Shown here one piece after another: positions 1 to 64,000 of a DNA stretch of 64,000 nucleotides. Made by a program: the position numbers and the translations under genes. The stretch is taken from the NCBI GenBank assembly GCA_963669175.1, contig OY769902.1:5024001-5088000 (forward strand), in the 5' to 3' direction. The first letter of the stretch is position 1, and the number at the start of each line of letters is the position of its first letter. The DNA comes from a bacterium. GTDB lineage: Bacteria > Electryoneota > Electryoneia > Electryoneales > Electryoneaceae. The notes beneath the pieces were generated by a model. That model searched no databases, was not told the DNA's origin, and saw only the letters and a list, made by a program, of their open reading frames with translations.

Positions 1-405
1 GCCACTGCCATCGACATAGCCACGGTTGAACGCAATGTGTACGTCCGAGTTCGGGCCTGGCTTGTCCATCCAGGAGAAGAACGCAACATTCGTTTCCGTG
101 CTACCATTGACTGATACACCATCCGGGGTAAAAGCAACCATGCGACCCATTGTGCAGTTATGCTGGGCGTTGTAGTAGGTGTTACCAACGCTCAACGTGT
201 CGCCCATGTACTCATCCAGCTCATTGAAACCTGCGTTCTGGGAAGGACTCCAGACGTATTCAGGTATTGCATGCTGGTTTGAAAAATTATCGCTGGGGTA
301 AGCGATGGTGGCTGGGACCTTGTGGTCAATGTAGTCAGCAGCTACACCGACGCTAACCGAGAACGTCAGTAGTATTACAGCCAACAACAGTACACTCCGC
401 TTCAT
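1..405 (-). CDS. Secreted protein, N-terminal part only (runs off the left edge of the window)
   Basis: Not in the ORF track because it has no stop in the window. ATG at 405 with GGAGG RBS, open to base 1. Translates MKRSVLLLAVILLTFSVSVGVAADYIDHKVP..., a clear Sec signal peptide. Confidence 0.8.
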   Translation of the reverse strand, partial: MKRSVLLLAVILLTFSVSVGVAADYIDHKVPATIAYPSDNFSNQHAIPEYVWSPSQNAGFNELDEYMGDTLSVGNTYYNAQHNCTMGRMVAFTPDGVSVNGSTETNVAFFSWMDKPGPNSDVHIAFNRGYVDGSG

Positions 406-1412
406 GATACCTCCATCCTTGGGAACCGTGCCTATACCGGACGTTTGACCACTCCCCCTTACAAAGTGGACTCGTCACTGCGTCTGGTTCTGGGAATACA
501 CCACGGTTCAGTTATCGCTTTGCTAGGCTCCTGATCGAACACAATGGTTTGCTGCAATCCAACATTTATAAACTACAAACAACACCCTATGCAATGCCAG
601 TGAGAGACCCCGCTTGAACAGGTTTGACTCGCAAACCAGTTCTTGACTTGTAGTGGATGCAAGTCCCTTCAAATGTTAAGACTTCCTTATACAATCTGGC
701 AATATTTAACTATCTCCAAAAATACCAAAGAAAATAGAAAATATTTTACAGTTTCCGGTCCTTGATGAGACGATGAATTGCAATAACATAAAACTCATAA
801 TAACAATATTATACAATGCTTTTTCATTCTTTTTTAGCGATAGATCTCACAAGCTCCAATCCCTGTTTTCAAACAAAAATCAAAGAATATTTTTTTATAC
901 AGCTCATACCAATTTTGCACCTTTGTCGAACTCGAGCGAAGTTAGTTTTTTCACCGAAAACGGCAAAGAGGCCAATACTATCTCGCTGACGCAAAGACAC
1001 TCTGAAGTGAGCGGTGGTTCGCTCCCTTTTTCACACGATCCGGCTGTTGGTGCGTCAGATTGTATGAAGCTTATCAGGAGGCTCGTGTCCGTTTCAGCGC
1101 ACATATACAATAGTAACAGGATATATCGGCAATATTTCAACATAATCGAAAACCAGCAGACATAAGGTGAGAGTATCTTTGAACAGAGAATTTGCTTTAT
1201 CGGCTCTGATCTTTTTCATATTCGCGATTCAAGTACTGTCAAAATGTATAGAATTACCAAAAGGACTAAAAACAGGTATTACGCTAAAGATCACGAGCTC
1301 TAAAATTATAGTTTTCATACTCTTTGACTTGATTTGTTTTTTCGTGAATTCTATCTTTGTAAAGATAGATTTAATATCCCTTGGATTTCGTCATCTATCG
1401 GGGAGGTTAATC

Positions 1413-1850
1413 ATGTCTGTTGTTGAAGACTCAAAATGTAATCCGGTAGCCCTTGTTGTTGACGATGACTGCCAGATGACCCGCCTTTTGGGCGCATTCC
1501 TTCAGGATGTTGGCTTTCAAACCATAGCAGCACATGATGGTTTGCAGGGTGAGAAGGTTTTCATGGAAAAACACCCTGATCTTGTGGTCAGTGATATTCA
1601 CATGCCTGGACAGAACGGTCTGATATTACTGAAAAAGATCAAGCATGTTTCTCCTCATACAGTGGTAATTCTGATAACCGGCCACCAGCATTATGAGCAG
1701 TTGGTGAGTTATTCCAAAACCCCGCCTGACGGTTTTTTTGTCAAACCTTTTGATGTGGATCGGTTTCTGGATAGCATACGCCTTGCATTTTACAATGCGC
1801 GCATGCAGCAGAACATGCGGATACGGACCAGGAATGAGGTTGTACACTAA
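1413..1850 (+). CDS. Single-domain response regulator (REC)
   Basis: Motifs VVDDD, PDLVVSDIHMPGQNG, ILITGH and FVKPF. GGAGG RBS precedes ATG 1413; the longer 1167 start is unlikely. Confidence 0.88.
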   Translation: MSVVEDSKCNPVALVVDDDCQMTRLLGAFLQDVGFQTIAAHDGLQGEKVFMEKHPDLVVSDIHMPGQNGLILLKKIKHVSPHTVVILITGHQHYEQLVSYSKTPPDGFFVKPFDVDRFLDSIRLAFYNARMQQNMRIRTRNEVVH

Positions 1851-1864
1851 GTTTTCATTGTCAC

Positions 1865-2530
1865 CTATTCTGAAAGCAACTCGCGGAAGCGTTCAAACTT
1901 GTATTCTTCACCGACTGCCAGTTCACTTGCGGTCATACCACCGATATCCCTGGCATCTTTATTGGCGCCATGTTCCAGCAATACTCTTCCGGACGCGATA
2001 GCGCCAGCGGCCGCTGCATAGTGTAAGGGTGTTCTTCCTGACGATGCGGCGACTGTATTGGGATCACATCCCTTTTCCAACAGGATTCGGACAATATTTA
2101 CCGCATTTCCCGCGGCAGCCATATGGATCGGTTCCACTTTCTGAGGGCCGCCGACAAGATGCATATCCGCCCCATCGTCCAGCAGCAGGGTGGCAATATC
2201 AGCATTATTGATTCCTGAAGCGATCAGCAGCGGTGTAAACCCGACTTGATCCTGTACATTCACATTGGCCCCCGCTTTCAGGAGCAATTCCGTAACTGAG
2301 ATGGAATTGTTAAAGGAAGCCACATGTAACGCAGTACCCCCGTGCTCGTTTGCAGAATCAGGGTCAGCTCCTTCCTGGATCAGGTAGGCTGCCAGGAGGG
2401 AATCATTATTCATGGCTGCATGAAAGAGATTCTTCCCTTCCCATTTCTCCTGAAACTGAATTTTCTTTTCTCCGCAGGAAACGAACAAAAGGAGAGAGAA
2501 TACGGCCAGGAATATGTATGAGTAACGCAT
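1865..2530 (-). CDS. Ankyrin-repeat lipoprotein
   Basis: Lipobox-like FVSC after a hydrophobic stretch. Repeats GGTALHVA, GFTPLLIA, VEPIHMAA, GRTPLHYAA with LLxxGAxxN. Confidence 0.9.
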   Translation of the reverse strand: MRYSYIFLAVFSLLLFVSCGEKKIQFQEKWEGKNLFHAAMNNDSLLAAYLIQEGADPDSANEHGGTALHVASFNNSISVTELLLKAGANVNVQDQVGFTPLLIASGINNADIATLLLDDGADMHLVGGPQKVEPIHMAAAGNAVNIVRILLEKGCDPNTVAASSGRTPLHYAAAAGAIASGRVLLEHGANKDARDIGGMTASELAVGEEYKFERFRELLSE

Positions 2531-2563
2531 GTGGGATCCTGTGGTAAAACTGTGTTGGGCCGC

Positions 2564-3364
2564 TTACGGAACAGGAAAATATAAGGACACTACAGTACCC
2601 TTTCCAGGCGAGCTGTTCAGCGCGACAAATCCATTGTGATGCGTGACAAAGAAGCGGACCTTGTCAAACCCCATCCCAAAGACCTTCAATGGCCTGCTAC
2701 GAGCCAACGCGGGATTCAGCAACTGCTCAATCTCCGGCTGATTGAGACTACGCCCACAGTACCCGATATGAATACTGGCAAACTTTCCTGAGACAGGTTC
2801 ATCTGTGTCAATCACTGGTGCATTGTCAAGTTCTTCAACAACGCTGTTGATATGTAATTCACCCTTGTCCTGCATATATTCACGCGCCATCATGCAAATA
2901 TGCGCAATCGACTGCTCCAGTTGCTGACGATCCGCCAGAATTTCAGGCATTCCGGGATCGGTAGACAGGGTAACGGTTGCGTCCATGGACACGATCCGTT
3001 GCATCATGGGTTTCAACTCTTCGACCAGTTCATTCAGGTTGATCGATTCCGGATTGTATATTGTCTTTCTTCCCAGTGCTTTCAGTTTATCGACCAACGG
3101 GTGCGTCCTTGAAACCGCGTTTTGAAGATGATCCAGATGAACCAGCGCAGGATGATCCTTCTCAAGTTTTAAAGCGATTAATTCACCACGACCATGAATT
3201 ACCGCAAGCAGGTTGCCTAAATCATGCGACAATTCATACACAGCCCTTAAAAGATGATCTTTCTCCAGTGTTGCACCTTCACCATCCTTCTTCGGCTGCT
3301 TTAATTGCACGTTAGCGTCTTCGCTCATCTCCAATACCTTCATGATGAATGTCGAATAAGTCAA
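2564..3364 (-). CDS. Histidine-kinase-like protein with intact H-box and degenerate HATPase domain (ChpT-like phosphotransferase candidate)
   Basis: H-box ELSHDLGNLLAVIHG is intact. The N, G1 and F boxes are replaced; SSPGKGTVVSLYFP tail is retained. Start codon uncertain. Confidence 0.7.
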   Translation of the reverse strand: MTYSTFIMKVLEMSEDANVQLKQPKKDGEGATLEKDHLLRAVYELSHDLGNLLAVIHGRGELIALKLEKDHPALVHLDHLQNAVSRTHPLVDKLKALGRKTIYNPESINLNELVEELKPMMQRIVSMDATVTLSTDPGMPEILADRQQLEQSIAHICMMAREYMQDKGELHINSVVEELDNAPVIDTDEPVSGKFASIHIGYCGRSLNQPEIEQLLNPALARSRPLKVFGMGFDKVRFFVTHHNGFVALNSSPGKGTVVSLYFPVP

Positions 3365-3477
3365 ACATACTACAAATCCGGAAGGAAAAAAACACGAAAA
3401 AGGATAAATGGTGGCAATGATGGATGGAAGTCACCTGACATCGTGTGGCAAAGATTGGCCGACATCAATCAATAATT

Positions 3478-3795
3478 TCAGGCATACCGGTCAACTTTGC
3501 GGGTACTCTCCCATTCCTCACCGGCAATTCGCAGAGAGCGTTCAGCTTCGGCAGCTTCTGTCATCTGGGCATCTGTCGGCGGCGCTTCACTTTCAGGACG
3601 TTCCGGCTGCCGTGCGGGTTGAGAATCCTTCTCAACTCTCTCTTCACGAATAGTACTTTGCTTTCGTTGTGATGATTCCGTGTTTTCCTGCTTCACCTCG
3701 TTGCGTTGTTGCTGCTTTTCGGGATTCCTCTCCATATAGGAATACTCCGGAATCATCCTTGCGCCAACCCCAGGCATTAAGTCGTTGTTCTGCAT
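3478..3795 (-). CDS. Small hydrophilic hypothetical protein ending ...TRKVDRYA
   Basis: GAGGT RBS before ATG 3795. Co-oriented with the cluster and carries the shared C-terminal motif without the Gly. Confidence 0.65.
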   Translation of the reverse strand: MQNNDLMPGVGARMIPEYSYMERNPEKQQQRNEVKQENTESSQRKQSTIREERVEKDSQPARQPERPESEAPPTDAQMTEAAEAERSLRIAGEEWESTRKVDRYA

Positions 3796-3824
3796 CTTAC
3801 ACCTCAAAAATGGTAGTATTCACA

Positions 3825-4031
3825 TCAATAATAACAATCCACCTGGCTACCCAGACCTGAACCAGCTTCGTTGCTGAAGGGCACCTCGAAGGAATCCTGA
3901 ATCTCTTCCTCCTCCTGGTCCAGCATCAGCATGACATCCACATACATCCTAAATGAGCCACCTTTTCCCGATGAGCCAGATCTGCTCTCAGGAAATGCCT
4001 GTTGCAAAAAACCACTTTCAGAATCTTGCAT
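3825..4031 (-). CDS. Small hypothetical protein ending ...GLGSQVDCYY
   Basis: GGAG RBS before ATG 4031; shared C-terminal motif. Confidence 0.6.
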   Translation of the reverse strand: MQDSESGFLQQAFPESRSGSSGKGGSFRMYVDVMLMLDQEEEEIQDSFEVPFSNEAGSGLGSQVDCYY

Positions 4032-4065
4032 GTTTTCTACTCCATTTTCGGGATACGATCCTTTA

Positions 4066-4290
4066 TCAGATTTGAATATCAAGTGTCTGCCCCATTATTC
4101 CCGCTTTCATGGCATCTTGCATTCCACCCATTGACGAGTAATTTGCCGAAACTGGGGCTTGTTTCATGGAGGCTGATGTCTTCTCAGTCGCGCTGCCAGA
4201 AGACTTTACCGAGTTTGACCTGGACCTGGGTAAAGACCACGCCGAAAACGTACCAAGTAGTGGTCTTGCTGCCACACCTGAAAAATTCAT
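4066..4290 (-). CDS. Small Ser-rich hypothetical protein ending ...MGQTLDIQI
   Basis: GGAGG RBS, ATG 4290; shared C-terminal motif. Confidence 0.65.
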   Translation of the reverse strand: MNFSGVAARPLLGTFSAWSLPRSRSNSVKSSGSATEKTSASMKQAPVSANYSSMGGMQDAMKAGIMGQTLDIQI

Positions 4291-4303
4291 TTCAGCCTCC
4301 TGC

Positions 4304-4501
4304 TCACCCCAGTGTGTTCAAATTCTGCCCCACACCGCTCGGCGCTGGAATCAGGGACGCCACCATGCGCTGGTTTTCCCAGGACATGGTCAATATCCCG
4401 GTCCAGACACTCATCGCATCACTTGCATCCTGCGCCATCTGCAGATCCTGAGAAGAAGAATCCGATGATGTCGTAACACTTGTACTTGAAATGCCATCCA
4501 T
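4304..4501 (-). CDS. YjfB-like small putative motility protein ending ...GVGQNLNTLG
   Basis: GGAGG RBS. 65 aa with Ser-rich N-terminus and PxxxGQNL[DN] tail, resembling the YjfB motility family. Confidence 0.6.
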   Translation of the reverse strand: MDGISSTSVTTSSDSSSQDLQMAQDASDAMSVWTGILTMSWENQRMVASLIPAPSGVGQNLNTLG

Positions 4502-4544
4502 GCTCTGTATCCTCCGTCACTTTATCCTCAATTGCATCTATCAT

Positions 4545-4793
4545 TCAGGCCATCACATCTATTTTTTGTCCGTTGTTTGAATTCGCATGCATTCGCGTCA
4601 CCATCCTGTCCACTTCAAACACCTGCCTCAGCACAATCAGGGAAGCTTCATGTTGTGTCATGGCTGAACGGTAATTGACATAGGAACGTACCGGGTCTTT
4701 TGTCATGCCGTCCATGGCCTTCTCCAGCGCTGCCTGGCTACGATCTAATGAGGCTAATACCGTGCTGTATGTCGTTCCGGTTGCCTTGATCAT
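4545..4793 (-). CDS. Small protein with weak resemblance to flagellar axial-protein C-terminal helix, ending ...NGQKIDVMA
   Basis: DPVRSYVNYRSAMTQHEASLIVLRQVFEVDRM resembles the Flg_bbr_C pattern. ATGA overlap with the upstream gene. Confidence 0.6.
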   Translation of the reverse strand: MIKATGTTYSTVLASLDRSQAALEKAMDGMTKDPVRSYVNYRSAMTQHEASLIVLRQVFEVDRMVTRMHANSNNGQKIDVMA

Positions 4794-5164
4794 TTTGCCC
4801 GCTTCCGCGTCTTCTCAACCTGATCCTTGCGAATTCGGGTTTGCGTCTCGATAATGCATCCCTCGTTCGACAACGAATCCTGCAGCAGGATTTCGGTCTG
4901 AATGCGAATCCGAATTCCTGTTCCCTCATTTTCTATACTGATCTTTCCCGACGGCTGAGATTCATTTGTTTTGTCCTGTACCTGAGGAACCGGCAGCAGG
5001 TCATCCACATTTCCCAGCCTTCTCACCCTTGCCCTGAATTGAGCGCCAGGGGGCGCATAGGTTTTGAATTCTTCTTCTATTTCCTCATCTCGCCAGGTAT
5101 CGTCCTGCCAGATTACCGGGTTCCGTGGGATCAACGCCTTGTTCGGTCTGACGGGATCGCTCAT
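4790..5164 (-). CDS. Hypothetical protein (124 aa)
   Basis: ATGA overlaps on both sides indicate translational coupling. Confidence 0.65.
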   Translation of the reverse strand: MSDPVRPNKALIPRNPVIWQDDTWRDEEIEEEFKTYAPPGAQFRARVRRLGNVDDLLPVPQVQDKTNESQPSGKISIENEGTGIRIRIQTEILLQDSLSNEGCIIETQTRIRKDQVEKTRKRAK

Positions 5165-6498
5165 GCAACCCTCAGGAACTGACCGTAAGAGCGTTCGCCC
5201 ATCCCGAAACCATATGCCCGGTAGGCTTTTGTCGCCAGGGATCCTGCATCGGAATCCGGATAGGCGACAGCGATCTCAGCAGCATCCCTTGTCAATCCTT
5301 CAGCGACATTCTCATTTCGGGCAGCCATCATGGACAGGGAAACATTATTATCGAACAGGTGTTCCGGTATTCCGCTGTCTCCCCCCCCTGTAGCCTGCTT
5401 CGCCCGGTCTGCCCAATAGGTGGCAGAAAGGTCACTTGAAGAAGTAGAATCCGAGTTGATATCCTGTCCATTCAACCAGGTCGCAACACTGTCATCGCCT
5501 TTACTGGTAAGTGAATCGGACCAGACTGCTTCAGCCAGATCATCACGTCCTTCGAAAAAACGACCTTCGTATCCGTTATAAGGAAAGCTGCCCATTTTCT
5601 CTGCTGCTTCATCGGCCAGTTGATCACGCATTTCATCTTCTACCGTACCGACCTTACGCTTGAATTCCTCTGCGTAATCCTTGTCCTGCTCAACCCATTC
5701 ACGTGTTCCCGCATCATCCAATAACTTCAACGCAGCAAGCGGATGATCTTCCATGAATTCATCATCCAGCACTTCCTTTGTGGTGCTGCTCAACTCGTCA
5801 TCAAGTTCTTCACGCACCTTTTCACGGCTATCATCACGAAGCGCCGTGGTGGGGTTCGTTTCCAGGTTCTCTTTCAGGTCAGGATCTCTTTTCAGTTCGT
5901 CCGCGAGTCCACCACGGTTTTCCAGCGCCATGCGTGCAACATCAGGCTGGCTCAGCCACGTATTCTTGTCCACCCCCGCAACGATGGTATTCTCAGCCTG
6001 TTCGGTCAGGTCTTTGTCCTGATGCTGGGCCATGGTCGGGTCGCCTTCCACATAGCCTTCGCGTGGATCTTTATTCTCGACCAGGTAATCCCGCACTTCG
6101 CTGTCCTTGCGGGCAAAGACCGTATCCTCAGGATCACGGCTGCTGCGAGCATCCACCGCTTCCGCGTTTTCGTCTGCATAGTGAACTTCCGCGTCTTTCA
6201 ACGGATTGTCCCAAAAACTGCTTTTGTCCTGACCGATGTACTTCTCACCCATCGGGGTTCGCTGCAATGGGTTCAGGGTATCGTTGAAGGAATAGGTGTC
6301 TTTTGATTGGGTATAGAAGGGTGAGGTCGGGTTGATTCCACGGAAGCGTGATGAGCTGGTATCGGCCTGATCCTTTGCCACAGCGGTTTCGAAGGAGGTT
6401 GTTCTTGAGCCGGACCATCCCATGCGACGAGACAACTCGGTGTTTCGTCCCAGGAAGGAAACTGCATCAGCACTGGTATTCAGAACTGTACTGCTCAC
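5161..6498 (-). CDS. Acidic hypothetical protein (445 aa), first gene of the small-protein cluster
   Basis: Long ORF with GTG start after GGTGAG. Ser/Thr-rich N-terminus, Asp/Glu-rich body, no Sec signal; ends YGQFLRVA. Confidence 0.8.
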   Translation of the reverse strand: MSSTVLNTSADAVSFLGRNTELSRRMGWSGSRTTSFETAVAKDQADTSSSRFRGINPTSPFYTQSKDTYSFNDTLNPLQRTPMGEKYIGQDKSSFWDNPLKDAEVHYADENAEAVDARSSRDPEDTVFARKDSEVRDYLVENKDPREGYVEGDPTMAQHQDKDLTEQAENTIVAGVDKNTWLSQPDVARMALENRGGLADELKRDPDLKENLETNPTTALRDDSREKVREELDDELSSTTKEVLDDEFMEDHPLAALKLLDDAGTREWVEQDKDYAEEFKRKVGTVEDEMRDQLADEAAEKMGSFPYNGYEGRFFEGRDDLAEAVWSDSLTSKGDDSVATWLNGQDINSDSTSSSDLSATYWADRAKQATGGGDSGIPEHLFDNNVSLSMMAARNENVAEGLTRDAAEIAVAYPDSDAGSLATKAYRAYGFGMGERSYGQFLRVA

Positions 6499-6531
6499 GT
6501 TCTCACCCGTGTATGGTCTGGCTCGACCGGC

Positions 6532-6558
6532 TCAAGTTTCTGCTGGCGCTTCCGATAA
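6532..6558 (+). promoter_or_regulatory. Sigma28 (FliA)-like promoter motif
   Basis: TCAAG-N14-TCCGATAA versus consensus T(C/A)AAG-N14/15-GCCGATAA. Confidence 0.4.
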
Positions 6559-7023
6559 TAGATGTGAGGTTAACCGTGCGGATTAAACCGTCGTGGCGTG
6601 TAACAACGCCCCCTGCTGCCACAGGTAAATGACGGTTGCAAGTCCATCTGTTCAGGCACATTCCATCCTTCTCCTTGGATGAATTCCGCTGACTTCCCAC
6701 GGTTGCCTCTTTTTCTCTCCGCATTCCAACTTTTGCTGCAATTCTTGTTTCACGCAAAGCCCCCCGACAACAGCATTCGAGGGCAGGGTACAAGTCGCAA
6801 AGAAAGAAAATCAAAAAGAACGCGTAAACATTTAAACATCTTTAACAACATTCTTATCCTACAGGCTTCATTTACAAAGCATTATCTTTTATCCTTGACA
6901 TCCTTCTTATCCTGTTAATCCTGTAAATTCTTGTAAAACTGAAGGACAAGAATACAGTCAGACAGCCTGTTGAGGCAGTTGGAGTGGTGCAGCAATCGGG
7001 ATGGATGTTGGAAGGAAACGGTG

Positions 7024-7048
7024 CAGGGTTCCGTTTAACGGAACCCTG
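7024..7048. terminator. Perfect hairpin downstream of the 7063 gene
   Basis: CAGGGTTCCGTT-T-AACGGAACCCTG. Confidence 0.6.
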
Positions 7049-7062
7049 TCACCATCAACAGA

Positions 7063-7368
7063 TCAGGAATCCAGGGTTTCTCGTGCCATCTGGTAGCCGA
7101 CTGACAACCAGTTGTCCGAGACTGCCTGGGTAGTCTCCTCCGGTAACGCAGCTTCCACAGGTTCCCCTGATTCGGCACGCGCTGCCTGACGGCCTTCTTC
7201 GCTGATTTCTACCTTGTCATGAAGATCGGGGATAAGACTCGCAGCAAACCCTTCGCTCCGCTTTGACTCAGAGGAACGACTTTCGCTGCGATCCGCTTTC
7301 TTCGATTTCTCGGTAGAACGAATCGGCTCGAGACTGTTTCCGTAGATGGCCTTGATGAGATCGCCCAT
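7063..7368 (-). CDS. Small protein with FlgM-like DKVEISEEG motif
   Basis: GGGAG RBS. Low-complexity N-terminus followed by HDKVEISEEGRQAA. Confidence 0.65.
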   Translation of the reverse strand: MGDLIKAIYGNSLEPIRSTEKSKKADRSESRSSESKRSEGFAASLIPDLHDKVEISEEGRQAARAESGEPVEAALPEETTQAVSDNWLSVGYQMARETLDS

Positions 7369-7431
7369 CATTGCTCCCAAGCTTCAGGCCCATTCCATCC
7401 GGCGCTGCCACACCGGTTCCGCTTTTAAAGA

Positions 7432-7448
7432 TACAAAGGCTGTGCCAA
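7432..7448 (-). promoter_or_regulatory. Sigma54-like -24/-12 promoter motif
   Basis: Minus strand reads TTGGCACAGCCTTTGTA versus TGGCAC-N5-TTGCW (one mismatch at -12), about 60 nt upstream of the 7368 start. Confidence 0.4.
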
Positions 7449-7692
7449 AGGAACGGGCTTTGAGTACACAGTTAATATACAACATGTTACATCAAAACGC
7501 GAACCGATTACTTGAAGTTTCTGAACCTGTTTGTGAGACGTCCTGGTGACTCTTCTGTTCAGGCTCTATCATACATGTTTATTATCAATAGCTTAGCCGG
7601 ATACGTTTTCGTAGCACCTTTGATTAAAACGAAAATGGGACAGATCGCCGTGGGTCAGTCCCTGTTTTTCGTCAACAAAATGGAAACGGTTT

Positions 7693-7745
7693 GTGTGGCC
7701 CGGCGTGCCTGGTGCGCCTAGGCGCTTTGCACCCGGGCCACGCGG
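7693..7745. repeat. REP-like palindrome, GTGGCCCGG...CACCCGGGC family
   Basis: Related copies at about 10066, 10245, 38707 and 58957. Confidence 0.7.
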
Positions 7746-7764
7746 CTTGTTACTGGTTTAACTG

Positions 7765-7930
7765 TTCTCGATTTTATTCCGTCATACTGAGATTGCCAGG
7801 AAAAGGGGATAGCCACCTTTCCCGAACCATATACACATCAGGTCCACTTGATTCAAGGGAAAGGAAACTGTCCCTTTTTTCCATATCCTCTTTCCCCATC
7901 AACACTAAATCGTTCATTGGATACTATCAC
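7765..7930. mobile_element. Palindromic MITE-like element, GGGAYAG...CTGTCCC family (subtype A)
   Basis: AAAAGGGGATAGCCACCTTTCCC...GGGAAAGGAAACTGTCCCTTTT. Flanks are homologous to those at 25785-26150; another copy at 38766-38848. Confidence 0.7.
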
Positions 7931-7956
7931 GACGGTTTATTTTCAAGATTTGCTAT

Positions 7957-8194
7957 ACTCCGCAGGAGTTAGATAGGTGAGCCCGGGGTTGGCGCAGTCT
8001 GTTTTGCGCCTACCCCGGGTTCGCATATAAGAGGATTTCAACTCTGGAAGAGTTGGATAACGGCAGAAACCTGAGAGGGGCCTGGAAAGCTCTATCCAAC
8101 TCCTTTGGAGTTGATACGTTTGGTTTCTTCTCCCCGGGTGCGTGCCAAACAGTCGGCACGTACCCGGGGCTCACCTATCCAACTCCTGCGGAGT
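7957..8194. mobile_element. MITE/REP-like element with ~30-bp terminal inverted repeats and internal AACTC-N-GAGTT hairpins
   Basis: ACTCCGCAGGAGTTAGATAGGTGAGCCCGGGG ... CCCGGGGCTCACCTATCCAACTCCTGCGGAGT. Confidence 0.75.
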
Positions 8195-8361
8195 TGCAAT
8201 TAATTCTGCCAAAGGTTTTCACATCCCGCATTTGCTTGATATTCACGGATAAAACTTTACCATAGATTGATACAAATGTGACCTGCTATTGCTTTTTGAT
8301 AACATTGAAAATAGCTTGCTGGTTGAAAGATCAAAGCAGCACGTACTATCCAGGGTGTTAT

Positions 8362-10035
8362 GTGAAAACGATTTCAATTTCGAGAATCCATGTAGTTTCC
8401 CTCATCATTATGCTGGTGCTCTCCACACAGGCATTTTCCCAAATTCATATCTCTGGCGAGCTGAACGGAACATTGACAGACACAACGTACATCGTGGATG
8501 ACGATGCGTATATCAATAGTTCGCTTACCATTGAACCGGGTGCGGTATTACGTTTCGAGGATGGTGCACAGTTCGATATCTATGGCCTTCTGGTAGCGGA
8601 AGGGACAGTAGAGGATACCATCTATTTTATTTTGAATGATGGCGCTGAAGCTTGGGGTGGGATTGATTTGAATCTTAATTCTTCTGCGCTGTGCCGTTTG
8701 TCCTACTGCTACATATCCGGTAGTAATTCTTGTGGAATTCTATGTTGGGATGCTGAACCGTATCGAATAAGCCACTGTGTCATTACCAACAATTCAGCCA
8801 GCGACCCAGACCAGGAGACGAATATTGGGGGCGGGATTTACTGGTTTGTTAGCTTCGGCGTGGAAGGTATTCGCAATTGCACTATCAGTAATAATGAAGA
8901 TTGTGGTATTTATATCGACATGATAGGCAATGCTACTCTTGACAGTTTGACAATAACAGGAAATAGTGACGGAGGTATTGTTATTTGTGAATCATACTTA
9001 ACCATGTCGAATAGTATCATCAGTAATAATGTTGCAGACACAAGCAATGTGAGGCGTGCAGGAGGCCTTTCGCTTGCAGAGGATGCAGGCGGGTTTACGC
9101 TTCTCAATTCTGAAGTCTCTAACAATTCAGGCTATACTGGCGGAATTTATTCAGATGTAGGTATCACATGTGTTAATTCATCTATATTGAATAACAGCAG
9201 TGAAGCACGCATAGGAGGTATAAATGTGGACTATGGAACATTCTCAGGTTGTATTATAAGTGGAAACAGTGGTGCCTACTGTGGAGGTATTCTTACACGG
9301 TCAGATATAGTGTTGGATCACTGTACTGTTGCTCAGAATATCAGTTATAGCAATTCTTCGAATGTCATAATGTATTTTAATTACAATATTATAACCAATA
9401 ATATTTTTTCCTTTAACCATGGAAATGGTTTATATATAGGTAATGGTGACAATTATAATGACATAAGAAATAATTTATTCTTTGGCAATACACCGTACAA
9501 CTTTAGATACTCAGAGGACTATGATACTGTTGGTGTCCTATCTACGACGAATAGTAATGGTGATTCCTGTGATCATTATTACAATCTTTTCCTTGATCCC
9601 ATGTTTGCCGATACCGGTGCGGGTGATTACTCATTGACAGAAGAATCGCCCTGTATTGATGCCGGTACCCCTGATTCTACCTATGATCCGGATAACACAA
9701 TTACCGATATTGGAGCGATTTATTTCAACCAGGCAGAAGTACCCCATAATCAGCAATCCGAATCTCCGGAAACCTTCCGAGTCAGTCCTGCGTACCCCAA
9801 TCCGTTTAATGCCGTAACCCGACTTCGTATAGATGTCCCTTATACATCTTCAGTGCATGTTTCTGTTTTCGATATTCTTGGACGTCAAGTACTTGTTCTC
9901 AAAGAAGATGTTCACTCTTGCGGCGTGCATGAACTGGTAATCGATGGATCCTCTTTGAGTTCAGGTACCTATTTTGTAAGCATTGCATTCGATGAAAGGC
10001 AGCAAAGAACAAGCAAAATCGTACTCCTGAAATAA
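8362..10035 (+). CDS. T9SS-sorted right-handed parallel beta-helix protein
   Basis: Signal peptide (probable GTG start 8362), PbH1-like N/S/G repeats, DPMF...SPCIDAG...DIGA module, C-terminal YPNPFN...SSGTYF...KIVLLK sorting domain. Confidence 0.88.
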   Translation: MKTISISRIHVVSLIIMLVLSTQAFSQIHISGELNGTLTDTTYIVDDDAYINSSLTIEPGAVLRFEDGAQFDIYGLLVAEGTVEDTIYFILNDGAEAWGGIDLNLNSSALCRLSYCYISGSNSCGILCWDAEPYRISHCVITNNSASDPDQETNIGGGIYWFVSFGVEGIRNCTISNNEDCGIYIDMIGNATLDSLTITGNSDGGIVICESYLTMSNSIISNNVADTSNVRRAGGLSLAEDAGGFTLLNSEVSNNSGYTGGIYSDVGITCVNSSILNNSSEARIGGINVDYGTFSGCIISGNSGAYCGGILTRSDIVLDHCTVAQNISYSNSSNVIMYFNYNIITNNIFSFNHGNGLYIGNGDNYNDIRNNLFFGNTPYNFRYSEDYDTVGVLSTTNSNGDSCDHYYNLFLDPMFADTGAGDYSLTEESPCIDAGTPDSTYDPDNTITDIGAIYFNQAEVPHNQQSESPETFRVSPAYPNPFNAVTRLRIDVPYTSSVHVSVFDILGRQVLVLKEDVHSCGVHELVIDGSSLSSGTYFVSIAFDERQQRTSKIVLLK

Positions 10036-10262
10036 GGCTACTTTTCCGACTTGCGCACCAAGGTCGCGTGGCCCGGTGTGCTGGCACCCGGGCATTGCGA
10101 AGCACCTTCGATAGGGGATTTATTCCTGAATACTAACCTATACAAGAGAAAGACAGATCGACCATATTTGATAGGACTCCTGTGTTTTCTTTAGTCAGGA
10201 AATGTCATTTATGGAGAGTTGTTCATTGGTTTCGTGAGCACAACCGCCCGGGTGCAAGCACT

Positions 10263-10355
10263 CCGGGCCACGCGGTCTTTCAAAACCCTCTACAAACAAA
10301 CCGGGCCACGTGGTCTTTCAAAACCCTCTACAAACAAACCGGGCCACGCGGTCTT
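10263..10355. repeat. 38-bp tandem repeat (about 2.4 copies) attached to a REP palindrome
   Basis: CCGGGCCACGYGGTCTTTCAAAACCCTCTACAAACAAA units start at 10263, 10301 and 10339. Confidence 0.85.
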
Positions 10356-10370
10356 GCTTCATGAATTTAT

Positions 10371-10406
10371 AAAAAACAGGTCACACCACCGAAGCGGTAT
10401 GACCTG
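10371..10406 (-). terminator. Intrinsic terminator of the rubrerythrin-family gene
   Basis: CAGGTCA...TGACCTG stem with a T-run on the minus strand. Confidence 0.65.
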
Positions 10407-10438
10407 AGAATTGGTCTTCACAATGCTGAAGCGGAAGT

Positions 10439-10957
10439 TTAGAACGGCGAAAAACCACCAGCGGCCCAGTAATCCTCTTTCAGGTTTTCCTGTTCGCCGA
10501 GCAGAGCAGTGTAATGGCCTTTTTCCCAGTCGACCAGCATCTGGTAGAAGTCGGCGACTTCCTTCTCGCCGTTCTTGGTGGCCTCATCACGTTCGCCTTC
10601 ATAGAACTTGATCGCGTTCAATTCGAGGGTGATCCCGATGGACAGCGCGCTCATCTCCATGTGGGCATCCTTGATTCTCTTCTTGAAATCGTCGGAGAAA
10701 ATCGGATGATCACCGGTCAGTTCATGCTGTTTCGGCAGTTTCAGGGTGCCGTCGATCTTGCCCATCTGCTTGATCGCGACATACTGCCCCTTCAGGAAAG
10801 CAACGTGTGCCTTTTCTTCCTGGGCCAGCATCTGAAACACTTCGCGTCCCTTGGGATCCTGCGTATTCATGGAAGCCATGGTGTAGAAGTTCACGCCATC
10901 GCCTTCACCCTGGATCGCCTGCTTCAATCCTTCAAGAATGCGGTCCTTTGCCTGCAT
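10439..10957 (-). CDS. Rubrerythrin/ferritin-like diiron protein
   Basis: AIQGE...FY, LAQEEKAH, LELNAIKFY and WEKGH ExxH pairs. Confidence 0.88.
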   Translation of the reverse strand: MQAKDRILEGLKQAIQGEGDGVNFYTMASMNTQDPKGREVFQMLAQEEKAHVAFLKGQYVAIKQMGKIDGTLKLPKQHELTGDHPIFSDDFKKRIKDAHMEMSALSIGITLELNAIKFYEGERDEATKNGEKEVADFYQMLVDWEKGHYTALLGEQENLKEDYWAAGGFSPF

Positions 10958-11041
10958 TACTCACTCCCGTATGTTCATGAATAGTTGACTGTCTTTCCAG
11001 TTCCGGCTTGTACAGTGTTGTCAGCCGCCCCAGACGACAAG

Positions 11042-12568
11042 TTACATATTCACGGCGTTGGTGTCAGCCTTCTTTTCTTTGGTAAAGAAGTAGAAGAGCA
11101 ACATGCCGATGGTCGAAGCCAGGCCGATGCAGGTCAGAACCACCCATACTCGCCAGGGATCATACGCATCCCACAGGGTACGAATCGCGTTATCCAGCAT
11201 TTCCTGGTTTGGCACGGCACCGTTGTTCATGACAGACGCCATTGTTTCCAGCACCTTATCCTTACCCAGTTCAGCTACTTGAACCGGATCCATATTCAAT
11301 GTATTGACCAGGTACTGACGGGCGAAGTTTTCACGGCTGCCCATGCTGTCATACAGAGGACCGGACACGAGGTTACCAACTGTCCACCCTACCGCGAACG
11401 GGATGTTGGAATAGCCCATGTACAGCGCTTTTTTATCCGGTGGGGCGATTAACCCCACATACTCGGAGAATTTCGGGCTGCATGTCATCTCACCAATGGC
11501 GAAGATGAAGATAGCAAGTGCGACCATCCAACCTACATTGGACGCGCCACTCATCAGGAAGCCAACCAGGGAAATCGCCATACCCAGGATCAGGGATACC
11601 ATCGGGTGGAATTTCCCGGACAGGTAGGTGACAAACAAAACCAGCAGGATAATGCCGAAGCTGTCGATGTTAATCATCATTTCCGGCTTCACATTGCCAT
11701 TGGGCAGGGTAACATCACCCAGCCAGCCGAACATGAAATTAAACATCGGCGCTACATCACGGCTGAACACCCATTCATCAATGAAGTTCGGCAGCAGATC
11801 CCAGAGCTGCATGAACATGAACCAGAAACCGCTGAAGATCGCCAGGAAGATGACAAAACGTGCATCAGTGAATACGCTGACAATATCCTTACCGGTCTGT
11901 CCCAGGGATTTTTTGCTGGCGGGACGTTCGGGTTCCTTGTACAGGAAGATGGTCGGAATGAAGTTGAACGCTGTCACTGCTGCCGCGCACAGGAAGACCA
12001 GCTTCCAGTTGTGCTCTCCACGCAGGATGGCGGCGAGGATCGGGGCAAGGAAACCACCGATGTTTACCATCCAGTAGAAGATACCCCAACCGACAGAGCT
12101 GTTCTCATCTTTTACTGTCTGGGCTACGGTACCCTGTGCCGGTGGCTTGAAGATGGCGGTTCCAAGCCCGATAGTACAAGCGGCCAGCATGGCGAACCAG
12201 AAATTGGCCGATAATCCGCCACCGGAAGCCGCAGCCATTTCCGGGATAAAGGCCCAGATCAGGTACCCGACAAAGTTGATGGTATAGGCAACATACAGGC
12301 TCTTTTTGTACCCGTAGTTGTCTGTGAAAGCACCCGACACCATCGGGACCAGGCATTGGATCAACGCCCAGACACCATAGATAATACCTTTTTGTGTATA
12401 AGATAACTCGAGGCCGTTCTCTGCCACCGAGTAGATCATGTACAGGGGAAGGATCGCACGAATGCCGAAGAACGCCAACCGTTCATTGATCTCCAGCCAG
12501 TTTGCCATCCAGAAGTTGCCAGGGAGCATTTTTACCTGCTGCCCCCATGATAAGCCTTTGCCTGCCAC
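11042..12568 (-). CDS. MFS transporter, POT/peptide-type
   Basis: EINERLAFFG (ExxERF-like) and IFYWMVNIGG motifs, many TM segments. Probable GTG start 12568 after GGAGG. Confidence 0.88.
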   Translation of the reverse strand: MAGKGLSWGQQVKMLPGNFWMANWLEINERLAFFGIRAILPLYMIYSVAENGLELSYTQKGIIYGVWALIQCLVPMVSGAFTDNYGYKKSLYVAYTINFVGYLIWAFIPEMAAASGGGLSANFWFAMLAACTIGLGTAIFKPPAQGTVAQTVKDENSSVGWGIFYWMVNIGGFLAPILAAILRGEHNWKLVFLCAAAVTAFNFIPTIFLYKEPERPASKKSLGQTGKDIVSVFTDARFVIFLAIFSGFWFMFMQLWDLLPNFIDEWVFSRDVAPMFNFMFGWLGDVTLPNGNVKPEMMINIDSFGIILLVLFVTYLSGKFHPMVSLILGMAISLVGFLMSGASNVGWMVALAIFIFAIGEMTCSPKFSEYVGLIAPPDKKALYMGYSNIPFAVGWTVGNLVSGPLYDSMGSRENFARQYLVNTLNMDPVQVAELGKDKVLETMASVMNNGAVPNQEMLDNAIRTLWDAYDPWRVWVVLTCIGLASTIGMLLFYFFTKEKKADTNAVNM

Positions 12569-12864
12569 GTAAACCTCCTGCTTAGCTTCCAGCGTTTTCA
12601 CACAGCTTGTGAGAAAAATCACGTAACCGGAGAAGATACACTCCTATTGTCGCGTTCGCCATATGGAGAGAAGACTGGTTAAAGAAAGGCTTGAAGATCG
12701 ATCCTCAGGATGGTCAATGGGATTACAGTGAAGCGACAATGGCGAAGTATCCAGAGGAGTAGATCCCGGACAACGCTAAACGACAGCGTTTCCGGGATGA
12801 CGCGGTAGCTGGTTTTGATAGGTAATAAAAGCGTTGCCGGGATGACGTGATAGCCGGTATTCGG

Positions 12865-13232
12865 CGAAAAATGGGACTGTTACCTTTTCATGATTGTAGA
12901 TGCAGGATGGCGAGACGACGGCTGGTGAAAAGGTAACTGTACCGAATTTTTCGCTGGCTACTGCGAGAATAGCCTGAGCAGGAAAATGCTGGGACAGCTA
13001 CCTTTTTCACAATAGGTTCTTCTGGAAATCAATTGCCATGTCAAAATGAAAAGATCATCAAGCAACATCATCCTGCCCAAAGTGAAAAAGTGTAGCAGTC
13101 CCGATTTTCCTGTTTGTTCCCTGTGAGAAAAACGGTGCTGTTACCTTTTCGTGATTGCAGATGCAGGATGGCGAGACAACGGCTGGTGAAAAGGTAACTG
13201 TACCGAATTTTTCGCTGGCTACTGCGAGATTA
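12865..13232. mobile_element. Composite of three GGGACWG...CWGTMCC palindromic units (subtype B, order A-B-A)
   Basis: GGGACTGTTACCTTTTC...GAAAAGGTAACTGTACC unit nearly duplicated at 12865-12970 and 13125-13230, with a second unit type between them. Confidence 0.8.
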
Positions 13233-13342
13233 TAATGGCTGAACAATCGCTCTTTCGCCACTCCGGGGAGTTGCCTATATTTCCACCTGCCGGTATACTG
13301 ACGGCCCTTACGCCTACAGTTTGAAAGAGAGTAGATAATTCC

Positions 13343-14665
13343 ATGATTTTTCGGCTTCGCCATACACTGCCCGCATTGATGCTCCTGCTTGCATTTGCCA
13401 GTTCACCCCTGTTATGTCCTGCGGTAAATGCGGAAGAATCTGAGGATGAAATCCTTGAGGTTTACCGTGAGGCCTACCCGGCGGAGTTCTACCGTCCCAA
13501 ACTGGTCTATTATCCGGGAACACCTGCCCCGTTGTACAGAAGCGATGTGGCTGAAGCGGCGCGGAATTTTAATGACAGACTTCGTTACGCTATTGACTGG
13601 ACCGGGTACGTTGAGCTGATCGAAGCGGAACAAGCTCCTACAGACAGCGCCGCATTGTACAATCCCGCGGACCCGATTACCGAGCTTCACGTTGAGTTCA
13701 AGCGTCCGAAAGAAGATCGTTTCGGCTATGCGACCGTCTGGATGTCCGCTCCGGGAGAGACAGCTTCTTTCGCTGACGGTATCCATTTTGATGTTACAAC
13801 AGTCCAGAAAGCAGCCGATACCATTGCACGAATTATCCTGTTCCGTTTGACCGGATTAACCGCTCCCTTTGACAGTAAGATCTGCTGCGTTCATGAAGAG
13901 GGCCGAATCAAGGAATTGAAGCTGCTGGCCTTCGATGGACGTTTCATTCAGCAGATTACCAGCGATAAAAACATTGCATTGTCTCCCACATGGTCGCCTG
14001 ATGGTACGAAAATCGCTTTCTGCTCATTCCGTGGCGGGAAAGACGCCGACCTGTGGATCGCGGACCTTACGCTTGGGAAAATGCGTCCCCTGGTGACCCG
14101 CATGGGAACCGATGCCGCTCCGGCATGGAGTCCTGACGGAAACTGGATCGTATTCGCAGGCTCCAGTGGCGCGGAAACTCATCTGTACAAGGTCCACCCT
14201 GATGGCACCGGGATGCAGGTGATGACCTTCATGAACTGCATCGATACTTCGCCCTCCTGGTCACCGACCGGACGTGACCTTGTCTTCATGTCTGACCGTA
14301 GCGGCAGCCCCCAGATATACAGGATGGACAGCGAAGGGCTGAACATCATCCGCCTTACCAGTGGCAGAGGGTATAACGCTGATCCGGCATGGTCGCCGGC
14401 AGGTGATTTTATCGTCTATACCCGGCTCGAACCGCATGGATTCCAGTTACGAATCATGGACCCGGCCGGCGGCAATGACATCCCCCTGACCGATGAACGT
14501 GGCGACCATCTTGAACCTTCCTGGAGCCCGGACGGGATGAAAATCACCTATTCCTTCAAGGGAAAACTCTGGGTGATGAATGTGGATGGCTTGAACAAAC
14601 GACCGCTTCTCAATGGCGGCCTGATGTCTACCTGGTCCCCGCCGCAGGATGATGAAGAGTTTTAG
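13343..14665 (+). CDS. tolB: TolB-like periplasmic beta-propeller (PD40 repeats)
   Basis: Signal peptide; repeats PTWSPDG, PAWSPDG, PSWSPTG, PAWSPAG, PSWSPDG; SDRSGSPQIY. Confidence 0.8.
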   Translation: MIFRLRHTLPALMLLLAFASSPLLCPAVNAEESEDEILEVYREAYPAEFYRPKLVYYPGTPAPLYRSDVAEAARNFNDRLRYAIDWTGYVELIEAEQAPTDSAALYNPADPITELHVEFKRPKEDRFGYATVWMSAPGETASFADGIHFDVTTVQKAADTIARIILFRLTGLTAPFDSKICCVHEEGRIKELKLLAFDGRFIQQITSDKNIALSPTWSPDGTKIAFCSFRGGKDADLWIADLTLGKMRPLVTRMGTDAAPAWSPDGNWIVFAGSSGAETHLYKVHPDGTGMQVMTFMNCIDTSPSWSPTGRDLVFMSDRSGSPQIYRMDSEGLNIIRLTSGRGYNADPAWSPAGDFIVYTRLEPHGFQLRIMDPAGGNDIPLTDERGDHLEPSWSPDGMKITYSFKGKLWVMNVDGLNKRPLLNGGLMSTWSPPQDDEEF

Positions 14666-14729
14666 CATTTGCACAATTTATCAATAATGCAGAATATGGA
14701 TAGTTGCGTGTAAAATTGTGAATTAGTCG

Positions 14730-14980
14730 GCGAAAAACGGGACTGTTACCTTTTCGTGTATTCAAATGCAGGACTATCCAATCGATGTTGGTGAAAAGGT
14801 AACTGTACCTGGTTTTTCGCCTTACACTACGGAACAATGATGAACAATGGAAAATGCCGGGACAGTTACCAATTTCGCATAACAATTTTCTGGCAATGAA
14901 AATCATGTATGGTTGACAAACCCTGTTCACAGGGATCAGTTTCCAAGCTGGCGAAATTGTGTAACACTCCCCATTTTCCA
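14730..14980. mobile_element. Composite of two GGGACWG-family palindromic units (subtype B, order A-B)
   Basis: Same ends and order as 12865-13110, with diverged spacers. Confidence 0.75.
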
Positions 14981-15107
14981 TTGACTTCGATTTTACATCC
15001 AGCGAAGCGCTGAAATCCCTCTTATGGCTGTCTCCCTCTGCCTGTCCGCTTTATCTACCCCGGAATCATTCGTAAATTAAAGCCAAGTAAAAACTAACGG
15101 AGTTGCT

Positions 15108-15755
15108 TTGATGTTGGACCAACAGGTCATCCCACTTTTTGCGTTGCCAAGAGTGTTGTTCCCGAAGATGATGCTGCCATTACACATTTTCGAGGACCGG
15201 TACAAGGAGATGATTCGGTATTGCCTGGATCGCGGACAGGGTTTTGGAATCCTGACCGATGAAGCCCTGGAGCCGGGTTCTATCGGCACCATGGCTTCAA
15301 TTCATAAAATCGTAAAGAAGTATTCCGACGGTCGATACGACCTGATGGTCCTCGGTGGGCAACGGTTCCGTCTGCTTCAACCCATAGACCTTCTCGGTTT
15401 TCCCCAGGGACATGTTGAATTGATTGACGATCTTCCTGAGGATGCCGTTGCCGAGGAACAGGTGCAGAACATGCTTGAGCTGTACAAGGGATTTATCTCA
15501 AGGCTGGCGCTCAAGCACTCCCAGCGTGAAGATCTCTCCGACATTCTCGATGACATCAACAGCGAACAGGACATTTCCTATATCATCAGCCAGACTATCG
15601 GCATGGACGCCCAACGTCAAGCCGAGCTTCTCGGGGTCACAAATCCGGTCGAACGTGTGGAGAAACTCACAGGCGAACTCCGTCGTCTCCGCAGGGTAAA
15701 TCAGATCGCCAGAAACCTGTTTGAAAGCGATGACTTTGACCCGTCAATGAATTAA
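15108..15755 (+). CDS. LON peptidase substrate-binding domain protein
   Basis: IPLFAL..VLFP...LPLHIFEDRYKEM and DGRYDLMVLGGQRF. Confidence 0.88.
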   Translation: MMLDQQVIPLFALPRVLFPKMMLPLHIFEDRYKEMIRYCLDRGQGFGILTDEALEPGSIGTMASIHKIVKKYSDGRYDLMVLGGQRFRLLQPIDLLGFPQGHVELIDDLPEDAVAEEQVQNMLELYKGFISRLALKHSQREDLSDILDDINSEQDISYIISQTIGMDAQRQAELLGVTNPVERVEKLTGELRRLRRVNQIARNLFESDDFDPSMN

Positions 15756-15800
15756 CTTCCTTTCAGTTCGGAAACGTAAACCCTAACCATCGATTGGCAC

Positions 15801-17051
15801 ATGAACGACTCCATCCTTCTCACGGGAATCGGGTGGATGGCGACTCCCTGCCCTCCATCTGACAGACACGCCTTATACCAGGTCAACTTCCTCGATGCAG
15901 ACAGCATTCTGCTTGAATCCGGCAAGATCACCTGGATCGGCAAGTATGCAGATTTTAAGGGCGCCCCAGTCAGTAAACGGATTGATCTTGAAGGACGCGG
16001 TGTCACACCGGGCCTGATTGATTTTCATGCTCACCCCGTTTTCGCTTCCACCCGTGAAGACGAGTTTGAACTTCGCACTCGTGGCGCCAGTTATGCGGAA
16101 ATCGCCCAGGCTGGCGGCGGAATTCTCAATTCAGTGAAAAAGTTGCGTAACACAGAAGAAGCCCAACTTATTGCCTCCTCGCTTCCCTACCTGCAGGCCG
16201 CGATGATTCACGGTACAACCACGATGGAAGCGAAAAGCGGGTACGGCTTGTCTCCGGATGCAGAAGTTAAAATGCTGGAAGTGATCCGTGAACTTGATCT
16301 TCAGCAACCGGTTGATCTGATTCCGACTTTCCTCGGCGCTCATGAATTCCCCCCGGAATACCGTGAAGATCATGAGGGCTATATCAACCTCCTGGTCAAT
16401 GAAATGATCCCGATGGTTGCCGCACGCAACCTCGCGGCAGCATGCGATATTTTCTGTGAAACGGGCGTCTTTTCGGTAGAAGAAGCACGCAGAGTTCTCA
16501 CGGCTGCAAAAGAAAACGGTTTGCAGACGAAAGTTCATGCCGATCAGTTGACCCCGTTGGGCGGTGCGAAACTGGCCGCTGAACTGGGTTCACTCTCCGC
16601 TGACCATATTGAGTTTATTACCGATGAAGGCGTTGATGCCTTGGCCGAATCGGGCACTGTCGCGGGGCTGTTGCCGGTAGCGGCACATTTCCTTCGGATG
16701 ACTCAAGACCCGCCGGTACGCACGATGATTGAAAAGGGTGTGGTCTGCGCTTTGGCAACCGATTTCAATCCGGGCAGCGCCATGTCTCCCAACATGCAGA
16801 TGGCGCTTCACCTGGGTGTTATTCGTTTCCGTATCACCGCGGAAGAAGCGTTGTGGATGGCCACAGCCGGTTCTGCTCGCGCGCTTGGCCTGGTTGATCG
16901 TGGCTGGATCGGTGAAGGTGCAAAAGCAGACCTTGTTGTCTGGAATGCAAAAAGCCTGAAACAATTGCCCTACTATTTCGGCGTGAATCTCGCACACCAG
17001 GTATATATTAATGGTCAACTTGTCGTAGAAGACAACAGGATTACAGTATGA
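15801..17051 (+). CDS. hutI: Imidazolonepropionase
   Basis: PGLIDFHAHPVF, GGGILNSV, EAKSGYGL, TFLGAH, HADQL, ATDFNPGS. Confidence 0.95.
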   Translation: MNDSILLTGIGWMATPCPPSDRHALYQVNFLDADSILLESGKITWIGKYADFKGAPVSKRIDLEGRGVTPGLIDFHAHPVFASTREDEFELRTRGASYAEIAQAGGGILNSVKKLRNTEEAQLIASSLPYLQAAMIHGTTTMEAKSGYGLSPDAEVKMLEVIRELDLQQPVDLIPTFLGAHEFPPEYREDHEGYINLLVNEMIPMVAARNLAAACDIFCETGVFSVEEARRVLTAAKENGLQTKVHADQLTPLGGAKLAAELGSLSADHIEFITDEGVDALAESGTVAGLLPVAAHFLRMTQDPPVRTMIEKGVVCALATDFNPGSAMSPNMQMALHLGVIRFRITAEEALWMATAGSARALGLVDRGWIGEGAKADLVVWNAKSLKQLPYYFGVNLAHQVYINGQLVVEDNRITV

Positions 17052-17830
17052 TTGTAGTCGGCACATCCGGATATCATTTCAAAGATTGGACCGGTGTGTT
17101 TTATCCGCCTGAGCTGGAGAACCAGTACTGGCTTGACTACTATGCGAAACACTTTAAAACTGTTGAAATAAACTCCACCTATTACGGACTTCCCCGGGTT
17201 GACACGGTAGCTCGATGGGCAGATCAGACTCCTGATGATTTTGATTTTATTGTGAAAGTTCACGGCGATACAACTCATAAACGAACAGACAATGGCGCGA
17301 GTCTGAACGAATTACTGCAAGTGCTTTCACCCTTGCGGGAACAGGGCAAGCTTGCCGGTCTGCTGGCGCAGTTTCCGGCATCGTTTCACAATGGCGACAA
17401 AGAACGTGACTATCTCCGCGCGGTTATCCATCACACGGAAGGTCTCAATATTTTCGTAGAATTCAGACATTATACCTGGGATAGTGACGATGCTGTAGCC
17501 TTTTGCCGCGAGATCGGGGCGGGATGGGTTGCAGTTGATCTTCCCCGCATTGGCGGACTTCCAGGGGCGCGTCCTGCGGTAACCACTGCGACTGGTTACA
17601 TTCGCTTTCATGGACGTAATTCGAAGACATGGTATACTCCGGAAGCCGGCGATCGCTACGATTGGATGTACAGCGACCGTGAGCTTCAGCAATGGCTGCC
17701 ACGCCTGAAAGCGATGGATCAGCGCGCCGAGAAAACCTATTTGTTCTTTAATAATTGTCACGCCGGACAGGCGATAAAGAGTGCTGAAAAAATGCGACGA
17801 ATGCTCGAGAACCAATACGAGGTCCTTTAG
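17048..17830 (+). CDS. DUF72 domain protein
   Basis: VGTSGY...W...FYP, TVEINSTYY, QFPASF, VEFRH, YIRFHGRN, FFNN. Confidence 0.92.
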   Translation: MIVVGTSGYHFKDWTGVFYPPELENQYWLDYYAKHFKTVEINSTYYGLPRVDTVARWADQTPDDFDFIVKVHGDTTHKRTDNGASLNELLQVLSPLREQGKLAGLLAQFPASFHNGDKERDYLRAVIHHTEGLNIFVEFRHYTWDSDDAVAFCREIGAGWVAVDLPRIGGLPGARPAVTTATGYIRFHGRNSKTWYTPEAGDRYDWMYSDRELQQWLPRLKAMDQRAEKTYLFFNNCHAGQAIKSAEKMRRMLENQYEVL

Positions 17831-19521
17831 TGTCGACAAAGAAAACGAAGAATTTCAGTCCTAATGCGGCCATTCGCAAGGCATGGAAAGCGGTTCCGAA
17901 AAACACGCTTGAACCCATTTTCCATCGTAGCTACATGACCGAAACCATTGCCGGACTCCTGCCTTCCCTGTTCGAGTTGGCCAAGCGTTGTGAGGCAGAA
18001 GCAGGATTCATTCATGTTCCCGGAAAAATCGCCGATATACCTGTTGCCTGGCCCAATGAAGCCCCTCCTCTTGCTACCGGTTTGTATATTTCCGCTCCCC
18101 AGCGTGATTTTCCCTGGATGATGCCACGCAAAGCCATATCCGAAACGACCATGCTCGGGCGCGAATTCTTCGCTTTATGGGCAAGCAGGAATGTCAGTCT
18201 GCTGGTTACTGCCAAGAGCACCGTGCTGAAGCAGCGGTTTGCCGCCCCGAAACGCAGGCTGTGGCAAGTGGATATCGTTCATTCACCGAAATGCCTGCTT
18301 CCGGCTGTTGAAGGCTTGATTTCATCCGGTTCACTTCATCCGGACATTGACAAACAACTGACATTAATCCACGATATTATCGCCGGACAGGATTATGAAG
18401 TGAGTGACGCCAAAACGCTGCTTGCTTCTTTGTATACGGGGCTTGCCCTTGCCGATACGGTTGATCCAATCACCCAGAACCGCCTGGATGAGACCTATTG
18501 GATCACTCTCCAGCACCAATTACAGGAAACTGTATTCGGTGAACTTCGAAGTGAACGACTCTTACCGTTGATCGGACAAGCGCTGCGCAGGGTTTTCCCT
18601 TACGATTTTGTTGAAATTCACGTCTTCTCAAAAGTCGGCGCTCGCTACGAGGAATTTGTTAGCTGGCGAAAGAACTACACCGGTTATGGCGATGACCGCA
18701 TCTCCATTCTGCTCAAAGAGACCCTTGTCGATAAATTACTGCGTGACAGGCGGCCCCAACTGGTAAAAGCGGAACGCGCCGATGGTGTGATGAACCCGCA
18801 TTTGCTGCAACTGGCCGGGCTGAATGAAGGGGTACTAATACCGCTGGTTCATTCACGAAAAGTGCATGGCTTGCTCATCATGTTTAACCGTAAGCCGATG
18901 GGCATCGGCCCTAATGATATGGAACGGATATCGAAAATAGGAAACCTGGTTGCACGTTCTCTCGAAGCCTCGAATGTTCATTCACGGGTTCAGCAGATGG
19001 CGACCATGGACCCATTGACCAACCTGCACAACCGTCGATTCTTTAACGAGCAGCTAAAACGTGAATTCAAACGTGCGCAACGCTATGGTCTGCGCCTGTC
19101 AGCGATCATGCTGGACATTGATCATTTTAAACATTACAACGACACTCACGGCCACCTCCTGGGCGATCGGGTATTAAAAGAGTTGGCCAAGATTCTTCGT
19201 GAGTCGGTACGTGCTGAAGATACGGTAGCACGTTTTGGCGGTGAAGAATTTGTCATCGTACTGCCTGAGAACAGCACGGAAGGTGCTCTGAAAGCCGCGG
19301 AGAAAATCCGAACCAATGTCGTTGAGGGAGACTTTTACAAGGGCGATGAGCAGCCTTTGGGACAGCTCACTGTAAGTCTGGGTGTGGCCGACATTTCCGA
19401 CAGTACTGTCAGAGTTCCCCGTGATCTCATCAATCATGCTGATCAAGCCCTGTACAAGGCAAAGGAATCAGGCCGTAACCGTGTCGTTGTCTACAGTTCT
19501 GATCTTGCTTCAGATTCCTAA
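17830..19521 (+). CDS. Diguanylate cyclase (sensor-GAF-GGDEF)
   Basis: DPLTNLHNRR, DIDHFKHYNDTHGHLLGD, RAED I-site and ARFGGEEF; preceded by a GAF-like domain. Confidence 0.92.
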   Translation: MSTKKTKNFSPNAAIRKAWKAVPKNTLEPIFHRSYMTETIAGLLPSLFELAKRCEAEAGFIHVPGKIADIPVAWPNEAPPLATGLYISAPQRDFPWMMPRKAISETTMLGREFFALWASRNVSLLVTAKSTVLKQRFAAPKRRLWQVDIVHSPKCLLPAVEGLISSGSLHPDIDKQLTLIHDIIAGQDYEVSDAKTLLASLYTGLALADTVDPITQNRLDETYWITLQHQLQETVFGELRSERLLPLIGQALRRVFPYDFVEIHVFSKVGARYEEFVSWRKNYTGYGDDRISILLKETLVDKLLRDRRPQLVKAERADGVMNPHLLQLAGLNEGVLIPLVHSRKVHGLLIMFNRKPMGIGPNDMERISKIGNLVARSLEASNVHSRVQQMATMDPLTNLHNRRFFNEQLKREFKRAQRYGLRLSAIMLDIDHFKHYNDTHGHLLGDRVLKELAKILRESVRAEDTVARFGGEEFVIVLPENSTEGALKAAEKIRTNVVEGDFYKGDEQPLGQLTVSLGVADISDSTVRVPRDLINHADQALYKAKESGRNRVVVYSSDLASDS

Positions 19522-19580
19522 AATTTTTATATTTGTGTGTTTATCCTCTGTTTAGATGCAACCCGGAGGCAGTGAGAAGG

Positions 19581-21077
19581 ATGAGCACATTTAATGTTCT
19601 GTACCTCAGCAGCGAGTGTACACCTTTCGTCAAGATTGGTGGGCTTGCTGATGTAGCAAACGCCTACCCCCGCTTTCTCAAAGAGAAAGAACATGATATC
19701 AGGCTTTTTATCCCTAAATACAAGATTATCAAGGATCGAAAGTACAACCTGCGCGAGGTCATCCGCCTACGTGATATCGAAGTGCCCCATGCAGGTGAAA
19801 CAGTCCTCGTTAGTGTGAAGTCCGGTTTTATTCCCGATTCAAAAGTGCAGACTTACTTCCTCGAGTACAAGCCATACTTTGATCGTATTGATCCTTATGT
19901 CAACCCCAAGAACGGTGAAGGCTGGGAAGACAACCATCTTAGGTTTGCCCTTTTTGCCAAAACCGCTTTTGAAATGCTCAAGGTTCTGTACTGGCAGCCT
20001 GACCTGATTCATGTCAACGACTGGACCAGTGCGCTGGTGCCGTATTTCCTGAAAACTCTGTACAAGGATGATCCATTCTTCGCGAACATCAAGACGCTTC
20101 TCACCATCCACAACATCGGTTACCAGGGTGTGTTCAGTGGTGATATTGCGAAGGATATTCTTCCTGAAGGCGAAGTCTTTGATGAGAACCATCCTGCCTG
20201 GCAGGACGGTAACTTCAATTTCCTGAAAGCGGGAATTGAAACGGCTGACATGATAACGACAGTCTCACCGACTTATGCTGAAGAAATTGTGTCCAATCCG
20301 GAAATAGGCGCTGGATTGGGTGAGCTGTTGAAGAAAAAGAACAGCCGTTTTGTTGGAGTTCTCAACGGTATTGATGACAATGAATGGAATCCGGAGACAG
20401 ATTCCCATATTGAAGAGAACTATTCTATCGAGGAGCCGGACGGCAAGAAAGCCAATCGCGTCAAGCTGTGTGAGGAGTTTGAGCTGGACTGCGATGAAGA
20501 TACCATGATTCTGGGTATGGTGTCCCGTTTAGCAGGACAGAAAGGTTTTGACCTGATAATAAAAGCCATTGATGAGCTGGCGAAACTTCCGGTGCGTTTT
20601 ATCATCCTGGGCAAAGGTCAGAATGATATCCTGGCAGATCTGAAAGAAGCGCTGAAAAAATATCCGGATAATTTCAAAGCGAAATTCGTGTTTGATAACG
20701 CGCTTGCACATAAGATTGAGGCCGGTGCGGATGCTTTCCTGATGCCGTCATCGTATGAACCCTGCGGGCTGAACCAGATGTACAGCCAGCGTTATGGCAC
20801 CCCGCCAATTGTGACTAAAACAGGCGGACTTGTCGATACTGTCAAGGATTATGATGCTACAACGGGCGAGGGAACCGGCTTTGTTATGGCGGAGCGCTCT
20901 CCGGAGGCATTGGTAGCTGCGATAAAACGCGCCTGCGAAGTTTTCCAGGATAAAGACGCCTGGAACAATATGGCCATGAATGGCATGCAAACAGCGTTCG
21001 GGTGGGGTGACTCTCTGGACAAGATGGTCGAGGTTTACGAGACAACGACTGCAACCGGCGAGGAAGTTACCGCCTGA
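19581..21077 (+). CDS. glgA: Glycogen synthase
   Basis: KIGGLADV, IHVNDW, TIHNIGYQG, SRLAGQKG, MPSSYEPCGLNQM. Confidence 0.95.
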   Translation: MSTFNVLYLSSECTPFVKIGGLADVANAYPRFLKEKEHDIRLFIPKYKIIKDRKYNLREVIRLRDIEVPHAGETVLVSVKSGFIPDSKVQTYFLEYKPYFDRIDPYVNPKNGEGWEDNHLRFALFAKTAFEMLKVLYWQPDLIHVNDWTSALVPYFLKTLYKDDPFFANIKTLLTIHNIGYQGVFSGDIAKDILPEGEVFDENHPAWQDGNFNFLKAGIETADMITTVSPTYAEEIVSNPEIGAGLGELLKKKNSRFVGVLNGIDDNEWNPETDSHIEENYSIEEPDGKKANRVKLCEEFELDCDEDTMILGMVSRLAGQKGFDLIIKAIDELAKLPVRFIILGKGQNDILADLKEALKKYPDNFKAKFVFDNALAHKIEAGADAFLMPSSYEPCGLNQMYSQRYGTPPIVTKTGGLVDTVKDYDATTGEGTGFVMAERSPEALVAAIKRACEVFQDKDAWNNMAMNGMQTAFGWGDSLDKMVEVYETTTATGEEVTA

Positions 21078-21198
21078 GCCATTCAGCCAAAGGATTACAA
21101 ATTCATCTTGTGCACATTTCAACGGGTTGCTCACTTTATGGGCGACCCGTTTTCTGTAAACACAAAGTTCATGGTTATCGATTGCAGGAACCTGGAAC

Positions 21199-22080
21199 AT
21201 GAAAAATATCACGTTTCTCACATGCCTGCTTGCTTTTTTCTTGGGAATCAGCTCAACGCAGGCGCAATCCCCTTCGTCCGGTCGTACTTCCCTCACCCTT
21301 AAGAACGATGGCCGTGTCATGGAGGATATCGGAAGAATCCAGGCGATAACCTTTGACCCCGATGGCAGCCTGTATGCTCTGGAGCCTGCCGGAAGGCGTC
21401 TGATAAAGATAAATGATGATGGCATACAACTCAGTCAGACCGCTTCATTTGGACGTCCCACAGACATTGTCATGGCCGGTTTTCAGATATGGGTAACTGA
21501 TCCCATGCGAGGACAGATATCACGTTTCGACCGCAGGCTGGCCAACCTCGCTGATTTGCGTGAACTGGTATCCCAGGAATCAAGAATTCGTCTGTCCGGG
21601 GTTGTATCGGCAGCAATAACATCCGGCGACGTCATCGTTATGCTCGATTCCTATGAACAACGGTTGTACATGGTGAATGTCAAAGGCTGGGTAATCGATA
21701 CGATTGAAGGATTTGGCGATCTTCGCACGCCTATGACAACACCGGTTCGGGTGGAAGTATCAAAATCAGGCAAGATCGCTGTTGCTGATGAAAGTAATGG
21801 CTACGTATACATCTTTGATCGTTTTGGCAGCTTCCTGTATTTGATCAATACCGCCCAGAAAAACAGTGGCTTCAACATAGTTGGCCTGGCATGGGAAGAG
21901 GATACCCTCTGGATTGGCAACAGCAATGGACTGGAAGTGTATTCCGAGTACGGCAGCATGATTACTTCCTGGAATCACAGCTATTTTGGCGGCCCGATAA
22001 TAGATCTTGCCATTGACATGGACAGGCTGGCTGTAGCATCCGATGGTTTTATCGCCTTTTACCGGATCGTCAGGGAGTAA
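21199..22080 (+). CDS. Secreted NHL-repeat/beta-propeller protein
   Basis: Signal peptide; NHL-like repeats (PTDIV..IWVTD, IAVADE..VYIFDRFGSFL). Confidence 0.75.
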   Translation: MKNITFLTCLLAFFLGISSTQAQSPSSGRTSLTLKNDGRVMEDIGRIQAITFDPDGSLYALEPAGRRLIKINDDGIQLSQTASFGRPTDIVMAGFQIWVTDPMRGQISRFDRRLANLADLRELVSQESRIRLSGVVSAAITSGDVIVMLDSYEQRLYMVNVKGWVIDTIEGFGDLRTPMTTPVRVEVSKSGKIAVADESNGYVYIFDRFGSFLYLINTAQKNSGFNIVGLAWEEDTLWIGNSNGLEVYSEYGSMITSWNHSYFGGPIIDLAIDMDRLAVASDGFIAFYRIVRE

Positions 22081-22087
22081 TTTCAGG

Positions 22088-25000
22088 ATGCCCCGGAATA
22101 AAAAGACATCCACATCCTTTTTTATTCCCACGATACTGGTATGCCTTGGACTCCCCCTGGCAGTCCCGGTATTCGCGGCTGATAATCCTCCCGGATCAGC
22201 TACGTTATTCCTGCATCCGGATAGTTTATCCGAGGCGACTCAGCTCCCGTACAAGTACATTGATCCGGCAACCTTTCTTGTGATCCAGGGAGAAACTGAC
22301 ACGCTTCAGGCAGATCAGGATTACACCCTTGATCCGACCCGGGGTGTTATCCGCTGGATTGCGAAACCACATTCTACCTGTACAGTCACGTTCCGCTACC
22401 TGCCGATAACCACACTTGATGAAGTGTTCCATCGCAGCATGGCTGAAGCACGTGAGGCTGACACCCTTGTTTCCGGTGAAAAAATCGCAACTCTGCCGCG
22501 TATTGCCACAGAAGATCCCGCCGGAGTCTTCGCGGACGCCAACTTGAAACGAAGCGGTCACATCTTCCGTGGTGTACAGGTCGGTTCAGGACGTGATCCC
22601 AGCCTGGAATCGGGCTTGCGTCTGCAACTGGGCGGACGTGTTACTCGCGACATTGAAGTCAAAGCGCTTCTGGATGATCGTAACCTTCCGATTCAACCGG
22701 AAGGCTCAAGTCGCAGGCTGGAAGAAATTGACCAGGTGTATGTGGATATCAAGTCACGCCGTACTCACGCACGCTTCGGCGATTACACCCTCGACTTTGA
22801 GGGTGGACGATACGGCACTTTCGACCGCAGGCTGGAAGGCGGTCAGGTTGAATACCTCGGTTCCGATGTCCAAGTCACGGCGGCTGGAGCAGCGACGAAA
22901 GCCCAATTCCACACCAACACCTTCCAGGGTAGTTTCGGTGTCCAGGGGCCATATTCCCTGACCGGGAAAAACGGCGAAACTCCCATCCTGGTTGTGGGTG
23001 GTAGTGAAAAAGTGTATGTGGATGGAGTTCTCAGAACACGCGGCGAGTTGGATGACTATGTGATTGACTACAGTCGTGGCGAGATCACCTTTATGCCACA
23101 ATTGCCCATCTCCTCGGAATCGCGTATTGAAGTACAGTTCGAATACTCTTCGGAGATGTATCCCCGGAATGTCTATGCCGGACGTGTTGCCGCTACAACC
23201 GATAATCGGAAATTCAGCGCTGTGGCAACCATGATCACCGAAGGCGACGACAAGTACAATCCGGTTTCGTTCGAGATGACACCATCAACCCGGCGCGCCA
23301 TTGCTAATGCAGCCGATGACGCCAGCGTGGCAGCTATCCCGGCAGCCGATTCCCTTGGACCGGGCGAAGGCGATTACGAACGACGCGACACGACGTGGAC
23401 CGATGATCAATCTTATGTATATTTTCAGTGGGTTGAACCGGATGAAGATGGTCAGCCGACCGGTTCATGGAGTGTTCTCTTCAGCGATGTCGGTTCCGGC
23501 AATGGCGACTATTCTCAGCAATACGACGCGATCCTCGGCGCGTTCTGGTACCAGTGGGAAGGCCCGGGTCTTGGCGACTATGCCCCGGTTCGACTGGTCC
23601 CCAAACCGGAACAGCATCAGTTGGGAGCATTGGCGCTGCGAGCGGAACCCTCGGATTTTGTATCCCTTCAATCTGATCTGGCCATTTCCGAATACAGCGC
23701 GAACACGTTCGCTGAATCCGATGAATCTTCTCAACGAACAGCTCACGAATCCTCTATCGCTCTGCATACTCGGCAAGTCAACGGTATCCGAAAACTCGAA
23801 TCCACGTTCACACTGCGTCAGGAACAAAGCGGTTTCCTTCCCTTCGGGCAGGATGAAGAAGTCGATTTCAACCGGAAATGGGGCATTGATTCCACCGATG
23901 AAACCAGTGCGAAACTGGATCAATCGGTATTCGCCCTCACTGTTCGTCCCTGGCAGAATACTCAACTTAAAGTTACATCGGAGCGATTAGAACAGGGAAA
24001 CTACAACAGCGAACGAATCACCGGGCAAGCGGCGTATACCTCCCCTGCTGTCAACTCAAACCTCCAGGTGGAAGACATCAAGACAGACCGTTCCGCAGAT
24101 ACCCTTCAATCTGTAAACGAATACCATTCAGATTGGCAGCGTGCAAATGGTCTGCTGTCCGTTCGTATCGGACATATACAACCTTCTTTTAACGGTGAAT
24201 GGGAAGAAAGATCTTTAGGAACAGAGAATGTGAATCCGTACGGAGGCCATCGTTACCTTCGTTGGCAACCTAAGCTGACTCTTCTCGATTGGAAAGGACA
24301 TTCGGGGCATGTCGCATTCCAACGTCGTGAACGTGACAGTGAAGTAGCAGCCGAAACCTATACAGACCTGTATGACGAGGACACTTATGAAGCGGCCTGG
24401 AGTTGGCTGCCATTGGGTGCGCCGTTCCGAACAGATGTGGAACTGGTGCATCGTGACAAACGATTTTACACCTCTGACAGCGCTAATGTGACCTCAGATC
24501 TCGCTCAAATTAACGCATTCTACTCCCCCCTAGGTGGCGCGTTAACGACTGATGTGCAGTACCGTCTGAACCAGACAGTTGCCCAGCCTGCCGCTATGGT
24601 TGCATACCAGGTGCCTGCCGGACAGGGTGAATACATTCGTGTCGGTGAAGGAGATGCTGTCCAGTATATTTACGACCCTGAGATCGGGAACTATGTGCTG
24701 CGTAGCGAACCCACCGGGGACGCTTTGCCCACAACCGATCTTTCCATGACTGCCCTGATTGACTGGTCACCGCATCGCCTGCCCGATGGCAAGGGTGAAA
24801 TGGAAGGCTTCGGCTGGGAGGATATCTCGCTGGCCAGCGAAATTGATGTGCAGGAAGTGACTCGCTGGCCGGAACCCTCCGACATTTTCCTGCTGCAACT
24901 CGGCAGTTTTCAATCGGATTCGACTGTCAGCGGACGTCTGGCCTGGAAGCAGGATGTCTACTTCTGGCGCATGTCACGCGAGTTCTCACTTCGTATGCGT

Positions 25001-25564
25001 TACGATGCCGAAAAAGAGCTGACCAACCTGTATGTGACCGGTGCGGAACGTAATGGCGATGACGCCCTTGAGCTGCGTGCCCGGAACGCATTGACGGAAA
25101 CCATCGACCTCGAAACGGAAGGCAAATACGCCCGCTTGTACAAGCAACTCGCTTACAGCGCAACAACCGAACGGTTCCGTCAGCGCAGACTATCCACTGA
25201 ATTCACCTGGCGTGCTGACCGAAGTTGGACCTTGCGTCTCAGGGGACGAGGCCTGCTGGATTCTCGACTCGCCGATGCGGACGATGTTCTCGGCATCGGG
25301 GTCAGGCCGGGAGTTATCTGGTCTATTCGAAATAAAGGGCGTGTATCAGCCGAATTCGAAGCGCTCTGGATTGAGACAGCACTTGAGTCAGTGCCCTACG
25401 AACTTGCAGATAGTCGTCCAAAGGGACGCAATGGTCGTGGCAGCCTCGTCGCCGAGATGCAGATGGGCGAACACCTGACCGGACGCGCTACTTACACGGT
25501 TCGCCTCGATGATGGACGTGAACCGATCCATGTCGCCCGCATGGAAGTCTCCGCCTTCTTCTAG
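22088..25564 (+). CDS. Large outer-membrane beta-barrel protein of unknown function
   Basis: Signal peptide, alternating amphipathic strands, terminal Phe (EVSAFF). N-region LESGLRLQLGG...NLPIQPEG...EEID resembles conserved FCB proteins. Confidence 0.75.
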   Translation: MPRNKKTSTSFFIPTILVCLGLPLAVPVFAADNPPGSATLFLHPDSLSEATQLPYKYIDPATFLVIQGETDTLQADQDYTLDPTRGVIRWIAKPHSTCTVTFRYLPITTLDEVFHRSMAEAREADTLVSGEKIATLPRIATEDPAGVFADANLKRSGHIFRGVQVGSGRDPSLESGLRLQLGGRVTRDIEVKALLDDRNLPIQPEGSSRRLEEIDQVYVDIKSRRTHARFGDYTLDFEGGRYGTFDRRLEGGQVEYLGSDVQVTAAGAATKAQFHTNTFQGSFGVQGPYSLTGKNGETPILVVGGSEKVYVDGVLRTRGELDDYVIDYSRGEITFMPQLPISSESRIEVQFEYSSEMYPRNVYAGRVAATTDNRKFSAVATMITEGDDKYNPVSFEMTPSTRRAIANAADDASVAAIPAADSLGPGEGDYERRDTTWTDDQSYVYFQWVEPDEDGQPTGSWSVLFSDVGSGNGDYSQQYDAILGAFWYQWEGPGLGDYAPVRLVPKPEQHQLGALALRAEPSDFVSLQSDLAISEYSANTFAESDESSQRTAHESSIALHTRQVNGIRKLESTFTLRQEQSGFLPFGQDEEVDFNRKWGIDSTDETSAKLDQSVFALTVRPWQNTQLKVTSERLEQGNYNSERITGQAAYTSPAVNSNLQVEDIKTDRSADTLQSVNEYHSDWQRANGLLSVRIGHIQPSFNGEWEERSLGTENVNPYGGHRYLRWQPKLTLLDWKGHSGHVAFQRRERDSEVAAETYTDLYDEDTYEAAWSWLPLGAPFRTDVELVHRDKRFYTSDSANVTSDLAQINAFYSPLGGALTTDVQYRLNQTVAQPAAMVAYQVPAGQGEYIRVGEGDAVQYIYDPEIGNYVLRSEPTGDALPTTDLSMTALIDWSPHRLPDGKGEMEGFGWEDISLASEIDVQEVTRWPEPSDIFLLQLGSFQSDSTVSGRLAWKQDVYFWRMSREFSLRMRYDAEKELTNLYVTGAERNGDDALELRARNALTETIDLETEGKYARLYKQLAYSATTERFRQRRLSTEFTWRADRSWTLRLRGRGLLDSRLADADDVLGIGVRPGVIWSIRNKGRVSAEFEALWIETALESVPYELADSRPKGRNGRGSLVAEMQMGEHLTGRATYTVRLDDGREPIHVARMEVSAFF

Positions 25565-25784
25565 CCCACCTCTCACAGGGATTCACAGGATGTACAAGAC
25601 AGGAAAGGATAAAACAGGATGAACTGCAATAAAAGGGATAAAACAAGTCTCACAGGATGATAGGATAGAAGGATTTCAAGGATGAAAAATACTAATGGTT
25701 ACTGATGATCTATTGGTAAATGACCGTTATTAATTTCTGTTGTACATGTCTCCCACCTTCAGCAGTAGCTTTTTTGTAAAACTT

Positions 25785-26150
25785 TTCTCGATTTTATTCC
25801 TTCATAATGAGATTGCCAGGAAAAGGGGACGGGATCCTTTTCCTCGCACTCATACGGAATGCTCTTGCAGCATTCATGGAAAAGGAAACTGTCCCCTTTT
25901 CCGTGTGATCCTGCCTGCCCGCAAGAAAAGGGTACAGCCACCTTTCCCGAACCTTTTTCACAGAGTCGGATGGCCCGATTCACAAGTGATGGAGCTTCCG
26001 TTATGATTGCAGTTTGAATACTGTGATGCTGTTTTGACTCATGACGCAACTTCGAGTGAGTCGGGACTATGCCAGGGAAAGGAGGCAGTCCCCTTCTTCC
26101 ATATCCTCTTTCTGTATCGCCAATAGATCACTCGTTGAATACTGTACTGA
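25785..26150. mobile_element. Two GGGACAG-family palindromic units (subtype A)
   Basis: Units at 25819-25902 and 25926-26100; flanks homologous to 7765-7930. Confidence 0.7.
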
Positions 26151-26414
26151 TGCTCGAAAACAATGCCGCATTGTGTCATCCCCAGCAAACCGTAGCGAAG
26201 CGAAGCTTGCGGGGTGCGAAGCACAGCCGTGAACAAAGAGCCTGTCCCCGAATGGTGTAGTCGGGGACGGGGATCCACTCCGTAGGCCGCACTATCTATG
26301 GATTGTAAGAGAATGAACCTCAAGATACCGAGATCAAGCTTACTGCAAAGTATCCGACATTACTTTTACAACTCCCTATAATACCAAAATTCGCGGCTTT
26401 TGGCGATATGGAAA

Positions 26415-26572
26415 ACCCCGAAGGGGTAAAACGTGAATAGCGCGTGACGCAAGACAGAGGAAAGAAGAATCCCGCCACTTATCCTCCCCGAAGGGGTGAA
26501 ACGTGAATAGCGCGGGCCGTCAGCCCCGGGGATACAATATCCCTCCCATTTTCCACCCCGACGGGGTGGCAC
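26415..26572. repeat. CCCCGAAGGGG hairpin repeat cluster
   Basis: CCCCGAAGGGGT(A/G)AAACGTGAATAGCGCG occurs twice, plus CCCCGACGGGG. Confidence 0.7.
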
Positions 26573-26634
26573 AAGAAACCTTGCCGGTTCATGGACAAAT
26601 CTATTTCGTTTCTATTTTAGCTTATCCCGCAACT

Positions 26635-29600
26635 TTATTGCAGCAAAATGACTTTCTGAATCCCATCAAAGGCGCTTCGTCCATCTCGTGCGATGTGAAC
26701 GCATACAAAATACACCCCGCTGCTGACCGGCATGTCCGATAGTCCAAGGCTATTCCACGTCACCACCTGCCGCCCCGCGCCGAGTTGCCCCAGCGAACGT
26801 TTGGCGACCTGCTGCCCAAGGATGTTGAACACGGTCAGGGTGACTTCACCGGGCTGTTTCAGTTCCAACGGGATCATGATGGTTGAGTTGAACGGGTTGG
26901 GATAACCGGGTAGCATGGCATCTTCTGTGGGTAGAGCCGCCTCTTTCAGGTCGGGTGCAGGCCAGCTCGGGTCAAATGGCAACGCGCCACGATCCGACCG
27001 TGACCCATCCGGATCCGGAGGAAACTCCGGATCACCGGTGTCTATACAGGGCGACTCCGGTTGAAGTCGATAGTCCCCGTTTTCCGCATCGACAAACAGT
27101 GGATCACCACACTGATTCTCTGTACTATCCAGTGTCGCTCTATCCACATTATGAATTATATCACTATCAACAAATTGGTTGTAGCTGATCCTGACATTTC
27201 GTACCCCTTCCATAAAACTAGAGTAAAACACATATTGATCGACATCAATTATATTGTTTGTTATCTTATATGTCACATTATCCTCAATGCTGTTAAAGTC
27301 AATAACAAAATATCTGCCATTAATACAGGTATTATTTGTCAATATACTATTATTATGAGACCTTAGCGCTTCATTGTACGCATAAAACATATTTACATCC
27401 CTGCTAATATTATTGTTTATGTATATATATGAATATGGGACTAAATAATTATCAATAAATACTCCATACAATAAATTATTCAATGTATTATTGCTGTAAT
27501 ATACTCTATAATGATTGCTATTGTCATCCGATACAACAAGTATCGCTTTTTCACAATCTGTAAAATCACACGAATCTACAACTATATTTACTATGTGCCC
27601 ACGTATTGCAGATTTCGCTATATCATAAAATGAACAATTCCGGATTGTGCAGTTTTTTTCCAATACCGCACTTAGTGTTACTCCGTTATTTCCGCAGTGA
27701 TTGAACCGGCTGTCAAGCAGTGTGGCCTGGTCATTGGGGGCCAGTAAACAATAGCCCCAATAATAGGACACCCGGCAATGCGACAGGTTGATATCCCGAT
27801 AGTGTTCCAGCCACAAGGGCTGAAGAGCATGTTCGATCACTAGATAATCCAGGTTGAGAATGCCATCCCCCTCAGCGTAGACCCCCTGCCAGGCATCCAC
27901 GGCTGAAGAGGTCGCGCTACGGAAGTAAATGGAATCCTCCGCTGTTCCCGCCAAGGTTACCGTCCCATAGATATCAAACCCGACCAGCGCCCCAAGATCG
28001 TGGGTATCACGGAACAACAGCTCTACGCCGGGATCGATGGTCAACTGGTCCCGTTCATTGACATAGATGTTATTGCTGATATAGACAGGTGATTCCGCAA
28101 TGGATAGCCTGCCTGACACCGGCCCTTCCAGTTGGCTGCGGCAGACACGGACGTGTACAGTTGCCCGTTCTGCGCTATCTGCAGGGGTGTCGTACTGAAG
28201 CACGAACAGGAAATCTTCCGCGTCTTCCGGAACCATTCCTGTCAGCACCAGGGAGTCTTCCACAGCGTCCAGCTCATCTTCTTCGAGTTCCACATGCAAC
28301 CAGACCGGGTAGTTCAGGTAGGAGATGTCGATAGCATCGCCATCGTCTGTAGCGCGTGCCGCATAACGGAACATATGACCGGTCACGGCTATGCCTTTAC
28401 GAGGAGCATCATACACCGGGCTGTGATTGATCCGGTGATCAAAATAGAAAGCACCGATATCGGGTGGGCTGCCATCCGGATCATAGTTGAAATTGGCGTG
28501 CCCGGCATCAATCAATGGCGATACCGCCTGAAGCGTCAGGTCACCGTTGGCAAGATCAGTGACACGAGGATCGCCTGCGAAATTATCGAAACCCGGATCG
28601 GGGCCGCCAATCATCTCGCCGGTACGGAAAAACCAGTTATTGCGGAGAATAGCCGGGGTAGTCTCATTAAAATACATACCGTAATTCGTCGTATTGTCGC
28701 CGTACCCGATAACCAGGTTATTGTAGATCGAGAGCGAACCACCATCAGCAAAAGTAATGACGGTATTTTCCGGAGCAGGAACGTCAGGCTGGTACACAGT
28801 TGTATTGTTTACATAGTCGCCATCACAATCATTATAAATCTGGTTTCCTTTTATCAGGTTATAGGAAATTGATGAGGAAGAAAGATAATTGCAATATAAA
28901 CCGCCATCAACGATATTATTTTGAAATGTTGCCTGGCCACCTTGTATGTTCACTGATGTTGGATTATATCTGTTATTTTCCAAAGGATCTCCCAAATATT
29001 CAAACGTATTATTCATTATAGTAACTTCGGTATTGCCTTCAGATCGACTACTAAATGTGCAGATCCTGGAATTCTCTACTAGCGTTGATTGCGTGTTATA
29101 TACATATATATCCTTTATACAACTGTTTATAACTACAATATTACCTGAATCAAAAATGTTAATACGTCCGTTATCCATCACAAGACTATCTACAGATAGA
29201 GCAGCAGCATGAGAAACAAAAAAAGAAGAATTCACACAAGCACTTCCAATTGTCACATTTGTGATGTCGGCGACACTGCCATAATTCACAAGGGTTTCAA
29301 AAATGTTAGAATTTATGCTCAGGTCTTCTAAAAGCAGGTAGCCACCCGTTTGAGCAATAAAACAGGCCTGATCCCATGGCCATATGTGCGGAAATGAACA
29401 TTGGCGAATTTCGATTTCGGTACTGGTATCATCAGCAAAGAAATAGACTGTACCTTCCATCCGGCAGTAATGAAACAGGCTTGGATTGCTGGTTCCATAT
29501 TGCCTGAATGCAAAATAACTCATCTCCTCATCTGCGACATGGAAATAAATCGAATCACCCTCCTGTCCATTGGCGGTTATCTGGCCTTGAATGGCGATGA

Positions 29601-29892
29601 AGACGGTTGACGTCTCACTATCAAGGATAACTTCCACCCCAGGATTGATCACCAGGTTCGATACCGAAAGATCACCCGTCACGATATAGGGACTGCCCTC
29701 AACCGTCCATGTGCCGGATACTGCACCGGATACATAAGTCTCGGCAGAGGTCAAGGGTGGGATAAGTAATTGCGTAAAGAGGATGAAAACAGTACACCAC
29801 AAGACAGAAAGAAGCGATTTGGAAAAGACAACAGCATGTGAAAGGTCACAATGAAAAACTCTAAGACACTGTTTGGCAAATTTGTCACTCAT
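26635..29892 (-). CDS. T9SS-sorted protein with two tandem beta-helix modules and an Ig-like linker
   Basis: GGAGG RBS before ATG 29892. Two copies of SP(Y/V)...PGVE...DSIYF, beta-helix and DP...SPxIDxG...DPDGS..DxGA; C-terminal YPNPFN...SSGVYF...KVILLQ. Confidence 0.88.
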   Translation of the reverse strand: MSDKFAKQCLRVFHCDLSHAVVFSKSLLSVLWCTVFILFTQLLIPPLTSAETYVSGAVSGTWTVEGSPYIVTGDLSVSNLVINPGVEVILDSETSTVFIAIQGQITANGQEGDSIYFHVADEEMSYFAFRQYGTSNPSLFHYCRMEGTVYFFADDTSTEIEIRQCSFPHIWPWDQACFIAQTGGYLLLEDLSINSNIFETLVNYGSVADITNVTIGSACVNSSFFVSHAAALSVDSLVMDNGRINIFDSGNIVVINSCIKDIYVYNTQSTLVENSRICTFSSRSEGNTEVTIMNNTFEYLGDPLENNRYNPTSVNIQGGQATFQNNIVDGGLYCNYLSSSSISYNLIKGNQIYNDCDGDYVNNTTVYQPDVPAPENTVITFADGGSLSIYNNLVIGYGDNTTNYGMYFNETTPAILRNNWFFRTGEMIGGPDPGFDNFAGDPRVTDLANGDLTLQAVSPLIDAGHANFNYDPDGSPPDIGAFYFDHRINHSPVYDAPRKGIAVTGHMFRYAARATDDGDAIDISYLNYPVWLHVELEEDELDAVEDSLVLTGMVPEDAEDFLFVLQYDTPADSAERATVHVRVCRSQLEGPVSGRLSIAESPVYISNNIYVNERDQLTIDPGVELLFRDTHDLGALVGFDIYGTVTLAGTAEDSIYFRSATSSAVDAWQGVYAEGDGILNLDYLVIEHALQPLWLEHYRDINLSHCRVSYYWGYCLLAPNDQATLLDSRFNHCGNNGVTLSAVLEKNCTIRNCSFYDIAKSAIRGHIVNIVVDSCDFTDCEKAILVVSDDNSNHYRVYYSNNTLNNLLYGVFIDNYLVPYSYIYINNNISRDVNMFYAYNEALRSHNNSILTNNTCINGRYFVIDFNSIEDNVTYKITNNIIDVDQYVFYSSFMEGVRNVRISYNQFVDSDIIHNVDRATLDSTENQCGDPLFVDAENGDYRLQPESPCIDTGDPEFPPDPDGSRSDRGALPFDPSWPAPDLKEAALPTEDAMLPGYPNPFNSTIMIPLELKQPGEVTLTVFNILGQQVAKRSLGQLGAGRQVVTWNSLGLSDMPVSSGVYFVCVHIARDGRSAFDGIQKVILLQ

Positions 29893-30038
29893 AACGCCTC
29901 CTGTGAGCCGTGCTGGAAGACCGTAATATGGTAGCAAGCTAAAGATATTTGTGCAATACATCAAGATGACTTGGCATAATATCCCATTTTCAACATATAG
30001 AAGCGGGCTGCCAACAATGAATCACTCACGGCTTATCA

Positions 30039-30308
30039 CTAGTGGACCATTGCACCTGATATGAGTTGTTCTGCTTGTTTTTGATGAGTCGAGTTCAAGG
30101 CAGTTTCACGAAATCATAGTGGTTCTATTCTAAGTGAAACTAACGCAGAAATCGGCCATCAAAAACAAACCCGAAGGGAGCGCGCGCTTTGCCCCATGAC
30201 TGCGTTGCTTTCCCTTGAAATAGCCCGCTATGTCTGTAGTCAAGCGCCTTGTCCTGAGGCAAAGCGCGCAGCTCAGAAAACATCATAGCAGGTGCAATGG
30301 TCCACTAG
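30039..30308. mobile_element. 270-bp MITE with 20-bp perfect terminal inverted repeats bounded by CTAG
   Basis: CTAGTGGACCATTGCACCTG (30039-30058) and CAGGTGCAATGGTCCACTAG (30289-30308); non-coding interior containing a hairpin. Confidence 0.85.
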
Positions 30309-30455
30309 CATGATAAAGAGTCCTTCTCACTCCCCAACCTCCCCTTGCAGTTTCCCACCCCAACCCCTATTCTCTCCCATGCACTTTGCCTGACGAAACG
30401 GCTCATATAGTCGAATCAGTATTGCAGGCGCTCACAACCAGCTACGGAGCTTATC

Positions 30456-32288
30456 ATGTCCTTATTCAACGACCTGAACCAAACATACCTGCAACGACAC
30501 ACCACACGTGAAGATGCCTTCTGGGCGAATAAAATGGGGCTCTCCACATACACGGACGGTGATTTCGAAAAACATGAATTTGCCTTGAAAGATTTCATCA
30601 CCGATGCCTCCTGGCTTCCGAAAATCCGTGAGGAACTGAAGCGGACCAATCTGACCGAAACGGAGCAGATCGGCCTGAACGGCTGGCTGAAATTCTTCGA
30701 GGCCAATGCCATTGAAAGCGAAGAAGCGAAAGCCTTGCAGAAGAAAATCATCGAGATGGAAGGCGAATTATATCGTGCCCGTGGAAAGATGAAACTTGGC
30801 TATATCGATCCGGAAACGGGCGAGTTCGTGGAAGCCAGCTCAGTGCAACTGCGCCTGATCATCCAGACCGATGCCAGCGAAGCCAAACGAAAGGCGGCCT
30901 GGGAAGGGCTGCGTTCGATTGAAACCTACGTATTGGAACATGGTTTCGCGGAAATCGTGAAGCAGCGTAACCGCCTGGGACGTCTGCTCGGTTACAAGGA
31001 CTTTTACGATTACCGTGTCAAGGTCAACGAAGGCTTTTCCAAGGAGAATCTGTTCGAACTTCTCGACGAGCTTGAGGTCAATACCCGTGAAGCCTGCAAG
31101 GCATCGGTAGAGCGTATCCGCAAAGAAAAGGGCGACGCTGCCGCGCAGGCCTGGAACTTCGAACAGGCTACAGCCGGTGATTTGAAAGCGGAAAAAGACC
31201 CGTACATGGGCTTCGATACGGCTTTCGAGCGCTGGGGACGTTCTTTTGCCGCGTTGGGCATCGGGTATCGTGGCGCGACACTTACTCTGGACCTGGTTGG
31301 ACGCAAAGGCAAGTACGAAAACGGTTTCATGCACGGCCCCGGCCCATCTTTCATGGACGGTGACACCTGGCGCCCGGCTCGCATCAATTTCACCTCTTTC
31401 GCGGTTCCGGGACAGATCGGCAGCGGGCAGAATGCGGCCGGAACTCTTTTCCATGAAGGCGGTCACGCGGCGCATTTTTCCAACATTCGTATGCCCGCGC
31501 CCTGCTTCTCACAGGAGTTCGCGCCGACCTCCATCGCGTTCGCCGAAACCCAGTCCATGTTCCTGGACAGCCTGGTCAATGATCCTGACTGGCTGACACG
31601 TTATGCCTTGGACAAGGACGGCAATGCCATGCCCTTCGACCTGATCGAAAAGGTGCTGGAAGAGGATTACCTGTATCGTGCCAACCTGCTGCGCAAACTG
31701 ATGGTAGTGCCGTATTTCGAGCGTCGTTTATACGACATGGCCGATGAGGAGCTGACAGCAGAAAACATTCTCAAGGCAGGACGTGAAATTGAAAAGCAGA
31801 TGGTGTATATGGATTCGGATTCCCGTCCGATTCTCGCCATTCCGCACCTTCTGGACAGCGAATCAAGCGCCTATTACCACGCTTATGTCCTGGCCCAGAT
31901 GGCGGTTTACCAGACTCGCGCCTACTTTATCAAGGAGTACGGCTATATCCTGGACAATCCCCAGGTCGGACCGGCGCTGGCGGAACATTACTGGAAGCCG
32001 GGCAACTCGAAGGACTTCCTGACACTGGTCGCGGAACTGGTTGGCGAGCCCTTCTCAGCGAAGGCAACCATCGACCTGGTCAACAAGGATATGAAGGATG
32101 TAATCGCCGATGCGAAGCAGGCCATCGACAGGGTGAAAACTCAGCCTGCGTTCGAAGGGCCGGTAAACCTCGATGCTACTATCAAGCTGATCCACGGCGA
32201 TGAAGTTATCGCCTCCACGGAGGATGGGACTTCTTTCGAAGATGCCGCGAAGACGTATGGCGCATGGATACGTAAGTTGGAAGAGTAG
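30456..32288 (+). CDS. M3-family zinc oligopeptidase
   Basis: TLFHEGGHAAH zinc motif, AFAETQSMFLD, PHLL...YYHAY. Confidence 0.88.
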   Translation: MSLFNDLNQTYLQRHTTREDAFWANKMGLSTYTDGDFEKHEFALKDFITDASWLPKIREELKRTNLTETEQIGLNGWLKFFEANAIESEEAKALQKKIIEMEGELYRARGKMKLGYIDPETGEFVEASSVQLRLIIQTDASEAKRKAAWEGLRSIETYVLEHGFAEIVKQRNRLGRLLGYKDFYDYRVKVNEGFSKENLFELLDELEVNTREACKASVERIRKEKGDAAAQAWNFEQATAGDLKAEKDPYMGFDTAFERWGRSFAALGIGYRGATLTLDLVGRKGKYENGFMHGPGPSFMDGDTWRPARINFTSFAVPGQIGSGQNAAGTLFHEGGHAAHFSNIRMPAPCFSQEFAPTSIAFAETQSMFLDSLVNDPDWLTRYALDKDGNAMPFDLIEKVLEEDYLYRANLLRKLMVVPYFERRLYDMADEELTAENILKAGREIEKQMVYMDSDSRPILAIPHLLDSESSAYYHAYVLAQMAVYQTRAYFIKEYGYILDNPQVGPALAEHYWKPGNSKDFLTLVAELVGEPFSAKATIDLVNKDMKDVIADAKQAIDRVKTQPAFEGPVNLDATIKLIHGDEVIASTEDGTSFEDAAKTYGAWIRKLEE

Positions 32289-32340
32289 CGTTTTTTCCAT
32301 TTGATATTTCGTAGAATGATATACATTGATAGATTCATCA

Positions 32341-32369
32341 GTAGTCCCGGCCAGGCATGGCCGGGCTAC
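32341..32369. repeat. GTAG-type REP palindrome CCCGGCCAGGCATGGCCGGGCTAC
   Basis: Further copies at about 58849, 61997 and 62115. Confidence 0.75.
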
Positions 32370-32551
32370 ATGTATTTTGGCCCCGCCGGCTTGAAGCACG
32401 CTGAAGCGAAGCGGAAGCGGCTGCCCGGCGGTGGTCTATTTTAAATAAATAAAGAGATTAGTCCACTTATTTTTATAGTAGCCTATACTAACCAGAAATC
32501 ATTGTTCCTGGAAATTGCCCTGTAGAGAGAGTTTGTTTATTGGAGATTACC

Positions 32552-32782
32552 ATGACCACAGCAGACTTGAAGATCACGTTCGCCATCAGCCAGAACCAGT
32601 TGGAGCTTTTCCTTCAGGACATCACTGCGGAACAGGCGGCCGAACGTCCCCACGACATCAACCCGATCAACTGGATTCTGGGCCATATACTAACCGAACG
32701 TCTTGAGGCGATCATGCTCATGGGCGTCAAGTTCCCCGAGGGCCGCCCACGCAAGCGCAAACGCAGTCGTGGCAACAAATAA
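32552..32782 (+). pseudogene. Truncated DinB-family gene fused to a basic GRPRKRK tail
   Basis: GGAGA RBS; DinB-like NPINWILGHIL. Only 76 aa, and the stop codon lies inside the repeat site at 32763-32802. Confidence 0.7.
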
Positions 32783-32802
32783 ACTACCGTCTGTCCCTAG
32801 TT
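32763..32802. repeat. Left site of the inverted pair flanking Sir2-HerA
   Basis: GCAGTCGTGGCAACAAATAAACTACCGTCTGTCCCTAGTT; its reverse complement matches 35993-36032 with few differences. Confidence 0.9.
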
Positions 32803-33041
32803 ATTCTTGAAGAGGCCGGTGTGCAAGCAGAAAAGAAAGACGTTTTCGTGATCGAGGTCGTTGACTCCTATCTTGAGGCGGCCTAACTTTCAAATACCCG
32901 AACGGTGGAACTCAATTTCCACCAAAACTCGGGACGCGACCGTATACTAGCGTATGACGATATCGTTCCGGGTACATGAAGAAGCTCTTCTGTCTAGTAT
33001 CCGTTTCAGTGGAAATTCTGTAGCAGCATTCGGAGCAGAAA

Positions 33042-34172
33042 ATGAGTCTAGCGGAGTTTTCAACCCCAGCCCTCCAACCCACTGTAGAGGAAATGAGGGA
33101 ACTATTTTCCCAGAGCAACCTCGCTTTTCTTCTTGGCGCTGGCTGCAGTAAGATCGCCAAGCTACCCCTTATGGATGGCCTGACGGATCAAGTGAAAACT
33201 CATAATGGTTTAAGTGACCAGACGAAGTATCTGTTGAATACAATGGAGAATAACTTCGCTGGAGGAAAAGCCTGCACGATAGAGGATTTTCTTAGCGAAC
33301 TTATCGATTACTACTCCATCACGTCAAGGCGGCAGTTCCGGGGCGCTACCGCTACTTCGCTCAAGATTGGCACACGAGACTTCAGTCCTAACGACCTCGA
33401 GGACGCGCTCAAGGAATTAAAAGGGGCTATATCGATTATCATAGGTGACATTGATGTCGATTCGACAACGCATCAACAGTTCGTTAAAGCAGTGCATTTT
33501 TCGCTGCAAGCTGGGAAGGCCCCCCGTTCTGTTGATTACTTCATTCTGAATTATGATACTTTGATTGAAGATGCTCTAGGCTTAGAAGGAGTCGATTACT
33601 GTGACGGCTTTGCAGGTGGAGCTACCGGGTGGTGGAAACCGGACTCCTTTAGGACTGCCAAGAAACCGAGTCGAGTTTTTAAGGTGCACGGTTCGATTGA
33701 CTGGTGTCTTCTCGATAAGGACCCGCTTCCACGTAGGATTCGAAAGGGGGTTAATACAGCTTCACTCAAGAGACATGTGTTGATCTATCCCGCAGCAACG
33801 AAATATCAGGAATCTCAGCGTGACCCATTCGCCACAATGCTTGGTAACATGCGTCAAAGCCTGTGTCCTTCTGAAGGTAAAGAAATGGTCCTGGCGATTT
33901 GCGGATATGGTTTTGGGGATTCGCATATTGATTTGGAAATTGAGAATGCTCTGCATCAATCGGAAGGAAGACTCACAGTAGTGGCGTTTGTTGGAACAGA
34001 TATACCTGAAGGCACACTAAAGAGATGGCTGGATGATTCGGCGATATCAGAACAAGTACGAGTGTATGCAAATAGAGGTTTTTTTCACGGCAGCAATTCA
34101 TTCAAACATGACGCTGATTTGTCTTGGTGGAAATTTGAGATTCTCACTCGGCTGCTTGGGGGTGAACGATGA
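33042..34172 (+). CDS. SIR2-like NADase of a Sir2-HerA defence system
   Basis: FLLGAGCS, FILNYDTLIE, YCDGF, FKVHGSIDW, LIYP, GYGFGDSHI. Confidence 0.92.
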   Translation: MSLAEFSTPALQPTVEEMRELFSQSNLAFLLGAGCSKIAKLPLMDGLTDQVKTHNGLSDQTKYLLNTMENNFAGGKACTIEDFLSELIDYYSITSRRQFRGATATSLKIGTRDFSPNDLEDALKELKGAISIIIGDIDVDSTTHQQFVKAVHFSLQAGKAPRSVDYFILNYDTLIEDALGLEGVDYCDGFAGGATGWWKPDSFRTAKKPSRVFKVHGSIDWCLLDKDPLPRRIRKGVNTASLKRHVLIYPAATKYQESQRDPFATMLGNMRQSLCPSEGKEMVLAICGYGFGDSHIDLEIENALHQSEGRLTVVAFVGTDIPEGTLKRWLDDSAISEQVRVYANRGFFHGSNSFKHDADLSWWKFEILTRLLGGER

Positions 34173-35938
34173 GTATTAGTAGAAAGCCAAATGAGCCGAT
34201 CTCAAATTTGGAAATCGGCGCTATCATCGAAGTGGATGGTACACGTATAGTTGCGGATCTCGATCCGAATATTAGTGAACTAACCCGCGTTTATGGTGGT
34301 TCTATTTATCCGATTGGGCAGTTTGGGTCCATCATCAAGATTCATTATGGCGTTAGGCTGATTTTCGGATATGTGGGCCGACTCCGGATGAAATCAGAGT
34401 ACGAGCGTGAGAAGGGCCTTGTCCCGGAATCGGTCGGAAGCGAGCGAATCATTGAGGCTGATTTATTTGGTGAAGGCCAGTGGAGTATTGACAGTGGAGA
34501 GTGGAAGCTAGAATTTGAACGAGGTGTAACAACTTTTCCTTTGCCCTTGCAGAAGGTCTATCTGACACCGCGCTCTGAATTGAGCTTCATCTATGGAGAA
34601 GGAACCGGCCCGACAATTCTTCTTGGCGAACACGTCGGCTCTGGTGGAACGCCTTGCTACGCGGAAATGAACGATCTTCTTGGCAAACACACGGCCATAT
34701 TGGGTTCTACTGGCGCTGGAAAGTCGGGAACAGTTGCCGCCGTTCTTCATTCTATTCTTGATCGAGGCAACGAAGCTCAACATTCGAAGTGGCATCCTCA
34801 AATCGTCGTTCTCGATCCACACAATGAATACGGTACGGCGTTTCCGCACCATGTGAGACTATGCACCGATGAGGACTCTCTCGAACTTCCATACTGGCTT
34901 CTCAATATGGAAGAAACGGTATCGCTTATAGTTGGAAGGACAGAGGAAGCCGCAACTTCACAGACAAATATTGTGATGAATGCGCTTTGGAGAGCTCGCC
35001 AAGAAGGGGCACGAAAACTTGGTATAGACGAGAACAGTATCACCGTTGATTCTCCAATTCCGTATTACATTGGCGACCCGCATGGCTTAGACGAACTCGG
35101 AGAAAAGAACGGAACAAGGGACAATAACCATGGTTTTGTGGGCGCAATTAACTCCCTGCGTCCAGATGGTCGCGACAAGAAAAAGCATGAAGGATACACC
35201 AAAGTCATTCGAAAAGTTGAATCGCTTTGTCGAGATACTCGGAAAGCGTTCATGATGAAAGAATGGGACGGCACCGCCGATCCGTTGCCCAGTATTGTTA
35301 AGCAGTTCATTGGCGACAGTGATCCCATCCGAATCGTGGATTTGTCCGGAGTCCCAAACGAAGTGGCAGGCGCGGCAAGTTCCGCGATTGCCAGGACGCT
35401 GTTTTCGGTGAAACTCTGGCAAACGCGGGAAGAGCGCGAAAAGAATCCTGTGCTCCTTGTCTGCGAAGAGGCACATCGTTACGTGCCGAATCGGGGCGAA
35501 GCGCAATACGAGGCCGCGCAGGATGCGATTCGAAGACTTGCCAAGGAAGGACGCAAATACGGCATTGGCTTGATGCTTGTTTCCCAGCGACCGAGTGAAG
35601 TTGAGGCAACCGTGTTATCACAGTGCAATTCATGGATCGTCTTGCGCATCACGAATGATTCGGATCGGAGTCATGTGCAAGGAATACTGCCTGATTCCCT
35701 TGCCGGATTGACAAAGGTTCTCTCCGGGCTTCGGCGTCGGGAAGCGATCTTTGTTGGACAAGCCGCCGTCTTGCCCTCACGAATTCTTATTCGGGACTTG
35801 GTGAAGGACGGGAAGCATCTTCCACGGTCTCAGGACATTGATTTTGATCAAGGATGGCAAAGCGAACCGTTGACTAATGATCCAATTAGTGAGATCGGCA
35901 GGAGATGGCGGCTTCAACGGAGGCCCACAGCCTCTTAG
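34169..35938 (+). CDS. HerA/FtsK-family ATPase of a Sir2-HerA defence system
   Basis: Walker A GSTGAGKS, LDPHNEY, Walker B VCEEAHRY, AKEGRKYG, SQRPSE. ATGA overlap with the SIR2 gene. Confidence 0.93.
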   Translation: MSISRKPNEPISNLEIGAIIEVDGTRIVADLDPNISELTRVYGGSIYPIGQFGSIIKIHYGVRLIFGYVGRLRMKSEYEREKGLVPESVGSERIIEADLFGEGQWSIDSGEWKLEFERGVTTFPLPLQKVYLTPRSELSFIYGEGTGPTILLGEHVGSGGTPCYAEMNDLLGKHTAILGSTGAGKSGTVAAVLHSILDRGNEAQHSKWHPQIVVLDPHNEYGTAFPHHVRLCTDEDSLELPYWLLNMEETVSLIVGRTEEAATSQTNIVMNALWRARQEGARKLGIDENSITVDSPIPYYIGDPHGLDELGEKNGTRDNNHGFVGAINSLRPDGRDKKKHEGYTKVIRKVESLCRDTRKAFMMKEWDGTADPLPSIVKQFIGDSDPIRIVDLSGVPNEVAGAASSAIARTLFSVKLWQTREEREKNPVLLVCEEAHRYVPNRGEAQYEAAQDAIRRLAKEGRKYGIGLMLVSQRPSEVEATVLSQCNSWIVLRITNDSDRSHVQGILPDSLAGLTKVLSGLRRREAIFVGQAAVLPSRILIRDLVKDGKHLPRSQDIDFDQGWQSEPLTNDPISEIGRRWRLQRRPTAS

Positions 35939-35990
35939 GAAATAGATCCTGCCACATAGCCCACTGTTTCTCACAGCGAACTTCCTTGGA

Positions 35991-36299
35991 AAAACCTGGG
36001 ACAGACGGTAGTTATTTCGTTGCCACGACTGCCTCTGTGCCTGGGTTATTAGTCGGCCAGATCAGAAGAACCCCGGCCATACGCAGCCGAGTTACCAGTC
36101 TTTGTCCTTGATATCCTTCTATCCTTCCATCCTGTGTGGCGTAGACGAAAAACTTGGGACAGACGGTAGTTTTTAAAACTAGGGACAGACGGTAGTTTTT
36201 TCGTTGCCACTAAAACTAGGGACAGACGGTAGTTTTTTCGTTGCCACGATTGCTTCTGTGCCTGAGTTTTATGTCGGCAGATCAGAGAAAACCCGGCCA
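35991..36299. repeat. Four direct copies of the AAAACYWGGGACAGACGGTAGTT site
   Basis: Copies start at 35991, 36149, 36175 and 36212. Copies 1 and 4 share about 88 nt; copies 2 and 3 stop after 26 and 37 nt. Confidence 0.9.
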
Positions 36300-36394
36300 A
36301 GATGACCGGGCTGAAGAAGTTACAATTCAGTATTTATCCTTGTAGTATTACGTCATTTATCCATTATCTTTTATCTTTTACCATTAATCAGTTT

Positions 36395-36490
36395 TTTTAT
36401 CCTTTAAATCCTATTATCCTATCATCCTGTTAAGCGCAGTTTATCTTTCCCATCCTGTTAAGCGCTGTTCATCCTGTACATCCTGTGAAT
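36395..36490. repeat. ATCCTG-rich low-complexity intergenic repeat
   Basis: The same motif family (or its complement CAGGAT) occurs at about 6855-6930, 25575-25685, 44700-44770 and 52515-52560. Confidence 0.7.
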
Positions 36491-36491
36491 A

Positions 36492-38528
36492 TCACTCTCC
36501 GAACTCAGCGTCCAGTGTCCGCTGCACCAAGTCGTCATCCACCAGGAACGGCAGTGTGATATGGTCCGTATCAGCATTCTGCTGGTTGTACTCGACCACG
36601 GTTTCAATGCTGTGCGGGTTACGTGCCCAGCTACGACGCGCCACACCGCCCATCACATCCCACGGCATCGACTTGCGGATAATAGTATCAACACGTTCGC
36701 TGCCGTCCAGCACCAGCCCGAAGCCGCCGTTGATGGCCTTGGAGATGCCCACACCGCCACCGTTGTGCAGCGCGATCATGCTCATCCCACGCGCAGCGTT
36801 GCCGCCCCAGCAGTGAATCGCCATATCGGCCGTGATGTTACTGCCGTCCTTGATGTTGGCGGTTTCACGGAACGGGCTGTCAGTGCCGCCCGGGTCATGG
36901 TGATCACGGCCCAGCATGATCGGTCCGACGATACCGTCACGCACCATCTGGTTGAACTTCAGCGCGATCTCGGTACGGCCCTTGGCGTCCTGGTACAGGA
37001 TACGCGCCTGGGTGCCGACCACCAGCCTGTTCTTCATCGCGTCACGCGCCCAGATCATGTTGTCACGGTCCTGGTAACGCAGTTCCGGACGAATCCCGGC
37101 GATAACATCCGCTGCGGCCTGATCGGTCTTGATCAGGTCTGATTCGTTCTGGCTCAGGCAGACCCAGCGGAAGGGGCCGTACCCATAGTCGAACAGTTCC
37201 GGGCCGAGGATATCTTCCACGTAGCTCGGCCAGATGAAACCGTCCTTGTCGTCACGCCCGTTTTTCGACATCTCGTCGATTCCGCTGTCGTAAAGCGCTT
37301 TCAGGAACGCGTTGCCATAATCGAAGAAGTAGCTGCCACGGTCACGCAGTTCTTTCACCAGTTCGTAATGCTTGCGTAGGGACTTGTCTACCAGGCGACG
37401 GAACTCTTCCTTGTCCGCATCCAGCAGACGGGTACGTTCCTCGAAACTGACCCCCTGCGGGCAGTAGCCGCCGTCATAGACCACATGGCAACTGGTCTGA
37501 TCGGAAAGCAGGTCGATGGGTTCGTTGTTGTCCACCGCATACTGCAGCAGATCCACGATGTTGCCGTGGAACGCAATTGCCAGTCCGACTTCATCCGCCT
37601 GTGCCGCGCGCGCCATGCGGAACGCTTCGGCGGGATCGGCGGTTACTTCGCTTACCCAGCCCTGCTCATGACGTGTCCTGACACGGCTCTCGTCGACTTC
37701 CGCGATGATCCCGGCGCCGTTGGCGATCTCCACCGCTTTACCCTGAGCGCCGCTCATACCGCCGAGGCCGGAAGTGACAAACAGCTTGCCGCGCAAGTCG
37801 CTGTCGCTGGGAACTCCCAGCATCATACGTCCGGCGATGTTGATGGTGTTGTAGGTGCCGTGTACGATCCCCTGCGGGCCGATATACATCCAGCCACCGG
37901 CAGTCATCTGGCCGTAATTGGTAACGCCCAATGCCGCACCACGAGCCCAGTCTTCCGGGTTGTCGTACATGCCGATCATGACGCCGTTGGTCGAGATCAC
38001 ACGTGGCGAGGTCTCATGGGACTTGAATAGGCCCAGCGGATGACCGGACTGCATGACAAGCGTCTGCTCACGTGTCATCACCTCGAGATACTTCTTGATA
38101 ATCTGGTATTGCATCCAGTTCTGGCAGACCTGTCCGGTTTCACCGTAGGTAACCAGTTCGTAGGGGTACAGCGCGATATCAAAATCGAGGTTGTTGTCGA
38201 TCATGACCTGGAAGGCTTTTCCCTCGATGCAGTTGCCCTTGTACTGGTCGATGGGCTTGCCCCAGAGTTTTCCTTCAGGACGGAAACGATAGCCGTAAAT
38301 ACGTCCCCGAGTCCGCAGCTCTTCCATGAACTCCGGGATCAGGGTGGCGTGGTGCTCTTCCGGGATGTAACGAAGGGCGTTGCGAAGCGCCAGCTCGGTA
38401 TCCGCACGGTTCAGCTTCGGGCTGCGTTTCGGCGCACGACGGTAGCCTTCGAGAAAGGGTTTCGGTTCCGGTAACGGACCATCCAGCTTGATGGTCATCG
38501 CATTGGCAATATCGGTATTGGTAAGCAT
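36492..38528 (-). CDS. hutU: Urocanate hydratase (long form)
   Basis: YGQMTAGGWMYIGPQGIVHGT, GLGGMSGAQ, SDQTSCH, GPFRW, GRDHHD, LHNGGGVG. Confidence 0.96.
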   Translation of the reverse strand: MLTNTDIANAMTIKLDGPLPEPKPFLEGYRRAPKRSPKLNRADTELALRNALRYIPEEHHATLIPEFMEELRTRGRIYGYRFRPEGKLWGKPIDQYKGNCIEGKAFQVMIDNNLDFDIALYPYELVTYGETGQVCQNWMQYQIIKKYLEVMTREQTLVMQSGHPLGLFKSHETSPRVISTNGVMIGMYDNPEDWARGAALGVTNYGQMTAGGWMYIGPQGIVHGTYNTINIAGRMMLGVPSDSDLRGKLFVTSGLGGMSGAQGKAVEIANGAGIIAEVDESRVRTRHEQGWVSEVTADPAEAFRMARAAQADEVGLAIAFHGNIVDLLQYAVDNNEPIDLLSDQTSCHVVYDGGYCPQGVSFEERTRLLDADKEEFRRLVDKSLRKHYELVKELRDRGSYFFDYGNAFLKALYDSGIDEMSKNGRDDKDGFIWPSYVEDILGPELFDYGYGPFRWVCLSQNESDLIKTDQAAADVIAGIRPELRYQDRDNMIWARDAMKNRLVVGTQARILYQDAKGRTEIALKFNQMVRDGIVGPIMLGRDHHDPGGTDSPFRETANIKDGSNITADMAIHCWGGNAARGMSMIALHNGGGVGISKAINGGFGLVLDGSERVDTIIRKSMPWDVMGGVARRSWARNPHSIETVVEYNQQNADTDHITLPFLVDDDLVQRTLDAEFGE

Positions 38529-38637
38529 GGTACTCTCCCTGAAATCATGTTAAGAATCCCACTCTATGGGTTCAGGATAGTAAGGAGAGTTGGGGCGGTT
38601 CTCAAGACATGGCGAGATGATTGGGTGAGGGAGGATA

Positions 38638-38848
38638 CCCGACAGCAAGCAGTCGGGCCAGACTGCAAATTAAATCGGCCCAAAACGTATCACACTGAGC
38701 GAAACCGCGTGGCCCGGTGTGCTCGCACCCGGGCGGTTGGGCAGAAATAATACATGGGGCAAAGGAAAAAGGGTACAGCCACCTTTCCCCGAAGCTCTTT
38801 CTTTCTGAATCAGCTTCATTACCAGGGAAAGGAAACTGTCCCCTTTTT
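38638..38848. repeat. Cluster of three different palindromic elements
   Basis: CCCGACAGCAAGCAGTCGGGCC (38638), GTGGCCCGGTGTGCTCGCACCCGGGC (38709) and a GGGTACAG...CTGTCCC unit (38766-38848). Confidence 0.75.
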
Positions 38849-38874
38849 CTACAACTATCTGTTCTGATTTGTAA

Positions 38875-39831
38875 CTACTTCAGCGCCCTCACAATCGCAT
38901 TCACATTGAAGCGCATGTAATTCAAGTATGTATCCGCCTCGCCGCCCGGCTCGCCAAGTGAACCAGTATAGATACGCACTAGTTTCACTCCGGTGTCGGA
39001 GGCGATACGTTCGGACAGTTGCGGATTAACCGTAGTTCCGGTAAAGATCGCACGTACTCCCTGCGCACGGATCTGATCTTCCAGCGCTGCCAGTTCCTGC
39101 GCGGACGGTTCCGCGAGAGTACTCACCCCCTGAAAGACGGTACCCGTGGTCTCGAAACCATACCGCTGTGCAAAATAGCCGAACACACGATGATCCGTAA
39201 CCAGCTTTCGTTGATCTTCCGGAATCGTCGCGACCTGTTCCCTGATCCACGTATCCAGTTGTTCCAGAGAATCGATATAGGCCGCAGCTCTTTCCTTATA
39301 CTGGTCATCGTTCTTCGGGTCAAGGTTGCACATGGTTTCCGTGACCACTCGCACCCAATCCATCACCAGGACCGGGTCCATCCAGACATGCGGATCAAGC
39401 GTATGATGGTGGCCTTCATGATGCTCATGTTCTGCTTCTTCGGCCTCTTCCTGATGCGGTTCAAAGGTGCGTGGAGAAATTCCCTGCGACAGAACCACTT
39501 CTTTTTCCGCTGTCCCGGCCGCTTCCAGCAGGTTCGCCAGCGAATGCTCCAGCCCCAGGCCATTCAGGAATACAACATTCGCATCAGCCAGGATTTTCAT
39601 ATCGGCGGGTGTCGGTTCAAAGCCATGCGGGTCGGCGCCGACCGGCAGAAGAGGTGTCACCCTTTGAAATGGAACCTGCTGCACAATATCTGCGGCAATG
39701 GTTGTGGTGGCTACTATGCGAAAGGGATCGTACTCATAGTGATTTTTTTTACCGCAACCTCCCGTCAACAACCCCAGTATGAGCCCCACTCCAGACACGA
39801 CAGGCAGGATGTTCTTGATATATTTTTGCAT
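38875..39831 (-). CDS. Zn/Mn ABC transporter substrate-binding lipoprotein (ZnuA/TroA family)
   Basis: Lipobox TGGC, DPHGFEP, NGLGLE, His-rich loop, DPHVWMDP, HRVFGYFA. Probable start 39831. Confidence 0.9.
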   Translation of the reverse strand: MQKYIKNILPVVSGVGLILGLLTGGCGKKNHYEYDPFRIVATTTIAADIVQQVPFQRVTPLLPVGADPHGFEPTPADMKILADANVVFLNGLGLEHSLANLLEAAGTAEKEVVLSQGISPRTFEPHQEEAEEAEHEHHEGHHHTLDPHVWMDPVLVMDWVRVVTETMCNLDPKNDDQYKERAAAYIDSLEQLDTWIREQVATIPEDQRKLVTDHRVFGYFAQRYGFETTGTVFQGVSTLAEPSAQELAALEDQIRAQGVRAIFTGTTVNPQLSERIASDTGVKLVRIYTGSLGEPGGEADTYLNYMRFNVNAIVRALK

Positions 39832-40180
39832 GATCAATGTCCCCTTCTCGATGAATAACTCTGCCAGTTTCGGACAGCTTAACAATCGGATACTACACAG
39901 AAGGCAAAGGGAAAGCAAGGAACGGCGAGACGGCATGCGGACTTTGTTTTCGACGATCAAATGCAGGAATACAAAAACACGGTGAGGGCAGACGCCGGCT
40001 CAACACACAGGCGATCCCCTGTGCTGCCTGCCCCACCGTGCGCAAAAAACTGTTCCGGGATTAAAGGAATATAACGACCTGCTCCCAATAATACTCGCCT
40101 CATTTTCGGAGATTTTGAAAAAGTTGTTCCAAGACGGTTTAGTTTATCTGTTTCCTATCCTTGTCCACAGACAGAAAAAG

Positions 40181-40207
40181 AAAACCCTTGATCGACTGAA
40201 CAAGGGT
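40181..40207 (-). terminator. Probable intrinsic terminator of bioY
   Basis: ACCCTTG...CAAGGGT stem with a T-run on the minus strand. Confidence 0.55.
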
Positions 40208-40232
40208 ATAAAAGTCAACGCATGATCATCAA

Positions 40233-40814
40233 TCACTTCTTACGAACCTTACGGTATCCCATCACGACACCGGCTGCCAGGCAGACTTTTACGATATCCA
40301 GGGGCAGAAACGGCGCAACGCCCAGCATGAAAGCCGTAACCGGCGAATACTGGTAGAAGAGCACCAGTTGCAGCCACCCCAATCCGAGAATTAGCAAACT
40401 GGCGAGGAACATACTCATCCAGACATGGAAATAGTTCTCGGACCGTTTTACCAGGAACCCAACCAGGATCGCCGCGGGGACAAATGCGATCAGGTAACCG
40501 CCCGTCGGCCCCATCAAGGCAGCCAGACCGACCGTTCCGGCAGCAAACAACGGCAATCCGCTGATGCCCCATAGCAGATACAGCCCCTGGCTGAAAGCGC
40601 CACGAGTTGATCCCAGGAACGCCCCGGCCAATAATACGGCAAACAACTGCCCGGTTATCGGAACCGGGGAAAACGGCAAGGGAACACGTACCATCGACGC
40701 CAGCACTGTCAACAGGGTAAAAGCCGTGATCAGTCCGGTAGACAGCAAAGCACTACGAAAGTCCTTCGCAATGCCGTTTGCAGGTTTTGTATGTTGTAAC
40801 GCTGAGCGCGCCAT
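40233..40814 (-). CDS. bioY: Biotin transporter BioY
   Basis: PFSPVPITGQLFAVLLAG, GLPLFA, GPTGGYL, GVAPFLPLDIVK. Confidence 0.93.
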   Translation of the reverse strand: MARSALQHTKPANGIAKDFRSALLSTGLITAFTLLTVLASMVRVPLPFSPVPITGQLFAVLLAGAFLGSTRGAFSQGLYLLWGISGLPLFAAGTVGLAALMGPTGGYLIAFVPAAILVGFLVKRSENYFHVWMSMFLASLLILGLGWLQLVLFYQYSPVTAFMLGVAPFLPLDIVKVCLAAGVVMGYRKVRKK

Positions 40815-41199
40815 AATACCCTTGAAATCCCAAATATTTTCTCAAGTTGGGAGGATACGAAAAAGAACCGTATTCCACAAGAGTCAAGGAAAGCCAAAGC
40901 TTTAGACCCATGCCTGGATCTGTCAACATTTTGTTTTGCCCCCACTAAGTATTCAGACGTCAGAGCGCTTGTCCTGTTTAATGTTTCAGACAACCAAACC
41001 AACTCTTTCATTATCAATATTCACCACCAGCAAGTAATCTTTTCAGATATAGCTTTGCCTGTGTTTATGCTAACTCATTTCTATTCATTTTTTCTGGCAG
41101 ACAGTTTTTATCCCCCATCAAGTTTTCTACATTTGTTGTGAATCATGGAGGATAATGCTCACCTATTTTCTTTTTGTTGCCTGATTTACGGGAGGGATC

Positions 41200-42564
41200 A
41201 TGCTATTCACGTTGAAAAGAAGCATCCTGCTTTCTGCCCTGTCACTGCTCCTGATCGTTGCTTCCTTTGTTCTGGCCGGCCCATCCGGGGACGCCCGTAT
41301 GGGGTCTTATTCGTACGATGACTTTGAGAATCCCGGCGCCTGTCGTGCTTGTCACCAGGACATTTTCCGTCAGTGGGAACAGGCCATGATGAGCCAGGCT
41401 TATACTCACCATTGGGACGAAGTCGAGTACTTCGACCTGGCTGTCGCTCATGGTGACGCGGACAAGGAATTCGAGACCGCTCACGAAGGCTGCAACGGTT
41501 GTCATACCCCAATGGCATGGCTGGCGGGCGATGTTCCCCCACCACGTCCCGGCAACAGCCGTGCGGATGAATCTGTCGCCTGCGATGTCTGCCATACCAT
41601 TACCGGCTTTGAGGGGGACACACCTTTTAACTTCAACTGGATCATCGAACCGGGGCAGGAAAAACAAGGCCCGAGGAAAGAAGGCGAAGCAGTCCCCTCG
41701 CCACACCATAAAATGGTCTATTCCGATTTTGTCAAGACAGCGGAATTCTGCGGAACCTGCCACAACGAGAAGGACGGTTTCGGCATGTGGGTCAAATCCA
41801 CTCATCTCGAGTGGAAAGAAGGCCCGTACGCGGAACAGGGTGTGGTCTGCCAGGACTGTCATATGACGTACTCGCCCGGACGTTCTGCGAAAATGGGCAA
41901 CGAACACGAAGACACAGCGCAGCATCTTTTCCACGGCGCTCATGATCCGGGCAAGATCGCAGGGACCATTGAGCTACGGATTCACCCGGACATCCGTGAA
42001 GCGGAACCCGGCGAAACGGTGCAGTTCACCCTCGCGCTGTTCAATGGCAAGACCGGGCACAAATTCCCCACCGGTTCTGTGGAAGATCGAATTGTCTGGG
42101 TGCATGTGGAAGCGAAAGACGCGGCCGGAAACACCTATCATCTCCCGGTCGATCCCAAAGGATTCGAAGGCGAGGAGATGACCATCGCAGCAGATGTGCT
42201 GGCCTATCAGGACATGGGACCAATTCTCGGCATTGCTGATTTCAAAGGAGTGCAACGTGATGGTGTGCCGGTTGGTGACCGGATTTTCCGCATGCCCTAT
42301 CTCGATCCCCAGGGACGCATGACGATCATGCAGTGGAACACGGTCTCGTTTGGTCCGGACTACCGGATCGGCCCACGTGAGACCAAGCTGGAAACCTATA
42401 CGTTTGACCTGCCCTTTGAGGCGGAACCGGGCGAGATGACCATTACCGCAACCATGTACTACAAACTGCTGGTCAAACCTGTCGCGGATTTGCTTGGCGC
42501 GGAAGAAGAAGGCCATACTGTATTGGTGAATAGTCACAGTACACTGGTGACGGTGTTGCCGTAG
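41200..42564 (+). CDS. Periplasmic pentaheme cytochrome c (c554/c552-like)
   Basis: Signal peptide; five CxxCH motifs (CRACH, CNGCH, CDVCH, CGTCH, CQDCH); GHKFPTG C-terminal domain. Confidence 0.9.
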   Translation: MLFTLKRSILLSALSLLLIVASFVLAGPSGDARMGSYSYDDFENPGACRACHQDIFRQWEQAMMSQAYTHHWDEVEYFDLAVAHGDADKEFETAHEGCNGCHTPMAWLAGDVPPPRPGNSRADESVACDVCHTITGFEGDTPFNFNWIIEPGQEKQGPRKEGEAVPSPHHKMVYSDFVKTAEFCGTCHNEKDGFGMWVKSTHLEWKEGPYAEQGVVCQDCHMTYSPGRSAKMGNEHEDTAQHLFHGAHDPGKIAGTIELRIHPDIREAEPGETVQFTLALFNGKTGHKFPTGSVEDRIVWVHVEAKDAAGNTYHLPVDPKGFEGEEMTIAADVLAYQDMGPILGIADFKGVQRDGVPVGDRIFRMPYLDPQGRMTIMQWNTVSFGPDYRIGPRETKLETYTFDLPFEAEPGEMTITATMYYKLLVKPVADLLGAEEEGHTVLVNSHSTLVTVLP

Positions 42565-42585
42565 ATGCACTGATGTGAAAACGGT

Positions 42586-42735
42586 ATTCATTCCCACGTA
42601 GGTGGGAATCCAGTCATATTGCGATATTACAAGAAGTTAAGTATTCTCAAGAGGCTCGGTACATAAAAAGCTGTTTGTGTGCGCAACTTGTTGTATTGTC
42701 GATACTTGCCTGGATCACCACCTTCGTGGGGATGA
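42586..42735. repeat. TCATYCCC...GGGATGA-type palindromic element
   Basis: TTCATTCCCACGTAGGTGGGAATCCAG ... CTGGATCACCACCTTCGTGGGGATGAA; relatives at about 12762, 26175, 45805, 52722 and 62226. Confidence 0.7.
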
Positions 42736-42972
42736 AAGCGCTGCTGCTTCTGAAATAGCGTTTAAGGAAGTGATCGCGAGAAATCAATGAAACCCGGGTG
42801 GCCCGACTCACACGTGATAAGGTCACCACTACCGTTGCAGAGAAATACAATGATGCTGCATTAATCCAAAATGCAACAACGAGTGAGTCGGGATTGCGAC
42901 AAATTCTGATATAGTGTTCAAGGAAATGTTCGCGATAAAAAGACGATTGAGTAAAACCATAGAGGGGGTACG

Positions 42973-44142
42973 ATGAAGAAGGTGCTGACTGTTTTGTTGC
43001 TGACCGGTCTGTTTGTGATGTTGGGCGTTGAGCAGGCGATGGCGATTCCGGCTTTTGCCCGTAAATACCAAATGTCCTGCACGACTTGCCATGCTCCATT
43101 TCCACGTTTGAAAGATTACGGCGACGAATTCGCGGGAAATGGCTTCATTCTCGAGGACCAGGAATCTCCGCGCTATTTCGTGGACACAGGCGACATGAAC
43201 CTGGATCTGATCCGTGACTTTCCGATTGCCATGCGGATTGAATCTTACGCCATCATAGATGAGACCAACCAAAAGGATCTGGATTTCCGGACGCCGTATA
43301 AAATCAAATTGTTCAGCGGCGGCGCGTTGACGGAGCATGTGTCCTATTACCTCTATTTTTATATGGACGAACGTGGTGTGGTTGAGGGCCTGGACGATGC
43401 CTTCATCATGTTCAATAACATGTTGGGGCAGGATCTGGACATCTATGTCGGTCAGTTTGCCCTGTCCGATCCTATGCTGAAAAGCGAGTTGCGCCTGACC
43501 TATGAAGATTATGTCCCCTACAAGCAACGTGTCGGCGCATCTTCGATCCGTCTCTCCTATGATCGCGGTATGATGGTGACCTGGGGCTTGCCGACCAACA
43601 CCGGGACCGGACTGACAGTTATTGCCGTGAACGGGAACGGTATCGGCGCTGCAAACGGTGACCATAGTTTCGATTCCGATGCCAACAAGGTTTTTGCCGG
43701 ACACCTGAGCCAGGATATCGCCGGGCTGGCCGGGATCGGTGTTTTCGGCCTGTTTGGTTCAGAGGAAAACAGCGCCGCACTCACCAACGACGTCAACATC
43801 ATCGGGGTTGATCTTGGCTTCGGGTTGGGACCTGTCGATATCAGCGGACAATACCTGATGCGTACCGACTCTGATCCCCTGTTCGCTAATGTTTCCGGAG
43901 ATGACATGGAAACCGAGGGCATGATTGCAGAGGCTGTATTCTGGCCGCATGGCGATCACAGCACCTGGTACGTGACCGGATTGTACAATCGTATCGCCTC
44001 CGACCTGGGTTCGGACTATGAAAGTGTCACCGGGCACTTCGGCTACCTGGTACAAACCAATATCCGCCTCGGCCTGGAAGCAACCTACGACATGGAAAGC
44101 GAACAGACGGTGTTGGGCGTGGGGCTGAACGCAGCGTTTTAG
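42973..44142 (+). CDS. Cyc2-like monoheme cytochrome fused to an outer-membrane porin
   Basis: After the signal peptide: AIPAFARKYQMSCTTCHAPFPRLKDYGDEF, then beta-barrel strands and a terminal Phe. Confidence 0.8.
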   Translation: MKKVLTVLLLTGLFVMLGVEQAMAIPAFARKYQMSCTTCHAPFPRLKDYGDEFAGNGFILEDQESPRYFVDTGDMNLDLIRDFPIAMRIESYAIIDETNQKDLDFRTPYKIKLFSGGALTEHVSYYLYFYMDERGVVEGLDDAFIMFNNMLGQDLDIYVGQFALSDPMLKSELRLTYEDYVPYKQRVGASSIRLSYDRGMMVTWGLPTNTGTGLTVIAVNGNGIGAANGDHSFDSDANKVFAGHLSQDIAGLAGIGVFGLFGSEENSAALTNDVNIIGVDLGFGLGPVDISGQYLMRTDSDPLFANVSGDDMETEGMIAEAVFWPHGDHSTWYVTGLYNRIASDLGSDYESVTGHFGYLVQTNIRLGLEATYDMESEQTVLGVGLNAAF

Positions 44143-44370
44143 ATGGGCATATTCTGTTGGTCTGAAAAGGTCTCACGCAAAGACGCAAGGAAACAAAAGC
44201 AAAGAAATATTCTTCAGGGCAACCTGTTAGGATGAATCTATCTCGTGAGTGAATTGTAGTGTTCAAGTTTTGAGTCTCTCAAGCAGGCAGATCATAGAAA
44301 ATCTGACCTGCTTTTCTATTTATATCAACTTTACGTTTCCTCACAAGAATTTGTGCATCCGGGCGATGTT

Positions 44371-44628
44371 GTGGCAGGTCTTGACGCGACATTTCGTCTT
44401 CGACTTTTGCTGTGTTTTCCAGAATGCACAATGATACTGAAACCACCTCGCGCCCTGTTATTGTCGCGTTGTGACCTGCCACCTGATTCAACATTCTCGC
44501 TGTCGTCAGGTCACAACGTGATGCCTGATGACGATCCATCAAGCGAAATAGCATGTGTGAAGTCGGACAGGTGTCTGAAATTGCGGAGAAGAACGCGAAA
44601 ACGGCATCACGTCAAGACCTGACGAAAC
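44371..44628. repeat. REPIN-like doublet of CAGGTCTTG.../...TGTGACCTG long-loop hairpins
   Basis: Same stems and same TTG/TGT asymmetry as the repeats flanking the RAYT gene at 63134-63310. Confidence 0.8.
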
Positions 44629-44801
44629 GAACTCGTAGATAATTCACACAAATTCCTGTGAGCAGCCAACTTTACAACAAAAAAATACCATTATAATCAC
44701 ATCCTCATCATCCTATTATCCTGAGAGTCAATCATCCTGTTCATCCTTTTTATCCTGCCCATCCTGTAAATTCTGCTTGAGAGTCTGGCGAAGAGTGAGA
44801 G

Positions 44802-45704
44802 TCAGGCGCGGGGATGGAAGCGTTGGTGGACCTCGCGCATGAAGTCCTGCTCGACATGGGTGTAGATCTGGGTGGTAGCGATATCGGCATGGCCCAGCAT
44901 TTCCTGCACAGAGCGTAGATCCGCGCCGGCCTCGATCAGGTGCGTGGCGAAGGTATGCCGGAAAACGTGTGGCGTGACATGAACTCGTAGTTTTAACGGT
45001 TCGGCATATTTTCGGATGATTTTGTATACGGCATCCCGGGTCAGCGGACGTCCCCGTATGGACAGGAATAACGCCCCCTCATCTTTGCCATAATCACGCG
45101 CCAGGTTGGCACGGTCGCCGTTGAGCAGGTAACGGTCGCGTATCCAATAGACCGCCGTATCCCCGATGGGCACAATCCGTTCCTTCGATCCCTTCCCGAA
45201 GACGCGGACAAAGCCCTCTTTCCAGAACCCGTCACGCAGTTTGAACCCCACCAGCTCACTGACCCGCAGCCCGCACGCCCACAGCATCTCCAGCATGGCA
45301 CGATCCCGCACGCCCAGTGGATCACCGGTAGAAGGCGATTCCACCAGCTCTTGCGCCTGATCAATGGTCAAGAAAGTTGGAAGATGGCTGGTACGACGTG
45401 AGGCTTTGATACCGGCCGCCGGGTCGCGTCGCGTCAATCCTTCCGCGGCGAGAAACTTGTGAAAATGACGGATCGCGCTGGCAGCGCGTGCACGACTGCT
45501 CTCGGCTAGCCCAAGATCTTTCAACAACGCCAGGTGTTCGACGATGTTCCGTTTCTCCACACGTTCGGCGCGTGTGATCATGAAACGGTCTTTCATGTCA
45601 GCGATGTAACGCAGCAAGTCGTGACGGTAGCCGTCAACCGTATGCTCGCTACGTGTACGCTCCAACCGTAAATGACTGAGAAACTCTTCCAGTTCGTCAA
45701 ACAT
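44802..45704 (-). CDS. xerD: Site-specific tyrosine recombinase XerD
   Basis: RDRAMLEML..CGLRVSEL, GKGSKERIVP, TPHVFRHTFATHL, DLRSVQEMLGHADIATTQIYTH. Confidence 0.9.
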   Translation of the reverse strand: MFDELEEFLSHLRLERTRSEHTVDGYRHDLLRYIADMKDRFMITRAERVEKRNIVEHLALLKDLGLAESSRARAASAIRHFHKFLAAEGLTRRDPAAGIKASRRTSHLPTFLTIDQAQELVESPSTGDPLGVRDRAMLEMLWACGLRVSELVGFKLRDGFWKEGFVRVFGKGSKERIVPIGDTAVYWIRDRYLLNGDRANLARDYGKDEGALFLSIRGRPLTRDAVYKIIRKYAEPLKLRVHVTPHVFRHTFATHLIEAGADLRSVQEMLGHADIATTQIYTHVEQDFMREVHQRFHPRA

Positions 45705-45921
45705 CTGCTTCTGCTTGTTGTTTGAAGTATGGTTAAATCACTCAAAAACTGTCACGAATTAAGGGTAAGGTTATCGAATAACAACTTTGTTCGGCTCTAC
45801 TCAAGATCCCCGATACGCCTCGGCGCACAAGTCCCCGCCTGCCAGGCTGGGATGAGAGTGTTTTCTATTCTGATACAGTCTACTGCGCTGGAGATGACAG
45901 AATGGGACAGTACTCTCTTGA

Positions 45922-46809
45922 CTACAGAACAGCGTCAATAAGCGACCTTAGAGTTTTAATATACGCCGGTGCAGTACCGCAACACCCTCCGACTACTCTC
46001 ACGTGATTGATTAATACCCCGGCGGCTTGTGTCCAGGTCTGCTCATTTTCAGGCCATGCAAATCCCCGATCACTTTGCACGGGTACTCCAGCCGAAGGCG
46101 CATACCATAATGGCAGTGAGGTCCATTCAGTAAGCTGGCGCATGAGTGATGATAGGGCAACCGCCCCATCACCGCAATTCACACCGACGGCAGCAACACC
46201 TTCCTGCTCAGCCTTCTTGATTGCCTCCTCAAGCGGTTCGCCCTGAAATGTCTGCCATTGCCCTTGTTTCATGACCGGACTGAACGAGACAACAATGGGG
46301 ATAGCCTGCCCGGTAACTTCCTGAATCGCATGGATTGCGAGGTTGGCTTCATCAACGCTCAACACCGATTCTATTACAATAAGATCAATCCCCTCATCCA
46401 ACATCCACCCAGCCTGTTTCGCATATCCAGTCTTGATTTGCCCTTCCGTTGGCGGCGTCGCAGAGGTGAAACCGGCCGGTCCCAGGACACCCGCAACAAG
46501 GCATTCTTCGTCAGCAACTTCCCGAACAATCCTCACGGCTGCACGGTTGATCTCTTCAGCCCGGTTTTCAAGCCCAAAAGACGCCAGTCGTTCCGGATGC
46601 GCGCCGAAGGTGCAAGTCTGAAGAATCTCAGCGCCAGCATTTTTGTACGATTTAACCAGACGGGCGATTGCAGACGAGTCCTGCAATACGAGTTCTTCGG
46701 GGCATTGCTTCCAGTGAACGCCGGATTGTTGGAGAAGTGTCCCCAGCGCACCATCGGCCAGAAGGGGTACTCCCTGTTTCAAACGATCCAGAAAAGACTT
46801 TTTTGCCAT
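45922..46809 (-). CDS. Homocysteine S-methyltransferase family protein (stand-alone domain)
   Basis: LLADGALGT, TCTFGA, VGVNC, VGGCCGT. Confidence 0.88.
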   Translation of the reverse strand: MAKKSFLDRLKQGVPLLADGALGTLLQQSGVHWKQCPEELVLQDSSAIARLVKSYKNAGAEILQTCTFGAHPERLASFGLENRAEEINRAAVRIVREVADEECLVAGVLGPAGFTSATPPTEGQIKTGYAKQAGWMLDEGIDLIVIESVLSVDEANLAIHAIQEVTGQAIPIVVSFSPVMKQGQWQTFQGEPLEEAIKKAEQEGVAAVGVNCGDGAVALSSLMRQLTEWTSLPLWYAPSAGVPVQSDRGFAWPENEQTWTQAAGVLINHVRVVGGCCGTAPAYIKTLRSLIDAVL

Positions 46810-46828
46810 GGTTCTTTCAGCGCCTCAG

Positions 46829-47800
46829 CTATTCCCATTCCCGGGCTGTGATAATGTGCTGGATTTGATCATGAACGTGGTTCAGGTCCAGCGGTTTCTG
46901 CATGAACGCGGTCGCGCCCAGTTGCACGGCTTCGTGTTGAAAACGATTCTCCTGGTGGGCGGTCATGATGATGACCGGAATCCGTTCTGTACTCTTGAAC
47001 GCCCGCAAGGTACGCAACGCTTCGAAACCGGATTTCTCCGGCATATCGACATCCATCAATACGACATCCGGTTTCATTTTTCGCACCTGCTTGACTGCTT
47101 CGGCGCCATTTTCGGCTGTGATCACGCGATACAGCTTCAGTTGCAGCGCTTCCTGGAAAACCTCGATAAACTCCCGGTCATCGTCAACGATTAATAAAAG
47201 CGGCTGAAGTTGCATGCTGGGATTGACTTCTTCCGGTTTCATCTCTTCGGTCAACCATTCCGCCAGCGTCCTTTTTATCCAGGGCAGGGGCAGACGACTG
47301 CGCATGAACAGTCCTTTCCCCAATCCCTGCCACTCATGTTCCCGAGCATCAGCGGGATTGCGGCCGATTATCACAAAGCGTGTCGGTGATAGCGCTTCGT
47401 CCCGAATCAACAGGCGCATCAAGTCAACCGCATGATAATCACCCTGGCGAGATTCAAGAATGATCAACTCCGCCTTCTGGTACTCCGAGACAAAGATCAT
47501 CTCGAAATTGTCATAGAGGAACACTTCGAGGTTCAATTCAGCCAGTGCGTCCACCAGAGAATCACGCATTTCCCCCGGCTTCATGATGACCATGGCGTTT
47601 TTTACGGTTACCTTTTTCCCGGTGCTTGGGGAGGAATAGGTCGTTTGAAGCGGCGTTGCCAGGAACTTTTCAAGCAGATCCCGGCTGCTGTGAAAATCTG
47701 CTGATGGAATATCCAACTCATCAACGCTTTTAGGTCGTAGTGGTTGAAGGTTGCTTCCTGAATCGGACAGTCCTGTGTTCTTCAGGTGACGATGGGGCAT
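46829..47800 (-). CDS. Response regulator (degenerate N-terminal receiver plus C-terminal REC)
   Basis: IVDDD, PDVVLMDVDMP, IPVIIMTA, MQKPLD. Confidence 0.85.
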   Translation of the reverse strand: MPHRHLKNTGLSDSGSNLQPLRPKSVDELDIPSADFHSSRDLLEKFLATPLQTTYSSPSTGKKVTVKNAMVIMKPGEMRDSLVDALAELNLEVFLYDNFEMIFVSEYQKAELIILESRQGDYHAVDLMRLLIRDEALSPTRFVIIGRNPADAREHEWQGLGKGLFMRSRLPLPWIKRTLAEWLTEEMKPEEVNPSMQLQPLLLIVDDDREFIEVFQEALQLKLYRVITAENGAEAVKQVRKMKPDVVLMDVDMPEKSGFEALRTLRAFKSTERIPVIIMTAHQENRFQHEAVQLGATAFMQKPLDLNHVHDQIQHIITAREWE

Positions 47801-48283
47801 GACAGAACCCGTGTTTATTGATATTAAGTAAGCTACCCTTGGGAGATTACATGCGCAAGTGACGGGATCAGGTGGTCGAGATCACAGCCGCGGGAATCAT
47901 TGACAGTTTATACAGTTTATTAAGAGAGCTTAACTTATATAACATCCCGCGTAGAATCCTGCGTTGATCAGCCTATATGGCGACACTCTTTTCGCAACGA
48001 AGCGTGTAATCACTGTGAATAAACAGCTCAAAGGCATTTGCTTTCTCTCAACTTACCGACGGATAAAAATGCTTCCGATTCAGGGCATGGATTCAGATTA
48101 TCGTTGGAAGTTAGCTATAACTTTGTGAAAAATGGTACGAGGCTCGGGTACCCCAAACATTGCCCCGGGACTTCCCATCTTGTAACTTGGTAGTAGCCGT
48201 GCAGCAGCCCGCCTTTTTTTGGGAGTTACGGGCATGCTTGAGCACGGTTAATACGTTTCAACAGGTTACAAAAGGGATACACC

Positions 48284-50563
48284 ATGGCGTACGACAAGGA
48301 AGCGATCGAATACCACAGTAAACCTGTTCCGGGGAAAGTATCCGTCACACCAACTAAACCCTGCATCACCCAGCGTGATCTCTCTTTAGCCTACACTCCC
48401 GGTGTAGCTGTGCCCTGTCTTGAGATCGAACAAGATCCCGAGAAAGCATACAAGTATACCAGCAAAGGTAACCTTGTTGCTGTTATTTCCAACGGTACCG
48501 CAGTATTGGGTTTGGGTGACATCGGTCCCCTGGGCGGCAAGCCCGTAATGGAAGGCAAAGGCGTTCTGTTCAAGCGTTTTGCCAACATTGACGTATTCGA
48601 TATTGAGCTTGACACCAAGGATCCAGAGGAAGTCATCCTTGCCAGCAAGCTGCTTTCACCCACGTTCGGCGGCATTAACCTGGAGGACATTAAGGCCCCC
48701 GAGTGTTTCTACATCGAAGAAACTCTCAAAGAAATGCTGGACATCCCGGTTTTCCATGATGATCAGCATGGTACAGCGATTATTTCAGGCGCAGCACTCC
48801 TCAATGCAGTTGAGATCATTGGGAAGGACATGGCTGAGCTGAAAGTAGTCTTCAATGGCGCCGGCGCTGCCGGTATTGCCTGTGCAAAATTCTATGAATC
48901 ATTAGGAGTATCTCACGAAAACGTATTGATGTGTGACAGCAAGGGTGTATTGTACAAGGGACGTGAGGACCTGGTGGAAGGTCATCCCCGTTACAACAAG
49001 TACAAGGCCTACTTTGCTGCCGATACGGACAAGCGCACCCTGGCGGAAGCCATGGTTGGCGCCGATGCATTTGCCGGTGTTTCGGTTGCGAATGTTGTCA
49101 CCCAGGACATGGTTCGTTCCATGGCCAATGATCCGATCATTTTCGCCATGGCGAATCCTGATCCGGAGATTACCTACGAAGATGCGAAAGCCGCTCGTTC
49201 CGATGTCATCATGGCCACAGGCCGCAGTGACTATCCGAACCAGGTAAACAACGTACTCGGCTTCCCCTTCATTTTCCGTGGCGCTCTGGACGTTCGTGCC
49301 AAGGCGATCAATGAAGAGATGAAGGTTGCCGCCGCGCACGCTCTGGCAGACCTGGCAAAGGAAGACGTTCCAGACACTGTTTTGCGTGCTTACCACACAA
49401 ACAAGATTTCATTTGGTCGTGAATACCTGATTCCGAAACCATTTGATCCTCGCGTGTTGACCCGGGAAGCGGTTGCAGTTGCAAAAGCGGCTGTAGATAG
49501 CGGCGTCGCGCGTAAGGAAATTCAGGACTGGGAAGCCTATCGCGACCAGTTGGAGAAACACCTTGGCGCGGAACGCGAGATCATCCGTCGTCTTATCCAT
49601 GTTGCCCAGGATACACCTCACCGGATCGCGATTGGCGCCGGTACCGATGAAAAGATGCTGCGTGCAGCCAACATCATTGCCGAAGAAGGCATCGGCACAC
49701 CGGTTCTGCTCGGCAGTGAAAAAGAGGTCAAAGCCAAGATCGAAGAGCTGGGCCTGAACCTGCAGAATGTGGAAATCGTGGAACCGGCAAAGCATCCACG
49801 TTTCAACGAATACGTTGACCTGTACTACAACCTGCGGAATCGTAAGGGCGTCAACCGTGATGAAGCCATCCGCGACATGCGTACCGGAGTATATTACGGC
49901 CCGATGATGGTTCGCCAGGGTGACGCGGATGTATACATCTCCGGAAGAAGCCGTTACTATCCGTTGTTGATCCGTCCCATGATGCGCGTCATGAAGGATC
50001 GCACCAATGGCGGCATCCTCGCGGGTGTCTACATGGCGATCATCAACCACAAGCCCTACTTCCTGGCTGACACGACGGTCAATTTCAGCCCGGACGAAGA
50101 TCAGTTGGTCCAGATTGCAGAAAATGTGCATCAACTGGTCAGCAGCCTGGGGATCAAGCCGCGTATGGCCTTCCTCAGCTTCTCCAACTTCGGAAGCAAC
50201 AAGCATCCGGGCACCGAGAAGATGGCGAAAGCGGTTGAGAAGCTTTGGAAGATCCATCCGGATTGGGATGTTGATGGTGAGTTGCAGGCGGATATCGCTG
50301 TGTCTCCCGAATTGTTGAAAGAAGAGTATCCCTTCGCGAAGATCCAGGGCGGCGCGAACTGCCTGATCTTCCCGAGCCTGAACGCATCCAATATTGCCTA
50401 TCGTTTGCTGCGTAGCCTTGGCAATGCCACCCTGCTCGGACCGATGCTCACCGGGCTGGATCTGCCGATGCACGTGCTTGAACGTGGCTGTGACGTGGAC
50501 GATATTGTAAACATCGCTGCTATCGGCGCCGTACAGGCCCAAGCGCGGAAGATGCGTCAGTAA
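48284..50563 (+). CDS. maeB: NADP-dependent malic enzyme with phosphotransacetylase-like domain
   Basis: [58 protein letters not shown]. Confidence 0.96.
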
Positions 50564-50582
50564 CTGAAGGGGGCGCCAGAAG

Positions 50583-51275
50583 ATGTACGAAACTGCTTTT
50601 CCCAGGGTTAAAATCTGTTGTATTCAGAATGTAGCGGAAATGCAGTTGGCCGTACGTTACGGTGCAACTTTTGTCGGACTGGTTGGTAAAATGCCAAGTG
50701 GTTTTGGTCCGATTTCAGAAGATACAATTGCCGAAATAGCTGCGGAGACTCCCCCGGGGGTCTCCGCTGTTTTGCTTACCAGCGAAACCCGTGCGTCCGC
50801 GATTATCGAACAGCAGCGACGTACCGGTGTCGGTGGTATTCAGATAGTCGATGATCTGACCGAAGGCAGCTACCAGGAATTGCGGGATTCCTTGCCGGGA
50901 GTTGACATCATCCAGGTCATTCATGTAACCGGGCCTGAGTCTGTTGACAAGGCAATGAAGGTCGCTCCTCTGGTTGATGCGATCCTGCTCGACAGCGGTC
51001 AACCCGATGCAGAAGTAAAAATTCTTGGCGGAACCGGGAAGACGCACAACTGGCAGCTCAGCGCCAGAATCCGGTCCCTGATCAACAAACCCCTGTTCCT
51101 GGCCGGTGGTTTACGGCCGTCTAATGTAGCTGAAGCCATGCGCTACGTTGCCCCGTACGCGCTGGACCTGTGTACCGGGTTACGGACCAACGGCGAGCTG
51201 GATGAGAACAAACTCACTCTTTTCATGAAGAACATCCGCGCTGAAAGCGCAACCCTGATGGAGGGAAAGTCATGA
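50583..51275 (+). CDS. trpF: Phosphoribosylanthranilate isomerase
   Basis: VKICCI, LLDSG, GGTGKTHNW, FLAGGL. Confidence 0.85.
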   Translation: MYETAFPRVKICCIQNVAEMQLAVRYGATFVGLVGKMPSGFGPISEDTIAEIAAETPPGVSAVLLTSETRASAIIEQQRRTGVGGIQIVDDLTEGSYQELRDSLPGVDIIQVIHVTGPESVDKAMKVAPLVDAILLDSGQPDAEVKILGGTGKTHNWQLSARIRSLINKPLFLAGGLRPSNVAEAMRYVAPYALDLCTGLRTNGELDENKLTLFMKNIRAESATLMEGKS

Positions 51276-51730
51276 CCAACCCCATGATCGTGGAAATCAA
51301 ACGGCTGGCGCCGGAGAAAACCGGTGATGTACCGTTACCCAAATCCATGTCGGAAGATGCGGCCGGGATGGATATTTTCGCGGCTGTGGAAAAGGAACTG
51401 ACCATCCTTCCCGGGCAGACAGTTGCTGTGCCGACCGGGTTTGCCATTGCGGTGCCACGCGGTTATGAAGCGCAGGTGCGGCCTCGAAGCGGCCTCGCCA
51501 TGAAACATTCCCTGATTGTCCCGAACAGTCCCGGAACCATCGACAGCGATTATCGTGGCGAAGTGCGTGTGCTGCTCTCCAACCTTGGCGCGAATCCGTT
51601 TGCCATCAGACGTGGTGACCGGATCGCTCAAATGGTGGTCTGCCCGGTGATGCGCATTGAGTGGAAAGAGACTGCCGAGTTGTCGGATACGGAACGTGGC
51701 GCGGGTGGTTTCGGCCATACCGGGGTTTGA
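51272..51730 (+). CDS. dut: dUTP diphosphatase
   Basis: AAGMD, RPRSGLA, NSPGTIDSDYRGE, DRIAQ, RGAGGFGHTG. Confidence 0.96.
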   Translation: MTNPMIVEIKRLAPEKTGDVPLPKSMSEDAAGMDIFAAVEKELTILPGQTVAVPTGFAIAVPRGYEAQVRPRSGLAMKHSLIVPNSPGTIDSDYRGEVRVLLSNLGANPFAIRRGDRIAQMVVCPVMRIEWKETAELSDTERGAGGFGHTGV

Positions 51731-51733
51731 GCC

Positions 51734-52501
51734 GTGCGCACGGTCCCAGCCCTGCTATACCATAAGATTTCCAGCCAGTTCGAATTCGGGATTACCCATA
51801 CCACGCCTTCCGGCTTTGCACGCCAGGTACAGTTCCTCGCGTCTTCGGGATATTCGGGAGTTGCTCCTTCACAAGTGCAAACAGCCTTGGGAAATCCCCT
51901 TATCCTTAGTTTTGACGATGCCCTGGAATCGGTGTTTACCCATGCGCTACCGGTATTGACCGAACACGCCTTTCATGCGATTACGTTTGTTCCGGTTGAT
52001 TTTATCGGGAAGGTGAACACATGGGATGCGGGACGTTTCGGGCTGAAATTCCGGCATATGGACAAGCAGCAGCTCCGTACCTGGGTGGAAACCGGAAACG
52101 AGATCGGGTGTCATGGCGCGTCGCATATCCATTTCGGACTACTGAACCATTTCCAGCGCTACCGGGAAATCGTTGAGGCGAAGAAACGCCTGGAAGACAC
52201 TGCAGGATCGCCGGTGCGTTGGCTCTCCCCACCGTTCGGCTGGTACGACCGTCATGTGCTGGAACTGGCGCGTGATGCCGGGTACGAAGGTGTGCTGGTC
52301 ATCCGTAAACGACCTTTCATATCATGTCCGCCTGAACTGAAACTACTTGAACACACACCTGTTTACCTGTTTGATAGCCTTGCGCTGTTACACGCCAAAC
52401 TCGATCCCACCACCCCGCTCTACCGACTGGAACGCTTCCGTACGAACCTGATTCACCAGGGCAGTTGGGGAAGTGTAGTTGTGCAGGCTGTTTCCAGATA
52501 G
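51734..52501 (+). CDS. Polysaccharide deacetylase (NodB family)
   Basis: LLYHKI, LSFDDA, EIGCHGASH, PPFG. Confidence 0.88.
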   Translation: MRTVPALLYHKISSQFEFGITHTTPSGFARQVQFLASSGYSGVAPSQVQTALGNPLILSFDDALESVFTHALPVLTEHAFHAITFVPVDFIGKVNTWDAGRFGLKFRHMDKQQLRTWVETGNEIGCHGASHIHFGLLNHFQRYREIVEAKKRLEDTAGSPVRWLSPPFGWYDRHVLELARDAGYEGVLVIRKRPFISCPPELKLLEHTPVYLFDSLALLHAKLDPTTPLYRLERFRTNLIHQGSWGSVVVQAVSR

Positions 52502-52831
52502 TCCTCCATCCGGTGGATTCACAGGATGTACAGGATGATTAAGGATGAATAGGATAAGAAAGAGAATTATGTTTGGGCGGCGTGGCCCGACTGCTTGCTG
52601 TCGGGTTTCATGTGAGATAGGCTGCGTGTCGGGTTTCAAGTGAGATGCAGTTCAAACATTCCCTATGCTGCGACCCGACAGAAGGCTTTCTGGCCACGCG
52701 CAAATGGATTCTCACATTGATTCTCGAGATACGCCTCGGCGCACAAGTCCCCGGTCGGCGCCGGGGATGACATGTGGGAAGCCTGGGGATGACATGAGAG
52801 GATAATAGATTCGCGCGAGACTAGAAAATCA

Positions 52832-53542
52832 CTACCGCATCTGCCGTACAATCACAAAACCGATATTGACAGCGATGTAACTCTTCGGATCGATCAGATC
52901 AAAATACTCGGTATGTTTCAGGTCAGCGAAGATCAGATGGTAAATCGGCAGCACTTCCAGCAGCACATCGTTGCCCATGTAGAACCGGAATCCCAAGCCG
53001 CCATTGACACCGCCCTGCGCCCAATGGGATTTGCGTCCCTGGTAATCATCACCGATAGAATCCTTCACCGTAGTCGTGTTGATATACAGCCCGCCGCCCA
53101 CATGGAAGACGTAACTGAACGTACGTTTGTGCGCTTGTGCCGGAGTAATGCGAACGCCGCCCAATACTTCGAACATATTGCTGCGCCCGGTAATATCACC
53201 ACCGCGAATAGTTGCCGATTCCGGGAACGCCCGGTTGACATCGCCATCGTCCGGATGCCAGCCGCAGTAGCCTACACGCAACCCGGTCAGGAGGTTCGGC
53301 GTCACGTTGGTGTATACTTCGAGCCCTACATCCGCGCCGATCTTCCAGTAGTCGCTTACATCGCCCATGACCTGCGACAAGCCGACCGACATGGTGTAGT
53401 ACATGAAAGAGGTGCGAATATCACGTCTGTTCAGATGCTTGTGTTGTTGTGCAAAAACGGGAGTAACACCTCCCAGCATGAGCATTGCAAGTATCGTGAT
53501 GCCAAGCAATCGCTTGATGCGATCCGGTCGCAACAGGCTCAT
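52832..53542 (-). CDS. Outer-membrane beta-barrel protein (8-strand type)
   Basis: Signal peptide and Gly/aromatic alternating strands. Probable start 53542 after GGAGG. Confidence 0.75.
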   Translation of the reverse strand: MSLLRPDRIKRLLGITILAMLMLGGVTPVFAQQHKHLNRRDIRTSFMYYTMSVGLSQVMGDVSDYWKIGADVGLEVYTNVTPNLLTGLRVGYCGWHPDDGDVNRAFPESATIRGGDITGRSNMFEVLGGVRITPAQAHKRTFSYVFHVGGGLYINTTTVKDSIGDDYQGRKSHWAQGGVNGGLGFRFYMGNDVLLEVLPIYHLIFADLKHTEYFDLIDPKSYIAVNIGFVIVRQMR

Positions 53543-53630
53543 TCCATCCTCCCTGGAAGCGACAAAAGGGTGGCCGATCAGCCACCCTTTTGTTATCAAA
53601 AGTCATGCAATCAGCGACAGAACAACACCG

Positions 53631-55679
53631 TCAATCGCCATCGAAGATCACGGAATCATCTGTATAGCCCGGACGGTCCTGGTACCAATCCATGTAGACT
53701 GTACCGCCGGATTCTGCCCAATCTTCGAAGTACAGGTAGCCTTCCGTAATATCGACACCAGAGTACATGTGTTTCCAGTCCTCCGGAACCTCCAGTCCCC
53801 ATGGCAGATTGCTGGAAGTTACATAGTATTCTCCAGCGCCGACATCGGAAGCATCGTCCTCAGTACCGAAATATGTCATGTTCATCATGGATGTCGGAGC
53901 CTGTCCCGCCAGGTGGACTTCATGGGTACGCAAGCCATTGACAACAATGAACGGGTTGTATGGCGGTGCGCTGAGTGAATCCTGCGGGAGCCCGTTGGTA
54001 AAGGTAATCACGATTTCAGTTGTCGGCGCAACCTGCACCGGATCAGACGGGTCCGTATTTACGAAACGGTTGATCGGGGTAATGATCTGGTCCGTACGGT
54101 CGAATACCGGGATAACGGCCAGGTCGGGTCCGATTTCAGGCGCTGAACCGCTGAAACCGGTGAATACTGTTCCCTGGCAATCGGAGCCGGAAACACTGGC
54201 AATCCAGCCGGGGGAAATCGGAAGCTCAAAAGCGAAACCGTTGTCGTAATCAGCGCCGACCGCCTTGATGGTCCAGTCCGCTTCGATCTGGGTAATCAGG
54301 TTTTCGCCGTTGGTAATCTGGTTGATCTCATACGCCATCACCAGGTCGTTGAAGTCATAGTCGCCCTGAATCGGCCACAAGTCTTCAAACGCCACCACGC
54401 CATCGAAATAGTTGTTAAACGCTTTATCCGGATCATCCGGGTACTCATCCACGACATCCGGTACATCATCGCCATCCCTGTCTTCATCAGGCACATCAAG
54501 CGGCGGCAAACCGGTCGTATCTACTGCGGACCAGGGCTCCACCTTGACACAAAAAATGGCGTCGTTGAAGTCATTATCGCCGCCACGGTCGCGGAGAATA
54601 TCTTCGAAGCCAAGAATCAGGAAATGACGATACTGATCCTGGAGCAAGATGGCCTGACGCATATCGGAATCGTTCAAAGCATCGTCACTCATCACCAGCC
54701 ATCTTCCATCGCCTACAGTATGCTGCGCTTGCAGCCAACCATCGGCAACCGCGAAGAAGGACATGGTTGTTCCGGCATCGAAATCTCCCAGATCAACCTT
54801 GTCGCCGGTCTGCATCTCACCGCCACTGTTCGGGAAGGAACAGTTCGGGAATACTACTGTCAGCGGATCAACGGCGTCCTGGTTGGCAGGTATGTTTTCA
54901 CCCGGGTAAGTATAAAAACCCATTGCATTCAGATAGCCGGCATTTTCATGCACGTAACTGATCGTCACATGGGCATCTTCCAGCAGTTGCAGACGCGCTT
55001 CAGTCTGCTGCAGGATATACTCGGGATGGTGAGTGTTAATATTCACCGCTTCAGGCAGCATATTCGTCACATTATCGAAGAATTCTGCGCTGAAAGTATC
55101 TTGGGCATCCATCAGGTAGTAGGGGCGTCCCAGATTGCTCCAGTCAAACTCACCGTTCCCCATGAAGGTGTAATCGCGAGTCAAGGTGGACTTGACCACC
55201 GGCCCACGAACCGGCGCTGACATGGCGCCCAGGGTGCCGCCGAAATCGTAACGGACGTTCGCACTGGTGAGTGGAATGCGTGCGATATTGTCGATACCGA
55301 TGATATGGGCCTTCACCAGGACCTCTTCCATATATGTCGGTACGATCAACTGCATGATGCATTCGCCATCGTACTGGGTTATCCCACGAGCCAACTGTTG
55401 CCAGGATTCGGGATTCCCCTCTTCCAGCTCGTAGTAAAACGTAATGATGACGCCCTTTTTCGAATTGCCCAAGGCGTCTTTCACTGAAATGTAAGCCCGG
55501 ATGGATTTCTGCGTTTCGTAGTCAAAATCGTCAGGCACTACGATCGCTGCAAATCCTTCTTCTTCCGGCGCTGTTATGTCTTCAGCATCAGTACATCCAA
55601 TCTGCGCAAAGGGCATCATCAGCAAGCCCAGCAGTGGCAGTACGAGCAGAACACGACGGAACCAGGTAAACTCCCTCAT
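53631..55679 (-). CDS. LruC-domain lipoprotein with DUF4114-like region
   Basis: Lipobox QIGC; GFEDILR..GDNDFND; Ca-binding DxDGD repeat; AFEDLWPIQGDYDFND; PYNPFI..EVHL. Start 55679 after GGAGG. Confidence 0.85.
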   Translation of the reverse strand: MREFTWFRRVLLVLPLLGLLMMPFAQIGCTDAEDITAPEEEGFAAIVVPDDFDYETQKSIRAYISVKDALGNSKKGVIITFYYELEEGNPESWQQLARGITQYDGECIMQLIVPTYMEEVLVKAHIIGIDNIARIPLTSANVRYDFGGTLGAMSAPVRGPVVKSTLTRDYTFMGNGEFDWSNLGRPYYLMDAQDTFSAEFFDNVTNMLPEAVNINTHHPEYILQQTEARLQLLEDAHVTISYVHENAGYLNAMGFYTYPGENIPANQDAVDPLTVVFPNCSFPNSGGEMQTGDKVDLGDFDAGTTMSFFAVADGWLQAQHTVGDGRWLVMSDDALNDSDMRQAILLQDQYRHFLILGFEDILRDRGGDNDFNDAIFCVKVEPWSAVDTTGLPPLDVPDEDRDGDDVPDVVDEYPDDPDKAFNNYFDGVVAFEDLWPIQGDYDFNDLVMAYEINQITNGENLITQIEADWTIKAVGADYDNGFAFELPISPGWIASVSGSDCQGTVFTGFSGSAPEIGPDLAVIPVFDRTDQIITPINRFVNTDPSDPVQVAPTTEIVITFTNGLPQDSLSAPPYNPFIVVNGLRTHEVHLAGQAPTSMMNMTYFGTEDDASDVGAGEYYVTSSNLPWGLEVPEDWKHMYSGVDITEGYLYFEDWAESGGTVYMDWYQDRPGYTDDSVIFDGD

Positions 55680-56036
55680 CCGACCTCCTTGGGAATGTAT
55701 CGCTACAATTTCAAGCAAAATAGCTGTCTTTTGTACTGTTATCAACAATATATACTATCTGACGACGGAAAGCGTGAGCCAACACCAGTATCCATATCCT
55801 GTAATGTCTCCCGATTATCTTCTGAAAAACAAGACGCTTACGGCATAATTACCAATCACCCTTCTCATCCATCAGGGGGAAAAGTAAAGATTCCTCTTTG
55901 AATCTTCTGTGATTTAAAACAGGAATAAGTTAGTAAAGAGACCTTTTCAACCCGGGTTAAACAGGATACCTTACGCATAGAACAACATACTTGCACACTT
56001 TCTGCATACAACAGTGACTTCAAAGGAACAGAACGG

Positions 56037-57137
56037 ATGCGGATTGTACAACTGGTACAGAGCCTTCAGACCGGCGGTGTGGAACGTCTGGTTGCCAACA
56101 TCACCGCAGGCTTATCCCAACGTGGGCATCACATTTCCGTCCTGGCCCTGCGAAGCGGTGGCGATATTGCAGTAGAGCTGGCAGAGCAACATGTACCGGT
56201 TCAAATACTTTGCACTGATCATATCACACCCGGTGCGTTGAAAAAGATCAGACAGGCTATTCTTGCCCTGCAACCGGACCTGGTTCATATACACACATTA
56301 CCCGCCGGCACTTTCGGTCGTGCCGCCATCGTTGGGACCGGTATCCCCTGGATCTATCATCTTCATACGGATTATTATCGTGCACATCACCCGAACCGTT
56401 CCATGCTGCTCCGTGAAATGCTGCTGGGCAAATTGGAAGGTTCCATCCTCGCTATCAGTTCCTGTGTACGCCGAAAGTATTGTACCGATTTTCGAGTCCC
56501 GCTGAACAAGGTGGAAGTGTTACGCGGCGGTGTGCCTGACACACCGGAAATGGACCAGGCGGAAGCACGCAGGCAGCTTCATCTTCCCACAGATCGTCCC
56601 ATTCTGCTGATTGTCGCCGGCCTGTCCCTGCATAAAGATCATCTCACATCTCTGCGCACCATGCAGCTCCTGCCGGACAATGTGATGCTCCTGCTTGCCG
56701 GTGACGGTCCTCTCTTTGACCGGATACAAGCTTATGTCAAACGTGCGAACCTGCAAGAGAGAGTGAAACTCCTGGGCAGACGAAACGATATTTCTCTTTT
56801 GAACGCTGCCTCAGATGCGGCCCTCCTCACCAGCGACTACCGTGAAGGGCTGGGGCTGTCCCTGGTGGAAGCAGCTCGGGCGGGTATCCCCTGCATTGCT
56901 ACTCGTACCGGAGGCATCCCGGAAGTAGTGCGTCATGGTGTCAACGGCTTATTGGTGCCCGCACGAAATCCGGAAGCCCTGGCCGAAGCAATCAACAAAG
57001 TATTGAATAATAAACATTTCTCGAGCAAGTTGGGGCAGCAGGGACGTGAACGCTACCTCCGTGAATGGGAACTTGGAGTATACCTGGATAGACTGGAACA
57101 CCTGTATCAGTCACGCGTTAAAGTGAAAAACAGGTAA
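56037..57137 (+). CDS. Glycosyltransferase family 4
   Basis: GGVERLV, EGLGLSLVEAARAGIPCIATRTGGIPEVV, NGLLVP. Confidence 0.92.
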   Translation: MRIVQLVQSLQTGGVERLVANITAGLSQRGHHISVLALRSGGDIAVELAEQHVPVQILCTDHITPGALKKIRQAILALQPDLVHIHTLPAGTFGRAAIVGTGIPWIYHLHTDYYRAHHPNRSMLLREMLLGKLEGSILAISSCVRRKYCTDFRVPLNKVEVLRGGVPDTPEMDQAEARRQLHLPTDRPILLIVAGLSLHKDHLTSLRTMQLLPDNVMLLLAGDGPLFDRIQAYVKRANLQERVKLLGRRNDISLLNAASDAALLTSDYREGLGLSLVEAARAGIPCIATRTGGIPEVVRHGVNGLLVPARNPEALAEAINKVLNNKHFSSKLGQQGRERYLREWELGVYLDRLEHLYQSRVKVKNR

Positions 57138-57391
57138 TCAGTTCTCTTCGCATTCATACTTCCTCACCCTCAGGGCAATTGCCGGAGAGAGTAGTTTTTC
57201 GTACATTGTCACGATATAAGTTCAAGTTGCGCTTTAGCTTGGACATCATGCAGGATAAGCTGGATTGTGTTGCGAGCTATTGCTGAGTGTACTTGTCACA
57301 CAATTATATATCAAATACTTACATCAAGATTTTGTTTACAGTGTTCAACAGAAACGGCTGATTTACTTTGTTCAGAAAGAAGGGTAGTGTC

Positions 57392-57976
57392 ATGCACCGT
57401 ACCACTCGTCATCTCCTGATCATCACGCTGCTGGCTTCCATGATGCTCGTAGTGTTCGGATGCACCAAGAAGCCGCCGGTTGTCCCGACAGAACGTCCTC
57501 CCCGTGACACGACAGCCATTGTCAAACCAAAACCGAAACCGGAACCAGAACCGGTTAAACCGGCTCCTGTTGACACTTTTGACACGATGGCCGACAAGGA
57601 AGTTGAGCCGGAAATAGTTGAACCGGAACCGACTCCCCCGCCAGAACTGAAAGTGGTCTATTTCGATTTTGACCAGTCCAGTTTCACCAACCAGGCGCTC
57701 CGTCAGTTGAAGGAGAATGCCGTGATCCTGCAACAATACCCGGAATGGCGCGTAATAATAGAAGGCCATTGCGATGAACGCGGCTCAACGGAATACAACC
57801 TGGCGCTGGGCGAACGTCGTGCGAACGCCGTGTACCGCTACTACATGAATTTCGGCGGGATCAACAAGGAGATGTTCGCGGAAATCATCAGCTACGGCGA
57901 AGAGAAACCGGTATCGTTCGGCCATGATGAAGGCGCCTGGGCGAAGAACCGTAGATCGATTACTCGTCGCAAGTAG
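57392..57976 (+). CDS. pal: Peptidoglycan-associated lipoprotein Pal
   Basis: Lipobox VFGC, Pro-rich linker, VYFDFD, IEGHCDERGSTEYNLALGERRA, SYGEEKP, AKNRR. Confidence 0.93.
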   Translation: MHRTTRHLLIITLLASMMLVVFGCTKKPPVVPTERPPRDTTAIVKPKPKPEPEPVKPAPVDTFDTMADKEVEPEIVEPEPTPPPELKVVYFDFDQSSFTNQALRQLKENAVILQQYPEWRVIIEGHCDERGSTEYNLALGERRANAVYRYYMNFGGINKEMFAEIISYGEEKPVSFGHDEGAWAKNRRSITRRK

Positions 57977-58019
57977 TCAACATTGCACTGATTGAAGTAT
58001 ACCATACAAGGCATTCGGC

Positions 58020-58826
58020 ATGTCCCGTTTTACCAGGCACATCCTGTTACTGCTTGCTGCTGCACTGCTGCTGTCCGGATGTGCAACACGGAAAGATATT
58101 CAGCTTCTGACCGATGAGCACCGTCGCACTCAACGGCGGCTTGAGGCCATTGAACAGAAACAGGACATGCTGGATGCCAAGGTTGATACCCTTTTCGCCA
58201 TGTTTGGCGGTAATCTCCAGAAGAATTTCCGTGAACAGGAGGATCTGCTGCGGACCTTCCGTGCGGAAACAGGAGCGGCTACGGAAGAACAGCTCGGCAA
58301 GCTGGAGATGCTGACCGGACGTATCAGCGATTCGGAACAGATGATGGACCGTCTCGCTGCCAAACTGGACCAGACCAGCCTGCTGATCAGCCGTTTCATC
58401 CAGATGACGGACACCACCGATACCCTGACCGGGATCGCACTGGACCCAAATGATCCGGAAAACCTGTTCAACCAGAGTTATCAGGATTACACGCTGGGCA
58501 AGATGGACCTGGCCCGTACCGGATTCATGGACTATTTCAGGCTGTACCCGGAAACGCAACATGCCGGCAATGCGCTGTACTGGATCGGTGAGACGTTCCT
58601 TGCAGAAGGCGCTACGGATTCAGCGCTGGCCTATTTCCGTCGCATTGAATTCAGTTATCCCGAATGCGACAAAATGCCGACTGCGCTGGTGAAACGCGCC
58701 TCAATCCATGTGGACACCGGACGGATCAACAGTGCCCGCATGTTGTATCAACGTGTCATTGATGAGTTCCCCGCCTCGCCCGAAGCACGCCTCAGCCGGA
58801 ACCGTTTGCAGGGATTGTCACGCTGA
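58020..58826 (+). CDS. cpoB: Tol-Pal protein CpoB/YbgF (coiled coil plus TPR)
   Basis: Lipobox LSGC, coiled coil, NALYWIGE TPR; directly after pal. Confidence 0.88.
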   Translation: MSRFTRHILLLLAAALLLSGCATRKDIQLLTDEHRRTQRRLEAIEQKQDMLDAKVDTLFAMFGGNLQKNFREQEDLLRTFRAETGAATEEQLGKLEMLTGRISDSEQMMDRLAAKLDQTSLLISRFIQMTDTTDTLTGIALDPNDPENLFNQSYQDYTLGKMDLARTGFMDYFRLYPETQHAGNALYWIGETFLAEGATDSALAYFRRIEFSYPECDKMPTALVKRASIHVDTGRINSARMLYQRVIDEFPASPEARLSRNRLQGLSR

Positions 58827-58848
58827 ACGTAGCTGTATGTAGCTTTAC

Positions 58849-58985
58849 GTAGCCCGGTCATGCCTGGCCGGGTTCTCTCGAACACTTACCGAATCGTTTG
58901 GCCCGACTGCTTGCTGTCGGGTTGCTCGTGAGAATACGCACTGCCCGAGGTAAAAAGCCCGGGTGCAAGCACACCGGGCCACACG
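58849..58985. repeat. Mosaic of three REP-like palindromes
   Basis: GTAGCCCGGTCATGCCTGGCCGGG, TGGCCCGACTGCTTGCTGTCGGG and GCCCGGGTGCAAGCACACCGGGCCAC. Confidence 0.8.
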
Positions 58986-59014
58986 AAAATATCTTCAGGT
59001 ATTTCTACCCTGGA

Positions 59015-60226
59015 TTACACCTCAATCACCTGGATTTCTTCCAGATTCCCGATCCCCAGTCCTAATTCTTCCGCGTAACGCAGATACTCGGTATAGCGCG
59101 GATGTTCATTGACCTGAACTTCCATTTCCTTGCGTTTTGCCAGCATCAGTTCATGGCAATAACGGTCCATGGCGAACGGGTCCGTAGCAAAGAACAGAGT
59201 GTTGTACAGGTAGGTGAACTGCTCGTTCGCGCCGGGGCCGCCATCATACTGACCGACCAGGCCATCGTTGACGTTCAGAACCAGCTTGTCACGTACACAG
59301 GGAAACGCCAAGACTTCGGTACAGACGTCGAAGAACAGCGGACGATGCAACCGTCCCGTATTGCAGATCGCGGCGTACCCAAGGTTCTTGGTCGCCATGG
59401 AGATGCCGTTTCCGGTATTCTTGAACACGGGCACGTTGATGATCTTGGTCAGCTTCTTTGTCAACAGTTTGCCGAAGAAAGAGTACTTGTTATTGGTCAC
59501 ATGCTGGTTCAGATAGGCCTTTTCGGTGGGGCCATCCACATCCGCCCAGTAGTAGACGTTCGGGTCAAAATTCTTCAGGCTCTTGTGGCTGCCTTCCGGT
59601 GTCAGCCAGCCACTGTCATCGCCATCGTACGCTTCATCCCACATGCTCAGGTCCAGATCTTGCAAGGCTTCGATACCGATACCAGGATAGCGCTCCTCAT
59701 TAAAACCAGCCTCACGCAGCATGTAGTCAAAACGGTCCCAAATGATGATATTCTTGCGCGGTAGTCCGTTAGCCTCCAGCCATTCGATCAGGGCATCGAC
59801 CACTTCGAGGCGAGTGCTGATCAAACCGGGACCAACCGGATTCACCTTGATACCGACCACATCGTCCTTTGAAAAGAACAGGTTGTAGGATTCGGTCAGG
59901 TTTTTTCCGGTAAGGGCGGTGATTCCTTTCTGCATCATGTCACGAATGACATCTGCATTGGGTTCACCTTCCGGCATGGCGGCTTCATCGCTGACCTTGA
60001 CGACTTTTCCTGGGAATGGACCAGGGAGGGCATGTGGCCCCTTTGGAATCTCCAAGGCATCTTTTACGTTCGTTGCAGGCTTTTCCGGTTTGGAATCCTT
60101 CTCTTCCGCCCAAAGGGCTGGTGTTCCTAACAATAAACCACTCCCTGCAACGGCACTGGCTTTCAGGAAATCTCTACGGTTCAAGTCAAACAAGGTATGC
60201 ATCGATCGGTATGGCACACGTGGCAT
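59015..60226 (-). CDS. Tat-exported DUF362-family protein
   Basis: NRRDFLK twin-arginine signal; DVVGIKVN and KIINVPVFK..GISMATKN. Confidence 0.82.
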   Translation of the reverse strand: MPRVPYRSMHTLFDLNRRDFLKASAVAGSGLLLGTPALWAEEKDSKPEKPATNVKDALEIPKGPHALPGPFPGKVVKVSDEAAMPEGEPNADVIRDMMQKGITALTGKNLTESYNLFFSKDDVVGIKVNPVGPGLISTRLEVVDALIEWLEANGLPRKNIIIWDRFDYMLREAGFNEERYPGIGIEALQDLDLSMWDEAYDGDDSGWLTPEGSHKSLKNFDPNVYYWADVDGPTEKAYLNQHVTNNKYSFFGKLLTKKLTKIINVPVFKNTGNGISMATKNLGYAAICNTGRLHRPLFFDVCTEVLAFPCVRDKLVLNVNDGLVGQYDGGPGANEQFTYLYNTLFFATDPFAMDRYCHELMLAKRKEMEVQVNEHPRYTEYLRYAEELGLGIGNLEEIQVIEV

Positions 60227-60487
60227 GAAAAACCCCTCTCCTTTTATCTCACTTCCCCTAGCGAAAGAAAATAAGGATTCTCTGCCGGAAAGTGAACACG
60301 AAGCAGGAAAAAGCGTAAAATTCCAAACAACGCTTCAGGCTCCGCTGCCGCAAAGAAGTAATCAGAATTTACAGGACGCCCGGGATGGGAAAGAAGGAAA
60401 GGAGATTTATTTATACACTTATAATTTAGGACTTTAGAAGAATGCAGTATCCACTTTTTTCACTGTCTACTTTTTTCACTACAAAAG

Positions 60488-60520
60488 AAAAACCCGGATA
60501 CAATCACTTGCATCCGGGGT
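60488..60520 (-). terminator. Intrinsic terminator of qmoC
   Basis: CCCGGAT...ATCCGGG stem with a T-run on the minus strand. Confidence 0.6.
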
Positions 60521-60544
60521 GAGGAATCGGTCGAGAAATAATAC

Positions 60545-61813
60545 TTACGCAGCGGTGACCTGCTGTGAAGCTGTACGTGCCTGGGCAGTGCCATCACCCA
60601 GCTCACGTCCCCGCTGCTTCGCCCACACCATCGCCATGGTACGATACAGCATGTGCGCGAACTTGCTGTAGGGCATATACCACAACAGCGCGAACACGAT
60701 CACGATATGAATGAAATAGATCAGGTAAGGCACGATATTCATTACGCCGCCACCCATTGCCCAGAACAGCAGACGTCCGACCCAGGCCAGCATACCTGTG
60801 GTGCCGGTCCAGAACACCAACTGCAGGAACAGCTTGTCCGGGTAAGCATTCGAGCCGACATCGGCTTCTTTGTCGTTACGGCGACGCATCAGCATCAGGC
60901 CACCGATGAAGATCATCGTACCACCGGCCCCACCGCTCACCTTGCCCATTACACCGATGATAATATGGACCGGGTTGTCATAGGTCCAGAAATCAATCGG
61001 GGTTTCGATGCCAATGGCGGTAATGTGCAGCATATGGTTGAAGATCACACCGAAAACCAGCGCGAACCCGGCTGCTGCCCCAGCAAGAATGAAGCCGTAT
61101 AACACAAGTATATGAGCTGTTTTACGTGGCCTGTTCTGCCCGCAGGTTTCGAAATGCTTGTGGGTGAGGATATCCTTCACGGTTGCAATCAGAGCCGGCA
61201 CAAAACCCATCTGGATTTGTGTTGCCGCGTCATGTTGCAAGCCCTTCCAGAATCGATTCAAGCCGATAAACGCGATCATGAAAATCAGCACGTTACCCGC
61301 GATAAACAGCATTTCTGTCAGACCTGACGGTACAAACTCAGTCAATGCAGCCTTGTCCAGTGACAAGAAATAGCTGAAGCTCAATTCCGGATTGATCGCC
61401 ATGTTAATCCCGACCAGCGCCGCGATAATAATCACCGGGATCAGAAACAACGCCATTGTTCCGCCGGGAGTGGACATCGCTTTGCCCATGAAGGACGGGA
61501 ATGTCGCGCTGGCGTAGATGTAGTTCCTGATCGCCGCCATGACGTCACCGGGACGCACTCCGCGTGGACAACGTGTGGTACAGTCACCGCACTGATGGCA
61601 GAGCCAAACGTCCGGATCACTGATCAGTTTGTCCTTGAGACCCCAGTTCGCCCAGAGCATTTCCTTACGCGGGAACGCTCCCTGCGCCGGAGAAAGCTCG
61701 CAGACTGCGCTGCATGTCGCGCACTGGTAGCACTTGTTCAGGTTCTCGCCGCCCGCCCCCTGGATCGCCTTAATGAACTCCAGATCAGGCTTTACGGTAT
61801 ATCTGTCCGCCAT
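60545..61813 (-). CDS. qmoC: QmoC-like membrane subunit (HdrC-type 2x[4Fe-4S] domain plus heme-b membrane domain)
   Basis: KCYQCATCSAVC, FPRKEMLWANWG, DPDVWLCHQCGDCTTRCPRG, THKHFETC, YMPYSKFAHMLYR. Confidence 0.85.
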   Translation of the reverse strand: MADRYTVKPDLEFIKAIQGAGGENLNKCYQCATCSAVCELSPAQGAFPRKEMLWANWGLKDKLISDPDVWLCHQCGDCTTRCPRGVRPGDVMAAIRNYIYASATFPSFMGKAMSTPGGTMALFLIPVIIIAALVGINMAINPELSFSYFLSLDKAALTEFVPSGLTEMLFIAGNVLIFMIAFIGLNRFWKGLQHDAATQIQMGFVPALIATVKDILTHKHFETCGQNRPRKTAHILVLYGFILAGAAAGFALVFGVIFNHMLHITAIGIETPIDFWTYDNPVHIIIGVMGKVSGGAGGTMIFIGGLMLMRRRNDKEADVGSNAYPDKLFLQLVFWTGTTGMLAWVGRLLFWAMGGGVMNIVPYLIYFIHIVIVFALLWYMPYSKFAHMLYRTMAMVWAKQRGRELGDGTAQARTASQQVTAA

Positions 61814-61988
61814 CTGAAAACCTCCACCTGCGATGACTGTTTGCCGCTGTTGAATATGTGACCACCGGGTGGTCAGAAGTTTGGGAAAGATAGTGCAAAC
61901 TCGATGCTATCACAAGTTGTGTGGGAAGGTTAACTCGCACACTCGCTTGTCCAGTTTTGTCACATACTCTGGTATAACTCCCGAGATA

Positions 61989-62326
61989 GTGTATTCCCCG
62001 GCCAGGCATGGCCGGGCTACCTATCTTCTGGCGATTGGCCCGACTGCGCGCTGTCGGGATCATATTCCTCCCGGACCGAGGGCGATCCAGGCTACATAAC
62101 TGTATTGTGTACTCCCCGGCCAAGCATGGCCGGGCTACCTATCTTCTGGCGATTGGCCCGACTGCTTGCTGTCGGGTATTTTTCCCCGGACCGGGGGCGG
62201 TCCGGGCTACCCCCTCAACCACATGTCATCCCCTCCTCGCGCAGGCGGGGATCACCCGGGGATCTCGAGGTATTTCGCGACATACTTACACACGATAGTC
62301 GCGTGGCCCGACTGCTTGCTGTCGGG
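61989..62326. repeat. BIME-like composite of REP palindromes, duplicated
   Basis: A three-palindrome unit occurs at 61989-62095 and again at 62107-62210, followed by two further palindromes. Confidence 0.85.
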
Positions 62327-62462
62327 TATCTTGCCTGACCACACTCTTACGCTCTCGCGAGCACCAACACACGGTCTACGCGACTTCTTGTCTCTTTTTT
62401 CACCTTTTTCACTGCCTACTTTTTTCACTCCAAAAAACTAACCTCTTAATATAAATAAGAAT

Positions 62463-62490
62463 AAACCCCGCCGGACAAGCCGGACGGGGC
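62463..62490 (-). terminator. Probable terminator of the ferredoxin-like gene
   Basis: CCCCG-CCGG...CCGG-A-CGGGG stem with an AT-rich tail on the minus strand. Confidence 0.5.
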
Positions 62491-62545
62491 CAGAAATGTA
62501 TCAACTTTCGAATGGTGCTGGAAACTTAATACCGTAAGCGTATTC

Positions 62546-63034
62546 TTACCGCTTAGGCATAGCCATCGCCCAGGGCAACGGCTTCACGTCCACCTCTTCA
62601 CCCGGTTCAAGGTCCGGAGCGGGTTCGTAATCCCACACCAGCGCACGTGTCGGGCAGTGTTTCGCGCAGGCGGGATCGCCTTCGCAAACGTCACACTTCA
62701 CGATCTCTTCATAGACCGTGTCGAAGTGGATATTGCCGAACGGGCAAGCCAGTGTACAAGCCTTGCACAAGATGCACTTGTCGGATACTTCAATTGCACC
62801 GGTCCACGGGTTCCGTTCCAACGCACCCGTCGGGCAGACCTTCTGGCACGCCGCGTCTTCGCACTGCAAACACAGTACGACAGACTTGACGTCGTTCTTG
62901 AGTGTATAACTGCGCACACGTGTCAGCGCCGGAAAACGCGGGTCTTCGGTATGCGTAAAGCTGCACGCCAGTTCACAGTTCTTGCAGTCAATGCACCGGT
63001 AAGGAGTGACGAACAGTCGTTTCTGCTTCTCCAT
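62546..63034 (-). CDS. 4x[4Fe-4S] electron-transfer protein (HydN/CooF/DmsB type)
   Basis: CIDCKNCELAC, CLQCEDAACQKVCP, CILCKACTLACP, KCDVC...PACAKHCP. Confidence 0.9.
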   Translation of the reverse strand: MEKQKRLFVTPYRCIDCKNCELACSFTHTEDPRFPALTRVRSYTLKNDVKSVVLCLQCEDAACQKVCPTGALERNPWTGAIEVSDKCILCKACTLACPFGNIHFDTVYEEIVKCDVCEGDPACAKHCPTRALVWDYEPAPDLEPGEEVDVKPLPWAMAMPKR

Positions 63035-63133
63035 GGCGGTCCTCTATGTCAAGCGTTTGGTTGTGTTCAATCCTACTTCTTCTTGGTCCATCTCAGGTGC
63101 AACCCGGGCCAGATACGCAGAAAGTACACTAAC

Positions 63134-63310
63134 GTGTTCCGTCAGGTCTTGGCGCGGCGAAGCACTAATAATGAATCATCGTTATAACACTAATCTAAAC
63201 TGGTACACCAAAGCCAAATCCTGATCACCGACAAGCCGCGTTGTGACCTGACGGTTGAGTTCTCTGGTGTCAGGTCACACACCGCTTCGCGCTGCAAGAC
63301 CTGACACAAC
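63134..63310. repeat. REP doublet downstream of the RAYT gene
   Basis: CGTCAGGTCTTGGCGCGGC...GCCGCGTTGTGACCTGACG, then TGTCAGGTCACA...CAAGACCTGACA. Confidence 0.8.
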
Positions 63311-63365
63311 TTGATTTTGCCTTGAAAATCAAACTCAGCAATTACATTAATACTTGTGATATTCT

Positions 63366-63854
63366 TTATGACCAAAATCTCCATTCATTCCAGATTGGAA
63401 CAATACCTTGTTGTTCCATCCAGTAGAAACCCGCACTTGAATATTTCCACGCCTCCGGAAATTCGACTAACCCTGCCTTGACAGGATTATTATGAATATA
63501 ATTTAATTTGGTTTGCAATACTTTCGTACTGGTTATAGCAACTCGATCATATCTACTTTGCCACAGTTTTCCATTATATGCAAGCGCATTTAATGCCTTT
63601 TGTGCAGTATACTTTTTTACATCTCGCATAAAACCGGATAAATATGCTCCTTCGATTATCATTAACAAATGTATATGTGACGGCATAAATACATAACCGA
63701 TCATTTTAGCATCAAGCTTATCAAGCTTATATGTGATTGTATCGCCAAGTATGTCATATACGCCTTCAATATTGCCATGCCTAATGTGATTATGAAAACT
63801 AGTCGTTACAAAAAAACAATCATTGCTTTCTTGACCTGGAAAACGTAATCCCAT
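63366..63854 (-). CDS. REP-associated tyrosine transposase (RAYT, Y1 HUH endonuclease)
   Basis: FFVTT, YVFMPSHIHLL (HUH), LWQSRY, YIHNNPVKAGLV...WKYSSA. AT-rich and flanked by REPs. Confidence 0.9.
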   Translation of the reverse strand: MGLRFPGQESNDCFFVTTSFHNHIRHGNIEGVYDILGDTITYKLDKLDAKMIGYVFMPSHIHLLMIIEGAYLSGFMRDVKKYTAQKALNALAYNGKLWQSRYDRVAITSTKVLQTKLNYIHNNPVKAGLVEFPEAWKYSSAGFYWMEQQGIVPIWNEWRFWS

Positions 63855-63907
63855 GTAATCTCCAGATGATTACCAATCTATCCCTTATTCTTCCGATTTG
63901 AAACCAA

Positions 63908-63990
63908 GTGTCAGGTCACACACCGCTTTGAGTGATTCTCACGTTCTGTCAGGTCTTGGCGCGGCAAAGCATCAATAATGAATTATCCTC
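63908..63990. repeat. REP half-sites upstream of the RAYT gene
   Basis: GTGTCAGGTCACACACCGCTT and GTCAGGTCTTGGCGCGGC...AATAATGAAT duplicate segments of 63134-63290. Confidence 0.8.
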
Positions 63991-64000
63991 AAAACTCTGA

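What the first reader, a model, noticed from the sequence alone, without database searches (positions are those of the whole stretch)
32552..36299. Sir2-HerA defence cassette between inverted ~40-bp sites with fixed-end duplications: candidate HUH-driven gene-capture platform
Seen: the 3.2-kb segment carrying SIR2 and HerA is bounded by GCAGTCGTGGCAAC..AAACTACCGTCTGTCCCTAGTT (32763-32802) and its near-perfect inverse (35993-36032). No integrase or DDE transposase lies inside, and I found no target-site duplication. The left site terminates a dinB gene, and the cargo begins with a headless gene fragment. Three more copies of the site follow on the right. Known: Y1/HUH enzymes nick ssDNA at a fixed site and leave no TSD, and IS91/ISCR-type elements capture DNA with one fixed and one variable end. 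Inference: these GGGACAG/CTGTCCC sites are substrates of a trans-acting HUH (RAYT-like) enzyme that inserts foreign cargo, here an antiphage system. That would be an integron-like acquisition route without IntI or attC.
Basis: partly seen in the sequence, partly recalled or inferred. Interest (0 to 1): 0.85.

Follow-up and report, generated by a model that had tools for sequence, protein, structure and literature searches.

The report
Transposase-linked repeats bracket Sir2-HerA island
A horizontally acquired Sir2-HerA anti-phage operon lies between two inward-facing copies of a short repeat belonging to a little-studied family of HUH tyrosine transposases, and the repeat ends carry scars of repeated local duplication that hint at how the enzyme acts on DNA.

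Summary
The 15-mer core occurs 5 times in the window against 0.1 expected, once left and four times right of Sir2-HerA, in inverted orientation. The sites are not orphans. They are the terminal inverted repeats of a "TIRtron", a single-copy Y1/HUH tyrosine transposase gene of the RAYT-related "TIRYT" kind. That gene sits at G000:1916482-1917144, flanked by the same sites, as are its counterparts in a sister species and in two metagenome contigs. About 44 copies are scattered through the genome as singlets and hairpin-forming doublets.

Both units flanking Sir2-HerA also carry remnants of the TIRYT gene's 3' end. The outer end of the repeat is followed by nested partial copies anchored at that end in 20 of 44 copies. 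The mirror control gives 7 of 44, and an unrelated 536-copy repeat family gives 2 of 536.

Sir2-HerA is foreign: HerA is up to 85% identical to proteins from other phyla, and none of those 80 loci shows a convincing copy of the site. At the hutU side, homology with the sister species stops at the repeat.

The HUH link is therefore supported. Integron-like gene capture is not shown, because most repeat copies sit beside ordinary genes. I rate it a new member of a known kind, with a new footprint worth testing.

The parts
32552..32734 (+). N-terminal fragment (~61 aa) of a DinB_2-superfamily gene. The C-terminal ~100 residues are missing from the genome.
   Evidence: Homologs in 14 of 40 relatives sit in open frames of 161-264 aa. 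The G006 homolog (168 aa) matches Pfam DinB_2 at 2.3e-10. tblastn finds no C-terminal part in G000.
32735..32781 (+). Remnant of a TIRYT (Y1 transposase) gene 3' end (..PEGRPRK..stop), fused in frame to the DinB_2 fragment.
   Evidence: It shares the peptide PEGRPRK with the C-terminus of the intact gene and its orthologs, and the DNA differs mostly at synonymous positions.
32782..32802 (+). Left TIR copy (21-mer), with its outer end facing the cargo.
32830..32940 (+). Conserved ~110-nt leader: short open frame, TTGAC[AT]-N17-TAACTT, then a hairpin, upstream of SIR2.
   Evidence: nhmmer finds 5 copies in G000 (E 8e-32 to 5e-5) and 1 in G001 locus L024. Alignment. The promoter scan does not flag it. 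Hairpin fold -10.3 kcal/mol, z -1.6.
33042..34172 (+). SIR2 (NADase-type) defence gene.
   Evidence: Pfam SIR2_2 3.8e-9. PADLOC SIR2 6.4e-74.
34169..35938 (+). HerA ATPase defence gene. Its start overlaps the SIR2 stop by 4 nt.
   Evidence: Pfam DUF87 8e-31. PADLOC HerA 1.1e-130. Closest relatives are 85-75% identical and lie in other phyla.
35993..36013 (-). Innermost right TIR copy (variant end ..CCCAGGTT), with its outer end facing the cargo.
36014..36146 (-). Older end-anchored unit: a second copy of the TIRYT 3' remnant plus flank-like DNA. It is 86-87% like 36212-36299.
   Evidence: the repeat finder families D1 and D6, spacing 220 nt. blastn.
36151..36234 (-). Three more TIR copies (36151-36171, 36177-36197, 36214-36234), forming end-anchored tandem units of 26 and 37 nt.
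36235..36300 (-). TIRYT 3'-end remnant next to hutU, conserved in the sister species.
   Evidence: G001 C8 carries hutU (85% nt), then the same ~90-nt remnant and a variant site.
36492..38528 (-). hutU (urocanate hydratase), the conserved anchor gene on the right.
   Evidence: Three urocanase Pfam domains. 85% nt identity to G001.

Best explanation
The ~21-nt sites are the terminal inverted repeats (REP-like repeats) of a TIRtron. A TIRtron is a single-copy Y1/HUH tyrosine transposase gene (TIRYT, a RAYT relative; subclass 2.1 of Quentin et al.) together with its dispersed repeats. Here the repeats occur as singlets and as hairpin-forming inverted doublets.

Sir2-HerA is a horizontally acquired anti-phage operon. 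It lies between two such repeats whose outer ends face it. Each repeat is attached to a remnant of a TIRYT gene's 3' end.

Shown: identity of the sites, their link to the Y1 gene, the foreign origin of the cargo, and the end-anchored nested duplications.

Inferred mechanism, in three steps:
1. The enzyme nicks the GGGACAG-containing strand just outside the repeat and stays bound to the 5' end.
2. A host polymerase extends the free 3'-OH inward for a variable distance.
3. The enzyme reseals the strand. This leaves a tandem copy that always ends at the repeat's outer end.

If the enzyme-bound 5' end is occasionally joined to another 3'-OH, the outer ends would become break-and-join points where species-specific DNA begins. 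I think this is how the repeats came to border the island. Whether the enzyme brought the cargo in is not shown.
For: (1) Link to the Y1 gene. G000:1916482-1917144(-) encodes a 221-aa protein matching Pfam Y1_Tnp at 6e-13. Sites flank it on both sides with their outer ends pointing away. Of the 10 Y1_Tnp matches in G000, no other lies near a listed TIR copy (coordinates).

(2) Same arrangement elsewhere. The G001 ortholog (72% identity) has sites at C232:258(-) and 1004(+). In metagenome contigs L146 and L147 the identical 20-mer lies 5' of an HVH-type Y1 gene.

(3) Fit to the described class. The motifs NH[VI]H, WQ and Y[VI]E[LM]NP, and a TIR ending in GGGACAG, fit subclass 2.1/TIRYT and its GGGGWSAS consensus (passages seen).

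(4) Copy number. The 21-mer at <=2 mismatches occurs 44 times in G000; the reversed control gives 0. The exact 15-mer is in 6 of 41 related genomes; the control gives 0.

(5) End-anchored duplications. The junction 8-mer recurs within 60 nt downstream at 20 of 44 copies. The mirror control gives 7 of 44, all inside full-copy arrays (Fisher p=0.005). The unrelated family-2 repeats give 2 of 536. The same scars appear in G001, G003, G014, G015 and L147. Longer units also occur: 142 nt at the TIRtron, 385-393 nt elsewhere, and 157 nt in L146.

(6) Foreign cargo. HerA is 85-75% identical to proteins in Planctomycetota and Desulfobacterota MAGs. DNA similarity is confined to 33441-35866. Across the 80 loci only 2 hits were found at <=2 mismatches, consistent with chance.

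(7) Island boundaries.
- G001 shares hutU, the remnant and the site; beyond the site its DNA has no G000 homolog.
- At G000 4487648(-), G001 homology exists only on the inner side, and >=5 kb on the outer side is G000-specific and carries PADLOC genes PDC-S54 and PDC-M04A.
- In G001 locus L024, a doublet, two glycosyltransferase genes and a site separate two genes that are 280 nt apart in G000.
Against: - The G000 enzyme reads H-V-N at the HUH motif, whereas 7 of 7 aligned relatives read H-[VI]-H. It may be inactive now.
- The two outer ends that actually touch the cargo (32802 and 35993) carry no nested partial copies.
- Most neighbours on the outer side are ordinary genes: T9SS-tail proteins, HAD hydrolase, aminotransferase, GT9, signal peptidase and others.
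- Only 3 of 22 G000 clusters border PADLOC-positive genes. I have no genome-wide baseline, so enrichment is not shown.
- Sites at synteny breaks: 7 of 8 site junctions against 5 of 13 non-site junctions. I counted these by eye. Fisher p=0.067, and the loci are not independent.
- G014 and G003 hold the motif, but their best TIRYT match is only 44% and 43% identical.
- The strand bias predicted by the nick model is weak: 13 of 19 clusters, p=0.17.
- The nick position, the strand and the covalent intermediate are all inferred. No cut has been seen.
Confidence: 0.6

Rival explanations
1. Passive bystanders. The repeats are ordinary REP-like intergenic elements that settle at gene 3' ends and spread locally. 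The island landed in, or was later bordered by, a repeat cluster by unrelated means such as illegitimate or homologous recombination. The enzyme played no part in acquiring the cargo.
For: Most copies sit between ordinary, often convergent genes. The 80 donor-like loci show no convincing copy of the site. The hutU-side repeat predates the split of the two species. The left unit could be a local hop of the right-hand family, being 85% alike and found only at this locus. The DinB_2 truncation needs a deletion in any case.
Against: With 22 clusters in 5.4 Mb, repeats within 55 and 240 nt of both ends of one 3.2-kb island are very unlikely by chance. Homology with G001 stops at the repeat at two loci. 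The end-anchored scars show that the outer ends are active break-and-join points.
Confidence: 0.27
2. This is a dedicated, integron-like acquisition platform in which the HUH enzyme inserts defence cassettes at the repeat ends, and a shared leader or promoter expresses them.
For: Three G000 clusters and one or two G003 loci border defence genes. The ~110-nt leader lies within 30-400 nt of a site at 3 of 5 G000 copies. In G001 it lies just inside a site, upstream of cargo genes.
Against: - No common 3' motif ends these units.
- 2 of 5 leader copies have no site within 3 kb.
- Most sites have no accessory cargo.
- No array of cassettes comparable to an integron was found.
- Donor loci show no convincing copy of the site.
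- Enrichment over a baseline has not been measured.
Confidence: 0.1
3. The sites are core sites of a tyrosine or serine recombinase (Xer/pdif-like or invertase-like), and the 3.2-kb segment is an invertible or exchangeable module.
For: The site can be read as 9-nt imperfect inverted arms around a 7-nt spacer (by eye). The inverted sites flanking a module resemble the pdif modules of Acinetobacter plasmids (recalled).
Against: There is no recombinase gene in or beside the segment. The sites flank a Y1 gene in three genomes or contigs. Nested end-anchored duplications are not a known product of such recombinases. A single site has no stable fold.
Confidence: 0.02
4. The sites are the ends of a cut-and-paste (DDE) miniature transposon, or of an IS91/ISCR/Helitron-type rolling-circle element carrying Sir2-HerA as a passenger.
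For: The repeats are inverted. The copies have one fixed and one variable end.
Against: There is no target-site duplication. The outer ends face the cargo, so the cargo lies outside the elements. No Y2_Tnp match was found in G000, although that search's control was uninformative.
Confidence: 0.01

Closest known systems
TIRtrons / TIRYT (Di Nocera et al. 2013, PMC3733652); subclass 2.1 TnpA-Y1 (Quentin et al. 2018, PMC6006769)
   Same: A single-copy Y1 gene of ~220-240 aa with NHVH/WQ/Y.E.NP motifs. It is flanked by inverted repeats ending in a GGGGWSAS-like motif. The repeats are also dispersed as singles, dimers and clusters.
   Different: This is a new repeat family in a new lineage. The nested end-anchored duplications, the dispersed copies carrying variable lengths of the gene's 3' end, and the position at island borders are absent from the passages I read. 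Figures and supplements were not visible.
REPIN-RAYT systems (Bertels & Rainey 2011, PMC3116915)
   Same: Inverted doublets form a long hairpin (-25.2 kcal/mol, z -8.9). The cognate Y1 gene is single-copy and the systems are inherited within a lineage. Tandem REPIN clusters that include flanks were reported there.
   Different: A single repeat here is not a palindrome (-2.1 kcal/mol, z 0.4). The NCBIfam REP_Tyr_transpos score of 69 is below its cutoff of 80. Copy number is about 44, not hundreds.
IS200/IS605 (peel-and-paste Y1 transposition)
   Same: Y1_Tnp catalytic domain, no target-site duplication, and action expected on single-stranded DNA.
   Different: The gene is single-copy rather than multi-copy. 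The ends are symmetric inverted repeats, not asymmetric LE/RE hairpins. The NCBIfam IS200 score of 21 is far below its cutoff of 55.
IS91 / ISCR / Helitron rolling-circle elements
   Same: Copies have one fixed and one variable end, and adjacent DNA is carried along.
   Different: Those elements use Y2 or Rep-helicase enzymes. None was found here (control uninformative). Here the variable end lies on the inner side of the repeat, whereas the cargo lies on the outer side.
Integrons and pdif modules
   Same: Short sites bound gene-sized modules, and some modules are defence genes.
   Different: There is no IntI or Xer-type recombinase at the locus, no attC-like structure in a single site, and no ordered cassette array.
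Sir2-HerA anti-phage system (PMC11514289 and PMC11472057, abstracts seen in the listing)
   Same: Two overlapping genes, a SIR2 NADase-type protein and a HerA ATPase, with strong PADLOC matches.
   Different: Nothing unusual was seen in the operon itself. Function was not tested.

Membership tests
TIRtron / TIRYT (subclass 2.1 Y1 transposases) | Y1_Tnp catalytic domain | tested here: met
   Pfam PF01797 6.2e-13, 49 bits against a cutoff of 23.
TIRtron / TIRYT (subclass 2.1 Y1 transposases) | HUH motif (N-H-[VI]-H) and catalytic Tyr in Y-x-E-x-N-P | tested here: inconclusive
   Tyr119 and His60 are invariant in 8 of 8 sequences. The second His is Asn in the G000 copy only; 7 of 7 relatives have His.
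TIRtron / TIRYT (subclass 2.1 Y1 transposases) | Gene flanked by inverted repeats with a GGGGWSAS-like motif | tested here: met
   Sites lie on both sides of the gene in G000 and G001. The motif reads AGGGACAG (7 of 8), or GGGGACAG in variant copies. The consensus is taken from the passages.
TIRtron / TIRYT (subclass 2.1 Y1 transposases) | The same repeats dispersed as singles, dimers or clusters | tested here: met
   44 copies in 22 clusters, including 4-5 doublets.
Classical REP/RAYT | Each repeat is itself a palindromic hairpin with a GTAG tag | tested here: not met
   A singlet folds at -2.1 kcal/mol, z 0.39. GTAG is present in the site, but there is no stem.
Classical REP/RAYT | Protein reaches the NCBIfam REP_Tyr_transpos cutoff | tested here: not met
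   69 bits against a cutoff of 80.
IS200/IS605 insertion sequence | Several near-identical copies of the transposase gene with asymmetric hairpin ends | tested here: not met
   One full copy plus remnants. The nearest paralog is 46% identical.
Integron | IntI integrase, attI, and an array of attC-bounded cassettes | tested here: not met
   There is no recombinase ORF in 30.4-38.5 kb. The sites flank a Y1 gene instead. A genome-wide IntI search was not done.
IS91/ISCR | Y2 HUH transposase | tested here: inconclusive
   PF04986 has no match in G000, but it also matched none of the 14 control genomes.
Sir2-HerA defence system | Adjacent SIR2 and HerA genes matching the defence-specific profiles | tested here: met
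   PADLOC SIR2 6.4e-74 and HerA 1.1e-130. The genes overlap by 4 nt. NCBIfam scores are below the equivalog cutoffs.
Sir2-HerA defence system | Protection against phage | not testable with these tools
   Needs a phage challenge.

The most novel reading that the evidence does not exclude
The outer ends of TIRYT repeats are HUH-activated joining points. The enzyme stays covalently bound to the 5' end of the repeat strand and can seal it to any free 3'-OH. Two repeats whose ends face each other would then form a landing pad where linear foreign DNA, here defence operons preceded by a shared leader, is ligated in or exchanged. No integrase, attC site or target duplication would be needed. That would be a route of gene acquisition driven by a domesticated-looking Y1 transposase.
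Probability: 0.13. Interest if true: 0.85.

Novelty: new member of a known kind. Interest (0 to 1): 0.5.

Why it matters
How REP, RAYT and TIRYT systems move or act in cells is still open. From recall and from the passages, in-vitro cleavage is known for one E. coli enzyme, and only rare excision reads have been seen in vivo.

The end-anchored nested duplications found here are a natural footprint. They fix where the activity occurs, at the outer end of the repeat. They also suggest which strand is cut and with what polarity. That gives a simple, testable model: nick, short extension, reseal.

The repeats also sit where species-specific DNA begins at two or three loci, including three defence loci. 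This raises the possibility, unproven, that these enzymes help shape variable regions. The Sir2-HerA operon itself looks ordinary.

Tried and rejected
- Empty allele of the M3 peptidase-DinB_2-hutU locus. G003, G013, G014 and G015 have the peptidase but no synteny. G001 has hutU plus the repeat but no peptidase, DinB_2, Sir2 or HerA DNA, and its contig ends ~900 nt past the repeat. No empty allele was obtained.
- Excision or circle junctions. The five runs are held only as contigs. One X1 contig spans 32419-36203 unbroken, and no joint lies at the repeats. Contigs drop rare forms, so this says nothing either way. No RNA holder was listed.
- Rfam. Nothing real in 30000-40000; one weak miRNA-family hit lies on a family-2 repeat doublet.
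- Promoter scan. It does not flag the leader's TTGACT-N17-TAACTT.
- Common 3' end of leader-led units. None was found.
- 'Headless gene fragment'. No relative was found in the 80 HerA loci.
- Base composition. The cargo is 48.7% GC against a window mean of 50.5%; 24 of 122 windows of equal size are as low or lower. It is not distinctive.
- Replication-strand bias of singlet clusters. 13 of 19, p=0.17.
- Synteny breaks at sites. p=0.067.
- Metagenome scan with the 20-mer. Only 2 contigs.
- Family-wide scan. The family holds only 16 genomes.
- Literature. 'TIRYT' or 'TIRtron' occur in 3 records, listed as 2 works. In the 10 papers listed of the 36 that hold at least 2 of the 4 terms, none combines RAYT with 'defense island' or 'gene capture'. 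I read passages only of PMC6006769, PMC3733652 and PMC3116915. For other papers I saw only listings and abstract starts. Supplements and figures, which list the TIR sequences and the RAYT/TIRYT alignment, were not visible and could hold this repeat family.

Full report
WHAT IS IN THE WINDOW.
The window is G000:C1:5024001-5088000, in a one-contig genome of 5.45 Mb and 50% GC. Reading left to right:
- An M3 peptidase gene (30456-32288).
- A short ORF (32540-32782).
- SIR2 (33042-34172) and HerA (34169-35938).
- hutU on the minus strand (36492-38528).

The core ACTACCGTCTGTCCC occurs exactly five times: once on the plus strand at 32783, and four times on the minus strand at 35998, 36156, 36182 and 36219. 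The expectation is 0.1, and no shuffle reached 5. The inverted arms extend to 58 nt at 81% and 54 nt at 85%. I saw no target-site duplication outside them.

THE SITES BELONG TO A Y1/HUH TRANSPOSASE.
Copy number and arrangement:
- The 21-mer form of the site occurs 44 times in G000 at <=2 mismatches. The reversed control gives 0.
- The copies fall in 22 clusters.
- On its own strand each copy ends ..CCCTAGTT(T). I call this the outer end.
- Where copies form close pairs they are (-,+) doublets with outer ends pointing apart, separated by a spacer of 25-47 nt.
- A doublet folds into a strong hairpin (-25.2 kcal/mol, z -8.9). A single copy does not fold (-2.1 kcal/mol, z 0.4).

The cognate gene:
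- One (-...+) pair, 870 nt apart, encloses an ORF at 1916482-1917144(-).
- Its 221-aa product matches Pfam Y1_Tnp at 6e-13.
- It scores 69 bits on NCBIfam REP_Tyr_transpos, below the cutoff of 80.
- G000 has 10 Y1_Tnp matches in all. No other lies near a listed copy of this repeat.

The same arrangement elsewhere:
- The G001 ortholog (72% identity) has the site on both sides.
- Two metagenome contigs from a GC-rich organism carry the identical 20-mer 5' of an HVH-type Y1 gene.
- The G015 ortholog (62%) is flanked by doublets of a variant repeat that shares GTCTGTCCCTAGTT.

Fit to the literature. The motifs N-H-V-H, W-Q and Y-V-E-L-N-P, the ~220-aa length, and a repeat ending in GGGACAG all fit subclass 2.1 of Quentin et al. 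That subclass is equated there with the 'TIRYT' of Di Nocera et al., whose flanking repeats share GGGGWSAS and occur as single, dimeric or clustered copies (passages). The sites are therefore TIRtron repeats, a described but barely studied class. 'TIRYT' or 'TIRtron' appear in only 3 records, listed as 2 works, in the library.

One caveat applies. The G000 protein reads H-V-N, whereas all 7 aligned relatives read H-[VI]-H.

BOTH FLANKING UNITS CARRY REMNANTS OF THE Y1 GENE.
- The intact gene ends ..LPEGRPRKK-stop, followed by the repeat.
- The ORF left of the cargo ends ..FPEGRPRKRKRSRGNK-stop, followed by the repeat. Its DNA differs from the intact gene mostly at synonymous positions.
- Its first ~61 residues belong to a DinB_2-superfamily protein. 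Full homologs have ~165 residues, and the rest of the gene is nowhere in G000.
- On the right, ~90 nt next to hutU and a second, older copy at 36014-36080 are decayed versions of the same gene tail.
- G001 has the same remnant and a variant site next to its hutU.
- This sub-family of units occurs only at this locus in G000. The left unit is therefore probably a local, inverted derivative of the right-hand ones, or the reverse.

END-ANCHORED NESTED DUPLICATIONS.
What is seen:
- Downstream of the outer end there are often one to eight partial copies. All stop at the same point a few bases past TAGTT(T) and start at different points inside the repeat.
- They include the locus-specific bases just outside the repeat, so they arose in place.

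Counts:
- The 8-mer spanning the outer junction recurs within 60 nt downstream at 20 of 44 copies.
- The mirror test at the inner junction gives 7 of 44. All 7 lie inside arrays of full copies (p=0.005).
- A second, unrelated repeat family in the same genome serves as a further control. It has 536 copies at <=3 mismatches (reversed control 31) and shows this at 2 of 536.

Longer units of the same kind:
- 26 and 37 nt in the window.
- 142 nt (gene tail plus repeat) beside the intact gene.
- 385-393 nt elsewhere in G000.
- 157 nt (repeat plus gene head) in L146.

The scars recur in G001, G003, G014, G015 and L147.

Order of events. In arrays where a long partial copy follows a shorter one, the long copy is not a copy of what precedes it. 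New copies must therefore arise next to an intact repeat and push older ones outward (read).

MECHANISM (INFERRED).
Y1 enzymes cut single-stranded DNA, bind the 5' end through tyrosine and leave a 3'-OH. This is established for IS608-type enzymes and is recalled here. The geometry above is explained without any need for microhomology if:
1. The cut lies on the GGGACAG strand just 5' of the repeat.
2. A polymerase extends the flank's 3'-OH inward, displacing the enzyme-bound strand.
3. The enzyme reseals its 5' end to the new 3' end.

The result is a tandem copy of variable length, anchored at the cut. If the same intermediate were sealed to a distant 3'-OH, it would give the dispersed units that carry variable lengths of inner DNA. 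It could also join repeat ends to foreign DNA.

The predicted strand bias, with the GGGACAG strand on the lagging-strand template, is seen in 13 of 19 singlet clusters. This is not significant. No cut has been observed.

THE CARGO AND ITS BORDERS.
- SIR2 and HerA match the PADLOC defence profiles at 6e-74 and 1e-130.
- HerA's best relatives, at 85-75% identity, are in Planctomycetota, Desulfobacterota and other phyla.
- DNA similarity runs only from 33441 to 35866. Across the 80 loci only 2 hits were found at <=2 mismatches, consistent with chance.
- The operon is therefore foreign, and the repeats belong to the host.
- The outer ends lie 240 nt before SIR2 and 55 nt after HerA.

Homology boundaries with G001:
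- On the hutU side, homology ends at the repeat, and the DNA beyond it in G001 has no match in G000.
- At a second G000 locus (site 4487648, minus strand), G001 homology exists only on the inner side. More than 5 kb on the outer side is G000-specific and encodes PDC-S54 and PDC-M04A.
- A third site cluster (2745174/2745198) lies before an unknown gene and PD-T7-4, in a 4-kb stretch with no G001 DNA match.
- In G001, a doublet, two glycosyltransferase genes and a facing site separate two genes whose homology blocks are 280 nt apart in G000, where no site lies between them.
- In G003 a doublet sits between AbiEii and PDC-S06.

EVIDENCE AGAINST A DEDICATED CAPTURE PLATFORM.
- Most outer-side neighbours are ordinary genes.
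- Of 17 site-adjacent G000 proteins put to PADLOC, 5 matched, and these came from 3 of 22 clusters.
- In other genera, 2 of 10 proteins matched strongly and 1 weakly.
- Without a genome-wide baseline this is not an enrichment.
- Sites at synteny breaks between G001 and G000: 7 of 8 junctions with matches on both sides. Junctions without a site in the same loci: 5 of 13. I counted these by eye; p=0.067, and the loci are not independent.
- The two outer ends that touch the cargo carry no nested scars.
- The runs available are contigs only and show no joints at the repeats.

A SHARED LEADER.
- The first ~110 nt of the 'cargo' (32830-32940) recur at four other G000 places and once in G001.
- In the window and at two of those places the leader lies 30-400 nt outside a site and upstream of defence or unknown genes. 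The other two G000 copies have no site within 3 kb.
- In G001 it lies just inside a site, upstream of the glycosyltransferase genes.
- It contains a short conserved open frame, TTGAC[AT]-N17-TAACTT, and a hairpin. The promoter scan does not flag it.
- Its role is unknown. It is not found next to Sir2-HerA in other phyla.

VERDICT.
The HUH idea is right in kind, and I found the enzyme. The sites are TIRtron repeats, so the system is a new member of a known kind. The nested end-anchored duplications are a clear footprint and, as far as my searches reach, undescribed (passages and listings only, supplements closed). That the enzyme captured Sir2-HerA remains an inference. I give about 0.13 to the integron-like reading, and 0.6 to the more modest account in which recombinogenic repeat ends border a foreign island.

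Noticed in passing
window 32830-32940; G000 2744856-2744967, 4484074-4484185, 2696536-2696629, 1849132-1849214; G001 L024 4164-4252: A ~110-nt conserved leader (short open frame, TTGAC[AT]-N17-TAACTT, hairpin) precedes unrelated defence-like or unknown genes: Sir2-HerA, an unknown gene plus PD-T7-4, a 189-aa membrane-like ORF, a 201-aa ORF, and a 342-aa ORF whose sequence looks FRG-like (by eye, not searched). It may be a shared regulatory region.
   Followed up: partly
window 38765-38849 and about 536 places genome-wide: A second, far more abundant REP-like hairpin family (GAAAAGG..CTGT[AC]CC..) is probably tied to the paralogous Y1 gene at G000 3618164-3618820, which is flanked by it. The window copy is a doublet between hutU and znuA, and it drew a spurious Rfam miRNA hit. 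This family lacks the nested end duplications (2 of 536).
   Followed up: partly
window 32375-32470: A third short repeat (70-100 nt, well over 40 listed blastn matches genome-wide) lies between the M3 peptidase and the DinB_2 fragment. It holds a terminator-like hairpin at 32419-32436, and short-read contigs break there.
   Followed up: no
window 63435-63761 (-): Another Y1_Tnp paralog lies at the end of the window (Pfam 1.7e-6 on a 95-aa piece). G000 has 10 Y1_Tnp matches in all.
   Followed up: no
G013 locus L178 (C2:4534700-4539756): Three tandem copies of a 404-aa IS4-like DDE transposase gene (DUF4372 + DDE_Tnp_1), spaced 1379 nt with a repeat doublet in each of the two gaps, lie directly upstream of the TIRYT ortholog. 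This is either an IS that targets the doublets or a large end-anchored amplification.
   Followed up: partly
G003 locus L180 (C94:1-5300): A repeat doublet sits exactly between two convergent defence units, AbiEii (9e-109) and PDC-S06 (3.5e-283).
   Followed up: partly
G000 1368086-1369483 and 4028204-4029601: A 1.4-kb segment is duplicated at 99.86% identity at two distant places. It includes a repeat copy and the 3' end of a beta-helix protein gene.
   Followed up: no
G000 1367265-1368080 and five other places: A ~370-nt unit (the last ~250 nt of a T9SS-tail-type gene plus ~120 nt ending in the repeat) occurs 5 times, twice in tandem, plus once as a 118-nt piece. These are headless gene pieces ending at the repeat.
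   Followed up: partly
window 36423-36478: Two tandem 28-nt units (CATCCTGTTAAGCGC..) lie just after the hutU stop. Similar ACAGGATG words occur in the G001 hutU flank.
   Followed up: no
window 27783-29746: About 2 kb of the 1109-aa T9SS-tail protein gene is 94% identical to G000 5189349-5191312, a recent paralog.
   Followed up: no
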